Shown here piece by piece: positions 1 to 64,000 of a stretch of DNA of 64,000 bases. Source of the stretch: Opitutales bacterium (GTDB lineage: Bacteria > Verrucomicrobiota > Verrucomicrobiia > Opitutales > UBA953); NCBI GenBank assembly GCA_040398005.1, contig JBBAUX010000002.1, positions 32,001 through 96,000 on the forward strand, written 5' to 3'. Positions within the stretch are counted from its first letter, which is position 1; the number at the start of each line of letters is the position of its first letter. Both the position numbers and the translations under genes were made by a program. Under the pieces are notes generated by a model. The model did no database searches. It saw only the letters and a list, made by a program, of their open reading frames with translations, and was not told the origin of the DNA.

Positions 1-20
1 ATAAGCTGGAGAGTCTTCCG

Positions 21-1136
21 TCATTTTACCTCAACGTGATTTTTGGCCCGTAATTCTTTTAACCACTCATCAACGGCGGATTTCATCGCTTCGGCACGAA
101 CGCGATTTTCGATGATATCACGAACTAATGGATCATCTAAAGTGTCAGGGCCTGCTGGTTTATAGCCTTCCCGTTTTAAAATGAACCAAACAGATTTTCC
201 GCCCGGTAAATCAAACTGTAAACAACCAGAAATTTCACCGTCTTTCAGTTTCTTTAATTCCGTAACGACGCGTTCATTTAATTCATCGAGAGATTTCCAG
301 CCGACGTTTCCGCCTTTGCTCGCATAGTCGTCTTCGCTCACTAATTCCGCAATCTCGGTAAAGGTACTCGGGGTCGCTTTGGTGCGTGGACTGATTTTAT
401 ACTGGGCCAAGGTTGGCGCGATTTTGCTGGGGTCATTCAACGCCAAAGCCCAAGCATCGGCGCGATTTTTCGCTTCGGTGGCACTTTCGGCCGCCCCTTG
501 ATTGATTGTGATTTGGCGAAAATTAATAACTTCTTTATGAGTAAACTCCGCTTGGTGTTTATCGAAGTATTCTAAAATACGGCCCGGGCCCACGTTGATT
601 GCACTGCGACGGACCTGTCCAATCATGTATTCAAAAGTGATGCGGTCCTCAATTTGTTTGCGATAACTTAAGGGAGTGAGGCCCTGCGCGCGGAGTGCAG
701 CCACGAATCGATTGCGATCTCCCCCAAAATCTCTTCGTACCGTGTCCTCAATATCGGAATCAACGTAACTAGCAGGAATTTTTCCCATGCTATTTTTAAA
801 GTCAGCAATCACCAACTGACGATCGGCAATCTGATTTAAGATTTCGCCTGCGAGATCATCAATCGCTTTATTGAAATCATTATCATTTCCAGTCTTAGTT
901 CTAATTTCTTTGAGGAAGGGGGTGATTTGTTGACGAATTTCCGAAAGAGTTACTGGCTGTCCATCCGCACTCGCCGCAATTCTTTCCGTGTTCATTTCGG
1001 TCCAACGCTGCGCGGCAATTTCTTCTAAGCTTTTTTCTTTAACCGCAGGAGTCGGTGTCGCGGCGGGACTATTTTCGGCAGCGCCAAGGTTTACCCCAAA
1101 AACGAAGAGCAGAAAAAAGAGTGTGGAAATTTTCAT
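21..1136 (-). CDS. SurA/PrsA-like periplasmic chaperone, parvulin (PpiC)-type peptidyl-prolyl isomerase
   Basis: Signal peptide, SurA N-terminal-like helical region, parvulin motif SEDDYASKGGNVGW; 4-nt overlap with mfd. Confidence 0.8.
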   Translation of the reverse strand: MKISTLFFLLFVFGVNLGAAENSPAATPTPAVKEKSLEEIAAQRWTEMNTERIAASADGQPVTLSEIRQQITPFLKEIRTKTGNDNDFNKAIDDLAGEILNQIADRQLVIADFKNSMGKIPASYVDSDIEDTVRRDFGGDRNRFVAALRAQGLTPLSYRKQIEDRITFEYMIGQVRRSAINVGPGRILEYFDKHQAEFTHKEVINFRQITINQGAAESATEAKNRADAWALALNDPSKIAPTLAQYKISPRTKATPSTFTEIAELVSEDDYASKGGNVGWKSLDELNERVVTELKKLKDGEISGCLQFDLPGGKSVWFILKREGYKPAGPDTLDDPLVRDIIENRVRAEAMKSAVDEWLKELRAKNHVEVK

Positions 1137-4100
1137 GAACTAGAAGGTGAGGAGAGTCGCGAGAGGAAACTGCGAATTTCTGTGAGTTTCCGTAGGGGCT
1201 CCCTTGCGGTCAAGCGGGGAAAGCGATTTCCAATTAAGATCAGTTCGCTTTTTCCGCCCAGAACCACTTGTTTGCAACGCAGAGTGGCGTCTTCCGTTGT
1301 AATCGATGTAACCCCTTTGATTTCGGCTAAGCAACGAATCTCGGTAATCTTGAGCAAGGCATCTGCCTCCGGGGGCAGACGTCCATAGCGGTCAAGGAGC
1401 TGTGCTCGGATTTCTTTTAATTCATCAAGATGATTGGCGAGGGCAATTTTCCGAAAGGCTTCAATTCTCAGGCGCGTTTCCGGTATCCATGCCCCGGGCA
1501 GGGTCGCCGTGAGAAGGCCGCTCTCGTCCGAGTTTCCGTAGTTCTCGTTCTGAATGACATCAGCATGAGAAATAAAATCACAATTAATTTCACAGCGCTC
1601 CGCCCAGCCGACTTTCTCGCCCTTAATTTTAGCGACACTCCGGCGGAGCAATTGACAATAGAGTTCAAAGCCAACGAGGGCGATATGTCCGCTTTGTTCA
1701 GCCCCTAAAATATTTCCGGCACCGCGTAACTCGAGATCACGCATAGCAATCCGAAAGCCCGCTCCGAGTTGATTGTACTGGCGGATGGCCGAAAGTCGGC
1801 GTCGGGCACTTTCCACTAATTCAGAATGTCGGTGTAAAAATAAATAGGCATAAGCCTGTCGATTGAATCGACCAATGCGTCCGCGCAATTGATAAAGTTG
1901 AGCTAACCCAAAGCGATCAGCCCCTTCGATGATGAGCGTGTTACAGTTAGGAATATCTAATCCGGTTTCAATAATGGTGGTGCAAACGAGGACATCGAAT
2001 TCGCCGGCGACGAAGGCCGCCATGGTTTCTTCCAGTTGCCCAGCGCCCATTTGGCCGTGTCCGACAACGATTTTGGCCTTTGGAATTAAGGATTTTAGTC
2101 GCTCGGCTACTGCCTGAATGGTCTCTACCCGATTATGCAGATAGAAGACCTGTCCGCCGCGACTTAACTCCGCCAGCACGGCATCGCGCACAGTTTTTTC
2201 ATCGTAGCTTTTTACGAGGGTTCGGATGGGTAGACGTTCGCGCGGTGGAGTTTCAATGACGCTCAAATCTCGCGCTCCGAGCAGAGCTAAATAAAGGGTT
2301 CGCGGAATCGGGGTCGCACTCATGGCGAGCACATCGACTTCGGTGCGCAATCTTTTTAGTTTTTCTTTATGAACGACACCGAAGCGATGTTCTTCATCGA
2401 TAATCACCAGTCCTAATTTTGAAAAATTTGTGCCATCAGAGAGCAGGGCGTGAGTGCCAACGACGATATCGACGAGCCCTAAATTTGCTCGCTCGCGAAC
2501 CTGCGCTTTTTCTTTCGTAGTTCTAAACCCACTGAGCAAATCAACGCTCACTGGCCAACGGCTTAAACGTTCACGAAATGTTTCGTAGTGTTGTTGTGCA
2601 AGTACCGTGGTCGGTGCGAGGATGGCTACTTGTCGTCCACCCACTACGCACTTAAAGGCAGCGCGCAGGGCGACCTCAGTTTTGCCAAAGCCCACGTCCC
2701 CACTGATTAATCGATCCATCGGGGTGGATCGCTCCATATCAGCCTTAGTTTCCTTAATGGCTTTAGATTGATCAGGCGTTTCTTGGTGTGGGAAAGAACG
2801 TTCAAATTCCCCCATCCAAGAATTCTCATCATCCCGTGGATGCACAATGCCTGGCTTAGTTGAACGCTCGGCCTGAAGTGCTAAAAGTTGTGCCGCCAAA
2901 TCTGCGGTAGCTTTTTCTACAGCCTTGCGGGAACGTTCCCAACTGCCGCCACCTAACTTGGAAAGTTTGGGTGCGGCATTACCCATGCCCACATAACGAG
3001 AAATTAAATGTGACTCACGGAGTGGGAGGTGGAGTTGTGCTTTGTTCGCAAATTCCAGGGAAATATAATCTTCAATGCGTCCACGATTTTCGAAGGGTTT
3101 GATTCCGCGAAATAAACAAATACCTTGAGTCGCGTGAACGAGGGCATCGCCGTTGACGATTTCGCCAAAATCTAAGGCTCGACCGACCGCTGCTTGAATG
3201 GCGGTTCGTCTTCGCGGAAGACTGGCGAGCGGGCGTTTTTTTCGACCGAAGAGCTCGCGCTCGGTCAATAAAATCAATCCTTTGCTTAACACTCCCGCGA
3301 GTGAGCCCGATTTAATGATGACGCCTCCGCTGAAGCGCGCAGATAAAATTTGTGGTTTGAATTTAGCTAAGTCTAAAGATTTTGCATCGGCTTCAATCCG
3401 TTCGGTGGAGCCCGGAGTGTCGCCGGTTAAAAGGCAAACCATGTCTTTGCGAGTGAGGCTACTTACTTGTTTTAATAAATCGATTCGTGTTTGGGTGGAG
3501 TCAGTTGACTTACCAATTAAAAGCGATTCCGCGGGTGCACATTCAATATTATGAACTTCCCACCCCGCTTCAACTTCATCGGTTTCTTCTAACGCTAAGA
3601 GCGCGGGTGAGCTCTTAACCAAAGGTGCGCAGATGAGGTCCGAAAAAACCTGATTGATTCCGATGACTAAACTTTGCGCAGGCAGGTGGGTAAAAAACGG
3701 CGAGTCGAATGGCGTGGAACTGTCCTCGCGCGGTGCACAAATCACGACGCTGTTAATCTCACCTTCGCTTTTCTGGGTCGATGGATCAAAGGGTCGAAGC
3801 GACTCCACCACATCACCAAATAAATCAATCCGCACCGGCATTTGTCCATTGATCGGGTAGACATCGAGAATCCCGCCACGCAGGGCGTATTCGCCAGGCT
3901 GCTCACAAAGTGATTCGTGGGCGTAACCAAAATGAGCCGCCAGTTTTTCAGCAACCTCGCGAAGTGAAATGCGCTCACCTTTTCGAATAATTAATTCCTT
4001 CTTATCGGATTCAGTAGCAGAAGGTGCTAACCGCGTGATGGATCCTGGTGTACACGCAATGAGTAGAGGATTTTCGGGAGTATGACTTCCATGACGAATG

Positions 4101-4360
4101 GCGGTCAGCACGCCTAACAAATCACAATCGGCTTCAAAGACCGGAACCACGGCATCCGATTCCGTTAATGTCTTTGCGGTTGCTTTTATGCCTTTGAGAA
4201 TTTGCAGCAGTTGGGTAGTTTCTTCGACTAAGGTTTCCGCCGCGCCTAAATTTGAGGCGAGTATAACAATGACAGAGTGATTATTGCTTTCAGAAAAGGC
4301 ACAAGCCGGCCAAGCGTACGAAGGTACGCCCGTAAAGGCTCGGTGTGACGCCACTTTCAT
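1133..4360 (-). CDS. mfd: Transcription-repair coupling factor
   Basis: UvrB-like region, CarD/RID region, GDVGFGKT, DEEH, SATPIPRT, QLRGRIGR and C-terminal TRCF domain. Confidence 0.97.
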   Translation of the reverse strand: MKVASHRAFTGVPSYAWPACAFSESNNHSVIVILASNLGAAETLVEETTQLLQILKGIKATAKTLTESDAVVPVFEADCDLLGVLTAIRHGSHTPENPLLIACTPGSITRLAPSATESDKKELIIRKGERISLREVAEKLAAHFGYAHESLCEQPGEYALRGGILDVYPINGQMPVRIDLFGDVVESLRPFDPSTQKSEGEINSVVICAPREDSSTPFDSPFFTHLPAQSLVIGINQVFSDLICAPLVKSSPALLALEETDEVEAGWEVHNIECAPAESLLIGKSTDSTQTRIDLLKQVSSLTRKDMVCLLTGDTPGSTERIEADAKSLDLAKFKPQILSARFSGGVIIKSGSLAGVLSKGLILLTERELFGRKKRPLASLPRRRTAIQAAVGRALDFGEIVNGDALVHATQGICLFRGIKPFENRGRIEDYISLEFANKAQLHLPLRESHLISRYVGMGNAAPKLSKLGGGSWERSRKAVEKATADLAAQLLALQAERSTKPGIVHPRDDENSWMGEFERSFPHQETPDQSKAIKETKADMERSTPMDRLISGDVGFGKTEVALRAAFKCVVGGRQVAILAPTTVLAQQHYETFRERLSRWPVSVDLLSGFRTTKEKAQVRERANLGLVDIVVGTHALLSDGTNFSKLGLVIIDEEHRFGVVHKEKLKRLRTEVDVLAMSATPIPRTLYLALLGARDLSVIETPPRERLPIRTLVKSYDEKTVRDAVLAELSRGGQVFYLHNRVETIQAVAERLKSLIPKAKIVVGHGQMGAGQLEETMAAFVAGEFDVLVCTTIIETGLDIPNCNTLIIEGADRFGLAQLYQLRGRIGRFNRQAYAYLFLHRHSELVESARRRLSAIRQYNQLGAGFRIAMRDLELRGAGNILGAEQSGHIALVGFELYCQLLRRSVAKIKGEKVGWAERCEINCDFISHADVIQNENYGNSDESGLLTATLPGAWIPETRLRIEAFRKIALANHLDELKEIRAQLLDRYGRLPPEADALLKITEIRCLAEIKGVTSITTEDATLRCKQVVLGGKSELILIGNRFPRLTAREPLRKLTEIRSFLSRLSSPSSS

Positions 4361-4412
4361 GGTTCTATCCAGAGTGACCGTGAAGGTAGGTCAAACCGAA
4401 CTGCTGATTGTT

Positions 4413-5189
4413 TTACTTTAAGTTAAACCGAGCGATGAATTCCTTCGCCAAGGCTGCGTAAGCGACCGCTCCCGGTGAATGGGCGTCGTACTGGAAAATG
4501 GTTTTACCGTGGCTGGGGCACTCGGAGAGTCGAATCGTCCGAGGTATCATCGTCTTTAAAAGTAACTGAGGGAAATGGGTTTTAACTTCTTCGACCACTT
4601 GGCGTGAAAGATTGGTACGCACATCATACATCGTGAGTAAGATTCCGCCCACCGTGAGTTTCGAGGTCGCATCGGCTTGTTTGAGTTGATCAACCACGCC
4701 GAGAATTTGCCCAAGACCTTCCATCGCTAAATATTCTGTTTGCAGGGCAACTAGAAGATGGTCCGACGCGCGCAGGGCATTCATCGAGAGCATTCCCAGG
4801 GCTGGTGGACAATCGATAATAATGACAGCGTATTTTTTGGAATCGATAATCGGCTGCAGGGCGCTGGATAATCGCGATAAATAATTTTCTGACTGAGCCA
4901 GCTCCGATTCGATGGCAGCTAAATCTACTTCCGAAGGAATTAAATCCAGCTTCTCGGTCGAGGTATTAACAATCATGTCTTCTGCTTTGGCTTCGCCGTG
5001 CAGCACTTTGTAAAGGGAACGACCCTCAATTTTTTCAATACCCAGTGCACTCGTGGCATTAGCTTGAGCATCAAGATCGATGAGCAGGGTGGGGATACTG
5101 GTTTTGGCAAGACCGGCAGCCAGATTAACCGCGGTCGTGGTTTTGCCGACGCCGCCTTTTTGATTCGCGATGGAGAAAATTTTAGTCAC
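4413..5189 (-). CDS. parA: ParA/Soj family ATPase
   Basis: ANQKGGVGKTT deviant Walker A, DLDAQANAT, IIDCPP; GTG start directly after the fabV stop. Confidence 0.9.
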   Translation of the reverse strand: MTKIFSIANQKGGVGKTTTAVNLAAGLAKTSIPTLLIDLDAQANATSALGIEKIEGRSLYKVLHGEAKAEDMIVNTSTEKLDLIPSEVDLAAIESELAQSENYLSRLSSALQPIIDSKKYAVIIIDCPPALGMLSMNALRASDHLLVALQTEYLAMEGLGQILGVVDQLKQADATSKLTVGGILLTMYDVRTNLSRQVVEEVKTHFPQLLLKTMIPRTIRLSECPSHGKTIFQYDAHSPGAVAYAALAKEFIARFNLK

Positions 5190-6392
5190 TTAGGCATCCT
5201 CAATCGGGCGTTCTACTTCGGTGGGAGTATCGTAATCAACTCCGGTGAGTCCGAAGCCAAAGTTTTTGAGGAAGTCAGATTGGTAGCCAGCAAAGTCACC
5301 GTATTGATCAAAGGTTTCGGTGGTAACCTTAGGCCAAATATCAAACACCGCTTTTTGAATCTCGGGCAGCATTTCTAGGTCATCAATACGTACGCGACCT
5401 TTTTCATCAAAGTTCAAGCACTCACCGTTATACATTTGTTTTTCGTAGAGACGCTGAATTTGTTCAATGCAGCCCTCGTGATTTCCCTTTGCTTTCATAA
5501 TTTTGAAAAGCAGAGAAACATAAAGGGGGACCACCGGAATAGCTGAGCTGGCTTGAGTGACGACGGCTTTGTTGACCGAAACAAAGGCCCGACCGCGATG
5601 GAGCTTCATCAGGTTATCAATTTTTTCGCCAGCACGTTCGAGGTCTTCTTTGGCTTTGCCAATGGTTCCGTCTTTGTAAATCGGCCAAGTGACTTGTGGT
5701 CCAATATATGAATAGGCAACGGATTGGCAGCCCTCGGCGATCACCCCAGCTTGGTCGAGTTGATGCATCCAGATTTCCCAGTCTTCTCCGCCCATGACTT
5801 TAACGGTATTTAAAATTTCTTCAGCGTTAGCGGTTTCGAGTGTGACCTCGTTTACTACTTTACGGTCGGTATCTAAATTCTTGGCGTGAAAGGGTGCGCC
5901 CGTTGGCTTGAGTGTCGATTTGTAAGTCACGCCATCAGGGGCAGTGCGCCGAGGTGAAGCTAAAGAATAAATTACCAAATCGATTTTCCCGTTCGGCATT
6001 TTCTTTTTAATCGTCTCGATGACCTGACTTTTTATTTCCGCCGAAAACGCATCACCATTAATTGAGAATGCTTTGAGTCCGGCCTTTTTGGCTTCGGCGT
6101 GAAAACCTGCAGTGTTGTACCAACCGGGGCTGCCAGGTTTATCACCTTCGCCATTACGTTCAAAAAATACTCCGAGGGTGGCGGCGCCTGAACCGAAAGC
6201 GGCCGCGACACGTGAAGATAAGCCGTAGCCAGTCGAAGAGCCGATCACGAGGACTGACTTGGGTCCGCCTTGGAGCGGCTTACGTGATTTTACGTAGCTG
6301 ATTTGCTCACGCACATGGGCGGCACAACCTTCGGGGTGTGAGGTGATGCAAATAAATCCACGGACACGGGGCTTGAGGACTTGCTGGGACAT
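5190..6392 (-). CDS. fabV: Enoyl-ACP reductase FabV / trans-2-enoyl-CoA reductase
   Basis: KPRVRGFICITSHPEGC, GSSTGYG, YSLASP, VMGGEDW, YSYIGP; start trimmed from 6629 to the ATG at 6392 (MSQQVLKP). Confidence 0.93.
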   Translation of the reverse strand: MSQQVLKPRVRGFICITSHPEGCAAHVREQISYVKSRKPLQGGPKSVLVIGSSTGYGLSSRVAAAFGSGAATLGVFFERNGEGDKPGSPGWYNTAGFHAEAKKAGLKAFSINGDAFSAEIKSQVIETIKKKMPNGKIDLVIYSLASPRRTAPDGVTYKSTLKPTGAPFHAKNLDTDRKVVNEVTLETANAEEILNTVKVMGGEDWEIWMHQLDQAGVIAEGCQSVAYSYIGPQVTWPIYKDGTIGKAKEDLERAGEKIDNLMKLHRGRAFVSVNKAVVTQASSAIPVVPLYVSLLFKIMKAKGNHEGCIEQIQRLYEKQMYNGECLNFDEKGRVRIDDLEMLPEIQKAVFDIWPKVTTETFDQYGDFAGYQSDFLKNFGFGLTGVDYDTPTEVERPIEDA

Positions 6393-6477
6393 AGCGAGAG
6401 GATTGAACCGTCGGGGCTTAACTTCAACCCGATTTTCTTCCACTTGCTCCGGTGGCAAACTTAGGGTTGGATGGGCC

Positions 6478-7647
6478 ATGTTCAGTTCCCGACTCTCTTT
6501 TGCAGATGATTCAAACGCCTTAAGCAAGGCGCGGGAACGTCGCCGAACCGCTGGTTTGCCGACACTCGATTTGGCTGATGTAAATCCCGCTACGGCAGGA
6601 TTTGGTTGGTCCGTCTTAGAATTAGGCACCTTGCTTCGCCGCGATGGAATTCAGCGACAAGATCCCGATGCGCGTGGGCTGACGGTCGCTCGTACGGCGA
6701 TTGCAGATTATTATCTCGCTCGCGGAACACGCCTCACGCCCGACCGCATATTTTTATCTGCCAGTACCAGTGAAGGTTATAGTTGGTTATTTAAATTATT
6801 ATGTAATCCAGGTGATGAAATTTTAGTACCCGAGCCTGCCTATCCATTATTAGAAGTGATTGCCGCATTGGAGGGCGTTACACTGAGGCCGTATAGATTA
6901 GTACAACTCGCCGGTGAGTGGGTGATTGATTTGGCGAGTCTGACAGCGAGCCGACAAACACGGGCGATTGTTTGTATCAATCCGTCTAATCCCACCGGGG
7001 CTTTTGTGAGTCGACGTGATCGTGACATCCTTCGCAACTTCGCTTTAAAAAATAGTTTAGCGGTTATTTGTGACGAAGTATTTTTAGATTATCCAGCCGA
7101 AGGTGTGAGTTCACCGGGTACTTGGGTGGGAGAAACTCAAGTGGCTCTTTATGTGTTAAGTGGACTTTCAAAAGTCGCCGTCGCTCCTCAATTAAAAGTA
7201 GGTTGGATTATTGTCTCGGGCCCGACCGACACAGTACAGGAATCTTGTCGTCGCCTCGAACACATCGCCGATGCTTTTCTTTCAGTAAACACCCCTGCGC
7301 AATTAGCTCTGCCCGATTTACTTCGCCGAGCCGAACCGATTCGCGCAGCCATCCGAACACGCGTGAGTGAGAACCAACAAATTTTAAAAGACTGGGTCGT
7401 CACATCGGGGCACGCTTGCACTGTTTTGCCTCGTCCGGCGGGATGGATGGCGATCCTCGGTTTACCTCCCGGGGTTTCGGAAGAATACTTATTGCTCAAC
7501 GCCTTAGATGAGGGGGTTTGGGCTCATCCAGGTTATTTTTATGGCATGTCCTCTAACACGCCCTCGGTTATTCTGAGCCTTTTGCGCAAATCTAGTGAGT
7601 TTTCTGAAGGTTTAAGCGGTTTAGACCGTGCTTTGCGTCGGACTTAA
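6478..7647 (+). CDS. PLP-dependent aminotransferase class I/II
   Basis: NPSNPTG, DEVF, SGLSK (PLP lysine); start trimmed to the ATG at 6478 (MFSSRL) to remove overlap with fabV. Confidence 0.88.
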   Translation: MFSSRLSFADDSNALSKARERRRTAGLPTLDLADVNPATAGFGWSVLELGTLLRRDGIQRQDPDARGLTVARTAIADYYLARGTRLTPDRIFLSASTSEGYSWLFKLLCNPGDEILVPEPAYPLLEVIAALEGVTLRPYRLVQLAGEWVIDLASLTASRQTRAIVCINPSNPTGAFVSRRDRDILRNFALKNSLAVICDEVFLDYPAEGVSSPGTWVGETQVALYVLSGLSKVAVAPQLKVGWIIVSGPTDTVQESCRRLEHIADAFLSVNTPAQLALPDLLRRAEPIRAAIRTRVSENQQILKDWVVTSGHACTVLPRPAGWMAILGLPPGVSEEYLLLNALDEGVWAHPGYFYGMSSNTPSVILSLLRKSSEFSEGLSGLDRALRRT

Positions 7648-7710
7648 TTACCGCTTGCCAATCGGCACCTCACTTATTTGCTACGACCTTCCAAGGAGAA
7701 CAAAACTACT

Positions 7711-7941
7711 ATGTCCCGTATCTGCAGCGTCACCGGCAAGCGCCCCGTCAAGGGCCGTCGAATCATCCACCGTGGTCAATCCAAGAAGAGTGGTGGTATC
7801 GGCTTCCAGCTCGTTAAACAAACGAAGCGTGTCTTCCGCCCCAATGTTCAACGCATTCGCGTTCTCCAACCTAACGGTTCGGTGAAACGTCAATGGGTTT
7901 CGGTTAAAGCGCTCAAAGCTGGTTTAGTAACCAAGGCCTAA
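7711..7941 (+). CDS. rpmB: 50S ribosomal protein L28
   Basis: MSRICSVTGKRP...TKRVFRPNVQ; SD AAGGAG upstream of the ATG at 7711. Confidence 0.95.
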   Translation: MSRICSVTGKRPVKGRRIIHRGQSKKSGGIGFQLVKQTKRVFRPNVQRIRVLQPNGSVKRQWVSVKALKAGLVTKA

Positions 7942-7960
7942 TTTAAAAGATAGGCTTAAT

Positions 7961-7989
7961 AAAAAACCCCGCCATGTGCGGGGTTTTTT
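7961..7989. terminator. Bidirectional intrinsic terminator (rpmB / dgkA)
   Basis: AAAAAACCCCGC-CATGT-GCGGGGTTTTTT between convergent genes. Confidence 0.9.
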
Positions 7990-8012
7990 ATTGGGCGACT
8001 AAGCCGCGTTCA

Positions 8013-8429
8013 TTATTTTGAAAATAATTTCTGAATGATGTCATTGCGCCAGAGTACTCCAACCCAAATGGCCATGGCAGAAAGAATGGTGAGGAAGACA
8101 GCAGCGCTACCCATGTCTTTAGCGCGTTTCGCCAATGGGTGACGATCGAGAGAAATGTGGTCGGTGTTCGCCTCAATCGCTGAGTTGATTAATTCTACGA
8201 TGAGAATCATTTGCAGAACGGAAAAGAGAAGGGCACGTTCGACTGCCGATACGGGAATAAACCAAGCAACGATGGAAAGAGGAATGACGACGATGAGTTC
8301 TTGTTTGAAAGCTTCTTCGTGTTGAGCGGCGGCCTTCAGTCCATCCCAGGTGTAGAAAAGTGCGTTGATTAATCGACCGAAGCCACCTTTGGATTTCATC
8401 GATTCACCGTAGTTTTGAGGCGGTTGCAT
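8013..8429 (-). CDS. dgkA: Diacylglycerol kinase
   Basis: EEAFKQE, ELINSAIE, AKRAKDMGSAAV; three hydrophobic segments. Confidence 0.93.
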   Translation of the reverse strand: MQPPQNYGESMKSKGGFGRLINALFYTWDGLKAAAQHEEAFKQELIVVIPLSIVAWFIPVSAVERALLFSVLQMILIVELINSAIEANTDHISLDRHPLAKRAKDMGSAAVFLTILSAMAIWVGVLWRNDIIQKLFSK

Positions 8430-8549
8430 AGGGTTTAATTAACATATTTAGATTAATTTGAATAGGGCAAAGCCAATTTCTCCCTTAAAACGCTTGCCAG
8501 AGGGGGGTGTAGCCCTAGGTTTCGGGGTTCTCTCAACAGAAAACATACC

Positions 8550-8801
8550 ATGCGCGACGACTATTTGATGGAAGCTAAAAAGAAGATTACTGATCCCAAT
8601 ATTTTAATTAATGTTGTCTCACGCCGTGTGAAACAGCTCCGTGCCACTGCCGAGCGCCAACAAGGTGCACCAGCCAAGTATAAGCATTTATTAGGGGGCG
8701 ATCTCTATGAAACCCTTTCGCCTGAAGATATCGCCCTTCGTGAAATTATCGAAGATAAGATTACTTGGAACTTCGCTCCTGAAGATCAAGTTCAGTCCTA
8801 A
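8550..8801 (+). CDS. rpoZ: RNA polymerase omega subunit (putative)
   Basis: 83 aa; LINVVSRRVKQLR and IALREIIEDKI match the omega-family pattern. Confidence 0.8.
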   Translation: MRDDYLMEAKKKITDPNILINVVSRRVKQLRATAERQQGAPAKYKHLLGGDLYETLSPEDIALREIIEDKITWNFAPEDQVQS

Positions 8802-8853
8802 TCTTCTTTGCTTAGGGAGGACGGGGTTGAGCGGTTATTTTATCCACTAACCT

Positions 8854-9321
8854 ATGTCCGCCCGAAAAGAACAGTCGTTGCCCGAGGTTAATAACCCGAA
8901 GGCGGGACGTGACTACTTCATTGGACAGACTTTTGAAGCGGGTCTGGTTTTGCTGGGCACTGAAGTAAAGTCTCTCCGTTTGGGTCGTGCCAACATCGCT
9001 GACTCTTTTGTCCGTCTCACTCCGAAGGGCCCGGTACTTTTTCACGCACACATTGCGGAATATGATTTTGGTAATCACAACAATCATGACCCTTATCGTA
9101 CCCGAAAACTTTTATTAAAGGCCGTCGAAGTGGCCCGTATTACGGAAGAGGTTCGTTCCGGCGGCTCGACTATCATTCCACTAAAAATTTATTTTAAACA
9201 CGGCTTGGCGAAATGTTTAATCGCGATTGGCAAAGGTAAAAAACAACACGACCGCCGCCAAGATATTAAAGAAAGAGATGCGAAGCGTGAGATCTCACGC
9301 GCGATGCGCAGCCGCCGGTGA
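8854..9321 (+). CDS. smpB: SsrA-binding protein
   Basis: EAGLVLLGTEVKSLR, RTRKLLL, GKGKKQHDRR. Confidence 0.97.
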   Translation: MSARKEQSLPEVNNPKAGRDYFIGQTFEAGLVLLGTEVKSLRLGRANIADSFVRLTPKGPVLFHAHIAEYDFGNHNNHDPYRTRKLLLKAVEVARITEEVRSGGSTIIPLKIYFKHGLAKCLIAIGKGKKQHDRRQDIKERDAKREISRAMRSRR

Positions 9322-9788
9322 AGCCTCCCTTGCACATCGTTTTAATCTGTCCGGAAATTCCTCCGAACACGGGCAACATCGGACGCCTCTGCGCTGTCAC
9401 GGATTGTCGTCTGCACTTAATTCATCCGCTGGGTTTTTCTCTAGAAGATAAACAGCTGCGCCGTGCGGGTATGGATTATTGGCACGAGTTAGATGTACGT
9501 CATCATGATAACTGGGCGGCGTTTCTCGCCTCGCCTGACCGTCCTGAACGCCTATGGCTTTTTACGACTAAAGCTAAACAGGGAATCTGGGACGTAAAAT
9601 TTGAGTTAGGTGATGGTTTGGTTTTTGGAAATGAGGGATCAGGTGCGCCCGCCGAGGTCCACGCTTGGTTTGGTCCCGAACGCTCCACCAAAATACCTCA
9701 TTTAAATGAATCTCTAAGGTCACTGAATTTATCAACGGCCTGTGGAATCGCGACTTACGAGGCCCTTCGACAAATAAAATCAAAATAA
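9318..9788 (+). CDS. trmL: tRNA (cytidine/uridine-34 2'-O)-methyltransferase, SPOUT family
   Basis: PEIPPNTGNIGRLC, LRRAGMDYW, FGNEGSG, RSLNLS. Confidence 0.93.
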   Translation: MKPPLHIVLICPEIPPNTGNIGRLCAVTDCRLHLIHPLGFSLEDKQLRRAGMDYWHELDVRHHDNWAAFLASPDRPERLWLFTTKAKQGIWDVKFELGDGLVFGNEGSGAPAEVHAWFGPERSTKIPHLNESLRSLNLSTACGIATYEALRQIKSK

Positions 9789-9836
9789 CCGAGGCCGATA
9801 GTTGCCACTTAATTATTTTTCGTAATTTACTGAAGT

Positions 9837-10607
9837 ATGAAAAGTCTTGCTGATATTCGCCAACGTATCGCCCCCGCTCGCAAACGTTTACTGAAGCATG
9901 CCCTCTACGCACACATGGGCACGTTGAGTGATATCCAAAACTTTATGCAGTTTCACGCCTTTGCCGTTTGGGATTTTATGTCCTTATTAAAGCGACTGCA
10001 GCGTGATTTAACCTGCATCGACTTACCTTGGGTTCCCGTGGGCGATGCCGAAGTGCGATTTTTAATTAACGAAATTGTCTGCGGGGAGGAATCCGACGTG
10101 GATCCCAGTGGCACCCGCATTAGCCACTTCGAACTTTATTTACGGGCCATGAATCAGGCAGGCTCATCTACGAAGTCAATCCTCGCGGCGCTCGAAAGTG
10201 TAAAACGTAAATCTACGACTGCTGAGGCCTTAAAATTATCTGGCGTCCCCGCAGGAGCTGCTGAGTTTTCTGCTCACACTTTTAATTTAGCTACCCAAGG
10301 AAAATTACATGAAGTGGCCTCCGCTTTTACTTTTGGCCGCGAAGATTTAATCCCCGATATGTTTCATGAACTAGTCGTTAAGCTTAGTCAGGAGCACGCT
10401 GGTAAATTAGATACGTTTAAGTATTATTTAGAGCGCCATATCGAAGTCGACGGCGGTCATCACGGTGCCATCTCCCTGCGCATGGTTGAGTTGGTTTGCG
10501 GCAATGACGAAACTAAATGGGATGAAGCCGGAGCGGCCGCTTTAGGGGCTATTGAGTCCCGCATTAAATTATGGGATGCTATTGTGGCCTCTCAAAATAA
10601 GGCTTAA
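9837..10607 (+). CDS. DUF3050-family protein (heme-oxygenase-like fold, putative diiron)
   Basis: HAFAVWDFMSLLK, EIVCGEESD, SHFELY, FGREDLIPDMF, YLERHIEVDGGHH. Confidence 0.8.
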   Translation: MKSLADIRQRIAPARKRLLKHALYAHMGTLSDIQNFMQFHAFAVWDFMSLLKRLQRDLTCIDLPWVPVGDAEVRFLINEIVCGEESDVDPSGTRISHFELYLRAMNQAGSSTKSILAALESVKRKSTTAEALKLSGVPAGAAEFSAHTFNLATQGKLHEVASAFTFGREDLIPDMFHELVVKLSQEHAGKLDTFKYYLERHIEVDGGHHGAISLRMVELVCGNDETKWDEAGAAALGAIESRIKLWDAIVASQNKA

Positions 10608-11743
10608 TCAAATTTCTCTAACACCTCCACGCCGATCGCATCGGCGCGAAGTCTACCTTCACCGGTGAGTTTGAAAAACTCTCCGTGTAGTTCCATGAGC
10701 CCTTCTTCAACGAGATCCGCAAATAGAATGGAAATACTTTTAGGTAGTTCGGTTTGAAAACGTTGAGCTAATGCAAAAGGCGAAATTCCGGAATTCAGTC
10801 GCAGTCCAAAAATAATTGAATCGGCCAATAAATCGTGATTTTTTAGATTCTTGGTTTGCTCGCGTACGGGCTGTCTGGCTTCGATGCCTTTAAGCCAGCC
10901 TTCAAGGTTTGCTGGGTTGGTCCATCGCTGCTGGTTCCACTGAGAGGAGGCCGATGGTCCGTAGCCGAGCCAATCACCCATATGCCAAGTAATCAGGTTG
11001 TGCTCACATTGATGTCCGGGTTTCGCAAAATTAGAAATTTCATATTGAGCATATCCTTCGCCCTCTAATTTCTCCCAAGTTTTTCGATAGAGAAAGGATT
11101 CTAAGTCTTTATCGATTTTTACTTTGCCCTGACTCATCTTAACAAACATCGCCGTGTCTTCTTCGAAGGTTAAGCAGTAGGTGGAAATATGATCAGGCTT
11201 TAACTCAATCACTCTGGTTAAGTCTTCCAGCCAACGTTGATCATCCTGTCCGGGAATGCCAAAAATAAGATCAAGATTTCGACTCTGAAATTTTGCCTCC
11301 TCAATTAATTTCCAAGCCTCCATGATTTGTTTAGGAGAATGGCGTCTTCCAAGTGTATCGAGTGTGACGTCATCAAAACTTTGTACGCCTAAGGATACAC
11401 GGGTGACGCCCGCTTCTTTGAGCGCCGCTAATTTATCTGCACGGACTGATGAAGGAGCTAGTTCCACTGACCATTCCTTGGGCTTGCCACCTGCGCGGAC
11501 CATCGTTCTTCCGAGAAGAAATAAATCTTCGGCGGGAAGTAAACCCGGGGTGCCTCCGCCCCAAAAGGCTGTATTTACGGGGCCACTCGGCATCAACTCA
11601 CACTCTTGCTCCATCGCATCCAGATAGCGGTCGATGTCGCCACGTTTGGGTTGCTCTTGATAGAACGCACAAAAATCACAGGTCGACGCACAGAAGGGTA
11701 CGTGAAAATAAATTCCCTTACCTAGTGTCTTGGCCTCGATCAT
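10604..11743 (-). CDS. hemW: Radical SAM heme chaperone HemW (HemN-like)
   Basis: YFHVPFCASTCDFCAF (CxxxCxxC), GGGTP, YEISNF, HN motif. Confidence 0.9.
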   Translation of the reverse strand: MIEAKTLGKGIYFHVPFCASTCDFCAFYQEQPKRGDIDRYLDAMEQECELMPSGPVNTAFWGGGTPGLLPAEDLFLLGRTMVRAGGKPKEWSVELAPSSVRADKLAALKEAGVTRVSLGVQSFDDVTLDTLGRRHSPKQIMEAWKLIEEAKFQSRNLDLIFGIPGQDDQRWLEDLTRVIELKPDHISTYCLTFEEDTAMFVKMSQGKVKIDKDLESFLYRKTWEKLEGEGYAQYEISNFAKPGHQCEHNLITWHMGDWLGYGPSASSQWNQQRWTNPANLEGWLKGIEARQPVREQTKNLKNHDLLADSIIFGLRLNSGISPFALAQRFQTELPKSISILFADLVEEGLMELHGEFFKLTGEGRLRADAIGVEVLEKFD

Positions 11744-12285
11744 TCTAAGCCTAATTCTTTACGTCCCGCTTCGGAAATCATTCGCGGATTCCAAATGGGA
11801 TCCCACACAATCGATACTTCGGCGGATTCGACGCCAGATAGTAATTCAATTTTTGCTTTGGCGTCAGCGGCGATGACTGGACCCATACCACAGCCTTGTG
11901 CGGTTAAAGTCATTTTAACATTCACTATTTTTCCACCCTGAGTTCCGTCGGCTATATCGAGGTCATAAATAAGTCCAAGGTCGACAATGTTAATCGGAAT
12001 TTCTGGATCAAAGCATCCGCGTAAAGCTGTCCAAATCATTTCATCATTGAGCGGACCTTCGGTAGATTTTTGAGAATCTGGTTTTAATAAATTTTTCCCT
12101 TCTGGGCCTAATGCTGAAATATCATTTTCATTAATTCGAAAGAGTCCGAGGTTGGTCCGAACGGTAATCGAATTACCCAGCGCTTGAGTGACCGTCACCG
12201 TGGTGCCTTTCTCGAGAATCACAGTGTCGCCCGCTGGAATCAGGGTTGTGGTGCAGTCTTTGACGAGGGTAAAAGTTGTGGACAT
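11740..12285 (-). CDS. sufT: Fe-S cluster assembly protein SufT (DUF59 domain)
   Basis: DPEIPINIVDLGLIY, MTLTAQGCGMG, VWDPIW; ATG at 12285 preferred over GTG at 12291. Confidence 0.88.
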   Translation of the reverse strand: MSTTFTLVKDCTTTLIPAGDTVILEKGTTVTVTQALGNSITVRTNLGLFRINENDISALGPEGKNLLKPDSQKSTEGPLNDEMIWTALRGCFDPEIPINIVDLGLIYDLDIADGTQGGKIVNVKMTLTAQGCGMGPVIAADAKAKIELLSGVESAEVSIVWDPIWNPRMISEAGRKELGLE

Positions 12286-12382
12286 AGCCACAAACTTAAG
12301 GTTCGTGGCAAGGAGGCAAGCGTGTCCGCATAAGATTGCTTCTTCGCTTGCCGAACTCGGGTGGTAGACTACCCCTATTTAT

Positions 12383-14167
12383 ATGCCAGTTTGGTTTAAT
12401 CCAGCACGTGAACTTGATGCTTTGCTCCGTAAGGTAGCACCGCAGGTCGCTGGTCTTGATTCTCATTTCGACCCTGAATTGCGCCCCTCCGATCCCCGGC
12501 ACGCCGACTTCCAAGCCAATGGAGTTTTGGCCGCCGCTAAAAGAGTGAAGCAAAACCCTCGTGCCCTCGCTACTTCATTACTTGAAGTGGTGCGTGCATC
12601 CGGAGAGTTAGACGAAAGTCTCATTGTGGCTGAAGTCGCTGGTCCAGGCTTCATTAATTTTAAACTTACCCCGATTGCGCTCGGCGCTTGGTTAAAAGAA
12701 TATCGCGACGAATCTAAGTGGCGTGCAGGTGCGGCGAAAATTATGGGCGGTAAAAAAGTAGTGATTGATTACCCCTCGCCCAATACCGCCAAGCAAATGC
12801 ATGTCGGACACTTACGTCCTATCGTCATCGGCGAAGCGGTGGCACGTTTAATTGAATTTTGTGGAGCGGAATTAATTCGCGATAATCATATTGGAGATTG
12901 GGGTACGAATTTCGGAATTCTTATTTTAGCGATTCGTCGCTCGGGATTTAAACTCGATGCTAAAAGCCCGACCGCGCTCGAAGACCTTGAGCGATTGTAT
13001 AAAGAGGGTAGTGTACAAACCAAGGCGGATCCTGCGGCAATGGATGCAGCTCGTGCAGAACTTGCTAAATTACAAACCGGAGACGCTGAAAACCTTAAAT
13101 TATGGGAGGAAATCGTGCAGGTTTCCAATGCTGCCTGTCAGCGTATCTATGATCAATTCGGACTAAAGAGTGACGTTATTCTCGGCGAATCATTTTACCG
13201 CGATAAGGTGGATCAAGTTTACACCGAGCTGCAGAAATGTGGATTAGCGGAAGAGAGTGAAGGCGCCTTAGTCGTTTGGGATGACGAAGAACCGCGCTTC
13301 TCTCGTCACGCCGAAACAAAGATGCCTTTTATTGTAAGAAAGAAAGATGGCTCTTCGAATTACGCATCGACTGATTTAGCTACGCTCCTTTATCGAGCTG
13401 AACATTTTAAAGCCGAAGAAATTGTCTACGTAACCGATGGACGTCAGCAAGACCACTTTCACCAACTTTTCCGAACGGGAACTCGCTGGTTTAATTCTAC
13501 CCAAAGAAAACTTCCACGTTTAAGACACGTTTGGTTTGGAACCATCTTGGGCGAGGACGGCAAAGCGATTAAAACAAAATCAGGAGACCCCGTTCGATTG
13601 CAGTCACTGATTGATGAGGCCACCGAACGTGCGTACGCCGCCGTCACTGAAAAAAGTCCAGAGATTCCGGAGCCCGAACGTCGCATGATTGCCCAAAGGG
13701 TCGGAGTCGCCGCACTGCGCTATGTCGATTTGGCGTCGAATCGCACGATGGACTACTCGTTCTCGTGGTCTAAATTATTAGCCTTTGAAGGTAATACCGC
13801 CCCTTATCTCATGTATGCTGCGGTTCGCGTTCGTTCAATTTTTAGGAAGAGCGGTATCGCTTTAGGTCAAGGCGAAGAGGGTGCCTCCGATTTAGAAACG
13901 CCCGAGGAAATCTCACTCGCCCGAAAACTTTTAGGTTTCACCGCAGCTTTAGATTCCGCCCTCGAGGACCTTCGTCCGCACCACTTATGCACTTACTTGC
14001 ATGAGTTAGCCGCCGCTTACGGGACTTTCTATGCCGCAAATTCAGTGAATGATCCAACGTTGCCGGCAGCGACTAAAGCTCGTCGCTTAATGCTCTGTGC
14101 TCGTACTTGTTCGATTTTAGAAACGGGTTTGCGCTTATTAGCGATTGAGCCTGTTGAGCGCATGTAA
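12383..14167 (+). CDS. argS: Arginine--tRNA ligase
   Basis: SPNTAKQMHVGH (HIGH motif), GDWGTNFG, GNTAPYLMY, C-terminal ERM. Confidence 0.97.
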   Translation: MPVWFNPARELDALLRKVAPQVAGLDSHFDPELRPSDPRHADFQANGVLAAAKRVKQNPRALATSLLEVVRASGELDESLIVAEVAGPGFINFKLTPIALGAWLKEYRDESKWRAGAAKIMGGKKVVIDYPSPNTAKQMHVGHLRPIVIGEAVARLIEFCGAELIRDNHIGDWGTNFGILILAIRRSGFKLDAKSPTALEDLERLYKEGSVQTKADPAAMDAARAELAKLQTGDAENLKLWEEIVQVSNAACQRIYDQFGLKSDVILGESFYRDKVDQVYTELQKCGLAEESEGALVVWDDEEPRFSRHAETKMPFIVRKKDGSSNYASTDLATLLYRAEHFKAEEIVYVTDGRQQDHFHQLFRTGTRWFNSTQRKLPRLRHVWFGTILGEDGKAIKTKSGDPVRLQSLIDEATERAYAAVTEKSPEIPEPERRMIAQRVGVAALRYVDLASNRTMDYSFSWSKLLAFEGNTAPYLMYAAVRVRSIFRKSGIALGQGEEGASDLETPEEISLARKLLGFTAALDSALEDLRPHHLCTYLHELAAAYGTFYAANSVNDPTLPAATKARRLMLCARTCSILETGLRLLAIEPVERM

Positions 14168-14169
14168 TC

Positions 14170-14571
14170 ATGGAAGAGCCTGAATTAAAAATTAATCGTG
14201 GTGAAATTATTTCACGGGGGCTAGTGTGTCGCTGTCCCAATTGTGGTGAATACGGACTCCTAGAGTCCTGGTTTCATTTGCGAAAAGCTTGTAGTGAGTG
14301 TCAGATGGATTTAACCCGCTCGGCTGGATTTTACTCGGGTACTACTTCCATCGGTTATGTTGCTTCGATTATTTTCATTATTCTTCCCGTTATATTTTTA
14401 GTGATCAATCAAACCCTCTCCGTGCGCGCGGGTATTCTGATCTCAATTTTTGGCAGTATGAGTTTTATTATCCTCATTTACCCCCTGATGCTTTGTTGGA
14501 TGGTGATGGTCTATCACGTCGCTCTGCCTGGGGAATTGCCTGCCAATACCGATAGTAATCCCAATAAATAG
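14170..14571 (+). CDS. DUF983-like membrane protein with Zn-ribbon
   Basis: CRCPNCG and CSEC motifs followed by two TM segments. Confidence 0.65.
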   Translation: MEEPELKINRGEIISRGLVCRCPNCGEYGLLESWFHLRKACSECQMDLTRSAGFYSGTTSIGYVASIIFIILPVIFLVINQTLSVRAGILISIFGSMSFIILIYPLMLCWMVMVYHVALPGELPANTDSNPNK

Positions 14572-14615
14572 CCAGATATTGACATCCATCTTCATATCTT
14601 GATACGATGATACAT

Positions 14616-15497
14616 ATGCCTAAGGCAGAATTTATTAACCGTTTGCGGGCCAAGCATCGGCCGACTGTTTCGGTGGAGTTTTTTCCACCCAAAACATCGT
14701 CGGATGGTGCATCTATGTTGGAAACGGCAAAAATTCTCAAACCTCTGGGCGTAGACTTTGCTTCGATTACTTATGGTGCAGGTGGTTCGGACCGCTCTAC
14801 GGTTTTAGAATATGGCAGCCAATTGGTTAAAGCCGGTTACCCACTCATTGCCCACTTAACTTGTGTGGGGCATAGTAGGGAAGAGCTAAAAGAAATTATC
14901 AGCAAATATGATGTTGCCGGCTTTGCAGGTATTCTCGCGTTGCGTGGCGATCCGCCTAAGGGTCAAAACGAATTCATCGCCCACCCTCAAGGTTTTGCCT
15001 ATGCTTCGGGCCTAGTTGAATTGATTAAAGAAAGTTTTCCGAATCGTTTTGCCTTAGGAGTCGCCGGTTTCCCCGAAAGACATCCTTCGTCGCCCGACGA
15101 CTTATCGGATATCCGTTATTTAGCCGGAAAAGTTTCCGCAGGCGCAGATTTTATTACCACCCAACTTTTCTTAGACAACGAAGACTATTTTAACTTCGTG
15201 AATCGGGCTCGTGCGGCGGGAGTTGCCGTCCCGATTTTACCAGGGATTATGCCGGTATTATCTTTGAAGCAGGCCCGTCGATTCTGTGGATTTTGTAAGG
15301 CTAAAATCCCTGATTTATTGGTAAAGGAATTAGAGTCCTGTGGGGAGGACGAAGAAGCGCAACGCCAGGTGGGTGTTTCTTGGGCAGTGCGACAAATTAA
15401 GGGTCTGCTCAGTCGCGGTGCACCTGGCTATCACGTTTATATTCTGAATCGTGCACAGTCGGCGGTAGAATTATTTAAGCAATTAGAAGCTAAATAA
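14616..15497 (+). CDS. metF: 5,10-methylenetetrahydrofolate reductase
   Basis: SVEFFPPK, TYGAGGS, AHLTCVG, ALRGDPP, ITTQLF; ATG at 14616 fits the upstream promoter better than 14607. Confidence 0.95.
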   Translation: MPKAEFINRLRAKHRPTVSVEFFPPKTSSDGASMLETAKILKPLGVDFASITYGAGGSDRSTVLEYGSQLVKAGYPLIAHLTCVGHSREELKEIISKYDVAGFAGILALRGDPPKGQNEFIAHPQGFAYASGLVELIKESFPNRFALGVAGFPERHPSSPDDLSDIRYLAGKVSAGADFITTQLFLDNEDYFNFVNRARAAGVAVPILPGIMPVLSLKQARRFCGFCKAKIPDLLVKELESCGEDEEAQRQVGVSWAVRQIKGLLSRGAPGYHVYILNRAQSAVELFKQLEAK

Positions 15498-15517
15498 CTG
15501 TTTGTAGATTTTGTTGC

Positions 15518-16822
15518 GTGTGCCAGATTCAAGCCGTGCCGGAATTGTCATCCCATAAACCTTTTTCTTGGCGACGAGCAGGAACATGGGCGTTCTATGA
15601 TTTTGCGAATACGGGTTTTGCGATGGTCGTACTGGCCCTAATCTGGCCACAGATGTTTCACCGCTATTGGGGCCAGGGTCTAGATCATCAAACCGAATCG
15701 ATCACCTTTAAGTTAAGTCAGGCCACTCCCTGTTTATTAATATTCTTAGTGGCACCCTTCTTAGGTCAGTTAGCAGAAACCGGTCACTTCCGCCTTCGGG
15801 CACTCCGTTGGTCGGTCGTCCTCGGCGTTATTTTCACCTGCGGACTTTCCTTTGTCCCGGCCAGCGAGTGGTTTTACTCGGCTTTACTTTATACACTAGG
15901 CGCCGTCGCTTTTTTCTGTGCGAGCACTTTTTACGATTCCATGATTGTGGATTTTGCTCCGCCAGGCCAACGCCATTTCATTAGCGGAGTGGCCTATTCA
16001 TTGGGCTTCGTGGCGGGCTTAATTATTTTAGTCTGTCTCGCTTTAGGTTTCTTTGCGGGCGACTCTTTACGTTGGATTTATTTAGCGGCGGGTCTTTGGT
16101 GGCTTATTTTCTCACTCCCCCTTTTACTTTATCCCGACGAGCGTTCCGCGCATGTGCCGAGTTTGTCACTCCGCCAAGTGTTTTATGCCACCGTGCAAAC
16201 GAGCAAAGAACTTTGGGCCGATGTCAAAGTCCGTTGGTTTTTATTAGCTTATATTTTATATATTGATGGTCTCCACGCGGTGAAAACTTCGGCGGCTCAC
16301 TTTGGGGCAGTCTTAGGTTTCGGGGAGATGGATTTAATCAAAGCTTTCTTAGTCGTCCAAATCATCGGCGTTCCGGCCGCCCTTATTTTTGGCTGGTTGG
16401 GAAATCGTTGGGGCGCGGTCCGGATGATCGCTATTGCTTTAGTGGGTTACATTTTTCTCACAGTGTTCGGCTCACAAATTCAACCCGGTAATTTAACCCT
16501 GCTGAATTTCACTTTCCCGTCGGTTTGGTTGATTGCCGCAGGTGTGGGATTGGTGCAGGGCGGAGTGCAGGCCTTGAGTCGCTCTTACTTTGCTGAACTC
16601 GTGCCGCTAGGCCGGGAAGTCGTCTACTTCGGCTTTTACAGTATGATGGGCAAGTTTGCTGCATTCATCGGACCTTTGTTGGGTGCGTTAGCCGGCTGGG
16701 CTTTTGCTAGTCCAACCGATGATACCTCAGCCGAGCGTATCGGCTTCGCTTCTTTCGCCTTACTTTTTATTTTGGGACTTATTTTACTCACTCACTCCCA
16801 CCGCGTGAACAAAGTTAAATAG
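15518..16822 (+). CDS. MFS transporter (UMF1/ATG22-like)
   Basis: WAFYDFAN, GGVQALSRS, FGFYSMMGKF; about 12 TM segments; exact start uncertain. Confidence 0.85.
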   Translation: MCQIQAVPELSSHKPFSWRRAGTWAFYDFANTGFAMVVLALIWPQMFHRYWGQGLDHQTESITFKLSQATPCLLIFLVAPFLGQLAETGHFRLRALRWSVVLGVIFTCGLSFVPASEWFYSALLYTLGAVAFFCASTFYDSMIVDFAPPGQRHFISGVAYSLGFVAGLIILVCLALGFFAGDSLRWIYLAAGLWWLIFSLPLLLYPDERSAHVPSLSLRQVFYATVQTSKELWADVKVRWFLLAYILYIDGLHAVKTSAAHFGAVLGFGEMDLIKAFLVVQIIGVPAALIFGWLGNRWGAVRMIAIALVGYIFLTVFGSQIQPGNLTLLNFTFPSVWLIAAGVGLVQGGVQALSRSYFAELVPLGREVVYFGFYSMMGKFAAFIGPLLGALAGWAFASPTDDTSAERIGFASFALLFILGLILLTHSHRVNKVK

Positions 16823-19799
16823 TCGCGAGAATCTTCTCACTAATTTCTTTGACGGGAAGTTGATTGAGTAAGACAGGAGAGAGGCGATTCGGATTAATCT
16901 GAGGTAATGCCGTGATGTGCTCACTCAGAATGAGTCCGCGATTGGCGGCGACTTCATCCACGCGATCCACGGGGGTGAAGCGTGGAGTAGATTGCAGAAC
17001 TTGTGGGTGCGACCGGATGAGTTTACCAATCTCAATCACCGTTTCCGCAAAGCGATTGAGTTCGTCCTTGGTGTAGGACTCCGTCGGCTCAATCATTAAA
17101 CCAAAAACTTCAGGGAAGGCTACGGTCGGTGCGTGAAAACCGTAATCGAGGAAAAGTTTTCCGACCCGACTAATAATATTCGGTTTAGGAATGCCCGAAG
17201 TTTCGATTAATTTAAAATCATCGGCTGAAAGCGTGATAATAAATTCGTGCATACGGGGAATCGATTCCGCCGCGGTCGGTAATGAAGGGTAGTGCCCCGA
17301 GAGTTTTGAATGGAGGTAACGGCTGGATAGAACTGACATCGCAGACATGCGGGTGACGCCCTCGCGTCCGAGGCGCTGTAGATAGGTGTACACCCGAACT
17401 TTGTGAGCGAAGTTGCCCCAGTGGCGGTGGAAAGATCCAATGCTGTATTTGGGTTTTACCGGAATAAACTGTGTTCCTTGTTTTTCGATTTGGAAGCCTG
17501 GCAGGAAATCGACGAGTCGTGAGGATACTCCGACAATGCCATCGCCAGGTCCGCCACCGCCATGGGGGACAGTCCAAGTTTTGTGTAAATTATTATGGAC
17601 GGCGTCGACGCCCAGAGCTTCGAGATTTATCCAGCCTGCGATGGCATTCATATTGGCTCCATCCATGTAAACCAGTCCGCCCGCTGCGTGAATCGCATCT
17701 GCCATTCTTTTGAAGTCTGTTTCAAAAACACCTGAGGTATTCGGATTCGTGACCATCATGCCTGCAATACGCCGACCGAGTTCACGAATTTTCGAATCAA
17801 AATCGTTTTGATCGACGCGACCATCGGGGGAGGATTTTAAAATAACGATTCCCGAGGGTGCACCATCCGCCCGTTTCTTGTTGATAAATCCAGCCGTCGT
17901 TGCCGTCGCAAAATTCGTACCGTGTGCACTGGATGGTATGAGTAAAATATCGCGATGACTCTCTCCGCGTTTTTGGTGGTAGGCTTGAAAAAGTTTAATG
18001 CCAACGAGTTCGCCTTGGGCACCAGCGACAGGTTGTGTGGTGATACCAGGTAGACCCGTGATGGCCTTGAACCATTCTTGGATCTGCCATAATAATTCGA
18101 GACTACCTTGGCTGTCCTCAAGCGGTGCCTGTGGATGGAGTTGGGTGAATCCGGGTAAGTTGGCCGCCCAATCATTGATGTGCGGGTTGTACTTCATCGT
18201 ACAGGATCCGAGAGGGAAGCAGCCGGTATCGGGCGAAACATTTAATTCCCCGAGTCGGGTGTAGTAATCTTTTAATTCCGTTAAGCTGAAGGAAGGAAGT
18301 TCGACGGGTTGTTGACGAAGTAAATGAGAAGGTACATCGGCTAGTGCTGCCTCTGACTTCGAACTACCATAAAGTTTTTCAAAGAAGGTTACCAACTCAT
18401 CGGCTTCAGCTTCGGTTTGAATATCGCTGAAGGAAATTTTTAGTAGCGAACAGTGACAGGGGGTTCGTCCGGTAATATCTACGCCGACATGCAATCCTGC
18501 TTGGCGACCTTTTTGAATCACATCCTTGGCTGGCTCGGGTAGCATTAAACTGAACTCATTCCAAAACGCCTGTTTAGCGTAACAAATTTTTAATCCCGCA
18601 ATTCCGCCGAGTTTTTTAGCGACCCGGTGGGCGAGCTGGAATCCCTGGGCGCAACTTTGGGCCATACCATTTTCACCGCGTGCGAGGATAGCCGCACCCG
18701 CGATGGTTGCGATAAAGGCCTGGTTGGAGCAGATATTTGAAGTAGCTTTATCTTTGCGGATGTGTTGTTCGCGGGTCGCCATGACCATCACGATACAATC
18801 TCGTCCGGCATTGTCTTTGGCCTTGCCGACGAATCGTCCGGGCGTTTCACGCACTTCATTTTTGTGTTCAGCATTATGACGAACCGCGAATATTCCCAAG
18901 CCTGGTCCGCCGAAATTAGCACCGATGGCAAGATGTTGACCTTCTCCAATAATAATATCCGCCCCTTGTTTGCCGTACTGACTCGGGGCCTTTAATCCAC
19001 CGGTTGCGAGGAGCATCGGATCAATAACGGCAATTGAACGCACTTTAAGTTCGGCGCATACATCGGTAATGGCATCGACGTCTTCAATGAGTCCGAGGTG
19101 ATTGATTTGCGGAAATATAAAGGCCGCTACTTTTCCTTGGTGCTCACAAATCTTTTCTTTGAGTTGTTTTGTGCAAACGCAACCGGTGTCGGAATGACTA
19201 GAAACAAAATCTAGTTGTACCGAAGTCTCCGCGCAGTGAGTTTTTAAAACTTCGATATCGGATGGAAGTAAATTGTCGGCGACGAGGATGACGTTGGCTT
19301 CCGCCTCAGAAAGACGAGTGGCGCATACAGCGGCTTCGAAGAGGGCACTCGCCCGATCGTAGAGTGAAGAATTGACTGCTTCAAATCCTGTTAGTTGGGC
19401 TAAGGTCGATTGATAAAGCCAATGCGTAATCAGAGTGCCCTGTGACCGTTCGGGCTGATACGGGGTGTAGGAGGTGGTGAGATTCCGAATCGAACAAACG
19501 TGTTGGACGATTTCGTGTGTTCGATAAACTTGTAATCCGTCACCTAAGAAACTTTTTTTAATCTGATTCTTTTTAGAAAGATCAGACATGCGTTGTGCTA
19601 ATTGATTGTACTCTAATTCGTCGGGCAGCGCTAAGGGCTCACTAAATTTTACGGTAGCCGGAATGTGGGCATACAGATCGTTAAATTCTTTCAGTCCAAT
19701 CGCGGCAAACATGGAACGAATATCAGTCTCGCTCGCAGGGATGTAGTGGCGTGAAAGCTCCCGATTTATTTTTTCTGGATTAAACGGGAGCTGAACCAT
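16815..19799 (-). CDS. gcvP: Glycine dehydrogenase (decarboxylating) P protein, fused PA+PB
   Basis: YTPYQPERSQG, TREQHIRKDKATSNICSNQ, PLGSCTMKYNP, NLHKTW (PLP lysine), MIEPTES. Confidence 0.95.
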   Translation of the reverse strand: MVQLPFNPEKINRELSRHYIPASETDIRSMFAAIGLKEFNDLYAHIPATVKFSEPLALPDELEYNQLAQRMSDLSKKNQIKKSFLGDGLQVYRTHEIVQHVCSIRNLTTSYTPYQPERSQGTLITHWLYQSTLAQLTGFEAVNSSLYDRASALFEAAVCATRLSEAEANVILVADNLLPSDIEVLKTHCAETSVQLDFVSSHSDTGCVCTKQLKEKICEHQGKVAAFIFPQINHLGLIEDVDAITDVCAELKVRSIAVIDPMLLATGGLKAPSQYGKQGADIIIGEGQHLAIGANFGGPGLGIFAVRHNAEHKNEVRETPGRFVGKAKDNAGRDCIVMVMATREQHIRKDKATSNICSNQAFIATIAGAAILARGENGMAQSCAQGFQLAHRVAKKLGGIAGLKICYAKQAFWNEFSLMLPEPAKDVIQKGRQAGLHVGVDITGRTPCHCSLLKISFSDIQTEAEADELVTFFEKLYGSSKSEAALADVPSHLLRQQPVELPSFSLTELKDYYTRLGELNVSPDTGCFPLGSCTMKYNPHINDWAANLPGFTQLHPQAPLEDSQGSLELLWQIQEWFKAITGLPGITTQPVAGAQGELVGIKLFQAYHQKRGESHRDILLIPSSAHGTNFATATTAGFINKKRADGAPSGIVILKSSPDGRVDQNDFDSKIRELGRRIAGMMVTNPNTSGVFETDFKRMADAIHAAGGLVYMDGANMNAIAGWINLEALGVDAVHNNLHKTWTVPHGGGGPGDGIVGVSSRLVDFLPGFQIEKQGTQFIPVKPKYSIGSFHRHWGNFAHKVRVYTYLQRLGREGVTRMSAMSVLSSRYLHSKLSGHYPSLPTAAESIPRMHEFIITLSADDFKLIETSGIPKPNIISRVGKLFLDYGFHAPTVAFPEVFGLMIEPTESYTKDELNRFAETVIEIGKLIRSHPQVLQSTPRFTPVDRVDEVAANRGLILSEHITALPQINPNRLSPVLLNQLPVKEISEKILATI

Positions 19800-19945
19800 G
19801 ACTGAAAGTGTAAACGAACCGCCTGCTCTGCAAATACTCTGTTAAACTATTTTTTATTATAAGTTAAGTCTGTGGTAGTCATAAGCATCGGAGGGGGCTT
19901 AATCAGTTGTTTGCTTTTAGGCTAATTTCGAATTATGGCTTAACC

Positions 19946-20569
19946 ATGACCCGTTTAGAGCGAGCCAACTACGTGGCCAAAAACTTAGCTAAACTCTATC
20001 CGGAAACCCCCATCCCGTTGGATCACTCTGACCCCTTTACCTTGCTGGTGGCGGTGGTCTTATCCGCCCAGTGTACCGACAAGAAAGTGAACGAAGTTAC
20101 TCCCGCGCTTTTTCGTTTGGCCTCCACGCCCCAAAAGATGGCTATGTTAAAAGTCGAACAGGTCTATCAGGCCATTCGTCAGTTAGGTCTGGCCCCGCAA
20201 AAATCGAAAGCACTTGTGGGTTTGGCCAAATTGATTGTCGAGAAGCATGACGGACGGGTGCCTCGGACTTTTGAAGAGTTAGAGGAATTGCCAGGCGTCG
20301 GACATAAAACGGCCTCCGTCGTGATGGCTCAGGCTTTTGGCGTTCCTGCTTTCCCCGTGGATACGCACATTCATCGATTGGCCAAAAGATGGAAATTGAG
20401 TGTCGGTAAATCGGTCGAACAGGTTGAACGTGACCTCAAAAAAGTCTTTCCGGAAAAAGAATGGAACAAACTGCACTTAAGAATCATTTTTTACGGCAGA
20501 GAATATTGTACCGCTCGCGGGTGCGACGGCAAAACTTGTCCGATTTGTTTAGAGCTCAGAAAAAACTAA
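19946..20569 (+). CDS. nth: Endonuclease III
   Basis: LSAQCTD, LPGVGHKTA (HhH), VDTH, C-terminal Cys cluster; start trimmed to the ATG at 19946. Confidence 0.95.
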   Translation: MTRLERANYVAKNLAKLYPETPIPLDHSDPFTLLVAVVLSAQCTDKKVNEVTPALFRLASTPQKMAMLKVEQVYQAIRQLGLAPQKSKALVGLAKLIVEKHDGRVPRTFEELEELPGVGHKTASVVMAQAFGVPAFPVDTHIHRLAKRWKLSVGKSVEQVERDLKKVFPEKEWNKLHLRIIFYGREYCTARGCDGKTCPICLELRKN

Positions 20570-21006
20570 CCGAGCAGGGCTTCGTGCTTGGCCCTAAATT
20601 CGTCGCTCCATTCTGATGGCTGATGCGTGATGGCATCCATCCGACAAACGGTGCGTGCAGCTTTAGCATAAAGAAGGCTATGGTCGGCACTGCGAAATTC
20701 GAAATCAACCGTCAGTCCTGCGGCGCGAACTTTCTTAACCCGCTGAATGATTTTTACTTCGCATTCCGGCTTAATGGGTTGCAGGTATTGAACCTGTAAA
20801 TCGCGGACGACTACGTAAACATCAGGCGCGACCGCGGGGTCGATCGTGTCTTTACCCATTAAACTCACAAAGAAGATTTTCTGAGCCCGCTCCATCATGA
20901 GAACATAATGGGAGTGGTGCAAAATGCCGAGTCCGTCGGTTTGATCGAACCAAGTCTTCATCAAGACTACAAAGGTTTTGTCAGATTGAAGTCCGGTCGA
21001 AGTCAT
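20566..21006 (-). CDS. Hotdog-fold acyl-CoA thioesterase (4HBT/YbgC-like)
   Basis: FDQTDGLGILHHSHY motif, 146 aa. Confidence 0.8.
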   Translation of the reverse strand: MTSTGLQSDKTFVVLMKTWFDQTDGLGILHHSHYVLMMERAQKIFFVSLMGKDTIDPAVAPDVYVVVRDLQVQYLQPIKPECEVKIIQRVKKVRAAGLTVDFEFRSADHSLLYAKAARTVCRMDAITHQPSEWSDEFRAKHEALLG

Positions 21007-21049
21007 GAGAGAGAGGTGAGTGATTTATCGAGAAGGGCAAGCCTTAGAC

Positions 21050-22048
21050 TTATTTTGATTTACGATAGGTCAGGGCGAGGGCGTCTAAAGCCGTCCAGGT
21101 ATTGTGTGAGGGTTTTAAGCCTAAGTCTTTTTGTGCTGCCGAAACATCGAACCAATGATCCTTGGCTAATTCTACTGCGACAAATCGGGTCATCGGTGGC
21201 TCGCCTTTAAGTTTAAACAGCGTCCAAATCGTTTCCAAAACTGTACCTAAGAAGTAGGCTTTGCGTAGCGAAATTCTTTGGGTAACGGGTTTGATGTCGG
21301 CGCCGACGAGTAGACGATTCACAAATTCCCAAAGTTTTACGGGAGTACCTTGTGAAATAAAATAAGCCTTACCATTAGCATTTCCGTCGAGTAGCGCATC
21401 AAGTGCTTGCAGGTGAACACTGGCTGCAGTGTCGACGTGCGTCACGTCTACTTTATTATTTCCGTCGCCGACGATTTTAAGTTTTCCACTGCGTGCACTC
21501 GCGATGATTCTTGGAAATAAATGATGATCGCCTGGGCCCCAGATTAAATGGGGTCGCAGAGCACAAACGCGTAAATGGGGTGAGGCTGCCTTTAAAACTA
21601 TTTTTTCGGCGGCGGCTTTGGTTTCCGCATAAGCACAGAGCCAGTTTCTGCCATAGGGAAGTTCCTCGTTCGCACCGTTGAAAGATCCGCCTGTAAAAAC
21701 GACGCTTGGTGTACTCGTGTAAACAAAGGCTTTAACTTCAAGCACTCGGGCCGCCGTGATTAAATGATGCGTGCCCGTGATATTGGATTCTACGTAGTCT
21801 TCCCATTTTCCCCAAATGCCTGCTTTGGCAGCGACGTGAAAAATGTAATCACAACCGGTAACGGCCGCTTGCACGAATTTCTGGTCAGGCAGATTTCCCT
21901 GACGAAAATCGACTTGGTCGGCGATGGACTTCGGCAGGGGTTGACGTCCAATCACGCGCACCTCGTAACCGCGCAAGAGACAGCGTTCAACGATGGCTTG
22001 GCCCAAGAAACCGCCGCCACCAGTGACTAGTACGCAGGGTTTTTTCAT
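21050..22048 (-). CDS. oleD: OleD-like 2-alkyl-3-oxoalkanoate reductase (3-beta-HSD-type SDR)
   Basis: TGGGGFLG, HVAAKAGIWG, YAETK, LRPHLIWGPGD, EPPMTRF; 4-nt overlap with the oleC-like gene. Confidence 0.8.
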   Translation of the reverse strand: MKKPCVLVTGGGGFLGQAIVERCLLRGYEVRVIGRQPLPKSIADQVDFRQGNLPDQKFVQAAVTGCDYIFHVAAKAGIWGKWEDYVESNITGTHHLITAARVLEVKAFVYTSTPSVVFTGGSFNGANEELPYGRNWLCAYAETKAAAEKIVLKAASPHLRVCALRPHLIWGPGDHHLFPRIIASARSGKLKIVGDGNNKVDVTHVDTAASVHLQALDALLDGNANGKAYFISQGTPVKLWEFVNRLLVGADIKPVTQRISLRKAYFLGTVLETIWTLFKLKGEPPMTRFVAVELAKDHWFDVSAAQKDLGLKPSHNTWTALDALALTYRKSK

Positions 22049-23712
22049 GAAAGCTTTTTAATTTCTCGGCGAAGTTTTTGATTCCATTCGCGGGTGAGTT
22101 GTAGTCGATGAATTTTGGCGTTATGTCTGACGTCGACCGGAAGTTTTTCTTGAAAGACGATTCTCTTAACTTGGTTGGCGATGGGATGGAGGCGAGTGAT
22201 TTCCCAGAGGCTTTCGGTGAATTTTATGATTTCACCACGAGACTCAGGAAAACAATCGGGTTTGGGTTCGACGACTAAAACCGGGATTTGATTAGGGGCA
22301 TTGCCAATGCCAATAAGAGCGCAACGAGCTACGTCAGGATGTTGTTGAAACGCTGGTTCAACCGATTCAGTGGTAAGAATACTTTTGGCGGTGATTACTT
22401 TTTCGATGCAGCGACCATGGAACCAGAGTTGTCCGTCGTGATCTAATCTTCCTAAATCACCCATGCGATGCCAGAGCTCGGCCTCACCGTTTATTTTTGT
22501 CCGTAGGGTGGCCTCAGGATTATGATCATAGGCATGGGTGACGCTCGGCCCAGTGACAATGATTTCGCCGATTGTATTGGGCGCGTAAATGGTAGCATCG
22601 CTAAGATTCCGAATGACGTCGCTCGTCTCTTGTATAATTTTAACTCTTACTGACGCTACGGGTTTGCCGACGCAGGTTCCTTGTCCGCGTAGTGTTTCAG
22701 CAAAAGTTTCGGTGAGAATTTCGTGCGACTCGATGCTCGATACAGGCAGGCATTCGGTGGCGCCGTAGGGTGTGTGAATTTGGCAATGCGGTGCGATTTT
22801 TTTTAGTTGTTTTAAGAGCGGAATCGACACCGGTGCACCCGCAATCAAAAGTCGTTTCAACAATGGCAGGCTGATTTTTTGGTCTTCGCAGTACTGGGCA
22901 ATTTTTCCCCAAATGGCGGGCGATCCGAACGATGAGGTTACTTTCTCTGAGAGTAATGCAGACACAAGCAGTGCGGGATTCGCATCAGCGGGGCGAGAGG
23001 GATCGAGGAGTGGGGTGACGGTCGTTACGCCGAGAGCAGGATTAAATAATCCAAACACGGGAAGCATCGCCATATCGACTTCGCCCGGTTGAATTTGATA
23101 GGTTTTACGAACGAGGGAAATTTGCGCGTCGAACATACCATGTGTGTAGCGAACGCCTTTAGGTGTTCCCGTGGAACCAGAAGTAAAAATAATCGCGGCG
23201 AGACTGGAGGCGGTGACAGGTTCGAGTGGTCGGACCGTGGAGGTTGAACAGTCGCTCAGTAATTTATTCCAGGAACGTCCGCCCACTTTAATGCGGAAGT
23301 GAAGTGACTTAAATGCTTTGAATGGAAGATAGCTTAAGTAAAAAGGTTTAGACAGGGCGACGAGTGCGGTGGGAGTGGTATTTTCGATGCACGGTAACAT
23401 TTTTTTCCAGCCCATACCGGGATCGATAGCGATGGGAATGGCTCCCAATTTTAGAAGTCCAAACATGCACACGATAAGGTCATGCCCTGGGCGCACGGCG
23501 AGTAATGTGCGGGTGCCTGCGGTGATACCTTCTGCATGAAAAATTCGTGCGGCTGCATCGCTTTCTTGATCAAGTTTTAAAAACGAACACCAGTCGTGAA
23601 TCACTCGGCCATCTTCGTTCACAGACAGTGGTGACAGCGTCGCAATCGCTTGGGGGTTGTTCAGCGCGGCATGGCGAAGGTGTCTGGCGACGTTGCTACT
23701 CGTATCGTTCAT
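22045..23712 (-). CDS. oleC: OleC-like olefin beta-lactone synthetase (AMP-dependent ligase)
   Basis: IDPGMG, FTSGSTGTPKG, TPYGATECLPV, WHRMGDLG, VDVRHNAKI; start trimmed to the ATG at 23712 (SD AGGA). Confidence 0.82.
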   Translation of the reverse strand: MNDTSSNVARHLRHAALNNPQAIATLSPLSVNEDGRVIHDWCSFLKLDQESDAAARIFHAEGITAGTRTLLAVRPGHDLIVCMFGLLKLGAIPIAIDPGMGWKKMLPCIENTTPTALVALSKPFYLSYLPFKAFKSLHFRIKVGGRSWNKLLSDCSTSTVRPLEPVTASSLAAIIFTSGSTGTPKGVRYTHGMFDAQISLVRKTYQIQPGEVDMAMLPVFGLFNPALGVTTVTPLLDPSRPADANPALLVSALLSEKVTSSFGSPAIWGKIAQYCEDQKISLPLLKRLLIAGAPVSIPLLKQLKKIAPHCQIHTPYGATECLPVSSIESHEILTETFAETLRGQGTCVGKPVASVRVKIIQETSDVIRNLSDATIYAPNTIGEIIVTGPSVTHAYDHNPEATLRTKINGEAELWHRMGDLGRLDHDGQLWFHGRCIEKVITAKSILTTESVEPAFQQHPDVARCALIGIGNAPNQIPVLVVEPKPDCFPESRGEIIKFTESLWEITRLHPIANQVKRIVFQEKLPVDVRHNAKIHRLQLTREWNQKLRREIKKLS

Positions 23713-23726
23713 TTTCCTATCAATGA

Positions 23727-23750
23727 AGAAGCCCCGAAATCGGGGCTTCT
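23727..23750 (-). terminator. GC-rich hairpin between the lipoprotein gene and oleC (weak U-tract)
   Basis: AGAAGCCCCGA / TCGGGGCTTCT perfect inverted repeat. Confidence 0.6.
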
Positions 23751-23771
23751 GCAAGAGGACACTTTACCGAT

Positions 23772-24035
23772 TTAGTAATCGGTGAGGGTGATGGCACCCC
23801 AAAGAAGAGTGACGCGGTCGCCCGAATTGGCGCGGCGAGAGTAGAAGTCGTCCATTTTTAAACGAACGGTAGAATTATTGATGGCGCCGTAGGAGCCGGG
23901 TTCTACTTTAACAATGCCGAGGAAATTATGAGCGGGTTCCATGGATACGTTTTTTCCGTGGTTAGGTGTATCATAGCTACTGCAACCAACCATAGCGGCA
24001 GAGGCGATGAGAGTTAAAAGAGCGATTTGCTTCAT
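23772..24035 (-). CDS. Small hypothetical lipoprotein
   Basis: MKQIALLTLIASAAMVGC: signal peptide with lipobox-like Cys; start trimmed to the ATG at 24035. Confidence 0.7.
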   Translation of the reverse strand: MKQIALLTLIASAAMVGCSSYDTPNHGKNVSMEPAHNFLGIVKVEPGSYGAINNSTVRLKMDDFYSRRANSGDRVTLLWGAITLTDY

Positions 24036-24087
24036 AGGGGTGTGTCTTATTTGGGGTAACCTTGGGCGGGTAGACAAGCCAGAAACC

Positions 24088-24942
24088 TCAAGAATTTACC
24101 CACAAATGCCAAGCGGTGACTAATTCAGTACCCCGAAAGAACCAAAGGGCTGCTGCAATAGCCATACTCGGCACAAAGGGGACGCTTTCGGACTCTTTTT
24201 TGGGTCCAAAGAGGGCCAAAACGGAGGGTAATTTTATGATAACGCCGATGACCGATCCCCCGAACAAACAAAATAGTGCACCTTGCCATCCGCAGAAAGC
24301 ACCCACGCCCGCACAGAGAATGATGTCCGCTTCGCCCATCGCTTCTTGGCCCATGATAACGCTGGCGATGGTCCGAATCCACCAAACGAGTGCCGTTCCC
24401 ACCGCGATTCCGATGAGTGAGTCGGACGCCGAATTGATCCGATTTATAATTTCCAGACCCGAACCCGTTTCGCCGTGGAGTGAGGGAGCGATAACGGAAA
24501 AGAATAGTCCTAGTCCCACTAATAAAAAATTAGGCGCGTCGGGCACGAGCATTTCCTGCATGTCGCATCCCGCTAAAATAATTAACAGAGAAAGAAAGAC
24601 GCAACCAATGGCGGCTTTCACCGGGGAAAGAACGAGAAAGGCCGTTACGAAAAGCAGGGCAGTGATTAATTCAACCAGCGGATACTGTATTGAAATCCTC
24701 GCCTCACAACATTTCGCCCGACCTCGGAGCAGCAGCCAACCGAACAAAGGTATATTAAACCAGACCGGTATTTTTTGGCCGCAGGCACAACGCGAGGGTG
24801 GACTGATAATCGATTCACCTTTGGGCAGACGGTGAATGCAGACGTTTAAGAAACTTCCCACGCAGGCACCAATCGCTCCGATAAAAACTGCCGTGATGCT
24901 CGGATGGAGTGCCATGAAGATTTGGAAATCAATGAGCTGCAT
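24088..24942 (-). CDS. pilD: Prepilin peptidase / N-methyltransferase (A24)
   Basis: GSFLNVCIHRLP, Cys pairs, YPLVEL, AMGEAD, VPFVP. Confidence 0.9.
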   Translation of the reverse strand: MQLIDFQIFMALHPSITAVFIGAIGACVGSFLNVCIHRLPKGESIISPPSRCACGQKIPVWFNIPLFGWLLLRGRAKCCEARISIQYPLVELITALLFVTAFLVLSPVKAAIGCVFLSLLIILAGCDMQEMLVPDAPNFLLVGLGLFFSVIAPSLHGETGSGLEIINRINSASDSLIGIAVGTALVWWIRTIASVIMGQEAMGEADIILCAGVGAFCGWQGALFCLFGGSVIGVIIKLPSVLALFGPKKESESVPFVPSMAIAAALWFFRGTELVTAWHLWVNS

Positions 24943-24943
24943 G

Positions 24944-25822
24944 TTATTTTTCTCCGAGCGCTGCGCGCATGGGTTCGTGGGGAGGAGTTATACCTGTCCA
25001 AAGTTTAAAAGCGAGCGCACCTTGCCAGCGTAACATTGATCGTCCATCGCAAGATTTGACCCCTAGTTTATCGGCTGTTTTGATTAAAGAGGTTTCATGG
25101 GCACCGTAAGTAGTATCAAAAATAAATCCGGCATTCTTTAAAAGTGATTCGGCTAAAGGTAATTCATCGTCGGACTTAAGGCCCAAGGTGGTGCAGTTTA
25201 CGATAATCGTACCGGATGGAATGGTGCCGATTTCTTTTAGGCCAATGGCGGAAACTCTTGGGTCGTTTAAAGCCTTAACTAAGTTTTCAGCTTTAGTGAT
25301 ATCGCGGTTGGCAATCATCAGGCTGCGACAGTTAGCCTGAATACACGCTGCGGCAATCGCGCGGGACGCTCCACCGGCTCCAAGAATCATGACATCTTTT
25401 TGTTCTACGCCGCTCCCGGAGTATTCCTTCAGCGCTTCGAGAAAACCTTGTCCATCAGTCGTATGTCCAGCCCAGCCGTCTGGCGTGGGCACTAAGGTGT
25501 TAACCGATTCAGCTTTTTTGGCTTCAGGTGATAAACTTTTCACTAAACCCAACGCCGCAATTTTATGCGGAACGGTTAAGTTGAGTCCGATAAAATTTTT
25601 AGCCCGCAGAACCGTGAGTGCTTGAGCGAGTTCTTCAGATTTAATGTGTAGTCTTAAATATTTAACTGGGGAGAGTTGAGGATGGGCCGGGGCCAGCGCT
25701 TGGAGTGCGGCATGATGCATCGCTGGACTTAGCGAATGGCTGATGGGATCGCCGAGCACCGCTAAGCAGGGATGTGAAAAATCCATGCTCATCATTTCTT
25801 TTAATGTTATTCCTGTTTCCAC
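24944..25822 (-). CDS. aroE: Shikimate dehydrogenase
   Basis: HSLSPAMH, NLTVPHK, SVNT, GAGGASRA. Confidence 0.93.
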   Translation of the reverse strand: METGITLKEMMSMDFSHPCLAVLGDPISHSLSPAMHHAALQALAPAHPQLSPVKYLRLHIKSEELAQALTVLRAKNFIGLNLTVPHKIAALGLVKSLSPEAKKAESVNTLVPTPDGWAGHTTDGQGFLEALKEYSGSGVEQKDVMILGAGGASRAIAAACIQANCRSLMIANRDITKAENLVKALNDPRVSAIGLKEIGTIPSGTIIVNCTTLGLKSDDELPLAESLLKNAGFIFDTTYGAHETSLIKTADKLGVKSCDGRSMLRWQGALAFKLWTGITPPHEPMRAALGEK

Positions 25823-26664
25823 GTTTTTGGGTCGCGACTTTCGATAATATTTACAAAGCTAAGGAAGAGACGACTATTTTTATCATCTCCATTGGCCTCA
25901 AATTGTGAGACTAGGTTTCGACAACAGCGAGCAATCGTTTGTTCAGCGCTGATCGGCTTTAAAAAGGCATCATCGGCAGGCAGATGGTTATTAAGTAACA
26001 TTAGCTGAATTTCGGAACGGGTTCGAAATGTTCCACCTTCATAGCAGTCGATAAAGACAGGATTATTATTTTTAAAGATGCCGACCATGAATCGTCCAGG
26101 TAAGCCAACCGGTTGGACGGGTAGACTGAGGCGCTGGGCGACGAGTAAGAAGATGAGACAAAGTGAAATAGGAATACCGCGGTGTGATTTAATGACGGTC
26201 GAAAGAAGTGATGAGTCGGGCTTAGAGAAAGATTCTTGGGCGCCGCGATAGCCTTCTTCTCCAAAAATCACACGACAGAGTATGCGACACTTATCCTGCA
26301 CCGTGACGGGCTCGGTAATGAGTTGTCTAGTCCGGTCGGCCAAATGATCCAGTTCCTCGTCGTAAGCTTTGTCGGCCAGGGTGGGGTGAATAACGCGTTC
26401 GAAAAGTAAACAGGCTTCTTCTAGATCTTGGATGCCGCCTTTAATGTGCTCAATGAAGTTACGCGTAGCCAATTCAGACGTACGTAAATTGGAGAGGAGT
26501 GACTTGGCGTGACTCGCTAAATTTTTATTTTTAGTAAGAACTTCAAGCCAGAGTAGTCCTTCATCGCCCGCGGCTTTAATTTCATTAATCACCGCTTCAC
26601 GCACCACGGGTGAAGGGTCGTCGAGCAACCTTTCAAGGACAGCAAGTTGCTTCGTCGGCTTCAT
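25807..26664 (-). CDS. SirB1-like / transglutaminase-like family protein
   Basis: RGIPISL, VGLPGRFMV, IDCYEGG, ARCCRNL; start trimmed to the ATG at 26664. Confidence 0.75.
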   Translation of the reverse strand: MKPTKQLAVLERLLDDPSPVVREAVINEIKAAGDEGLLWLEVLTKNKNLASHAKSLLSNLRTSELATRNFIEHIKGGIQDLEEACLLFERVIHPTLADKAYDEELDHLADRTRQLITEPVTVQDKCRILCRVIFGEEGYRGAQESFSKPDSSLLSTVIKSHRGIPISLCLIFLLVAQRLSLPVQPVGLPGRFMVGIFKNNNPVFIDCYEGGTFRTRSEIQLMLLNNHLPADDAFLKPISAEQTIARCCRNLVSQFEANGDDKNSRLFLSFVNIIESRDPKTWKQE

Positions 26665-26723
26665 TCGATTTAATGTATCAAAGCGTGAGCGATTTCGCAA
26701 TACACGACTCTTGGGCGGTTTTG

Positions 26724-26856
26724 CGACAACTCGTCACGAGGGTGACGGGCTGTCACCCCCGTTTGACACAGAGGGTTCTTAATTAATCAATTATATGCGT
26801 TTACACCCCAAAAATTAGGGACAAACTTATAGTCAGTTGATTGGTCTAATTAGTGC
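26724..26856 (+). promoter_or_regulatory. Candidate sigma54 promoter with two upstream palindromic boxes before clpB
   Basis: TTGG-N10-GC spacing (GG 26843-44, GC 26855-56); CGACA-N3-CGTCA at 26724 and TGACG-N3-TGTCA at 26743. Confidence 0.5.
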
Positions 26857-26870
26857 ATAGTTTTATTTAT

Positions 26871-29471
26871 ATGAGCACACCCTACGGAAATCTGACGGAT
26901 AAAACTACGGAAGCTTTACAACTCTCACAGAGTGATGTCGTTCAACGTCGCCACGCTACGATCGAACCTGCCCACATTCTTTTTAGTCTCATGACTCAAG
27001 AGGGTGGAGTTGTCTCGGCTCTCTTACGTCGCGCCAATAAAGAAGAAAAAACCATCCTCTCGGCCTTGGCTGGGATTTTAGCCCGTCAGCCCAAATTGGC
27101 TCAGCCCAATGCTCAGCCTGGATTATCCACGGAATCTCAATCGGTTTTATTAAAAGCCAAAGAAGAGGCTGCGACGATGAAAGATGATTATGTTTCCGCC
27201 GAACACGTCCTGTTGGCTTTGGCCGAATCATCTTCTTTAAGCCCGATTTTCAAAGAAATTAATTTTGGTAAAGCTGCCATCATGACTGCTTTGAAAGCCG
27301 TCCGTGGATCGCAGCGCGTGACCACTGCGAATCCCGAAGCCACCTACGAAGCACTCAGTAAATACGGTATTAATCTAACCGAACGGGCCAGTTCAGGTAA
27401 AATGGATCCCGTCATTGGTCGAGATGAAGAAATCCGCCGCGTCATCCGCATTCTTTCTCGTCGCACCAAAAATAATCCTGTTTTAATTGGTGAACCTGGC
27501 GTCGGTAAAACCGCCGTGGTCGAAGGCCTGGCTCAACGTATTATTAGTGGCGATGTCCCTGAGGGCTTAAAAAACAAAGTGATATTTTCTTTAGACATGG
27601 GATCGCTTCTGGCGGGTGCTAAATATCGCGGTGAATTTGAAGAGCGCCTGAAAGCTGTTTTAGCAGAAGTTAAATCGGCCGAAGGTGGAATTCTCCTTTT
27701 TATCGACGAGATGCACACTCTAGTAGGAGCCGGAAAAGCGGATGGTGCGATGGACGCGGCGAACTTACTTAAACCGATGTTGGCTCGCGGTGAATTGCAT
27801 TGTATCGGAGCGACGACACTGGATGAGTTTCGTCAGCACGTGGAAAAAGATGCGGCTCTGGAACGTCGATTCCAACAAGTCATGGTCGAGCCTCCGAGTG
27901 TGCCCGACACGGTTTCTATTTTACGCGGATTGAAAGAACGCTTTGAAGTTCACCATGGTGTGAAGATCGAAGATGCTGCTTTGGTCGAAGCGGCTGTCTT
28001 GTCGGATCGCTACATCACATCGCGATTTTTACCCGATAAAGCGATTGATTTGGTTGATGAAGCCTGTGCCCAGATTCGTACGGAAATCGACAGTGTACCC
28101 GCTGAATTAGATGTTATAAATCGAAATGTTTTAAGACTAGAGGTTGAAGAATCGGCTCTTAAAAATGAAAAAGACGACGCTTCAAAAGCTCGCTTAGGTG
28201 GACTAAAAAAAGAATTAGCTGAAGCGGGTGAATCTCAACGGATGATGCGTAATCGCTGGGAGTCGGATAAAGCTGCCGTGACTAAGGTGCGGGCCGCCCG
28301 CGAACAACTGGATAATGCCCGTCGCGAAATGACTGATGCCGAAAGAAAAAATGACCTTAACACCATGGCGGCACTCCGCCACGGCCGTATTCCTCAATTA
28401 GAAAAAGATGTCGCGACGCTTGAGCAGTCTGCCAAAACCGGCACGGGTCTGTTTAGGGAAGTTGTAACGCCAGAAGAAATTGCTGAAGTCGTAGCGCGGT
28501 GGACGGGCGTACCAATCACCCGACTACTGGCCTCCGAACGCGAGAAACTTTTGCAACTCACTGCGCATCTTCAAGAGCGTGTGGTAGGACAAAAAGAAGC
28601 TGTTTTAGCAGTCGCAGATGCGGTGCAACGTTCACGTGCGGGTGTGCAAGATCCGCGCCGCCCCGTGGGATCATTCATATTTCTTGGGCCCACCGGTGTG
28701 GGTAAAACAGAGTTAGCCAAGGCCTTAGCGGTCGAACTCTTCGACAACGAAAAGTCGATGATTCGCATCGATATGTCGGAGTACATGGAGAAGCATGCGG
28801 TATCCCGTTTAGTGGGAGCGCCTCCCGGTTACGTGGGTCACGAAGATGGAGGACAACTCACGGAAGCGATTCGTCGTCACCCTTACTGCGTTGTCTTACT
28901 CGATGAAGTTGAAAAAGCGCACCCTGATGTATTCAATATTTTATTACAGGTTTTAGATGATGGACGCTTGACCGATTCGCAAGGTCGCACGGTCGATTGT
29001 CGAAATGCAATTTTTATTATGACTTCGAATATTGGCAGTCGTCATATTGCGGCTTCGGCCGGGATGGGCGAAATGTCGGAGAATGTGAGGGAGTCGGTGA
29101 TGGCTGATTTGCGTCAGCATTTCCGCCCCGAGTTTCTTAATCGCGTCGATGACGTCGTTCTCTTCCATTCCTTGGGCATTGAAGAGGTCGCCGCTATCGC
29201 CGGATTGTTAATCAGGGATCTCAACGCTCGTTTAGCGGCGAAACGGATTCGATTAGTCTTAGATAAAAAGGTTCTACAGTGGTTAGCTGATCGCGGATTG
29301 GATCCCGTGTATGGGGCTCGTCCGTTACGTCGATTTATCCAACGTGAAATTGAAACCCCACTGGCTAAAGAAATTTTAGCGGGGCAGATTTTGGATGGGT
29401 CCTCGGTCAAAGTGACACTGAAAGACGCTCACGTGGCCTTTGAATCTAAAGTCGGTGGGTTTTCGGATTGA
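26871..29471 (+). CDS. clpB: ATP-dependent disaggregase ClpB
   Basis: Two AAA+ modules ([16 protein letters not shown]), coiled-coil M domain, [11 protein letters not shown] at 26871. Confidence 0.97.
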
Positions 29472-29502
29472 AGGTTGGCCGTAGTCCGTAAATCTTCGCC
29501 TT

Positions 29503-30447
29503 ATGGCTGCTGCGCGAATTCGTTGTGGGGTAGTGGGGACCGGTTCACTCGGTCAACATCATGCCCGTATTTACTCCACCTTACCAGATGCGGAGCTCGC
29601 TGGTATTTATGAGCCTAACGATGAGCGGGCCCAAGAAATTTGTGCCAAGCACAAGTGCAAAAGATTTTTATCGTTAGATGAAATGGCCGCCGCGTGTGAT
29701 GCGGTGAGTGTCGTGGTTCCGACCAATTTACACGCCGAGGTTGCCATTCCATTGCTGAAAAAGGGATGTCACCTTCTCATTGAGAAACCTTTGTGTGTAA
29801 CCTTAGAAGAAGCGTCCCAGATTTTGAATGCGGCTCATGAGTCTCAACGTATTGTGCAAGTGGGACACATTGAACATTATAATCCGGTGATGTCCTCTTT
29901 GGAGAAAACCGCTACCAACCCACGCTACATCACCGCCGAACGATTAGCCCCATTCACCCCACGTGGCACTGAAGTAGGTGTAGTGCTAGATTTAATGATT
30001 CACGATATTGGAATCGTTTTACAATTAGCCAATTCGCCGGTGGAGCGGATTGATGCAGTCGGCGTCTCCGTCGTCACCAAAACCGAAGACATCGCTAACG
30101 CGCGAATACTTTTCAAGAACGGCTGTGTGGCTAATTTAAATGCCAGTCGGGTTTCGCTGAAGAAGAATCGTGAGATTCGGGTGTTCCAAAATGGCAGTTA
30201 TCTCTCGATTGATTTCATGGAGCAGAAGGGGCACACCGTGCGCATTGATCCCACCGTGCCGGGTGGAATCATTAAAGAAGAGATTCCGATTGAGAAGGCC
30301 GAGCCTCTCGCGGTGGAATTAAACTCATTCGTGAACTGTGTTCGCGAAAGAAAAAGTCCCAAAGTTTCGGGAGAGCTGGGACGTAATGCTTTAGATGTAG
30401 CGATTAAAATCACGGAACAGATTCGCGCAGGAATGCAGCGTGCATGA
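29503..30447 (+). CDS. Gfo/Idh/MocA oxidoreductase, GnnA-like (UDP-GlcNAc 3-dehydrogenase)
   Basis: GTGSLG, EKP, VGHIEHYNP, DLMIHD; overlaps the lpxB start. Confidence 0.8.
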   Translation: MAAARIRCGVVGTGSLGQHHARIYSTLPDAELAGIYEPNDERAQEICAKHKCKRFLSLDEMAAACDAVSVVVPTNLHAEVAIPLLKKGCHLLIEKPLCVTLEEASQILNAAHESQRIVQVGHIEHYNPVMSSLEKTATNPRYITAERLAPFTPRGTEVGVVLDLMIHDIGIVLQLANSPVERIDAVGVSVVTKTEDIANARILFKNGCVANLNASRVSLKKNREIRVFQNGSYLSIDFMEQKGHTVRIDPTVPGGIIKEEIPIEKAEPLAVELNSFVNCVRERKSPKVSGELGRNALDVAIKITEQIRAGMQRA

Positions 30448-31634
30448 GTCATTTTCCCTCCATCCCAGTAAAATTTGAGCGTCCACGAGCGGGTGGGGTC
30501 GATGTATTGATTTTAGCCGGAGAGCATTCGGGCGATCAGCACGCCGCGAAAATCGTGAAGGAGCTTTTAACGAAAAATCCTCAATTAAAAATCGCGGCGT
30601 TTGGTGGACCGAGTCTGCGAGCGGCAGGTGCTCAATTACTTTTTGATATGACCGGATTTTCTGCCGTAGGGATTGTCGAAGTTCTAGCCGCGTATCCTTT
30701 TTACAAAAAACTTTTTTCTCGGATGGTAGATTGGACGAAAGTGTGGAAGCCAGGTTTGGTCATTTTAGTCGACTACCCTGGACTGAATTTACGATTTGCG
30801 GATGAATTACGCGAGGCCGGGATTTCGGTGAAGGGCGGAGGTAAGACCCAAGTGATTCAATATGTAAGCCCACAATTATGGGCCTGGAAACCCAATCGGC
30901 GATTTTCGATGGCTCGTGACCTCGATGCGCTCGGAACGATTTTTCCTTTTGAGCCTGCTGTTTATAAAGACACGAAGTTAGATGCCCGATTTGTGGGACA
31001 TCCTTTTGCCGAACCAGGTCATCATTCTAATTTATCTTACGACCCCGACGGGCCCATTTTACTTTTACCCGGAAGTCGCCCCAAGCCGGTTAAGAAAATC
31101 TTTCCCACGTTGATTGAAGCTTTCGCTCTGTTTCGGAAAAATTATCCCAAGAAACGTGCGGTCGTTTTACACACGGGTGGTGCAGTGCATGCGGAACTCT
31201 ATCGACTCTGTGCGGAATATGGTAATCAAGCGAAGGGTATTGATTTACTCCCTGTCGGTGAAGCAAATATCGCAGCGAGCGCAGCACTCGTCAGTTCTGG
31301 AACGATGTCATTAACCGTAGCATTAGCGGGGATTCCTGGTGCGGTGGTTTATCGAGCTAATCCCTTAACCTGGTGGGTGGGACGTCGATTAATCGCTGGG
31401 AGAATCGACAATCTGGGTATCGCGAATATTTTATTAAAACGTCAAGCCTGGCCCGAGTATTTACAGACGGAATGTGAGCTCGAGTCTTTAGCGGAAAGAC
31501 TTAAGCAGTGCGTGGAAGATTCTTCGGTTCGTCAATCAGCGCAGGCCGATGCTAAAGAACTTTTCACCCTTCTCTCCGCTCAGGCTGGATCAACACCCGT
31601 TGAGTGGATTTCTAGTTTTATAAATCCCAAGTAA
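30444..31634 (+). CDS. lpxB: Lipid-A-disaccharide synthase
   Basis: AGEHSGD, DYPGLN, YVSPQLWAW, FPFE, FVGHP, LLPGSR, SGT. Confidence 0.95.
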   Translation: MSHFPSIPVKFERPRAGGVDVLILAGEHSGDQHAAKIVKELLTKNPQLKIAAFGGPSLRAAGAQLLFDMTGFSAVGIVEVLAAYPFYKKLFSRMVDWTKVWKPGLVILVDYPGLNLRFADELREAGISVKGGGKTQVIQYVSPQLWAWKPNRRFSMARDLDALGTIFPFEPAVYKDTKLDARFVGHPFAEPGHHSNLSYDPDGPILLLPGSRPKPVKKIFPTLIEAFALFRKNYPKKRAVVLHTGGAVHAELYRLCAEYGNQAKGIDLLPVGEANIAASAALVSSGTMSLTVALAGIPGAVVYRANPLTWWVGRRLIAGRIDNLGIANILLKRQAWPEYLQTECELESLAERLKQCVEDSSVRQSAQADAKELFTLLSAQAGSTPVEWISSFINPK

Positions 31635-31636
31635 TT

Positions 31637-32512
31637 ATGAAAATTATTATTTTGGGATGTGGTTATATTGGGACGGCTTTAGCCCACTTAGCAAAATCTC
31701 AAGGTCACGAAGTTGTAGGTGTGGTTCGATCCGATAAATCAAAACAACAATTAGAGTCGTCGGGCATACCGAGTTTGGCTTTTGATATTTCTAGTTCCGA
31801 TTGGTCGGGACTGCCCAATGATTTTGATGCGGTGGTTTATGCGGCGAGTACGGGTGGAGGCGGTCCCGATGCGTATACTTTGGCCTATGATTTAGGGGTT
31901 AAGAATGCGATTCGTTGGGCTGAGCAATCCAAGGTGAGCTGTTTTATTTTTACTAGTTCAACCGGGGTGTATCGGCAGGATGATGGGGGACGCGTCACGG
32001 AGGAAAGTATGGCGGGTGGAGAAACGATTGCGGATATTATTTTAGCTGGGGAAAAATCCGTATTAAATTCCAAGATTCAAAATACTCGGGTGCTGCGACT
32101 CGGCGGGTTGTATGGTCCAGGCCGTCACCACCTACTTAATCAACTCATGCGTGGTGAACTTATTTTTGGTGGACGCACGGATCACTTAATTAATTACCTG
32201 CATCGCGATGACGCAGCGAGTGCGGTTTTAGCAGCTTGTTTAAGTGGTCCGACGGGTTCGCGTGTTTATAATATCACGGATGGTCATCCCGTGCGGAAAG
32301 ATGAACTCATTCAGTGGATTGCCAAAAAACTTAGTAAGGGTGAGCCGGTCTTTGACATCAATGCACCTGCTGGACCTCGGATGCAACGAGGTGGCCGAAC
32401 GCAGCCCAGTCGATTTATTGAAAATAGCCGGGCCTTACATGAACTGAATTGGAGGCCCCGGTTTTCTTCTATATTAGAGGGCCTAACTGAAATCATTGAT
32501 TTAATGGGCTAA
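31637..32512 (+). CDS. NAD-dependent epimerase/dehydratase (YeeZ-like atypical SDR)
   Basis: GCGYIG, SSTGVY, LRLGGLYGPGR. Confidence 0.85.
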   Translation: MKIIILGCGYIGTALAHLAKSQGHEVVGVVRSDKSKQQLESSGIPSLAFDISSSDWSGLPNDFDAVVYAASTGGGGPDAYTLAYDLGVKNAIRWAEQSKVSCFIFTSSTGVYRQDDGGRVTEESMAGGETIADIILAGEKSVLNSKIQNTRVLRLGGLYGPGRHHLLNQLMRGELIFGGRTDHLINYLHRDDAASAVLAACLSGPTGSRVYNITDGHPVRKDELIQWIAKKLSKGEPVFDINAPAGPRMQRGGRTQPSRFIENSRALHELNWRPRFSSILEGLTEIIDLMG

Positions 32513-32566
32513 TTTCCGTTATTTTAACAAATATTTACAGGGAAAAGTTAAGTAGACCCAGTCTCA

Positions 32567-32595
32567 TAGTCACCTATTTGTCACATGATAGTCAT
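32567..32595 (+). promoter_or_regulatory. PHO-box-like triple direct repeat
   Basis: TAGTCAC-N4-TTGTCAC-N4-TAGTCAT; GTCA at 32569, 32580 and 32591 (exact 11-bp period). Confidence 0.65.
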
Positions 32596-32649
32596 AGGTT
32601 TGAAATGTGAAAATGGTAAGGTGTGGGTGCTTTCATCACATACTATCCT

Positions 32650-34095
32650 ATGAATACCAACATCAAATCCATGCTCATCGCAGCTGCAGCACTCACTGCT
32701 GTATCTTCGTTTGCACAAGACAAAGCCACTCTCGATCTTTTGGTCAAGAAGGGTCTTATCACCGCTGAAGAGCGCGCCAAGACATTGGACGAATCTTCAC
32801 AAGCTCGCGCCGTTTCCGGCGTAGGCCGCGTTTTCCCTAAGGAAGATGCCACTAAACGCTTAACCATTGCTGGTTATTTCCAAGCTGCTTACCAGTCCTT
32901 TAACTATAAGCAAGATGGTCTCGCCACCGATATGGCTAACCAAAGCCAATTCCTCATGCGTCGTCTGTACGTTGAAATTCTCGCTGACATCGGCGAAGGT
33001 ATCTCCGGTAACATCGTTCTCGATACTTCTGGTAACACTACCTCAAGCTCAACCTCTTGGTTAGATCGCGCAATCGTTTCTCACTCGAGCAACATCGGCA
33101 CTTTCGATGTTGGTTACAAGAAAGTAACCTGGGGTTACGAAGAAAGCACTCTCTCCTCACTCTTCAAAGCTTCGTCCTCGAAGTTGTACACAGTTGAGCG
33201 TGGTATCACCAATCGCTATTGGAATGAAGCTGAAAACGGTAACTCAGCTCGCTCTGATGGACGTCGTCTCGGTTTCGGTGCCCACCACACTGGTATTCAC
33301 TACTCCAGCGTAGTTAATCCACAAGGTTTTGAGTTCGGTGCCTCGGTTGTTGACAGTGCCCAAGGTCGTGTGACCGAAGGTAACGGTTCTAATGATCTTG
33401 GTTACTTCGCTAACGTCGTTTGGAATAACAAAGTTTCCGATAACGAAAAATACGCAATTGGTGTGAACTACGGTAAGACCAAGTATTTCGCTTCAACTGC
33501 AACCACTACCTATGTGACCTCTGGTGCAGTAACGACAGCTACAACATCCACCCCTGCAAGCACCTTAGCTACCATGGAAGGTTACAATCCTTTCGTACAA
33601 GCTCAGTACTTCAACTGGACTGTATACGGCGAGTACCTCTCCACCAAGGTTACCTCCTCCAAAGATGCTGCCGTTAACACTGATGACCAAGATCGCAAGC
33701 CAACTGGCTACAATGCGACCGTGGTATACAAGATTAATGATAATTGGGAAGGCGTAGCTCGCTACACCGTTCTTGATACCGATGATCGTGGCGTCAAAAT
33801 CTCTGATGGTGAGCGTGGTTTCTCCACTAAGTCTAATGCTGCTTCTCCTGCTGCGTCTGGTAACTCCGATGCTTCTTGGAACAAGTCGGACGCCGTCTAT
33901 CTCGGCTTAAACTACTACTTCACCATCCCAGTAGCTGGTGGTGCAGTTGTTAATGGTCCTAACGCCAAGATTCAGTTTGGTTTAGAGCGTGCTAACTTCA
34001 AGGGTAAAGTTACCCAGTCAGCTGGTAACGCTACACACAATAACGACAAAGCTCACGTAGACGTACTTCGTCTCCAGGCCCAAGTGGGTTTCTAA
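32650..34095 (+). CDS. Outer-membrane porin (OprO/OprP-like, possibly phosphate-selective)
   Basis: Signal peptide, LDLLVKKGLIT periplasmic motif, FLMRRLY, beta-strand-rich sequence, C-terminal Phe (LQAQVGF); codon choice looks like a highly expressed gene; start trimmed to the ATG at 32650. Confidence 0.8.
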   Translation: MNTNIKSMLIAAAALTAVSSFAQDKATLDLLVKKGLITAEERAKTLDESSQARAVSGVGRVFPKEDATKRLTIAGYFQAAYQSFNYKQDGLATDMANQSQFLMRRLYVEILADIGEGISGNIVLDTSGNTTSSSTSWLDRAIVSHSSNIGTFDVGYKKVTWGYEESTLSSLFKASSSKLYTVERGITNRYWNEAENGNSARSDGRRLGFGAHHTGIHYSSVVNPQGFEFGASVVDSAQGRVTEGNGSNDLGYFANVVWNNKVSDNEKYAIGVNYGKTKYFASTATTTYVTSGAVTTATTSTPASTLATMEGYNPFVQAQYFNWTVYGEYLSTKVTSSKDAAVNTDDQDRKPTGYNATVVYKINDNWEGVARYTVLDTDDRGVKISDGERGFSTKSNAASPAASGNSDASWNKSDAVYLGLNYYFTIPVAGGAVVNGPNAKIQFGLERANFKGKVTQSAGNATHNNDKAHVDVLRLQAQVGF

Positions 34096-34123
34096 GCTAA
34101 AGAGTTTAGTTTCATAGCACTTC

Positions 34124-34155
34124 GAGGGCCGACGAAAGTCGGCCCTCTTTATTTT
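34124..34155 (+). terminator. Intrinsic terminator of the porin gene
   Basis: GAGGGCCGAC-GAAA-GTCGGCCCTC followed by TTTATTTT. Confidence 0.9.
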
Positions 34156-34194
34156 ATAAATTAATGACGCGTCGACCGATCGCGGCTGCATCGA

Positions 34195-35376
34195 TTACGA
34201 CAGGCGATTCTTGTAATCTGCGTAACCGAATTTTCTCACCACCTGTACCTTGCCTGCTTGTGGATCGTAAGTGGCAATGGCTGGCAGCGGTACACCGTTA
34301 AAGGTGGTATTCTTAACAAAAGTATAATGCGACATGTCCATGAATAGAATGCGCTGGCCGATCTTTAAGGGCTCCGCGAAAGAGTAGTCGCCAATGACGT
34401 CACCCGCTAAGCAGGTAACGCTCCCGAGGCGGTAAGTATGGGGCAGCACGCCAGGCATATCAGCCCCGAGGATATCAGCCCGGTAGGGCATCTCTAGAGT
34501 GTCAGGCATATGGTTGGTCGCCGAAACGTCGATAATGGCTATATCCACGCCGTTATGAACTAAGTCTAAAATAGTTCCCACGAGTACGCCGGTACCAATA
34601 CCGACGGCTTCACCAGGTTCGAGGTAGACTTGAATGTTTTGTCCCCACTTGGCTTTAAAGTTTTTGATAATTTTAACGAGTAGTTCGATGTCGTAGCCAG
34701 GACGCGTGATGTGATGTCCACCCCCGAAGTTCACCCATTTCATCTGAGGAATAAACTCTCCGAATCTTTTCTCAAAGGCTGCCACGGTGCGTTCTAAGAC
34801 ATCAGCCCCTTGCTGACACATGGTATGAAAGTGAAGGCCTTCCAAGCCTTCTAAATCACTCGCTGATTTAATCTCTGAGCGGAGTGCGCCGAGGCGTGAG
34901 CCAGAGGCACAGGGATTATAAAGTTCGACCTCAACTTCAGCATGCTCGGGATTAACTCTCAGGCCAAACGACACTTTGCGTGTCGCAGACTTGGCTACGG
35001 CCTGATGGCGCTTCCACTGATTGATCGAATTAAAGGAAATATGGTCAGCGACTCTCAAGAGATGCACAAACTCATCATCTTTAAATGCCGGTGAATAGGC
35101 ATGCACTTCACCGTCGAATTCTTCTCGACCTAAGAGCGCTTCGTTAATTCCACTTGCGGTGGTTCCTGCGAGGTATTGGCGAATGAGTTTGGCTTCGCTG
35201 AATTGAGCAAAACCCTTGAGTGCTAAAATAATTTTCGCGCCGGAGCGGTCCATCACTCCGCGAAGAATCTTTAAGTTATTTTCTAATAAGCCGCGGTGGA
35301 GGACGTGACAGGGGCTAGGGACCTGCGAGAGGTCGATTTTCTTGAAGGCTTCTGAAAGGGGATCGGACACAGCCAA
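34195..35376 (-). CDS. nspC: Carboxy(nor)spermidine decarboxylase
   Basis: LALKGF, LRVNPE, YNPCASGSRLG, GLHFH, GGGHHITR, LEPGE, CLAGD, KNTTFNG; start may instead be the GTG at 35370. Confidence 0.93.
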   Translation of the reverse strand: MAVSDPLSEAFKKIDLSQVPSPCHVLHRGLLENNLKILRGVMDRSGAKIILALKGFAQFSEAKLIRQYLAGTTASGINEALLGREEFDGEVHAYSPAFKDDEFVHLLRVADHISFNSINQWKRHQAVAKSATRKVSFGLRVNPEHAEVEVELYNPCASGSRLGALRSEIKSASDLEGLEGLHFHTMCQQGADVLERTVAAFEKRFGEFIPQMKWVNFGGGHHITRPGYDIELLVKIIKNFKAKWGQNIQVYLEPGEAVGIGTGVLVGTILDLVHNGVDIAIIDVSATNHMPDTLEMPYRADILGADMPGVLPHTYRLGSVTCLAGDVIGDYSFAEPLKIGQRILFMDMSHYTFVKNTTFNGVPLPAIATYDPQAGKVQVVRKFGYADYKNRLS

Positions 35377-35407
35377 TAAGTGAGGGGAGATTTCTTAAGT
35401 CGCAAAT

Positions 35408-35436
35408 AAAAAGCCCGCATTGCTGCGGGCTTTTTT
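35408..35436 (-). terminator. Intrinsic terminator between the dehydrogenase gene and nspC
   Basis: AAAAAGCCCGCA-TTGC-TGCGGGCTTTTT; U-tract on both strands. Confidence 0.8.
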
Positions 35437-35454
35437 AGGTTATGTGTTTTTTAA

Positions 35455-36657
35455 TTAAACGGGCAGTTCTTGAATCTGCCAAGGGAGGCCGCGTTTATTT
35501 AATTCTTCCATGAATGGATCGGGGTCGCACTCTTCCATATTCCAAACGCCTGGTTTGAGCCATTTACCTGTGGCAACCATCGCACCGCCAATGGCTGCAG
35601 GAACGCCTGTGGTATAGCTAATCGCTTGGGACTTAACTTCCGCGTAGCACTCTTGGTGGTCGCAAACGTTGTAGATAAATACTTTGCGGGGCTTGCCGTT
35701 TTTGGTGCCCGTAATTTCGCAACCGATACAGGTCTTACCCTTGGTGCGTGGACCGAGTGAAGCGGGATCAGGCAATAAGGCTTTGAGGAATTGAATCGGA
35801 ACAATCGAGTGACCTTGGAATTCAATGGGGTCGATCCGAGTCATCCCGACATTTTCTAAAACTTTGAGGTGGTTGAGGTAGTTGTCCGAGAAGGTCATGA
35901 AGAAACGAATACGCTTCAGACCTTTGATGTTCTTGGCTAAGGATTCTAATTCCTCGTGGAAGAGGAGGTAGCTGGGTTTAGGTCCGAGTACGGGATAGTT
36001 GTAATCCACGCGTAGTTTGGGGTCGAGGGGTTCGGTTTCTATCCATTGACCGTTTTCCCAGTAGCGTCCACGCTGGGTGATTTCGCGGATATTAATTTCG
36101 GGATTAAAATTAGTAGCGAAGGCGTAACCGTGATCACCGGCATTCGCATCCATGATATCAATAGTATCAATCGTATCGAACAGGTGCTTCTGGGCGTAAG
36201 CGCAGAATACATTGGTCACACCTGGATCAAAGCCCGAACCAAGTAATGCCATTAAGCCGGCTTTTTCAAAACGCTCGCGATAATTCCACTGCCAGGAATA
36301 TTCAAACTTCGCTAAGTGAGGGGGCTCGTAGTTCGCAGTGTCGACGTAGTGAATGCCAGCATGTAAGCAGGCGTCCATCAACGGAAGATCTTGATAGGGC
36401 AGGGCAACGTTGATGAGCAACTCTGCACCGAAAGATTTAATCAGGGCGACGGTGGCTTGTACGTTGTCGGCATCGATGGCGGCTGTTTTAATCGTGCGAC
36501 CCGTGGCCGCTTTCACATCGCTCGCGATCGCTTTGCATTTATTTTCATTACGCGAGGCCAGCATGATTTCCGAAAACGCTTCGGGATGCATCGCACATTT
36601 ATGGGCGACGACGTTACCAACGCCACCCGCTCCAATAATCAGAACTTTTTTGCTCAT
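35455..36657 (-). CDS. Carboxy(nor)spermidine dehydrogenase (saccharopine dehydrogenase family)
   Basis: IGAGGVG, NVALPYQDL, DTANYE, GFDPGVT, FATNFNPEINIRE, AISYTTGVP; adjacent to nspC. Confidence 0.92.
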   Translation of the reverse strand: MSKKVLIIGAGGVGNVVAHKCAMHPEAFSEIMLASRNENKCKAIASDVKAATGRTIKTAAIDADNVQATVALIKSFGAELLINVALPYQDLPLMDACLHAGIHYVDTANYEPPHLAKFEYSWQWNYRERFEKAGLMALLGSGFDPGVTNVFCAYAQKHLFDTIDTIDIMDANAGDHGYAFATNFNPEINIREITQRGRYWENGQWIETEPLDPKLRVDYNYPVLGPKPSYLLFHEELESLAKNIKGLKRIRFFMTFSDNYLNHLKVLENVGMTRIDPIEFQGHSIVPIQFLKALLPDPASLGPRTKGKTCIGCEITGTKNGKPRKVFIYNVCDHQECYAEVKSQAISYTTGVPAAIGGAMVATGKWLKPGVWNMEECDPDPFMEELNKRGLPWQIQELPV

Positions 36658-36779
36658 AGGATACCTTAATTTCTGTCATCATCTGCGAGAGGGGAAAGAA
36701 AAAAGGATACACAGTGAGAGACTTGGCACGGGTGACCCCTTAGACGCTTTGGAAGGTCTAGGAAAGTCGCCCTTTTGGC

Positions 36780-36856
36780 TGGCGGGATGGACGGGACTCG
36801 AACCCGCGACCTCCGCAGTGACAGTGCGGCGCTCTAACCAACTGAGCTACCACCCC
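36780..36856 (-). tRNA. tRNA-Asp (GTC)
   Basis: GGGGTGGTAGCTCAGTTGGTTAGAGCGCCGCACTGTCACTGCGGAGGTCGCGGGTTCGAGTCCCGTCCATCCCGCCA; cloverleaf with encoded CCA. Confidence 0.97.
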
Positions 36857-36925
36857 AGTAGCCAAAAGGAAGGGTAAGAAAGGTTTCCAGGACCCACTCT
36901 GTCAAACGGAAAACCGCTAAAAAGG

Positions 36926-38182
36926 TTATCTAATCTGACCAGTTCCAGTAACTTCGAACTTCCAAGTGGTTAATTCGCGTAAGCCCATAGGTCCCCGGGC
37001 GTGAAGGCGGTCGGTACTAATGCCTACTTCGGCCCCAAAGCCGAACTCTCCGCCATCCGTAAAGCGCGTGCTGGCGTTCCAGTAGACACAGGCACTGTCG
37101 ATTTGGGCAAGAAATTGGCGAGCTACAGCCTCGTCCGCCGTAATAATAGCGTCGGAGTGATGAGAGCCCAAGGTTTCGATATGGCTGACCGCAGCCTCTA
37201 GGCCGTCGACAACTTTGATATTTATAATAAGTTCGAGGTGCTCCGTGAGGTAATCTTGATCGGTGGCTCGTTTCGCCGTCGTAATAAATTTCTGGGTCTG
37301 CTCACAGCCTCTGACTTCAGTTTTATGAGCACTCAAAGCAGTACCGAGCGCAGGCAGAAATTCTGCGGCGATACTTTTATCCACTAAAACTGTTTCAGCG
37401 GCATTGCACGCGCTCGGTCTTTGACACTTGGCATTAATGATAATGCGTTCGGCCATTTTTAAATCGGCCTTAGCGTGAACATAGACGTGGCAGATACCGG
37501 CGTCGTGTTTAATCACCGGCACTTTGGCTGAATTAACCACGGCTTCAATTAAGCCAGGGCCACCGCGAGGAACAATGATGTCGACGATTCCACGAAGTGA
37601 ACCGAGTGCAGGTACGGCTTCGCGATCAGTGAAAGGCAATAGCGTTACCGCTGCGGTAGGTAGGCTGACCGCTTTTAATCCTTCAGCAAAAGATTCTGCT
37701 AAGGCGATGTTCGTGTGCACGGCTTCGCTACCGCCACGTAAGATACAGGCGTTACCTGATTTTAAACACAGCGCGGCGGCATCGACGGTCACATTAGGCC
37801 GTGATTCAAAAATAATAGCTACGAGACCCAGAGGAACTCGGCGACGAACAATTTTTAATCCGTTGGGTCTATCCCAACTCTCCACGACTTCACCCACAGG
37901 ATCAGGTAATTTTGCAACAGATTCGCAAGCTGCAGCGATATCTTCGAGTCGACTCGTATCTAGGCGCAGACGATCAGTCATCGCCTCGGTCAGTCCTTTC
38001 ACTTTCGCTTGAGCGAGGTCTTGCTGATTAGCGGAAAGGATTTTCGCAGCGTTGGATCTGACGGCTTTGGCGGCAGCCATGAGTGCAGCGGTACGAGTAG
38101 CTGTAGACGATAAAGCAACCACCCGGGCCGATTGTTTTGCAAGAGTGGCGAGTGCAGTGACGCGTTGGAGCAATTCGCTCAT
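36926..38182 (-). CDS. proA: Gamma-glutamyl phosphate reductase
   Basis: FESRPNV, LRGGSEA, SACNAAE, NASTRFTDG, LHARGPMGL. Confidence 0.97.
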   Translation of the reverse strand: MSELLQRVTALATLAKQSARVVALSSTATRTAALMAAAKAVRSNAAKILSANQQDLAQAKVKGLTEAMTDRLRLDTSRLEDIAAACESVAKLPDPVGEVVESWDRPNGLKIVRRRVPLGLVAIIFESRPNVTVDAAALCLKSGNACILRGGSEAVHTNIALAESFAEGLKAVSLPTAAVTLLPFTDREAVPALGSLRGIVDIIVPRGGPGLIEAVVNSAKVPVIKHDAGICHVYVHAKADLKMAERIIINAKCQRPSACNAAETVLVDKSIAAEFLPALGTALSAHKTEVRGCEQTQKFITTAKRATDQDYLTEHLELIINIKVVDGLEAAVSHIETLGSHHSDAIITADEAVARQFLAQIDSACVYWNASTRFTDGGEFGFGAEVGISTDRLHARGPMGLRELTTWKFEVTGTGQIR

Positions 38183-38943
38183 CGTAAATCAAAAAGGGTC
38201 CCTAATTTTTTATGAGCGGCAATCTCGAGGAGAACATTTTTCCGGCGGCCATTAGCGATTTGCGTTTTTACTTTTCCAAGAGCAGCAATTTCGGCCGCTT
38301 GTAATTTAGTAATCATACCGCCGACATTGCGTTCGGAACCCGCGCCCCCGGCGAGGCTGCGTAATTTAGCATCAATCTTTTTCACGTGAGGAATGAGTTC
38401 TCCGGTGCCATCAGACTTGGTCATCAAGCCATCAATACCCGAGAGAATAATTAATAAATCGGCCTGAACGAGTGCTGCGACGTGAGCCGAGAGGCGATCA
38501 TTGTCGCCGACACGAATTTCTTCATCCGCGATGGCATCATTCTCATTGATAATCGGCACGAATTTTTTTCGGGCTAATAATAAATCCAGAGTAGCTCGTG
38601 CATTATTGGTGCAGGTGCGACTATCTAAATCCCAATAAGTGAGAAGCATTTGAGCACCGAGTAGATGGTGGCGGGCAAAATGTTTTCGATACACCGACAT
38701 TAATTCAGGCTGTCCGACCGTTGCGCAGGCTTGGAGTTCGCGGGCATCTTTAGGACGCTTCACTAATTTCATGGCAGTCATACCGGAGGCGACGGCACCG
38801 GAGGTGACGATAACGACTTCGATGCCGCGCTTCATGAGTACGGCTACCTGGTCGCAGATACGTCCGATTTGGGCGCTATCGACTTTACCGTCTGCGCGGG
38901 TGAGCAGGCCGGAGCCTAATTTAATGACCCAACGTTTTGGCAT
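38179..38943 (-). CDS. proB: Glutamate 5-kinase (no PUA domain)
   Basis: VIKLGS, TSGAVASG, PIINEND, GDNDRL, GGMITK; ATG at 38943 preferred. Confidence 0.95.
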   Translation of the reverse strand: MPKRWVIKLGSGLLTRADGKVDSAQIGRICDQVAVLMKRGIEVVIVTSGAVASGMTAMKLVKRPKDARELQACATVGQPELMSVYRKHFARHHLLGAQMLLTYWDLDSRTCTNNARATLDLLLARKKFVPIINENDAIADEEIRVGDNDRLSAHVAALVQADLLIILSGIDGLMTKSDGTGELIPHVKKIDAKLRSLAGGAGSERNVGGMITKLQAAEIAALGKVKTQIANGRRKNVLLEIAAHKKLGTLFDLR

Positions 38944-38989
38944 GGTTATGGCAGACAAGTTAGCCGATGACTGGCGTCAATGTCCAGCG

Positions 38990-40036
38990 TCAGAGTGACG
39001 AACCTTCTTGGCTGGGAGGCACTAGGCCAATTGCTCGCCAGCCTTTTGGGCTAAGAACGCGACCTTGGGGTGTGCGGGAGATGTAGCCTTCGAGCACTAA
39101 AAAGGGTTCATGAACTTCTTCGAGTGTATGGGCATCTTCGCCGATGGCGGCACCGATACTATTTAATCCAACTGGCCCACCGTTGTGTTTTTCGGCCATC
39201 GCTCGGAGGAATCGGTGATCCATTTCATCTAAACCATTCTGATCGATTTCAAGTAATTCTAAAGCCGCCGCCGTAATTTTAGCGTCCGCTTTACCTTCAG
39301 CACGCTCGAGTGCATAGTCGCGTGTGAAGCGTAATAAATTATTCACGATACGAGGAGTACCTCTAGCGCGACGGGAAACTTCTTCGGCGCCACCTTGGTC
39401 AAGGGTGAGATTTAATAACAGCGCGTTGCGTTGTACAATCGAGAGGAGTTGTTCCTGATTATAATAATCGAGGCGAGTCTGTAAGGTGAATCGACTGCGC
39501 AAGGGTGCAGTGAGTAATCCGGTCCGCGTGGTTGCACCGATCAGAGTAAATTTAGGTAATTCGAGACGAACGCTCCGTGCGTTGGGACCTTGATCGATCA
39601 TGATATCGATACGGAAATCTTCCATCGCTGAATATAAGAATTCTTCTACCGTTTTGGGAATGCGATGAATTTCATCGATGAATAAAATCTCGCCTTCTTG
39701 AAGGCTAGTGAGAAGACCAGCGAGGTCGGAAGCTTTTTCAATGACTGGTCCGGAAGTGATGCGAATAGTTTTATTCATCTCGCCCGCTAAAATCATGGCG
39801 AGGGTGGTTTTGCCGAGGCCGGGTGGGCCGTGAATGAGAATGTGATCGAGGGTGCGACTTTCACGTCGAGCCGCGCCGACCATGACTTTTAAGCGTTCCA
39901 CGGTGCGTGCTTGGCCGACAAAGCTATCGAATTTTTCGGGTCGTAAAGCTTGGTCTAAGTGACGATCGGGCGAAGCCGCTTCGCCTTTGCCCAAGGATTT
40001 CTTGGGGGAGTCGGAAGGATTTTTGCCAGCGGCCAT
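38990..40036 (-). CDS. ruvB: Holliday junction branch migration helicase RuvB
   Basis: LRPEKF, GPPGLGKT, FIDEIHR, RGTPRI, RTPQGR. Confidence 0.97.
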   Translation of the reverse strand: MAAGKNPSDSPKKSLGKGEAASPDRHLDQALRPEKFDSFVGQARTVERLKVMVGAARRESRTLDHILIHGPPGLGKTTLAMILAGEMNKTIRITSGPVIEKASDLAGLLTSLQEGEILFIDEIHRIPKTVEEFLYSAMEDFRIDIMIDQGPNARSVRLELPKFTLIGATTRTGLLTAPLRSRFTLQTRLDYYNQEQLLSIVQRNALLLNLTLDQGGAEEVSRRARGTPRIVNNLLRFTRDYALERAEGKADAKITAAALELLEIDQNGLDEMDHRFLRAMAEKHNGGPVGLNSIGAAIGEDAHTLEEVHEPFLVLEGYISRTPQGRVLSPKGWRAIGLVPPSQEGSSL

Positions 40037-40073
40037 AAGTTTAAATTAAGAAGAAAAATTATTTAAGCAATCA

Positions 40074-41366
40074 TCACTCCTCGGCAAAACCCTTGGGCAT
40101 GGCGGAGGAGGGCAGTCGCTCGATGTCGGCACCTAGGTTGCGAAGTCTTTCTTCGAATTGTTCGTATCCTCGGTCCAAGTGATAAAGTCTTTGGACCCAG
40201 GTTTCGCCCGTGGCGGCGAGTGCGGCGAGTATCAGTGCGGCGGAGGCACGTAAGTCGGAGGCCATCACGGGTGCACCGGAAAGTGGGCGATCGCCGTAGA
40301 CGGCAGCGGTGGATCCTTCGATGGCAATTTCTGCACCCATCCGTTGTAACTCTGCGGCGTGCATGAATCGTGACGGATAAATTTTTTCGGTAAAGGTGCT
40401 GCGTCCGGGTACTTTTAATTGCAGGGCCATGAATTGCGCTTGGAGGTCGGTGGGAAATCCAGGATAAGGTTCAGTAATAATTTCCACTGCTTGGGTTGGT
40501 TGTCCGAAAGCCCGAATCGTATCTTCACTCGTTTCGATGTGAACGCCGACCTCTTTAAGTTTTTCGAGAAACGCGGTGAGGTGTTGAGGGTTACAGTGCG
40601 TCACCGTTAAGTCTCCACCCGTAATCGCTGCAGCGACGAGATAAGTTCCCGTTTCAATGCGATCCGAAATAATCGTATGTTCGCAACCGTGTAATTTTTC
40701 GACTCCTTCAATAGTGATTAAGGGTGTACCGTGACCACTGATTTTCGCGCCCATTTTATTGAGTAAACTACAAAGGTCACTGATTTCGGGTTCGAGGGCC
40801 GCAGACTCAATTCTCGTAAGGCCGGGAGTGAGTGTCGCCGCCATAATTATATTGGCTGTGCCGGTGACGGTGCTACCCATCGGACCGCCCATAAAAACAT
40901 TTTCACCTCGAGCTTGCTGGGCGTTTACTTTGATCACGCCGTTTTCTACTTCGACGATACAGTTTAAAGTTTCTAAACCTTTTAAGTGTAAATCAATCGG
41001 ACGAATGCCGATGATACAGCCACCAGGAAGAGCCATCTCGGCTTGGCGGAGTCGTCCGACTAAGGCGCCGAGTAGACAGACCGAAGCTCTCATCTTTCGT
41101 ACTAAATCATAAGGAGTGCGATGGGTGATTTCTTCGGCCGTGATGGTCCAAGTACCTTTTTGTGGATTCTCTATTTTTGCTCCTTGGTGTTTTAAAATTT
41201 CAACCATGAAGCGCACGTCACTTAAATTCGGAACGTTGTGCAGCGTGACGGTTTCGTGGGTGAGGAGGGCGGCCGCTAAAATAGGGAGAGCGGAATTTTT
41301 TGAACCCGACGCACGCAGTGAACCTTTGATGGGATTGCCTCCACGAATGCGTGCGACTTCGAGCAT
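40074..41366 (-). CDS. murA: UDP-N-acetylglucosamine 1-carboxyvinyltransferase
   Basis: GSKNSALP, MRAS, PGGCIIGIRPID, FPTDLQ, DLRAS, LDRGY. Confidence 0.97.
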   Translation of the reverse strand: MLEVARIRGGNPIKGSLRASGSKNSALPILAAALLTHETVTLHNVPNLSDVRFMVEILKHQGAKIENPQKGTWTITAEEITHRTPYDLVRKMRASVCLLGALVGRLRQAEMALPGGCIIGIRPIDLHLKGLETLNCIVEVENGVIKVNAQQARGENVFMGGPMGSTVTGTANIIMAATLTPGLTRIESAALEPEISDLCSLLNKMGAKISGHGTPLITIEGVEKLHGCEHTIISDRIETGTYLVAAAITGGDLTVTHCNPQHLTAFLEKLKEVGVHIETSEDTIRAFGQPTQAVEIITEPYPGFPTDLQAQFMALQLKVPGRSTFTEKIYPSRFMHAAELQRMGAEIAIEGSTAAVYGDRPLSGAPVMASDLRASAALILAALAATGETWVQRLYHLDRGYEQFEERLRNLGADIERLPSSAMPKGFAEE

Positions 41367-41382
41367 GATTTAATTTTTATAT

Positions 41383-41411
41383 AAAAAAAGGGGGTGCAAA
41401 TTGCACCCCCT
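41383..41411 (-). terminator. Intrinsic terminator after the disordered protein gene
   Basis: AGGGGGTGCAA / TTGCACCCCCT stem with a U-tract on the minus strand. Confidence 0.85.
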
Positions 41412-41417
41412 AATTTT

Positions 41418-42197
41418 TTATCCTTGGCGAGGACCTTGTCGACGGAAGTTTGGTCGACTTCCACGACGCGGACCACCTTGGCCGCCATGAGGGCGAGGAC
41501 CGTCGCGATAATCACGAGGGCCGCGACTGCGCTGAGGGTTTCGGCTGGGTGATGCTGTTGCTGATGACTTTACGGAAATACCGAAAAGAGAAGCAATTTT
41601 ACGTTTCAAGTTAGCCCAAAAACCAATCGGTGATTGTTCAGGAATCACGACGGGATCGATGTGTAACTTTTGACGTTCAGGGCGTGGTTCACGACGAGCT
41701 TGTGGCGCAGCATAGGCGTTTTCTTGGCGCTCATGTTGTGGTTCACGTGGTTCACGTGGAGCACGATAGGGAGGACGCGAGTCACGTTCAAAACGTTGTT
41801 GCTCATGACGAGGCTGTTCTTGGCGAGGCTCGCGAGGAGCTTGGTAAGATGCAGGAGTGGCTTGAGTTGGACGAGGCTGTTTGGCCAATTCACCGGAAAG
41901 TGATTCGGTGACTTGAGCGGGATTTTCGATCACGCCGATTGAAGGACGTGAGTTTGCGGTTTTGCCACTGGGGGCGACGTTTGAAGGAGTACCACGACGA
42001 CCAAATTGCTTAGGTGTTGAGATAGTTCCGGGTTTGACGGCGGGTTCGGTGGAAGCACCGATTACTGACATAGGGGGGAGGGTCGCGTGAGCGACTTCCA
42101 ACTTAGATTCGGTAATGCGTGGTGCTGGGTTTGTTGCCACGGGGGCAACGGACGGTGAGGAAGTATTTTCCTGACCTTTATTTTCTTCTGGGTTCAT
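41418..42197 (-). CDS. Hypothetical intrinsically disordered protein, RNase E scaffold-like
   Basis: 259-aa ORF rich in P/S/T/R/Q/G with REPR repeats, amphipathic GFWANLKRKIASLFG and an RG-rich tail; followed by its own terminator. Confidence 0.75.
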   Translation of the reverse strand: MNPEENKGQENTSSPSVAPVATNPAPRITESKLEVAHATLPPMSVIGASTEPAVKPGTISTPKQFGRRGTPSNVAPSGKTANSRPSIGVIENPAQVTESLSGELAKQPRPTQATPASYQAPREPRQEQPRHEQQRFERDSRPPYRAPREPREPQHERQENAYAAPQARREPRPERQKLHIDPVVIPEQSPIGFWANLKRKIASLFGISVKSSATASPSRNPQRSRGPRDYRDGPRPHGGQGGPRRGSRPNFRRQGPRQG

Positions 42198-42245
42198 TTT
42201 CTCTTGGATGTGGCGACTTAGTTAGTAGGTCGCTGGGTGATGACC

Positions 42246-42417
42246 GTCTCTGCCGTTGTGGCTGATGGGTCGGTATTTTCGGTTTCCTGCTTTTGACTTA
42301 TGTTGAATAAGAGAGGTACCGAAGGTGCTAAGATTCTCATCTTAGAACCCCTGTGAATAAGTGTCTCCCCCTACTTTAACAATAAGAAAGTCCCCATTCC
42401 GCCAAAATGGTGAAAAT
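42246..42417 (-). ncRNA. Candidate structured RNA (6S RNA-like or long leader); strand uncertain
   Basis: Long-range pairing 42252-42269 with 42393-42411, central unpaired bubble, inner stem 42296-42301/42357-42362, hairpin 42328-42345. Confidence 0.45.
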
Positions 42418-42470
42418 TTGTTCATAATTCGCCCTTTTAGGCCTTTAATTGAGGTGGGCTAGCCCCGGGT

Positions 42471-43907
42471 CTAGCGTGCCTCGTCGGTAAAGCGCTGCTC
42501 TCGGATCAGGGTAATTTTGATGTTACCCTGGTAGGAGAGTTTTTCCTCGATGGCGGAACGGAGCCGGCGAAGTAATTCGCTCGCGGCAAAGTCGTCCACT
42601 TTCACGGGATCGACGATGACGCGAAGTTCGCGGCCCGATTGAAAGGCGTAGGCTTCTTTGACGCCTTCAAAGGTGAGCACTAACTCTTCAAGATTCTTTA
42701 CGCGTTGAGCGTAACTTTCTAAAGTCGATGAACGAGCGCCTGGGCGGGAGCCGGAAACGCTATCCGCAATCATCACGAGAGGTGCCAATAAACTTTCCGC
42801 TTCTACTTCGCGGTGGTGAGCGGCGACGGCGTTGACAACGCGTGGGTCTTCGCCGACGCGACGAAGGAGATTCGCTCCGGCAGCGGCATGAGTTAATCCA
42901 TTATCCGCATCAATCGCTTTTCCTAAATCATGTAATAATCCAGCCCGCTTCGCGAGTACGGGGTCGATGCCAATTTCTGCCGCGAGTACGGCGCAGACTT
43001 GGGCCACTTCGACGGAGTGAGCTAAAGTATTTTGATTGGAGGATAAACGGAAATGCAGTCGGCCTAATAATTCTTCGACCTTCACATCCATCGGAGGAAG
43101 GCCTAAATCTCGCACCGCTTCGTGTCCTAAATGTTGCGCGTGGCGTGTGACTTCATTTTCTGCCGTAAGTACAAATTCTTCAATTAAAGTAGGGGTGATG
43201 CGACCATCCTTAACCATTCTTTCTAGAGCGATACGAGCGACTTCGCGACGGACGGGATCGAAACAAGAAATTAAAACCATGCCTGGGGTTTCATCGACGA
43301 GCAGGGTGGCACCCGTGCTTTGTTCGAAGGTGCGAATGTTGCGACCCTCACGACCAATTAAACGCCCCTTCATATCTTCGCTGGGAATAGAAACAGAAAC
43401 CGCGGTCGCATCTTGCGTTGTCGTAGTCGTCAGTCTTTGCATCGCTGTGATTAAAATCCGACGTGCTTCTTCTTCGGTTTCTTGTTCGGGACGATCGAGA
43501 TTTTCTTCACGCAAGCGTCGTGCCTCACTCTCATATTTTTTTTGTAGTGACTCAAAAGCGAGCTGTTTAGCTTCATCGGACTTTAAGCCCGAGAGTCGTA
43601 ATATTTCTTTTTGTAAAAATTCACGCTCTTTTTCGTTCGCTGTCTTTAAGGCGGCGACGGCGTCGGCCTCAGATTGCGCGAGCACCAGGAGTCGCCCTGC
43701 TTCACGTTGCGAGGCTTCCACTTTAACTTGCAGTTCAGAGGTTTCCAGCGAGGCCTCCCGTTTTGCTAACTCGATTTCATTTTTTAAACGTTCCTCGTAC
43801 AGAGCTTTGATGGTCTGGGCTCTCCATTTCAAAAAAGCGTAAGCGACCATCATCCCTGCAAAAAAGATGACTACGGAAATTGTACTTTGATCGGTGGCAA
43901 AAGCCAT
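42471..43907 (-). CDS. rny: Ribonuclease Y
   Basis: N-terminal TM, coiled coil, KH domain (MKGRLIGREGRNIR), HD domain (LLHDLGK), SRPGAR. Confidence 0.95.
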   Translation of the reverse strand: MAFATDQSTISVVIFFAGMMVAYAFLKWRAQTIKALYEERLKNEIELAKREASLETSELQVKVEASQREAGRLLVLAQSEADAVAALKTANEKEREFLQKEILRLSGLKSDEAKQLAFESLQKKYESEARRLREENLDRPEQETEEEARRILITAMQRLTTTTTQDATAVSVSIPSEDMKGRLIGREGRNIRTFEQSTGATLLVDETPGMVLISCFDPVRREVARIALERMVKDGRITPTLIEEFVLTAENEVTRHAQHLGHEAVRDLGLPPMDVKVEELLGRLHFRLSSNQNTLAHSVEVAQVCAVLAAEIGIDPVLAKRAGLLHDLGKAIDADNGLTHAAAGANLLRRVGEDPRVVNAVAAHHREVEAESLLAPLVMIADSVSGSRPGARSSTLESYAQRVKNLEELVLTFEGVKEAYAFQSGRELRVIVDPVKVDDFAASELLRRLRSAIEEKLSYQGNIKITLIREQRFTDEAR

Positions 43908-44018
43908 ACAGTTGAAGTCGGTGTGGTCGGCTTTTAAAAGTTACCAGCTCCGCCCAGTCCGCAAGCCCTTTCGGGAGGTTCGCCTTGCACATTGTCTTTT
44001 AGATGTTTGATTTTAGAG

Positions 44019-45347
44019 ATGTCTCGCCTTTTTGAGAGTGAAGGAGCTCAGGTGTCTGCCTGGTGGGAGAAATTTGCCAATTTTTCTTGGCGGACGGATT
44101 GGACACAGGTGGTCATTATTTTAGCGTTAAGCACCTTAGGGGTCGTCGCGATTAAATCAGCAGGCTCTTACCGGCAGACCAATTTTGAAACGCCGCAGAT
44201 GATTTATGTGGGCATTGGTTGGTTGGCTTACTGGATGATCTCCTCGTTGGATTATCGTAAGCTACGTGTCCACGCGCGCCGCATTTATTTAATCGGGATT
44301 CTCCTGCTGGTACCGATATCTTTTTGTGCATTTTTTAAAATAAATATTGGTTCATTTATTCGGAGTATTAACGGCGCACGTCGCTGGATGGATTTCGGTC
44401 CTTTTTCCATTCAGCCTTCCGAATTTGCCAAAGTTTCCGCCCTCATTTTTATCGCGGCGGTCTTGGTCTTAAATCCGATTGGGTCGTGGCGTAAGTCGTG
44501 GCCCACGGTCGTCAAGGTTTTGGCCGCGGCCGGCCTACCGTTTGTCTTGATTTTTGTGCAGCCTGACTTAGGCTCTGCCCTCATCTACCTTCCACTGTCA
44601 TTTGCCTTGTTGTTTGTTGCCGGCCTGAGTTCCAGGTTTTTCATGGTGGCGGGATTGAGTGCCGTCTTATTGGGAGCCGTGGTTGCAGTAGATTTAGTTT
44701 CTTACGCTTCCAAAGTGACGGCGTACGCTAAAGCGCATGAAGATGATTTAAATCCCGCCAAAGCGATTCGCGGAAAACATGAAGATACGGCCTGGTTTTT
44801 TCTTTTGAAGGATTATCAACGCGAACGCTTACTTTCCTTTGTAGCACCTTCCATCATTGATCCGCGCGGACGCGGGGCGACGTGGAATGTGAAACAGGCT
44901 GTCATCGCGGTCGGGCGTGGCGGATTAGAAGGACAGGGCATCGGTAAAGGCACCCAAGCGAAGTATGGTTACCTTCCGGAAGCGGCGGCGCATAATGATT
45001 TTCTATTTTCGGGAATGGCTGAAGAAATTGGTTTTCGCGGGGGACTCTTTGTCGTGGTCGCTTTTGCTTGGTTGCTCTGGCGCATTGTGCGAACCGCCTT
45101 AATGGCCATCGACCGCTTTGGATCTTTGTTAGCAATTGGTGCCGCTGTGATTATCGGCACCCATGTCGTTATTAATATCGGCATGAATATCGATTTAATG
45201 CCCGTCACGGGCGTTCCACTACCTTTCCTCAGTTACGGGGGGTCCTTTATTCTCAGCTGCTTTTTGCTTCTCGGATTAGTCCAGAGCGTCCATCGACATT
45301 CGGTGGATGGCGGTGAGAATAGGGGGACTCCAGTAACTGGCATTTAA
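44019..45347 (+). CDS. rodA: SEDS family rod shape-determining protein RodA
   Basis: GARRW, QPSEFAK, QPDLGSA, HNDFLFS, PVTGVPLPFLSYGGS; start trimmed to the ATG at 44019. Confidence 0.85.
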   Translation: MSRLFESEGAQVSAWWEKFANFSWRTDWTQVVIILALSTLGVVAIKSAGSYRQTNFETPQMIYVGIGWLAYWMISSLDYRKLRVHARRIYLIGILLLVPISFCAFFKINIGSFIRSINGARRWMDFGPFSIQPSEFAKVSALIFIAAVLVLNPIGSWRKSWPTVVKVLAAAGLPFVLIFVQPDLGSALIYLPLSFALLFVAGLSSRFFMVAGLSAVLLGAVVAVDLVSYASKVTAYAKAHEDDLNPAKAIRGKHEDTAWFFLLKDYQRERLLSFVAPSIIDPRGRGATWNVKQAVIAVGRGGLEGQGIGKGTQAKYGYLPEAAAHNDFLFSGMAEEIGFRGGLFVVVAFAWLLWRIVRTALMAIDRFGSLLAIGAAVIIGTHVVINIGMNIDLMPVTGVPLPFLSYGGSFILSCFLLLGLVQSVHRHSVDGGENRGTPVTGI

Positions 45348-45362
45348 CGCCATACTACTGCG

Positions 45363-47087
45363 ATGACCGACCAAAATAATTCCGACGATAACCTAAACGA
45401 CCTCCCTGAAGAAAGCACACCGCCGACTTCCTCCGGGGTTGATCCTAAGCAACTCGCTGAAGAAGCCGCGCAACGTCGCAAAGAGTTACCGCTCTTGCAA
45501 CGCATCGTGAAGCACTTCTCCAAAGACCGTGCTAATTATCGCGAACTCGTCATTAATGCCGAGACGCTCGAAAAGCGCGTCGCCCTGCTCACGAATGGCG
45601 TGCTCGATAAATTTGAAATCGAACACAAAGGCGAAAACCGCATGGTCGGTTCAATCTTTAAAGGTCGCGTGCAAAATCTCGAAGCCGGATTAAAAGCCGC
45701 CTTCGTTGATATCGGTCAGTCTAAAAATGCCTTCCTGCATTACTGGGATATGTTGCCGGCCGCGAATGACTCGCAGGTTGAATTTATCCGCGACAATGAA
45801 TCGGCTGAACAAAAACAACGTAAAGCACGCTACCAAGCGAAAGACATTCCGACGCTGTTTCCTGCGGGGTCTGATATCGTCATCCAGGTCGTTAAAGACA
45901 CCATCGGAACTAAAGGTCCTCGTTCGACAACCAACATCGCACTCCCCGGAAGATTTGTAGTCTTAATGCCCTTTAGTGGTGCTTGCGGTGTTTCCCGAAA
46001 AATTGAAGAAGCTCCTGAGCGTGAACGTTTGAAGGATATTTTACGTTCACTCACGATTCCTGAAGGCATGGGTGTAATCATCCGCACGGCGGGTGAAGGT
46101 AAGCAGGCGCGTTGGTTTGTCCGCGATCTCCATATGTTACTGCGCCGCTGGCAATCGATTGTTGAGAAGATCAACAAGTCGGAACAAAAGGCGATCTTAC
46201 TCTACACTGAGCCAGGTTTAATTGAACGAACCGTTCGCGATTTCCTCACCGAAGAAGTGGATCGTATTCTGGTCGATAATCCTGAGGACTTTAAAATCGT
46301 CCAAGACTTGGTTGCGGAAATTTCTCCGCGTTCCAGTTCACGCGTCGAACTTTATAAAGAGCCGATTCCCGTTTTCGAACGCTACAATATCGAACGTCAG
46401 ATTGAACAACTTTTCCAACGTCGCGTTCCACTGCCTAGCGGTGGCGAAATTGTAATTGATGAAACCGAAGCGCTGACCGCGATTGACGTTAACACGGGCT
46501 CGCACCGCGGTACGACCAAAGATGGTAAAGACTATATTTTACAGGCTAATATCGAGGCCGTCACCGAGGGTGCCCGCCAAATCAAGCTCCGCAATTTAGG
46601 GGGCTTAATCATGATTGATACCATCGATATGAAAAACCCCAAGGATCGTAAAACCGTTTACGATATTTTGCGCGAGGCGATGGAAGACGATCGAGCCAAG
46701 CACCAGATTTTACCGATTTCCCAATTAGGCGTGTTGCAGATGACTCGTCAGCGTCACACCGAATCGAATACGACTTCGATGTACATGGATTGTCCGCATT
46801 GTCAGGGTCGCGGTATCGTTAAAAATCCTCGAACCGTCTCGGTGGAAATTCAACGTAAGCTTTTAAGTGTGATCCGTCGCTTGCGCGAACAAGTGGGTCC
46901 AGACAAAGAATTAGAAATTAATATTCTGCTTCACCCGATTAACTTGGATCGCATCGTGAAAGAAGACCGCGAATATTTCCGCGATTTAATGAAGTCATGT
47001 AAGGTTCGTCTGGGCACTAAGCCTGACGCTACTTACAGCATTGAAACGTTTAAATTATTCGACGGTGCGGGCAAAGAATTGCGCTAA
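45363..47087 (+). CDS. RNase E/G family endoribonuclease (catalytic domain only, N-terminal extension)
   Basis: S1 domain (AAFVDIG), IIRTAG, AIDVNTG, RNLGGLIMID, Zn-link CPHCQGRG; no C-terminal disordered region. Confidence 0.93.
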   Translation: MTDQNNSDDNLNDLPEESTPPTSSGVDPKQLAEEAAQRRKELPLLQRIVKHFSKDRANYRELVINAETLEKRVALLTNGVLDKFEIEHKGENRMVGSIFKGRVQNLEAGLKAAFVDIGQSKNAFLHYWDMLPAANDSQVEFIRDNESAEQKQRKARYQAKDIPTLFPAGSDIVIQVVKDTIGTKGPRSTTNIALPGRFVVLMPFSGACGVSRKIEEAPERERLKDILRSLTIPEGMGVIIRTAGEGKQARWFVRDLHMLLRRWQSIVEKINKSEQKAILLYTEPGLIERTVRDFLTEEVDRILVDNPEDFKIVQDLVAEISPRSSSRVELYKEPIPVFERYNIERQIEQLFQRRVPLPSGGEIVIDETEALTAIDVNTGSHRGTTKDGKDYILQANIEAVTEGARQIKLRNLGGLIMIDTIDMKNPKDRKTVYDILREAMEDDRAKHQILPISQLGVLQMTRQRHTESNTTSMYMDCPHCQGRGIVKNPRTVSVEIQRKLLSVIRRLREQVGPDKELEINILLHPINLDRIVKEDREYFRDLMKSCKVRLGTKPDATYSIETFKLFDGAGKELR

Positions 47088-47090
47088 GCG

Positions 47091-47585
47091 ATGTCGGCGA
47101 CAGCCCTAGAGATTCGTCCGGTCGATTGGTTGAAGTCGGACGAGTCTCAGGCGGTCGTTGAAGTTTTAAATTCCTACGCCGCACACACCGTCGGTGGCGG
47201 TGTGCCCTTGTCATTCGAGGTACGAGCCAATCTCAGTGCTGAACTCGCCAAACGTCCGCAGGCCCTGGTTCTGTTAGCGTGGTTAGGCGGCCAAGCGGTC
47301 GGTTTGGTCATCGCCTTTGAAGGATTCTCTACTTTTGCCTGTCGCCCCTTAATGAATATCCACGATCTGGCGGTGTTGCCCAAGTTTCAATGTCGAGGCG
47401 TGGGTAAAGCGTTAATGGCCGCGGTTGAGGCGGAGGCGCAGCGGCGTGGTTGTTGTAAACTCACGCTCGAAGTCTTGGAGCATAATCAACACGCCCGGAA
47501 ACTTTATGAGGCAGTCGGTTTTGCTTCGTATCAACTCGATCCTGCCACGGGCCGAGCGCTTTTCTTAGAAAAGAAATTAGCTTAG
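47091..47585 (+). CDS. GNAT family N-acetyltransferase
   Basis: NIHDLAV, QCRGVGKALM (acetyl-CoA motif), LTLEV, ARKLYEAVGF. Confidence 0.9.
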   Translation: MSATALEIRPVDWLKSDESQAVVEVLNSYAAHTVGGGVPLSFEVRANLSAELAKRPQALVLLAWLGGQAVGLVIAFEGFSTFACRPLMNIHDLAVLPKFQCRGVGKALMAAVEAEAQRRGCCKLTLEVLEHNQHARKLYEAVGFASYQLDPATGRALFLEKKLA

Positions 47586-47586
47586 T

Positions 47587-49482
47587 CTAAGCCTTCGGGC
47601 GGTGGGCCAATAAGCGTAGTCCGTTTAAGCATACGATGACGGTGCTGCCTTCATGAACCATCACGCCGAGAGATAAGGTGGCACCTCGGAAGATGACAAT
47701 GGTGGCCATCGTTAATGCGGCGCCGACCGAGATTATAATATTAATACGAATCGCGGTACGGGCCGCTTTACTCAGTTCGATGGCATTAAGAAGCTTCTCA
47801 ATTTTGTCGTCCATCAGAACGACATCACTGGATTCGAGAGCGGCATCGCTTCCTCGGCTACCCATCGCAATAGCGATATCGGCGGCGACTAAGCTAGGGG
47901 CGTCATTCACGCCATCACCGACCATGGCGACGATGTGTCCTTCCGATGAAATTTTTCGAACCGTTTGCATTTTCGCTTCGGGCGAGAGCGCCGCTGCGAA
48001 TTTCTCGACGCCCACTTTCTTGGCCGCGACGGCGGCCGCTTCTTCGCGATCGCCGGTAAGCATGATGGTGTGAATGCCTAACTGATGGAGGGCGGAAAGG
48101 GTGGCGGCGCTTTGTTCGCGAACTTCGTCGACCAAGGTGACGCGAGCGATGGTTGTGCCATCCGATGCCCACACTTCGCTAATAATAGCACCACTGTCTG
48201 TATTGGTGGAAGGGAGTGCGGCACAGCCGACAAAGTCACGTCCGCCGACTTTCCAGGTTGTACCGTTAATGACACCAGAAATTCCTTTACCTGGGAAGTT
48301 GGAGAGACCGCTGACTGAAAGACATTGTGCACCTTCTGCCCGACAGGCCTTGAGGATACCGCGGGCAAAGGGGTGGGTTGAATTAGACTCAACAGAAAGC
48401 AATGCCGACAGTGTTTTGCCGCGATTTTCGGGTGGATAAACTTCGAGCGATGAGACGACGGGCTCACCCGAAGTTAACGTTCCCGTTTTATCAAAGCAGA
48501 TGGTGTTCACTCCGGAAAGTCGTTCAACCGCAGCGCCACCTCGGAATAAGATTCCTTGGCGAGCACCTGCAGCGATGGCGGCTAAGATAGCGGATGGAAC
48601 GGAGAGGACGAGTGCGCAGGGGCTGAGAACCACCATGAGAGTCATTGCGCGATAGAGTGCCGACGTTTCTCCGCCCATGACGGGGTTGTTTAGGACGTAA
48701 TATTGGTAGAGAAAGAAAATGAGCGACGCGGAGAGCGTAAAGATGGCATAGATGTCGCCCCAGCGATCAATGGCGCGCTGGGCCGGGGCTTTGCTTTCTT
48801 GTGCTTCGCGAATCAGCGCAATGATGCGTTGCAGGGAACTATCTTTTTCAGCCTTGGTGACTAAAACAACCAGCCGTCCCCAACTATTTAAGGTACCACT
48901 GGAAACTAAGCTGCCTGTTTTTTTATCCACCGGTTTTGCTTCACCCGTTAGAGTGCTTTCATCCACCGAACTTTCTCCCGACACAACCTGGCCATCGGCA
49001 GGAACTAACTCACCCGGGAGGACGATTATTTGATGTCCAGGTTTCAGTGCACTGACGGAAATAATACTTTCTTTACCATCACTTTCAATCAAGCGGGCCT
49101 GCTTGGGAGCGCGATCTAAGAGGGCATCAATGGCCCCTCGGGTGCGGAACATTGCATAGTGTTCAATCGCCCCTGCAGTGGAGAATAGAAAGAGCAGCAG
49201 TGCACCTTCTTCAGGGTGACCAATAATCCATGAACCACCTGCAACAAGGATCATCAAAGTGTGCACATCGACTCTTTTTTCGCGCAGTGACGCCCAACCG
49301 TCGATGAGCGCATCCCATCCACCAGCAAGACACGAGACGGCGAGTAGTAATGTGGAGATCCAGTGAAGCGAATTTTCGGGTGGATAGGAATGACTGACGA
49401 GAAGCGCGAGAAGTCCGAATAAACCACTTATCACCGCGAATACTGCGAGTTTTTTCCACTCATCATGATGTTTATCGCTCAT
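47587..49482 (-). CDS. Heavy-metal P1B-type ATPase (P1B-4-like, Co/Zn/Fe)
   Basis: TGE, SPC, DKTGT, HP, GDGVND, HEGST; no N-terminal metal-binding domain. Confidence 0.92.
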   Translation of the reverse strand: MSDKHHDEWKKLAVFAVISGLFGLLALLVSHSYPPENSLHWISTLLLAVSCLAGGWDALIDGWASLREKRVDVHTLMILVAGGSWIIGHPEEGALLLFLFSTAGAIEHYAMFRTRGAIDALLDRAPKQARLIESDGKESIISVSALKPGHQIIVLPGELVPADGQVVSGESSVDESTLTGEAKPVDKKTGSLVSSGTLNSWGRLVVLVTKAEKDSSLQRIIALIREAQESKAPAQRAIDRWGDIYAIFTLSASLIFFLYQYYVLNNPVMGGETSALYRAMTLMVVLSPCALVLSVPSAILAAIAAGARQGILFRGGAAVERLSGVNTICFDKTGTLTSGEPVVSSLEVYPPENRGKTLSALLSVESNSTHPFARGILKACRAEGAQCLSVSGLSNFPGKGISGVINGTTWKVGGRDFVGCAALPSTNTDSGAIISEVWASDGTTIARVTLVDEVREQSAATLSALHQLGIHTIMLTGDREEAAAVAAKKVGVEKFAAALSPEAKMQTVRKISSEGHIVAMVGDGVNDAPSLVAADIAIAMGSRGSDAALESSDVVLMDDKIEKLLNAIELSKAARTAIRINIIISVGAALTMATIVIFRGATLSLGVMVHEGSTVIVCLNGLRLLAHRPKA

Positions 49483-49684
49483 ATTTATATGATTTAACTC
49501 TAAAAATAATATTGGTCAACCTTAGGGGTGTCGGTGGAGAAAATTTCTGCTCACGTGATTCATTTTTCGGACAGAATTTTTTCTAAAAACGAGTGAGGAA
49601 TTTTTCACCATCGGCTCTGAGTGAATTTCCTCTTGCGCTCTGCGCATAAATGTCTATCAATCGTCATTAAGAGTTAACCGCAAC

Positions 49685-50071
49685 GTGACTAACCGAACCG
49701 AAACCATCAGCGAAAGTCTCATCACCGTGTCCCTTCCTACGAAGTTACACACTGAAGCAATCGCTTTTCAGCAACGCGCCGGCTTGTCTAATTTGAGCGA
49801 AGTGATCAGGCATGCGTTAGAGAATTGTCCTGAGAATCGTTTGAACGTTGAACCAACCAACTCCCGCCAAGTGTCTTTCCGAGTCCCCTCGGAGCTCCGC
49901 ACTCGTATTACCCGTCAGGCTCGTCAGGCCCGGGTGAGTGTAGGGCGCATCGTCAGGGTGGCGCTTCAGTCGCTGCCCTCTAACCCAACAACGAACATCA
50001 CAACTATGGCAAAAAAGAAAAAAGCTGCTAAGAAATCAGTAGCTAAAAAAGCCAAATCCAAGAAGAAATAA
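49685..50071 (+). CDS. Tandem ribbon-helix-helix (CopG-like) protein with Lys-rich tail
   Basis: ITVSLP...LSEVIRHAL and VSFRVP...VGRIVRVAL are two RHH-like units; C-terminal MAKKKKAAKKSVAKKAKSKKK. Confidence 0.7.
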   Translation: MTNRTETISESLITVSLPTKLHTEAIAFQQRAGLSNLSEVIRHALENCPENRLNVEPTNSRQVSFRVPSELRTRITRQARQARVSVGRIVRVALQSLPSNPTTNITTMAKKKKAAKKSVAKKAKSKKK

Positions 50072-50130
50072 TTCTTCTCGGACTCTCCGTCGCTAAGGCG
50101 GATGGCACTGGTTTCATTACCAGCTAAAAC

Positions 50131-50158
50131 AAGGACCCTCGTAAGGGGGTCCTTTTCT
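50131..50158 (+). terminator. Intrinsic terminator after the RHH gene
   Basis: AAGGACCCTC-GTAA-GGGGGTCCTT followed by TTCT. Confidence 0.75.
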
Positions 50159-50203
50159 GTTGGCTTGAAAAGCGGCGAGAGGGAAGTTTGAGTCTCCCCA
50201 TCC

Positions 50204-51463
50204 ATGACACCTCCCTCCGCTAGCGCTGGTCGTATCACTATCACGAACGGCACACTGAATGTACCCGATCACCCCATCATTCCTTTTATCGAAGGTGACG
50301 GTACGGGCCCGGATATCTGGCGCGCTTCGGTTCGTGTCTTCGATGCTGCCGTAGCCAAAGCTTATCACGGAAAACGTAAAATTGAATGGCTCGAAGTTTT
50401 AGCGGGCGAAAAATCTTTCAAGAAAACGAACGATTGGTTACCCGAAGCCACCCTCACGGCTTTTCGAGATTATCTCGTCGGAATCAAAGGACCGCTCACC
50501 ACTCCGACCGGTGGTGGCATTCGTTCGCTTAATGTCGCGCTCCGCCAACAATTGGATCTCTACGTTTGTCTCCGTCCGGTGCAATGGTTCATCGGCGTTC
50601 CTTCACCTGTAAAAAATCCCGGTAAAGTAAATATGGTAATTTTCCGCGAGAACACCGAAGATATTTACGCTGGAATTGATTTTGAAGCGGGCTCGGAAGT
50701 CGCGCTCAAAACTTTGGAGTTTATCAAGACGAACTTCCCCAAAGAGTTTAAGAAAATCCGCTTTGGTGCAGAGCAACCCGCGACCGTCGGCCTCGGAATT
50801 AAGCCCGTTTCTAAGCCTGGTTCTGAACGTTTAATCCGTTCGGCGATTCAATATGCCATCGAGAATAAGCGTAAATCTCTGACCTTAGTTCATAAAGGAA
50901 ATATCATGAAATACACCGAAGGGGCTTTCATGAAATGGGGATACGATTTGGCGAAAAATGAATTTGGTGCCGTAGAAATCGAGGGCGGCCCTTGGTGCAA
51001 AATTCCTGAAGGCAAGCCCGGTGCTGGCCTCGTGATTAAAGACGCGATTGCGGACATCACCCTACAACAAATTCTGACACGTCCGACCGACTTCGACGTC
51101 ATCGCGACGCTGAATCTTAATGGCGATTATCTTTCCGACGCCCTTGCTGCGCAAGTGGGCGGTATCGGTATCGCTCCCGGTGGAAATATTAATTATCTAA
51201 CCGGACATGCGATCTTTGAGGCGACCCACGGTACTGCGCCGAAGTATGCTGATAAGGACGTCGTCAATCCTGGCTCCGTCGTTCTCAGTGGCGAAATGAT
51301 GTTCCGCTACCTGGGTTGGACCGAAGCGGCTGATCTCATTCTAAAAGGTTTGAATGGTGCGATTGGTGGTGGTCGCGTGACTTATGATTTCGCCCGACAA
51401 ATGGAAGGTGCGAAGGAAATTAAGTGCTCGGAGTTCGGGGATGCGATTATCGAAAAAATGTAG
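50204..51463 (+). CDS. icd: NADP-dependent isocitrate dehydrogenase
   Basis: [43 protein letters not shown]. Confidence 0.97.
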
Positions 51464-51492
51464 TTCATCCTTTATTTTATTAGCTAAATTCG

Positions 51493-51531
51493 AACAGGGC
51501 AGGCCTTCTTGAGGCTTGCCCTGTTATTTTT
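51493..51531 (+). terminator. Intrinsic terminator after icd
   Basis: AACAGGGCAGGCCT / AGGCTTGCCCTGTT stem followed by ATTTTT. Confidence 0.8.
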
Positions 51532-51551
51532 AATAAGACAAATTTCTCTTC

Positions 51552-52319
51552 ATGAAAAACTCGCTGCGTGCACTGGCTTTAACCGTATTTACAATGGGCG
51601 TCGCCCAAGCTCAAAACACCCCGAGCAGTCCCTTAGGTTCCGACCTTTCGGTTCGTGCTAATTTTTCGTGGGCTTCAAAAAATGTTGCCCGTGGTAAAGA
51701 GCGCTCCAGCGAGGAAGGTTTATTTCAATGTCAATTAACGGTCGAGTACGCCGTCCCCACCATCATCGGCACCTCTGTTTATTTCAGTGGCTATAGTGCA
51801 GATAGTTTTGAAAAAGTTTACGGCGCCGGTGTTCGTCGCAGCATGGAATGCGGCACGCTTGATATTGGCTACCAGCATACCAAGGCTAATAATCACTTCG
51901 TGAATACGAATGGTGTTGCGGGTTATACTTTGGCACCGTCCGACAATGAATATTACATCGGACTCGTTTTATCGAAGGATGTTTTTCTCCGTCCTTCGGC
52001 TTACCTGTTTTATAGCGATGAGTTAAGACAGTATAACTTCGTCGTTTCGGCCCGTAAGGATTTCGACGGAAGTGATATTGGCTTATCCGCGATCAATATT
52101 GTAACCAAGCTCTATGCCGGTTCGATCTACGCATCGGACTCGAATTGGGATACGGCCAACTCTTACCTGTATGCTGGTGCCTCGATGGATTTCATTTATG
52201 CTATCAGTCCTAGCGCTAGCGTGGGCACCGGGCTTAATTTCGCGTATAATAATGATAATGCGGCAGACACTAAGGGTGGAGTCTTCTGGTACCGTTTTTT
52301 TGCTAATTTCCGCTTTTAA
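51552..52319 (+). CDS. Putative outer-membrane beta-barrel protein (TorF/Gcw-like)
   Basis: Signal peptide ending AQA, SKNVARG N-terminal strand, Tyr/Phe-rich beta pattern, C-terminal ANFRF. Confidence 0.6.
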   Translation: MKNSLRALALTVFTMGVAQAQNTPSSPLGSDLSVRANFSWASKNVARGKERSSEEGLFQCQLTVEYAVPTIIGTSVYFSGYSADSFEKVYGAGVRRSMECGTLDIGYQHTKANNHFVNTNGVAGYTLAPSDNEYYIGLVLSKDVFLRPSAYLFYSDELRQYNFVVSARKDFDGSDIGLSAINIVTKLYAGSIYASDSNWDTANSYLYAGASMDFIYAISPSASVGTGLNFAYNNDNAADTKGGVFWYRFFANFRF

Positions 52320-52453
52320 GGGGCAAAGTAGGGTTTTTGGCTAAATCGCCTAAACATCCTCTCTCTAATTAAAAGCACTCTCACCGTATGATTTGCCCAT
52401 TCGGGTGTTGACGGAGGGGTCTCAAGCCTCATTTTCCGACTTTCCCTCTTTTT

Positions 52454-52897
52454 ATGAAGACCACGCTAGCTAAGAATGTGCAGCTCAAAGACAAAACTTG
52501 GTACATTATTGATGCCAAGGACCAAGTCCTCGGACGCCTCGCAGTCAAAATTTCCAACGTCCTCCGCGGACGTCATAAACCCACCTACACTCCACACGTG
52601 GACACAGGTGATTACGTCATCGTGATCAACGCAGACAAAGTGCGCTTAACCGGCACCAAAGAAACCGACAAAACTTACATGTTCTACACCGGTTGGGTAG
52701 GTACTGCTTACCGCCGCACAGTTTCTGCTATGCGCGAACGTCGTCCTGAATTTATCGTTAAGCACGCGGTCAAAGGCATGCTTCCTAAAAATCGTTTAGC
52801 GAATGACATGCTCCTTAAGCTTCGCGTTTACGCTGGTGAAAAGCACGATCAAGCTGCTTCCAACCCAGTTCCATTCCCATCCTTTCCTAAGGTCTAA
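52454..52897 (+). CDS. rplM: 50S ribosomal protein L13
   Basis: WYIIDA, LGRLA, RGRHKPTYTPHVDTGD, VKGMLP. Confidence 0.98.
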   Translation: MKTTLAKNVQLKDKTWYIIDAKDQVLGRLAVKISNVLRGRHKPTYTPHVDTGDYVIVINADKVRLTGTKETDKTYMFYTGWVGTAYRRTVSAMRERRPEFIVKHAVKGMLPKNRLANDMLLKLRVYAGEKHDQAASNPVPFPSFPKV

Positions 52898-52913
52898 TTT
52901 TTAATATTACTCA

Positions 52914-53315
52914 ATGAGCGCCACTAAGTCATCCGCCATCACTGCCGTCGGCCGTCGTAAGACTGCTTCGGCTCGTATCCGCCTTTCTCGCGGAACTGGA
53001 GTTATTTCCGTCAACGGAAAACCTGTAGAAGAATATCTTTACACTGAAGCCCTCGTTAAAGCGGCCACTGCTCCATTGCGAACAGCGGGTCTCGAAGGCC
53101 AAGTAGACGTTTCGGTTAATGTTATCGGCGGTGGTCCTAACGGCCAAGCTGGTGCCATTTCCCACGGATTAGCTCGCGCCCTCCAAAAGATGGATGCGAC
53201 TCTTCGTGCTCCACTCAAGAAAGAAGGCCTCCTTACCCGCGATGGTCGTATGCGCGAACGTAAGAAGCCCGGTCAGCCAGGCGCCCGCAAGCGCTTCCAG
53301 TTCTCGAAGCGCTAA
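52914..53315 (+). CDS. rpsI: 30S ribosomal protein S9
   Basis: GRRKTA, GGGPNGQAGA, C-terminal QFSKR. Confidence 0.98.
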   Translation: MSATKSSAITAVGRRKTASARIRLSRGTGVISVNGKPVEEYLYTEALVKAATAPLRTAGLEGQVDVSVNVIGGGPNGQAGAISHGLARALQKMDATLRAPLKKEGLLTRDGRMRERKKPGQPGARKRFQFSKR

Positions 53316-53335
53316 ACCGCCTCGGAAAAGGAAGA

Positions 53336-53365
53336 AAAAAGGCCCCGGCACCCCGGGGCCTTTTT
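53336..53365 (+). terminator. Intrinsic terminator after rpsI
   Basis: AAAAAGGCCCCGG / CCGGGGCCTTTTT inverted repeat. Confidence 0.88.
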
Positions 53366-53426
53366 GTTGGCGAGTTTTGCTATGTCCAAACGACCATTCC
53401 TCCCTTAACTTTTTATCAATCACACC

Positions 53427-54476
53427 ATGTCTCAATCACTGATCCAAGTCGGCATCGTTGGCGCCTCTGGCTACACAGGCGAAGAGCTCGTTGGTATCCT
53501 CGCCCAACACCCCCACGTCGAACTCGCGATGGTTTGCTCGCGGTCCCTCGCCGGAAAAAAAGTGGTGGATGAGCTGCCTAGACTCCGGGGCAAGGTGAAT
53601 GCAAATTTAGTTTTTTCTGCATCCTCACCTCAAGAGTGTGCCGCTTCCGCGGTCGGCGTTTGGTTTTTGGCTCTGCCTCATGGGGTCGCTACCGAATACG
53701 CCCAGCCTCTCGTGGCTGCAGGGAAAAAGGTTTTGGATCTCTCGGCCGATTTTCGGCTGAAGGATTTACAGATTTATAAAAAATATTACGGCCACGATCA
53801 TCCCGCGCCCCAACTCACTTCGCAGGCGCGGTATGTGATTCCCGAATTACAACTGGATGATGCTTGGAAGAAGATTTCCCTCGTGGCTTGCCCCGGTTGC
53901 TACCCAACCAGCATTCAAATCCCTATCATCCCTTTATTACGGGCTGGCTTAATTAAGCCCGAGCCCGGTCGGTGCATTATTAATTCTTACAGCGGCGTAT
54001 CGGGAGCAGGTAAGAAAGCCGATGTAAATTACCTTTTCTGTGAGCGGGATGGGTCGATGAAAGCCTATGGTATTCCGAATCACAGACATATCGCGGAAAT
54101 CGAAGAACAACTGAGCGGAGCTGCCGGTAAAGCTATCGTCGTCCAATTTAATCCACACCTCGCTCCGATGCATCGAGGTATTTCGACCACGATTGTGGTT
54201 CCGGCCAATGGAGCCACGGCCGCCCAAGTTGAAAACTGCTGGCAAAAAGCTTTTGCCGATAAGCCTTTCGTTTCGATTTTAAAATCAGGCGATTTTCCCG
54301 ATACCGCCCACGTGGCGTACTCAAATCAAATCGAGATTTCGGTGGTCGCCGATGAACGGACCGGAAATTTAATTATCACTTCAGTCATTGATAACTTATT
54401 GAAAGGCGCGGGCGGTCAGGCCGTGCAAATTCTTAATCTGATGATGGGCTGGAACGAAACCACCGGATTACGTTAA
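53427..54476 (+). CDS. argC: N-acetyl-gamma-glutamyl-phosphate reductase
   Basis: GASGYTG, ALPHG, DLSADFR, PGCYPT, SGAG, DNLLKGA. Confidence 0.97.
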   Translation: MSQSLIQVGIVGASGYTGEELVGILAQHPHVELAMVCSRSLAGKKVVDELPRLRGKVNANLVFSASSPQECAASAVGVWFLALPHGVATEYAQPLVAAGKKVLDLSADFRLKDLQIYKKYYGHDHPAPQLTSQARYVIPELQLDDAWKKISLVACPGCYPTSIQIPIIPLLRAGLIKPEPGRCIINSYSGVSGAGKKADVNYLFCERDGSMKAYGIPNHRHIAEIEEQLSGAAGKAIVVQFNPHLAPMHRGISTTIVVPANGATAAQVENCWQKAFADKPFVSILKSGDFPDTAHVAYSNQIEISVVADERTGNLIITSVIDNLLKGAGGQAVQILNLMMGWNETTGLR

Positions 54477-54490
54477 TTTACAACATCTCT

Positions 54491-55720
54491 ATGGATATTG
54501 ATTTTATTGATGACTCAGCAGGTCTGTCCGACGTCCCCGGTTTCCGGGTTGGGGCCGCCGGGTGCGATATTAGAAATAAGAACTTGGATCGACTCGACCT
54601 CACTTTAATCGTCGCTGACCAACCCTGCAGTGCCGCGGGTGTATTTACGACGAACGACGTCAAAGCCGCACCCGTTCGGTATTCACAAAATATTTTATTA
54701 CTTTCCAAAGGAAAAATCAGGGGTGTCGTCGCCAACAGTGGCAACGCAAATGCTTGCACTTCCCAACAAGGGGATGTTGACGCTCAACTGATGGCGGAAC
54801 TTTCGGCCAAAGCCGTGGGTACGCCCACCGAAGCTTTTCTGGTTTGTTCAACCGGAAGAATTGGCGAGTTACTGCCCATGGCGAAGGTCGCTCTAGGTAT
54901 AAACACCGCTAGCCAAAATTTGTCGAATAAAGCGACCGAAGGTCGGAGAGCCGCTGAATCTATTTTAACCTCCGATACTAGACCTAAAACAGCGACCGCT
55001 TCGTTTGTCTGGCAGGGCAAAAAGGTAACAGTCGCAGGCTTTGCTAAAGGTGCTGGTATGATTGAGCCGAACATGGCGACGATGTTGGCGTTTGTGGCTA
55101 CCGATGCCGATGTGAACGCCGTCACTCTCAAAAAATCTTTATTATCCGCGACTCAACAATCGTTCAATTGCGTGAGCGTCGATGGTGATATGTCGACCAA
55201 CGACACAGTCATCTTGATGGCCTCAGGCGTTTCTAAAGTAGTCGTTGATGAAAAGGCTGATCCAGATTTGCGAAAACTTTTCCAAGCCACTTTAGATAAA
55301 ATCTGTTTTGCGTTGGCGGAAAAAATTGTCGGTGATGGTGAAAAAATCACGAAAGTTGTCTCGGTCGAAGTTCACGGTGCGCGGACGCGTGCAGACGCCG
55401 AAAAAATTGCTCGGGCCATTGGCAATTCGTTACTCGTCAAATCCTCTTGGTTTGGTGAAGACCCTAACTGGGGACGTTTAGCGGATGCGGCTGGCTACGC
55501 CCGGACGGGTTTAGATGAAGCTAAATTAGACATCCACTATAACGACGTGTCCGCCGTGGTGGGTGGACGTCCGATTCCTGAAAATAAGCCTCAGTGGAAG
55601 GAAGTGGTTAAAGCTCGGCAGTTTAAGGTTAGAATCAACCTGAACCTTGGTTCGGCCCATTTCCGTTTACTCGCGTCGGATCTCACCGATGGATACGTGA
55701 ACTACAACAAGAGCGAGTAA
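54491..55720 (+). CDS. argJ: Ornithine acetyltransferase / N-acetylglutamate synthase
   Basis: NSGNANACT, KGAGMIEPNMATML (autocleavage Thr), DGDMSTND, DPNWGR. Confidence 0.96.
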   Translation: MDIDFIDDSAGLSDVPGFRVGAAGCDIRNKNLDRLDLTLIVADQPCSAAGVFTTNDVKAAPVRYSQNILLLSKGKIRGVVANSGNANACTSQQGDVDAQLMAELSAKAVGTPTEAFLVCSTGRIGELLPMAKVALGINTASQNLSNKATEGRRAAESILTSDTRPKTATASFVWQGKKVTVAGFAKGAGMIEPNMATMLAFVATDADVNAVTLKKSLLSATQQSFNCVSVDGDMSTNDTVILMASGVSKVVVDEKADPDLRKLFQATLDKICFALAEKIVGDGEKITKVVSVEVHGARTRADAEKIARAIGNSLLVKSSWFGEDPNWGRLADAAGYARTGLDEAKLDIHYNDVSAVVGGRPIPENKPQWKEVVKARQFKVRINLNLGSAHFRLLASDLTDGYVNYNKSE

Positions 55721-55773
55721 GATTATTTTCCAATTGCCCGTTGGCTTTCCACCCTCACTTTTAAATCTGTCTG

Positions 55774-56655
55774 ATGAGTACGCCTGCTGTCCATAAAGCT
55801 GAAGTTCTTCTTGAAGCACTTCCTTATATCCAAAAATTCCGTGGCTCCACCTTCGTGGTCAAATACGGCGGAAGTTTTATGGATGATCCTAGTCCTGAAG
55901 GCAGAGACCGGGTCGCTACCGATATTGCATTTTTAGCCGCCGTCGGCATTCAAGTCGTCGTCGTTCACGGCGGAGGCAAAGCGATTACTCGGGCCATGGA
56001 AACTGCTGGAATTAAATCTGAGTTCCGTGGCGGGATGCGGGTGACTGATGCGGCCACTGTAAAAATTGTCGAAGATACTTTGAACAAAGAAATCAACGGA
56101 CAGATCTGCGATTCACTTCGGGCGCGGGGTGCTAATCCACTCGGCATGCCAGGCAATCACGTTAACTTGTGCGAAAAACTTTTAGGTACTGATGAAGCTG
56201 GTAATCCCATCGATATCGGCTTCGTGGGTGATATTAAATTTGTGAAAGCAAAATTAATAAAAAAAGCTTTAGCGGATGGGTTTCTCCCGGTCGTTTCACC
56301 GATGGCGTTGGATGGAGATGACCACCCCTATAACACCAACGCGGATGTTGCCGCTGCTGCCATTGCCAATTCTCTGCGGGCCAGAAGGCTCATTTTTATG
56401 AGCGATGTGCCAGGTTTGTTGGCTGATCCGAAAGATCCATCGACTTTAATTACTACCTTAAAGGTGGGCGAAGTGGATGAGCTTAAAAAGAAGGGCGTGA
56501 TCGCTGGAGGAATGATTCCTAAAGTGGATAGCGCGGTTAAGGCACTCAAAGAAGGAGTACGGAGAGTGCACTTTATTGATGGTCGGGTTCCTCATTCACT
56601 GCTCTTAGAAGTCTTTACCGATAAGGGTATCGGCACGGAGATTGTCCACGGATAA
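55774..56655 (+). CDS. argB: Acetylglutamate kinase
   Basis: EALPYI, VKYGGS, VHGGG, NTNAD, GGMIPK. Confidence 0.96.
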
Positions 56656-57884
56656 TGTTACACGACTCTGTCCATTCTTCCGACGAGTCTGCCAAACTCT
56701 ATATCCAATTTTTGGCTAAAAATTATTCGACTCAAGCCATTACCTTGGTGAAGGGTAAGGGTACGCGGGTGTGGGATGCCCACGGAAAAGCCTATTTAGA
56801 TTTTGCCTCAGGAATTGCCGTCAACTCAGTCGGTCATGCTCATCCTGTGATGGTTAAAAGAATCAGTGAGCAGGCTGAAAAATTAATTCACGTCAGCAAT
56901 CTCTACCGGAATGAGCCTCAAGCTAAGTTGGTTGAATCGCTTTCAAAATATTGTGGCTCCGGAAGATTTTTATTTTGTAACAGCGGTGCTGAAGCTAATG
57001 AAGCGCTTTTAAAACTCGCCCGGCTTCACGGTAAGAAAAAATCAGGCGTTGAAGGAAAATGTATCGGAGTCGTGGTTGCCGAAAAAGCCTTTCACGGGCG
57101 GACCTTTGGGGGTATGTCTGCCACTCCTCAGGAGAAAATCCAATCAGGCTTTAGACCCTTATTGACAGGCTTTTCCTCGGCTCCGCTGAATGACATCGCT
57201 GCTTGGGATAAAGCCATCAGTGCCACCGACACCGCTGCGGTTTTATTAGAAACCATTCAAGGGGAGGGTGGTATCTTTCCAGCTGATCCCGTTTTCTTAC
57301 AACAACTGCAAAAAATCTGTCAGGAAAGAAATGTCTTATTACTCATTGATGAAATTCAGTGCGGTATTGGTCGAACGGGTAAATTCTTTGCCTATGAATT
57401 CTCGGGAATTAAACCTGACGCGATTGCGATGGCGAAAGGCCTCGGTGGCGGATTTCCCATTGGTGCTATCTGGATGGCTCCACCGTATGATGAACTTTTT
57501 CAGCCTGGTTCGCACGGTACCACGTTTGGTGGTGGTGCTTTAGCAGCGGCCGCCGCCCTCTCCGTTATCGAAATTATTGAAAGTGAAAATCTCGTTGCTC
57601 GGGTGGCTGCCCAATCTCCGGCCTGGCATGAATCTCTGAAAAAATTAGCGCAAAAGTATCCTACGATTATCAAAGAAATTCGGGGTGTCGGATACATGGT
57701 CGGTGTCGGGATGAATATTGATCCGCTTCCCGTCGTTGCTGCTCTGCGTGAAGCAGGATTGTTGACCGTACCGGCGAGTGGAATTGCGATACGGTTGTTG
57801 CCGCCATTAAATGCGACAGTCGCCGAGTTAAATGAGGCTGTCGAAATTTTTGACCGGGTGTTAAGTGCGTGGAAAGTCGCTTAA
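56655..57884 (+). CDS. argD: Acetylornithine aminotransferase
   Basis: NSGAEANE, FHGRT, QGEGG, DEIQCG, AKGLGGG; located in the arg cluster. Confidence 0.92.
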   Translation: MLHDSVHSSDESAKLYIQFLAKNYSTQAITLVKGKGTRVWDAHGKAYLDFASGIAVNSVGHAHPVMVKRISEQAEKLIHVSNLYRNEPQAKLVESLSKYCGSGRFLFCNSGAEANEALLKLARLHGKKKSGVEGKCIGVVVAEKAFHGRTFGGMSATPQEKIQSGFRPLLTGFSSAPLNDIAAWDKAISATDTAAVLLETIQGEGGIFPADPVFLQQLQKICQERNVLLLIDEIQCGIGRTGKFFAYEFSGIKPDAIAMAKGLGGGFPIGAIWMAPPYDELFQPGSHGTTFGGGALAAAAALSVIEIIESENLVARVAAQSPAWHESLKKLAQKYPTIIKEIRGVGYMVGVGMNIDPLPVVAALREAGLLTVPASGIAIRLLPPLNATVAELNEAVEIFDRVLSAWKVA

Positions 57885-57952
57885 ACCGCTATTCCAGCAC
57901 ATTTTCGCCTGTCCAAAATCGTTTCGCTAGATAGTTTTAAACACCTTCTCTC

Positions 57953-58897
57953 ATGCGTCACTTCCTCAAAGAGACCGATTTAAGTTTGGCTGAAATCCAA
58001 TCGATTTTTGCCCAGGCTGCTTTGTTGAAATCGCAAAGGGGTCAGGCTAAATCTCAGGATCTCGCCCAGCAGTCCTGGGGCCTACTTTTTTTCAAGAAGA
58101 GTACCCGGACCCGAGTTTCTTTTCAGGTCGGCGTCCATGAACTTGGCGGACAGCCCGTCATGCTGAATGCGGATGACATGCAAATCTCGCGTGGCGAAAC
58201 GGTAGCGGATACCGCAAAAGTTTTATCACGTTATTTGCATGGCATGGTTATCCGGTGCCATGAACACAAACTCTTAGAAGATTTTGCTCAATCGGGCACG
58301 ATACCAGTCGTGAATGCATTATCTGACTTCCTGCACCCCTGTCAGTTTATGACTGATATGTTCACGCTCGCGGAACGTTGGTCGAAAGGAAAACCAGAAA
58401 ATTTTGCGAGTTCCTTAAAAGGACGGAAGGTTGCTTTCTTGGGTGACACTGCCTGTAACATGGCGAACTCATTTATTCTCGGCGGAGCTGCTCTCGGTGT
58501 GGAAATTGCTTTAGCGGGTCCAGCTGGCTACGAGCCCACCGCAGAAATTAAACAACAGCTTAAAAAAGATGGACTCAAGGAAACATTTACTTTTACGACC
58601 GACGCCGCTGCTGCGGTTAAGGGTGCAGACATGGTTTATACCGATGTTTGGGTGAGCATGGGCATGGAGGCTGAAAAGGCCGAAAGACTTAAAACCATGC
58701 AACCTTATCAAGTGAATTCGAAGCTGATGGCTCTGGCTAAACCCGATGCGTATTTCATGCACTGCTTGCCTGCTCACCCAGGCGAAGAAGTAACCGCCGA
58801 AGTTTTAGCGAGTCCGCAAAGCATTATTTTTGATCAAGCGGAAAACAGACTCCACGTGCAAAAAGCCATTCTCGCCCATTTAACCCGACACCGCTAA
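57953..58897 (+). CDS. argF: Ornithine carbamoyltransferase
   Basis: STRT, HPCQ, DVWVSMG, HCLP, AENR. Confidence 0.96.
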   Translation: MRHFLKETDLSLAEIQSIFAQAALLKSQRGQAKSQDLAQQSWGLLFFKKSTRTRVSFQVGVHELGGQPVMLNADDMQISRGETVADTAKVLSRYLHGMVIRCHEHKLLEDFAQSGTIPVVNALSDFLHPCQFMTDMFTLAERWSKGKPENFASSLKGRKVAFLGDTACNMANSFILGGAALGVEIALAGPAGYEPTAEIKQQLKKDGLKETFTFTTDAAAAVKGADMVYTDVWVSMGMEAEKAERLKTMQPYQVNSKLMALAKPDAYFMHCLPAHPGEEVTAEVLASPQSIIFDQAENRLHVQKAILAHLTRHR

Positions 58898-58915
58898 TTT
58901 ATTATTTAATATACC

Positions 58916-60172
58916 ATGAGTAAGAAAAAGAAAATCGTCCTCGCCTATTCGGGCGGACTCGACACCTCCGTCCTCCTATCTTGGATTAAGGATAAGCATC
59001 ATGCCGAGATGATCGCATTTTGCGCCGACATCGGCCAAGAAGATGAGTTGAAGGGCTTGAAGCAAAAAGCGCTCAAGACCGGTGCGTCTAAACTTTATAT
59101 TGATGACCTCCAAGAGGAATTCGCCCGCGACTTTATTTTCCCGATGATGCAAGCGGGTGCGATTTACGAAGGTCAATACTACCTCGGTACATCGATTGCC
59201 CGTCCACTCATCGCCAAGCGCATGGTTGAGATTGCTCGCAAAGAAGGTGCGACCGCCATTGCTCACGGTGCGACGGGTAAGGGTAATGACCAAGTGCGTT
59301 TTGAATTAACCTGTGCGGCCTTAGCACCTGATTTAGAAATCATCGCGCCATGGCGTAATGAGGAATTCCGTGCCGATTTCCCCGGTCGTGCTGAAATGAT
59401 CGCCTATTGCGCGAAGAATAAAATCCCGGTCGAAGCGAGTGCGAAAAAGCCCTATTCTTCGGATCGAAACCTTCTTCACATTTCTTATGAAGCTGGCATT
59501 CTAGAGGATCCTTGGATGGATGCTTTTGCACCTGCGAACAAGGCCATGTTCAAACTTTCCGTTTCACCGGAAGACGCTCCGAATAAACCTGAGTATGTTG
59601 AACTCGAATTCCGCCAAGGTGATTGTATCGCGGTAAACGGTAAGAAGATGAATCCGCTCGGAGTGATGCGCACGCTGAATAAAATCGGTGGCCGTCATGG
59701 CGTCGGTCGAGTCGACATGGTAGAAAATCGTTTCGTCGGCATGAAGAGTCGCGGCGTTTATGAAACACCAGGCGGTACGATTTTACATTTCGCTCACCGT
59801 CAGATTGAATCCTTAACCATGGATCGCGAAGTGATGCACTTACGCGACTCTTTAGTTCCTCGTTACGCGACCTTAGTTTACAATGGTTTCTGGTATGCTC
59901 CCGAGCGCCTAGCCCTACAGGCACTCATCACTGAATCTCAACGCAACGTGACTGGCACGGTTCGTGTGAAACTCTATAAAGGTGGTACTTATGTCGCAGG
60001 TCGAAAGAGTCCTCGCTCGTTGTACAATCCACATATTGCGACGATGGAAGCGGATCCAACCAAAGCTTACAATCAAGACGACGCTACGGGATTCATTCGC
60101 CTCAATGGTTTACGTTTACGCGTGAACTCAAAGGTCAATGGCGTGCAGAACTTAAGTAAGACCGTTCGATAA
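58916..60172 (+). CDS. argG: Argininosuccinate synthase
   Basis: [38 protein letters not shown]. Confidence 0.98.
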
Positions 60173-60190
60173 CACTAAGACACACCGATT

Positions 60191-60219
60191 AAAAAAGGCG
60201 TCCAGTGGACGCCTTTTTT
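60191..60219. terminator. Bidirectional terminator (argG / tRNA-Cys)
   Basis: AAAAAAGGCGTCCA / TGGACGCCTTTTTT inverted repeat. Confidence 0.9.
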
Positions 60220-60231
60220 GTTACTTTAAAT

Positions 60232-60306
60232 TGGAGGCGCGGGTCGGAATTGAACCGACGCATGGGGCTTTTGCAGAGCCCGGCCTTACCACTTGGCTAC
60301 CGCGCC
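60232..60306 (-). tRNA. tRNA-Cys (GCA)
   Basis: GGCGCGGTAGCCAAGTGGTAAGGCCGGGCTCTGCAAAAGCCCCATGCGTCGGTTCAATTCCGACCCGCGCCTCCA. Confidence 0.96.
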
Positions 60307-60402
60307 TAACACCTACAGGGCGTACTCTGCCACTTGTTAACTTTCTTTCAAGGGTTTTATGCAATGGCTTTCCTTTCTCAAATTATCCATTAAAACAGGG
60401 TA

Positions 60403-60894
60403 ATGTCAGCCCAACCTCCCTATCGTATTGGACTCGGTTACGACATTCATCCGCTCGTCTCTGGCCGTCCCTGTATTCTGGGAGGGGTCACGATTCCCTC
60501 AACGATGGGCCCTGATGGGCATTCCGACGCCGATGTTTTATTGCACGCCGTAGCCGACGCACTTTTGGGCGCGGCCGGACTTCGCGATATCGGATATTAT
60601 TTTCCGAATACGGATCCAAATATCAAAAATATCAAATCCGACCTGATTGTTAAAAAGGCTCTCGAGGAGATAAAAAAGTTGGGATGGATCGTGGGGAATA
60701 TCGACGTGGTCGTCATCGCCGAACAGCCAAAAATTTCTGAACACATCACCCAAATCAAAAAATCTATTTCAGGACTTTTAGAAGTGGGCGAAGATCAAGT
60801 CGGGGTAAAGGCGACGACGAATGAAGGGATGGACTCGATTGGCCAGGGTAGGGCTATTGCGGTTCAGGCTATTTGCATGCTTTTGAAAGCCTAA
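60403..60894 (+). CDS. ispF: 2-C-methyl-D-erythritol 2,4-cyclodiphosphate synthase
   Basis: RIGLGYDIH, GHSDADV, DIGYYFP, KATTNE. Confidence 0.96.
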   Translation: MSAQPPYRIGLGYDIHPLVSGRPCILGGVTIPSTMGPDGHSDADVLLHAVADALLGAAGLRDIGYYFPNTDPNIKNIKSDLIVKKALEEIKKLGWIVGNIDVVVIAEQPKISEHITQIKKSISGLLEVGEDQVGVKATTNEGMDSIGQGRAIAVQAICMLLKA

Positions 60895-60958
60895 ATAGAG
60901 GGTTTAGTCCTTTCCGTCTTGTCAAATCGGTCTAAACAAACTCTCTCCAATTAAATCT

Positions 60959-61372
60959 ATGGAGCAGACCCTTATTATTTTAAAACCCGATTGTATGGAG
61001 CACCGCCATTATGGCACTGTTCTCGCGCGCTTTGAAGCTGCTGGTTTTGACATTCAAGCCTGCAAATTAACCCGCCTCACGCCTGGTCAATTACGCGAAC
61101 ACTATGCGCACGTTGCGGATAAACCTTTTTATCCTGACATCGAAACTTTCATGTCCTCACGTCCCGTGATTATCGCTGTCTTAAGCGGTCAAAACGTCAT
61201 CGCTCGCGTGCGTGAATTGCTCGGACCCACGAATTCAAAAGTCGCTCCTAAAGGCACCATTCGCGGTGATTTTGGAACGGAGATGATGCGCAATGTTTGT
61301 CACGCCTCGGACAGCCCAGAGGCTGCCGCTGCTGAAATCAAACGTTTTTTTAGCGCGACCGAAATTTTCTAA
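60959..61372 (+). CDS. ndk: Nucleoside diphosphate kinase
   Basis: TLIILKPD, GTIRGDFG, NVCHASDS. Confidence 0.97.
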   Translation: MEQTLIILKPDCMEHRHYGTVLARFEAAGFDIQACKLTRLTPGQLREHYAHVADKPFYPDIETFMSSRPVIIAVLSGQNVIARVRELLGPTNSKVAPKGTIRGDFGTEMMRNVCHASDSPEAAAAEIKRFFSATEIF

Positions 61373-61409
61373 GTCTGCTACTTTCTATTTTTTTAGGGGT
61401 TTTAAAAGA

Positions 61410-62006
61410 GTGCACCGCTCATTTTTAAACTTCCTCAGCTTAGTAATATTTTCTTCGGTTGCCATCGCGGAGACTCCGAAGGCAAAATCTGATTTTGTTC
61501 TAAAGAGTTCGGTGATGATGGAGGGTGGAAGTATGCCCAAGGAATTTACGGGAGATGGTGCGGGTATTAGTCCGCCGCTGGAGTGGAAGGGCGCACCCGC
61601 AGGTACAAAATCTTTTGTCGTGATCATGCATCATTTCCCGCATGAAGGCGACCCGGCCCGCTGGTATTGGATTTTATATAATATTCCAAATACCATAACT
61701 TCCCTCGTAAAAGCGACCAAGGGTGTCGGCGTGAATGGCTCTAATTGCGTAGGTCCCGATTTAGCTTACGCACCGCCGCACTCTAAGGGACCAGGCATTA
61801 AAAAATACACGATCAGCATTTATGCTTTGTCTGCTCAGCCGAAATTAACGGTAACCGGTAAACAGTTGAATCGTGAGGCGATGCTGGCTGCTATTAAAGA
61901 TATTACACTGGGTCAGGCAGAGCTTAATTTTACGTATGATCGGACTGACGTGGTCTCGGCCGAAAAGGGTAGTGATGCGAGTTCGTCCAAAGGAAGTCGT
62001 CGTTAA
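61410..62006 (+). CDS. YbhB/YbcL (PEBP) family protein, probably exported
   Basis: SPPLEW, WYWILYNIP, YAPPHSKGPG, YAL; GTG at 61410 gives a signal peptide and removes the overlap with ndk. Confidence 0.82.
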   Translation: MHRSFLNFLSLVIFSSVAIAETPKAKSDFVLKSSVMMEGGSMPKEFTGDGAGISPPLEWKGAPAGTKSFVVIMHHFPHEGDPARWYWILYNIPNTITSLVKATKGVGVNGSNCVGPDLAYAPPHSKGPGIKKYTISIYALSAQPKLTVTGKQLNREAMLAAIKDITLGQAELNFTYDRTDVVSAEKGSDASSSKGSRR

Positions 62007-62098
62007 AAGGGCGCTTAACCCCCATCGGGGTAACTTTTTCGAGTTTTTTTGTGACTTCCCCGTTGCCCTTGGGTGGGTAAATTAAACAAAGTCTAACC

Positions 62099-63367
62099 AT
62101 GTTAGACCCTAAGTTATTTCGTGAGCAAATCGACACTGTCCGTAAGGGCATTGCTCGTAAAAAATTTCAAGTGGATCTCGAGGCTGTCTTAGCGGCCGAC
62201 GAAGTTCGCCGTCACGCCGTTGCTGAATTTGAAAACGCCCGTGCTTTACAAAACGCAGCGAATAAAGAGATGGCCACGATGCCCAAGGGTTCGCCTGAAT
62301 TTCAAGTAAAGTTGGCGGAGATGAAAGAGGCTTCGGCTCGCGTTAAGGAATTAGAAAAGAAAGTCAGCGAAGCGGAAGAAGTTTGGAAACAGGTCAGCTT
62401 AACGGTTCCCAATATTCCCCATGACTCGGTGCCCGAAGGTCGCACCGAAAATGAAAATAAAGTTCACTCAACCTGGGGTGACGTAGAGCAGTTAATTTCC
62501 CCAGCCGCCAAGCCCCACTGGGATATCGCTTGGTTTTCCAAAGCGATTGATTTTGAGCGCGGCGTCAAAGTCGCCGGGGCGGGTTTCCCTTTTTATATTG
62601 GTGATATGGCACGTTTAGTGCGTGCGCTGATTCAATTCTTTTTAGAAGAAGCCAATGCCGCCGGATACACCGAAGTGCACGCTCCCTTATTGGTGAATGC
62701 GGCGAGTGCGACGGCGACCGGTCAGTTGCCTGATAAAGAAGGACAAATGTATCACGCCCAAACGGATGATTTTTATTTAATTCCGACCGCCGAAGTTCCT
62801 GTGACGAATTTTTTCCGTGACGAGATTTTAGACGAAGCCTCGTTGCCCGTAAAACGGGTCGGTTACACGCCTTGTTTCCGTCGTGAAGCGGGTAGTTGGG
62901 GTGCTCACGTGCGTGGCCTGAATCGCCTGCATCAATTCGATAAAGTGGAATTGGTTAAATGGACGCATCCCAGTGAGTCGTTTAATGAGTTAGAAAAATT
63001 ACGCGGGGACGCTGAGCGCATTTTACAGAAACTGAATTTACCTTATCGCGTGTTATTGATTTGTGCCGGGGATATTGGTTTCTCGCATAGCAAACAATAC
63101 GATCTCGAAGTTTGGGCGGGCGGTCAGAAGCGCTGGTTAGAAGTTTCCAGCTGTTCTAACTTCACTGATTTCCAAGCACGTCGTGCCGGTATTCGCTATC
63201 GTCCCAAAGATGGAAAAGTAGAATACGCTCACACCTTAAACGGTTCAGCTCTGGGCCTACCTCGCGTATTAGCGGCGATTCTCGAAAATAATTTACAGCC
63301 CGATGGGAGTGTCGTTGTTCCGGAAGCCCTGCGTCGATGGTACGGCAAGGAAACTATCAAATTCTAA
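62099..63367 (+). CDS. serS: Serine--tRNA ligase
   Basis: LIPTAEV, FRREAGS, RLHQFDKVE, EVSSCSN, HTLNGSAL. Confidence 0.98.
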   Translation: MLDPKLFREQIDTVRKGIARKKFQVDLEAVLAADEVRRHAVAEFENARALQNAANKEMATMPKGSPEFQVKLAEMKEASARVKELEKKVSEAEEVWKQVSLTVPNIPHDSVPEGRTENENKVHSTWGDVEQLISPAAKPHWDIAWFSKAIDFERGVKVAGAGFPFYIGDMARLVRALIQFFLEEANAAGYTEVHAPLLVNAASATATGQLPDKEGQMYHAQTDDFYLIPTAEVPVTNFFRDEILDEASLPVKRVGYTPCFRREAGSWGAHVRGLNRLHQFDKVELVKWTHPSESFNELEKLRGDAERILQKLNLPYRVLLICAGDIGFSHSKQYDLEVWAGGQKRWLEVSSCSNFTDFQARRAGIRYRPKDGKVEYAHTLNGSALGLPRVLAAILENNLQPDGSVVVPEALRRWYGKETIKF

Positions 63368-63368
63368 A

Positions 63369-64000
63369 GTGTTTTCAGCTCCTGCCTCATTGCAAAAAAT
63401 TAAAACCGCGGCGTCACAATTACCGGAATTGTCACTGCCTAGTTCGCTCTTAGGTAAAAAAGTTGCGGTGGCAGTCTCGGGTGGTGCCGACTCGATTTAT
63501 TTATTGTGTGCACTCTCGGTGAATCCTGCGATTCGCCCAAATTTATTGGTCTTACACTTTGATCACGCGGCACGTGGCATTGAGTCTACCCATGATGCCT
63601 TATTCGTGAAGGAGGTTTGTCAGTCTTTGGGCGTTCCCTGTTATCTCGGTCGCCGAACGGAGGAAGGTCCGGCCTCCGAAGCGACATTGCGTGAAGCCCG
63701 AAATGCTTTTTTTGCCGAACAGCGAAAACTTCACGACTTTAATATTATTTGTACGGCGCATCATCTCGATGACGTTGCTGAAACGTTATTAATGAGACTG
63801 GCTCGTGGGGCCGGATTAACAGGTCTTTCGGCACCCCGCGTTTTGCAGAATTTTCGTGATGGGCATTTGCGATACCGTCCTTTGATTGCCGCCCGCTTGG
63901 GTAAAAAAGATATTTTAGAAGGTCTGCAACGCGTAGATATTCCCTGGCGTGAGGATGCCACCAACCAACTGCCTATCGTTAAGCGGAATCGGATTCGTCG
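63369..64000 (+). CDS. tilS: tRNA(Ile)-lysidine synthetase, truncated by the window end (not in ORF track)
   Basis: Manual translation from the GTG at 63369: VAVAVSGGADS, HFDHAARG, TAHHLDDVAETLLMRLARG, YRPL, REDATN, RNRIR. Confidence 0.93.
   Translation, partial: MFSAPASLQKIKTAASQLPELSLPSSLLGKKVAVAVSGGADSIYLLCALSVNPAIRPNLLVLHFDHAARGIESTHDALFVKEVCQSLGVPCYLGRRTEEGPASEATLREARNAFFAEQRKLHDFNIICTAHHLDDVAETLLMRLARGAGLTGLSAPRVLQNFRDGHLRYRPLIAARLGKKDILEGLQRVDIPWREDATNQLPIVKRNRIR

Follow-up and report, generated by a model that had tools for sequence, protein, structure and literature searches.

In the 64,000-nt stretch of DNA analyzed here (the window), a gene of 259 codons lies between rny, which encodes RNase Y, and murA, at about 3 kb from an RNase E/G that ends directly after its catalytic domain. 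An earlier sequence-only reading had seen in this gene a candidate scaffold of a split RNA degradosome, encoded in trans, and the locus therefore raises the question of what the protein is and whether it belongs to RNA decay at all. The reading frame (41418..42197) is on the minus strand, the plus-strand frame of the same interval being rich in stop codons. Gene order on the minus strand is rny, 273 nt, the 259-aa gene, 51 nt, murA and ruvB, while rodA (43992-45347, between the gene and rne) and rne are on the opposite strand, with 3166 nt from the gene to the rne start, in agreement with the position first described. Relative to two close relatives, codon changes in the gene are more often synonymous (25 and 33) than non-synonymous (14 and 14). 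Contigs from RNA libraries of related strains cover the gene in 4/4 runs and in 3/4 further runs (one run flagged as probably DNA), with indels that preserve the frame. Taken together, the excess of synonymous changes and the RNA contigs with frame-keeping indels establish the 259-aa ORF as a real gene. One RNA run (X14) yielded no contig on it; in several runs parts of rny and murA were uncovered, and the contigs cannot rank expression. An Rfam scan of 39900-45500 returned nothing near the gathering score.

The encoded protein matches no Pfam family at E≤0.1 and no NCBIfam family at E≤0.01. Its composition is biased (15% proline, 12% arginine, 9% serine, and 9% alanine), with a net charge of +18 and a FoldIndex of -0.21, and AlphaFold2, supplied with a 42-row alignment, returned a mean pLDDT of 52 and a pTM of 0.16, with a sole helix at residues 193 to 204. 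These values bear out the sequence-only description of a low-complexity protein predicted to be disordered, without a folded domain and with one helix. That helix (aa 192–206; 41580..41624, minus strand), whose coordinates had been given exactly, is amphipathic and predicted to target the membrane. Its hydrophobic moment of 0.59 was reached by 85/5000 helix-only shuffles, and the best 15-mer moment of the protein, 0.60, was equalled in 3/1000 whole-protein shuffles. N terminal to the helix is an Arg/Glu/Pro region (aa 118–176; 41670..41846, minus strand) of variable length within the genus, in which the three REPR repeats noticed earlier were found at aa 122, 148, and 169; REPR occurs in only 5/65 order-wide orthologs. 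C terminal to it, an Arg/Gly/Pro-rich tail (aa 220–259; 41421..41540, minus strand) is predicted to bind nucleic acid. Nearer the N terminus, the motifs at aa 32–47 and 55–69 (41991..42104, minus strand) are near-invariant in the genus, and their profile reaches the sister genus only. The motif at aa 84–106 (IG-V...E-x-L-S-G; 41880..41948, minus strand), a candidate partner-binding site, is common to eight families and scored at least 5 bits in 17/76 orthologs as compared to 0/152 decoys.

A single-sequence search with the 259-aa protein recovered it from 22/24 genomes of the same genus and from 0/16 genomes of other families, although the family is present there, indicating that it is invisible to routine annotation. 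Among 23 genus loci, rny lies upstream in 20 and murA downstream in 22, the remainder being cut by contig ends. Eighty murA-upstream stretches, taken from 143 genomes with a murA match and hand-picked to spread over families, were filtered for an ORF of low hydrophobicity that encodes an amphipathic helix, a combination that 13 of the 1171 ORFs in the genome of the 259-aa gene also satisfy. Sixty-six of the 80 stretches passed and one was removed as a wrong frame, leaving 65/80 from 22 families. Because the helix is part of the filter, its universality among the 65 orthologs, of which it is the one common feature, is partly by construction, and the negative FoldIndex of 65/65 pertains to a set selected for low hydrophobicity. 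The orthologs range from 163 to 490 aa, 63/65 are net basic, 52/60 have a basic run C terminal to the helix, and RGG is present in 35/65. An MP-E-F-type start is found in 42/65 and is absent from the genus of the 259-aa gene, and no single motif is common to all 65. Helix position varies from 19 to 95% along the chain, lying at the extreme C terminus in one ortholog family (3/3). Disorder, helix, and arginine-rich arms, all noted from the one protein, are conserved traits across the family, which by source labels extends over the whole order Opitutales and is kept in 0.8–1.0 Mb genomes of three families.

An order-level profile found 215 representatives among 1.84 billion proteins, and 149 of the 150 best listed are 164–405 aa long. 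In a search of 131 genomes of the phylum, this profile recovered 13/22 same-order genomes, so its failure to find the family in six genomes (G043, G096, G036, G029, G040, and G018), or a stand-alone family gene outside the order among those 131, is a non-detection rather than an absence. The Atlas, queried via a 92% identical homolog, returned unnamed Verrucomicrobiota clusters only (score 0.91–0.92), and a literature search, with most subscription journals outside its scope, found no paper on the family. The family is thus real, undescribed, and order-wide, and is a variant of a helix-and-arginine module already known.

The named proteins that the family profile matches all handle RNA. A Pfam scan of the 150 best listed of the 215 profile representatives left 148 without a family, and the other two are RNase E/G, on which the family profile aligns over the helix and the arginine-rich tail (E 2.8e-6 and 8.6e-6). 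RNase E helix-plus-arginine tails are therefore the best named matches, in keeping with the compositional and motif-level likeness claimed from the sequence. Five matches fell outside the order in the 131 phylum genomes: three proteins in which a helix and arginine-rich segments precede an RRM domain (helix-Arg-RRM proteins), one DEAD-box helicase (L194:1501-3018) that carries a basic disordered linker and, at the N terminus, an amphipathic helix, and one match in G208 that contains an internal stop. Because RNA proteins commonly have arginine-rich disordered tails, this list of matches is biased towards them. Matching of the helix profile to solved structures gave four hits at E 0.37–2.1, which are noise. 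The nearest named Atlas cluster, a lead only, carries PF12111 on 15% of its members, at a score of 0.77 that is below the tool's mark; PF12111 is the PNPase-binding site of RNase E in the accessible text of PMC4435900. A further architecture was observed in another class of the phylum: an RRM protein that begins with a hydrophobic segment, in an RtmR-like layout (L221, G245:C1).

Helix-Arg-RRM proteins were found in 19/21 genomes of sister orders (L197-L215), representing five of six families in a sample where 13 of the 21 genomes are from one family, and the helix was read by eye in all 19. They were not found in 23 genomes of Opitutales, where matches reached 1.4e-24 at best, as is usual for an RRM domain on its own; two such proteins, read directly, are without the helix. 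The single RRM protein in the genome of the 259-aa gene is encoded elsewhere and has no helix. Across the orders, the distributions of the two kinds of protein look complementary, although a profile that recovered 13/22 same-order genomes could overlook stand-alone members outside the order. The family profile matches helix-Arg-RRM proteins at E 1e-6 to 5e-3 per genome, and for a putative homology of the two hhalign gave a probability of 25.6% over 31 columns, covering the helix only. A literature search found no paper on the helix-Arg-RRM protein, which in Akkermansia, a cultivable gut bacterium, is a candidate membrane-tethered RNA-binding protein.

Our best explanation, which we give an even chance of being correct, is that the family is a membrane-tethered, RNA-binding disordered protein. 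The amphipathic helix would dock in the inner leaflet of the cell membrane, the arginine-rich arms would hold RNA there, possibly as condensates, and the short motifs near the N terminus would engage a partner. RNA concentrated at the membrane in this way would supply RNase E/G and RNase Y, each predicted to be membrane-bound independently, and the protein would be a severed part of neither. Such a role would parallel that of the stretch of the RNase E tail where arginine-rich sequence adjoins a membrane helix, and the protein may be the order's counterpart of the sister-order helix-Arg-RRM protein, minus the RRM. Judged from sequence features, binding of the 259-aa protein to the membrane via its helix is very likely and binding to RNA is probable, while participation in RNA decay of any kind is a tentative proposal. 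Consistent with a tether are the one helix in 65/80 stretches as compared to 13/1171 ORFs, the retention of the gene in small genomes, the frequency of the basic stretch and of RGG, and the fact that all named profile matches handle RNA. Against it, the matches derive from composition and a short helix, the neighbors murA and dUTPase are not RNA genes, and shuffle support for the helix is modest.

The closest alternative is the degradosome scaffold of the sequence-only reading, acting directly and in trans: a free disordered protein, anchored in the membrane, that would catch RNA and bind, via its short motifs, the tail-less and N-terminally anchored RNase E/G together with PNPase, or else a helicase or enolase, for assembly at the membrane. 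If true, a whole bacterial order would build its degradosome in trans, within a phylum believed to lack degradosomes; we regard this as unlikely. RNase E/G in the window (45363..47087, plus strand, divergent from the 259-aa gene) has 574 aa and ends with a thioredoxin-like small domain, so that it does stop after the catalytic domain, as had been read. Among RNase E/G loci across the phylum, 44 of 47 were readable, and all 44 are tail-less, ending 194–213 residues past DVNTG. In the accessible text of one review, RNase E/G of Chlamydiae/Verrucomicrobia is given as 510–554 aa with no predicted degradosome-forming potential (PMC3071783). With a tail-less enzyme at every readable locus, any degradosome scaffold would have to be a separate protein, and nothing points to fission. 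RNase E/G was found in every tested genome except one that is 64% complete, and PNPase, a DEAD-box helicase, RNase R/II motifs, and enolase are all present in the genome of the 259-aa gene. Also in favor of a trans scaffold are the conserved short motifs (the MP-E-F start and E-x-L-S-G), the RNase E tails among the top named matches, and the PF12111 lead. Crude motif patterns run on the 1171 ORFs of that genome detected no Rho, Hfq, RNase III, FtsZ, or MinD, but the same patterns missed the enolase that is present, so this list is only a prompt.

Direct ties to the nucleases are harder to find. No motif is common to all orthologs, BLASTP of 76 orthologs against the RNase E/G of the same genome gave no similarity, and no longer fused form of the family (595–2000 aa) was found, which is weak evidence. 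The argument for a "split" degradosome mostly fails, and the 259-aa protein is probably not a broken-off RNase E tail. Prediction of a complex between RNase E/G and aa 25–110 scored 0.00, which counts neither way. P0159, which by eye resembled an RNase E fragment, has no Pfam match and no similarity to P0193, and was left out of the counts. RNase E/G also contains a candidate amphipathic helix of its own near the N terminus (aa 44–54; 45492..45524, plus strand; moment 0.77 over 11 residues). A corresponding helix with a moment of at least 0.6 was present in 28/33 parsed loci, 17/17 from this order and 11/16 from others, counted with 11 loci unparsed and the moments taken without a shuffle control (loci L060-L075 and L234-L262). 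In Verrucomicrobiota this helix is a candidate membrane anchor replacing the usual post-catalytic one; in Opitutales it is preceded by an acidic extension. RNase Y (rny, 42471..43907, minus strand) has an N-terminal hydrophobic segment at aa 8–26. Given these two elements, neither nuclease obviously needs the 259-aa protein to reach the membrane.

Genomic linkage to the RNA-decay genes, from which the split degradosome had been argued, does not extend over the order. A rny match at E≤1e-40 is present in 42/65 carrier genomes and missing from 23/65. By coordinate count, rny lies within 10 kb of the family gene in 2 of the 42, one of them the genus of the 259-aa gene, the only genus in which it is the upstream neighbor. 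The gene following rny is a family member in 0/10 other-family genomes. The rne gene stands beside murA once in 16 other-family genomes, and the family gene was not found in that genome. Conserved linkage or co-occurrence with rny or rne is thus not observed, and the rny neighborhood is a local arrangement, while murA is an old but non-obligatory neighbor. The architecture first proposed for the protein was right; the case for a split degradosome made from gene neighborhood was not.

The persistence of murA (40074..41366, minus strand, downstream) suggests a different alternative, in which the protein would act in cell-wall synthesis or division as a membrane adaptor, expressed together with murA and tethering or regulating MurA or related enzymes. 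Linkage is extensive: the ortholog lies directly 5' of murA in 65/80 stretches, with a gap of about 30 nt or less in 46/65, making murA the conserved neighbor across the order, and the usual gene on the other side is a divergent dUTPase (at least 19/65). Position is kept even where one family has a different murA (35–39% identical) downstream of the ortholog, as seen in 5/5 genomes, with the dUTPase visible in four. Two families of the order have a divergent murA (L173-L177), 33–39% identical to the local one, that occupies the ancestral position or has moved from it, probably through replacement in place, and such replacement would preserve the flanks even without selection. The gene is nevertheless kept away from murA in six groups (the sister genus, G039, G048, G057, G074, and G108); in G039 it was observed upstream of a metallo-beta-lactamase-fold gene instead (L161, G039:C10). 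In sister orders, murA has other upstream genes in 5/5 genomes. The adaptor also leaves the Arg/RGG arms unexplained, and a hairpin separates the two genes. With these points on both sides, we consider a cell-wall adaptor improbable, slightly more so than the trans scaffold.

The hairpin (41389..41411, minus strand) is terminator-like, with 10 pairs followed by a T-rich run, and a matching hairpin was found at 22/22 genus loci. Upstream of the 259-aa gene, a genus-conserved two-part motif, TTGT(T/G)AA-N14-15-TTATTCACA (42352..42382, minus strand), has both halves in 18/20 genus loci, and the pair is unique in the genome. RNA-library contigs end at 42333-42336 in 4/8 runs, two others extending further, one beginning inside, and one being without a contig. 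This motif is likely the promoter or operator of the 259-aa gene itself, and there is a weak hint that the gene is transcribed, in its genus, from a promoter and to a terminator of its own. The TTATTCACA half resembles the DnaA-box consensus, and may be a regulator site on the promoter. A replication origin at this box was considered and rejected, such a box being upstream in 5/65 orthologs only and the genome's box cluster being on contig C1, where four DnaA-box-like sites within 500 nt (G000:C1 near 14572-14790) form a candidate origin. Elsewhere in the window, a ribbon-helix-helix-like ORF with a weak Pfam match (49685-50071, plus strand) contains an RNA contig end at 50016; its last 21 codons start with ATG, are Lys/Ala-rich, and may be a separate histone-like micro-protein.

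Least probable, and in our judgment quite unlikely, is a basic tether that links the nucleoid or translating ribosomes to the membrane and is unrelated to RNA decay, a proposal that would fit the net positive charge of 63/65 orthologs and the source name "translation initiation factor IF-2" of one of them but is disfavored by the predominance of arginine over lysine (median 0.63) and by common RGG motifs, which generally favor RNA over DNA or ribosomes. The IF-2 name itself is without support: that ortholog has no Pfam or NCBIfam family, IF2 and GTPase domains are lacking, and BLASTP found no match to the genome's 807-aa IF2.

With the membrane/RNA tether as the preferred reading, the phylum has three candidates for organizing RNA at the membrane, namely the disordered family, the N-terminal helix of RNase E/G, and the helix-Arg-RRM protein. 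The family can be set beside several known proteins. The C-terminal region of gammaproteobacterial RNase E comprises, in the accessible text of PMC4435900, MTS (565–582), AR1, AR2, HBS, EBS, and PBS. The family is similar in being disordered, with repeats of the REE/REPR kind and one amphipathic helix followed by an arginine-rich stretch, reminiscent of the MTS-AR1 arrangement. Unlike the RNase E tail, it is encoded by a separate gene and its helix may lie almost anywhere along the chain rather than beside a catalytic domain, and the 259-aa protein has no match to HBS, EBS, or PBS by Pfam, in which only PBS has a model. Measured against an RNase E scaffold, biased and repetitive disorder is present and the helix-then-arginine order is recognizable at the sequence level, while derivation from the catalytic domain and, by Pfam, the known partner microdomains were not found. 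RtmR of Vibrio fischeri provides a precedent in that a small stand-alone protein can be bound to the membrane and bind RNA; as described in the accessible text (PMC12265689), it combines a folded RRM with two transmembrane helices, and the 259-aa protein has neither. Helix-Arg-RRM proteins, for example WP_102725762.1 of Akkermansia muciniphila (named hypothetical or RRM protein by its sources), similarly have arginine-rich disordered arms around one amphipathic helix. They differ in ending in an RRM domain (PF00076), which is absent from the 259-aa protein, in having no distinctive motif in common with the family, and in their gene neighbors. The membrane helix of MinD is C-terminal, the same position as that of the helix in one ortholog family (3/3). 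Like the MinD helix, the family helix is short, basic, and amphipathic; since the family has no ATPase domain, the helix type alone is comparable. Helices of both RNase E and MinD have been shown to lie in the inner membrane leaflet, and MinD-type helices are interchangeable as anchors in P. aeruginosa RNase E, as reported in the accessible text of PMC13657362.
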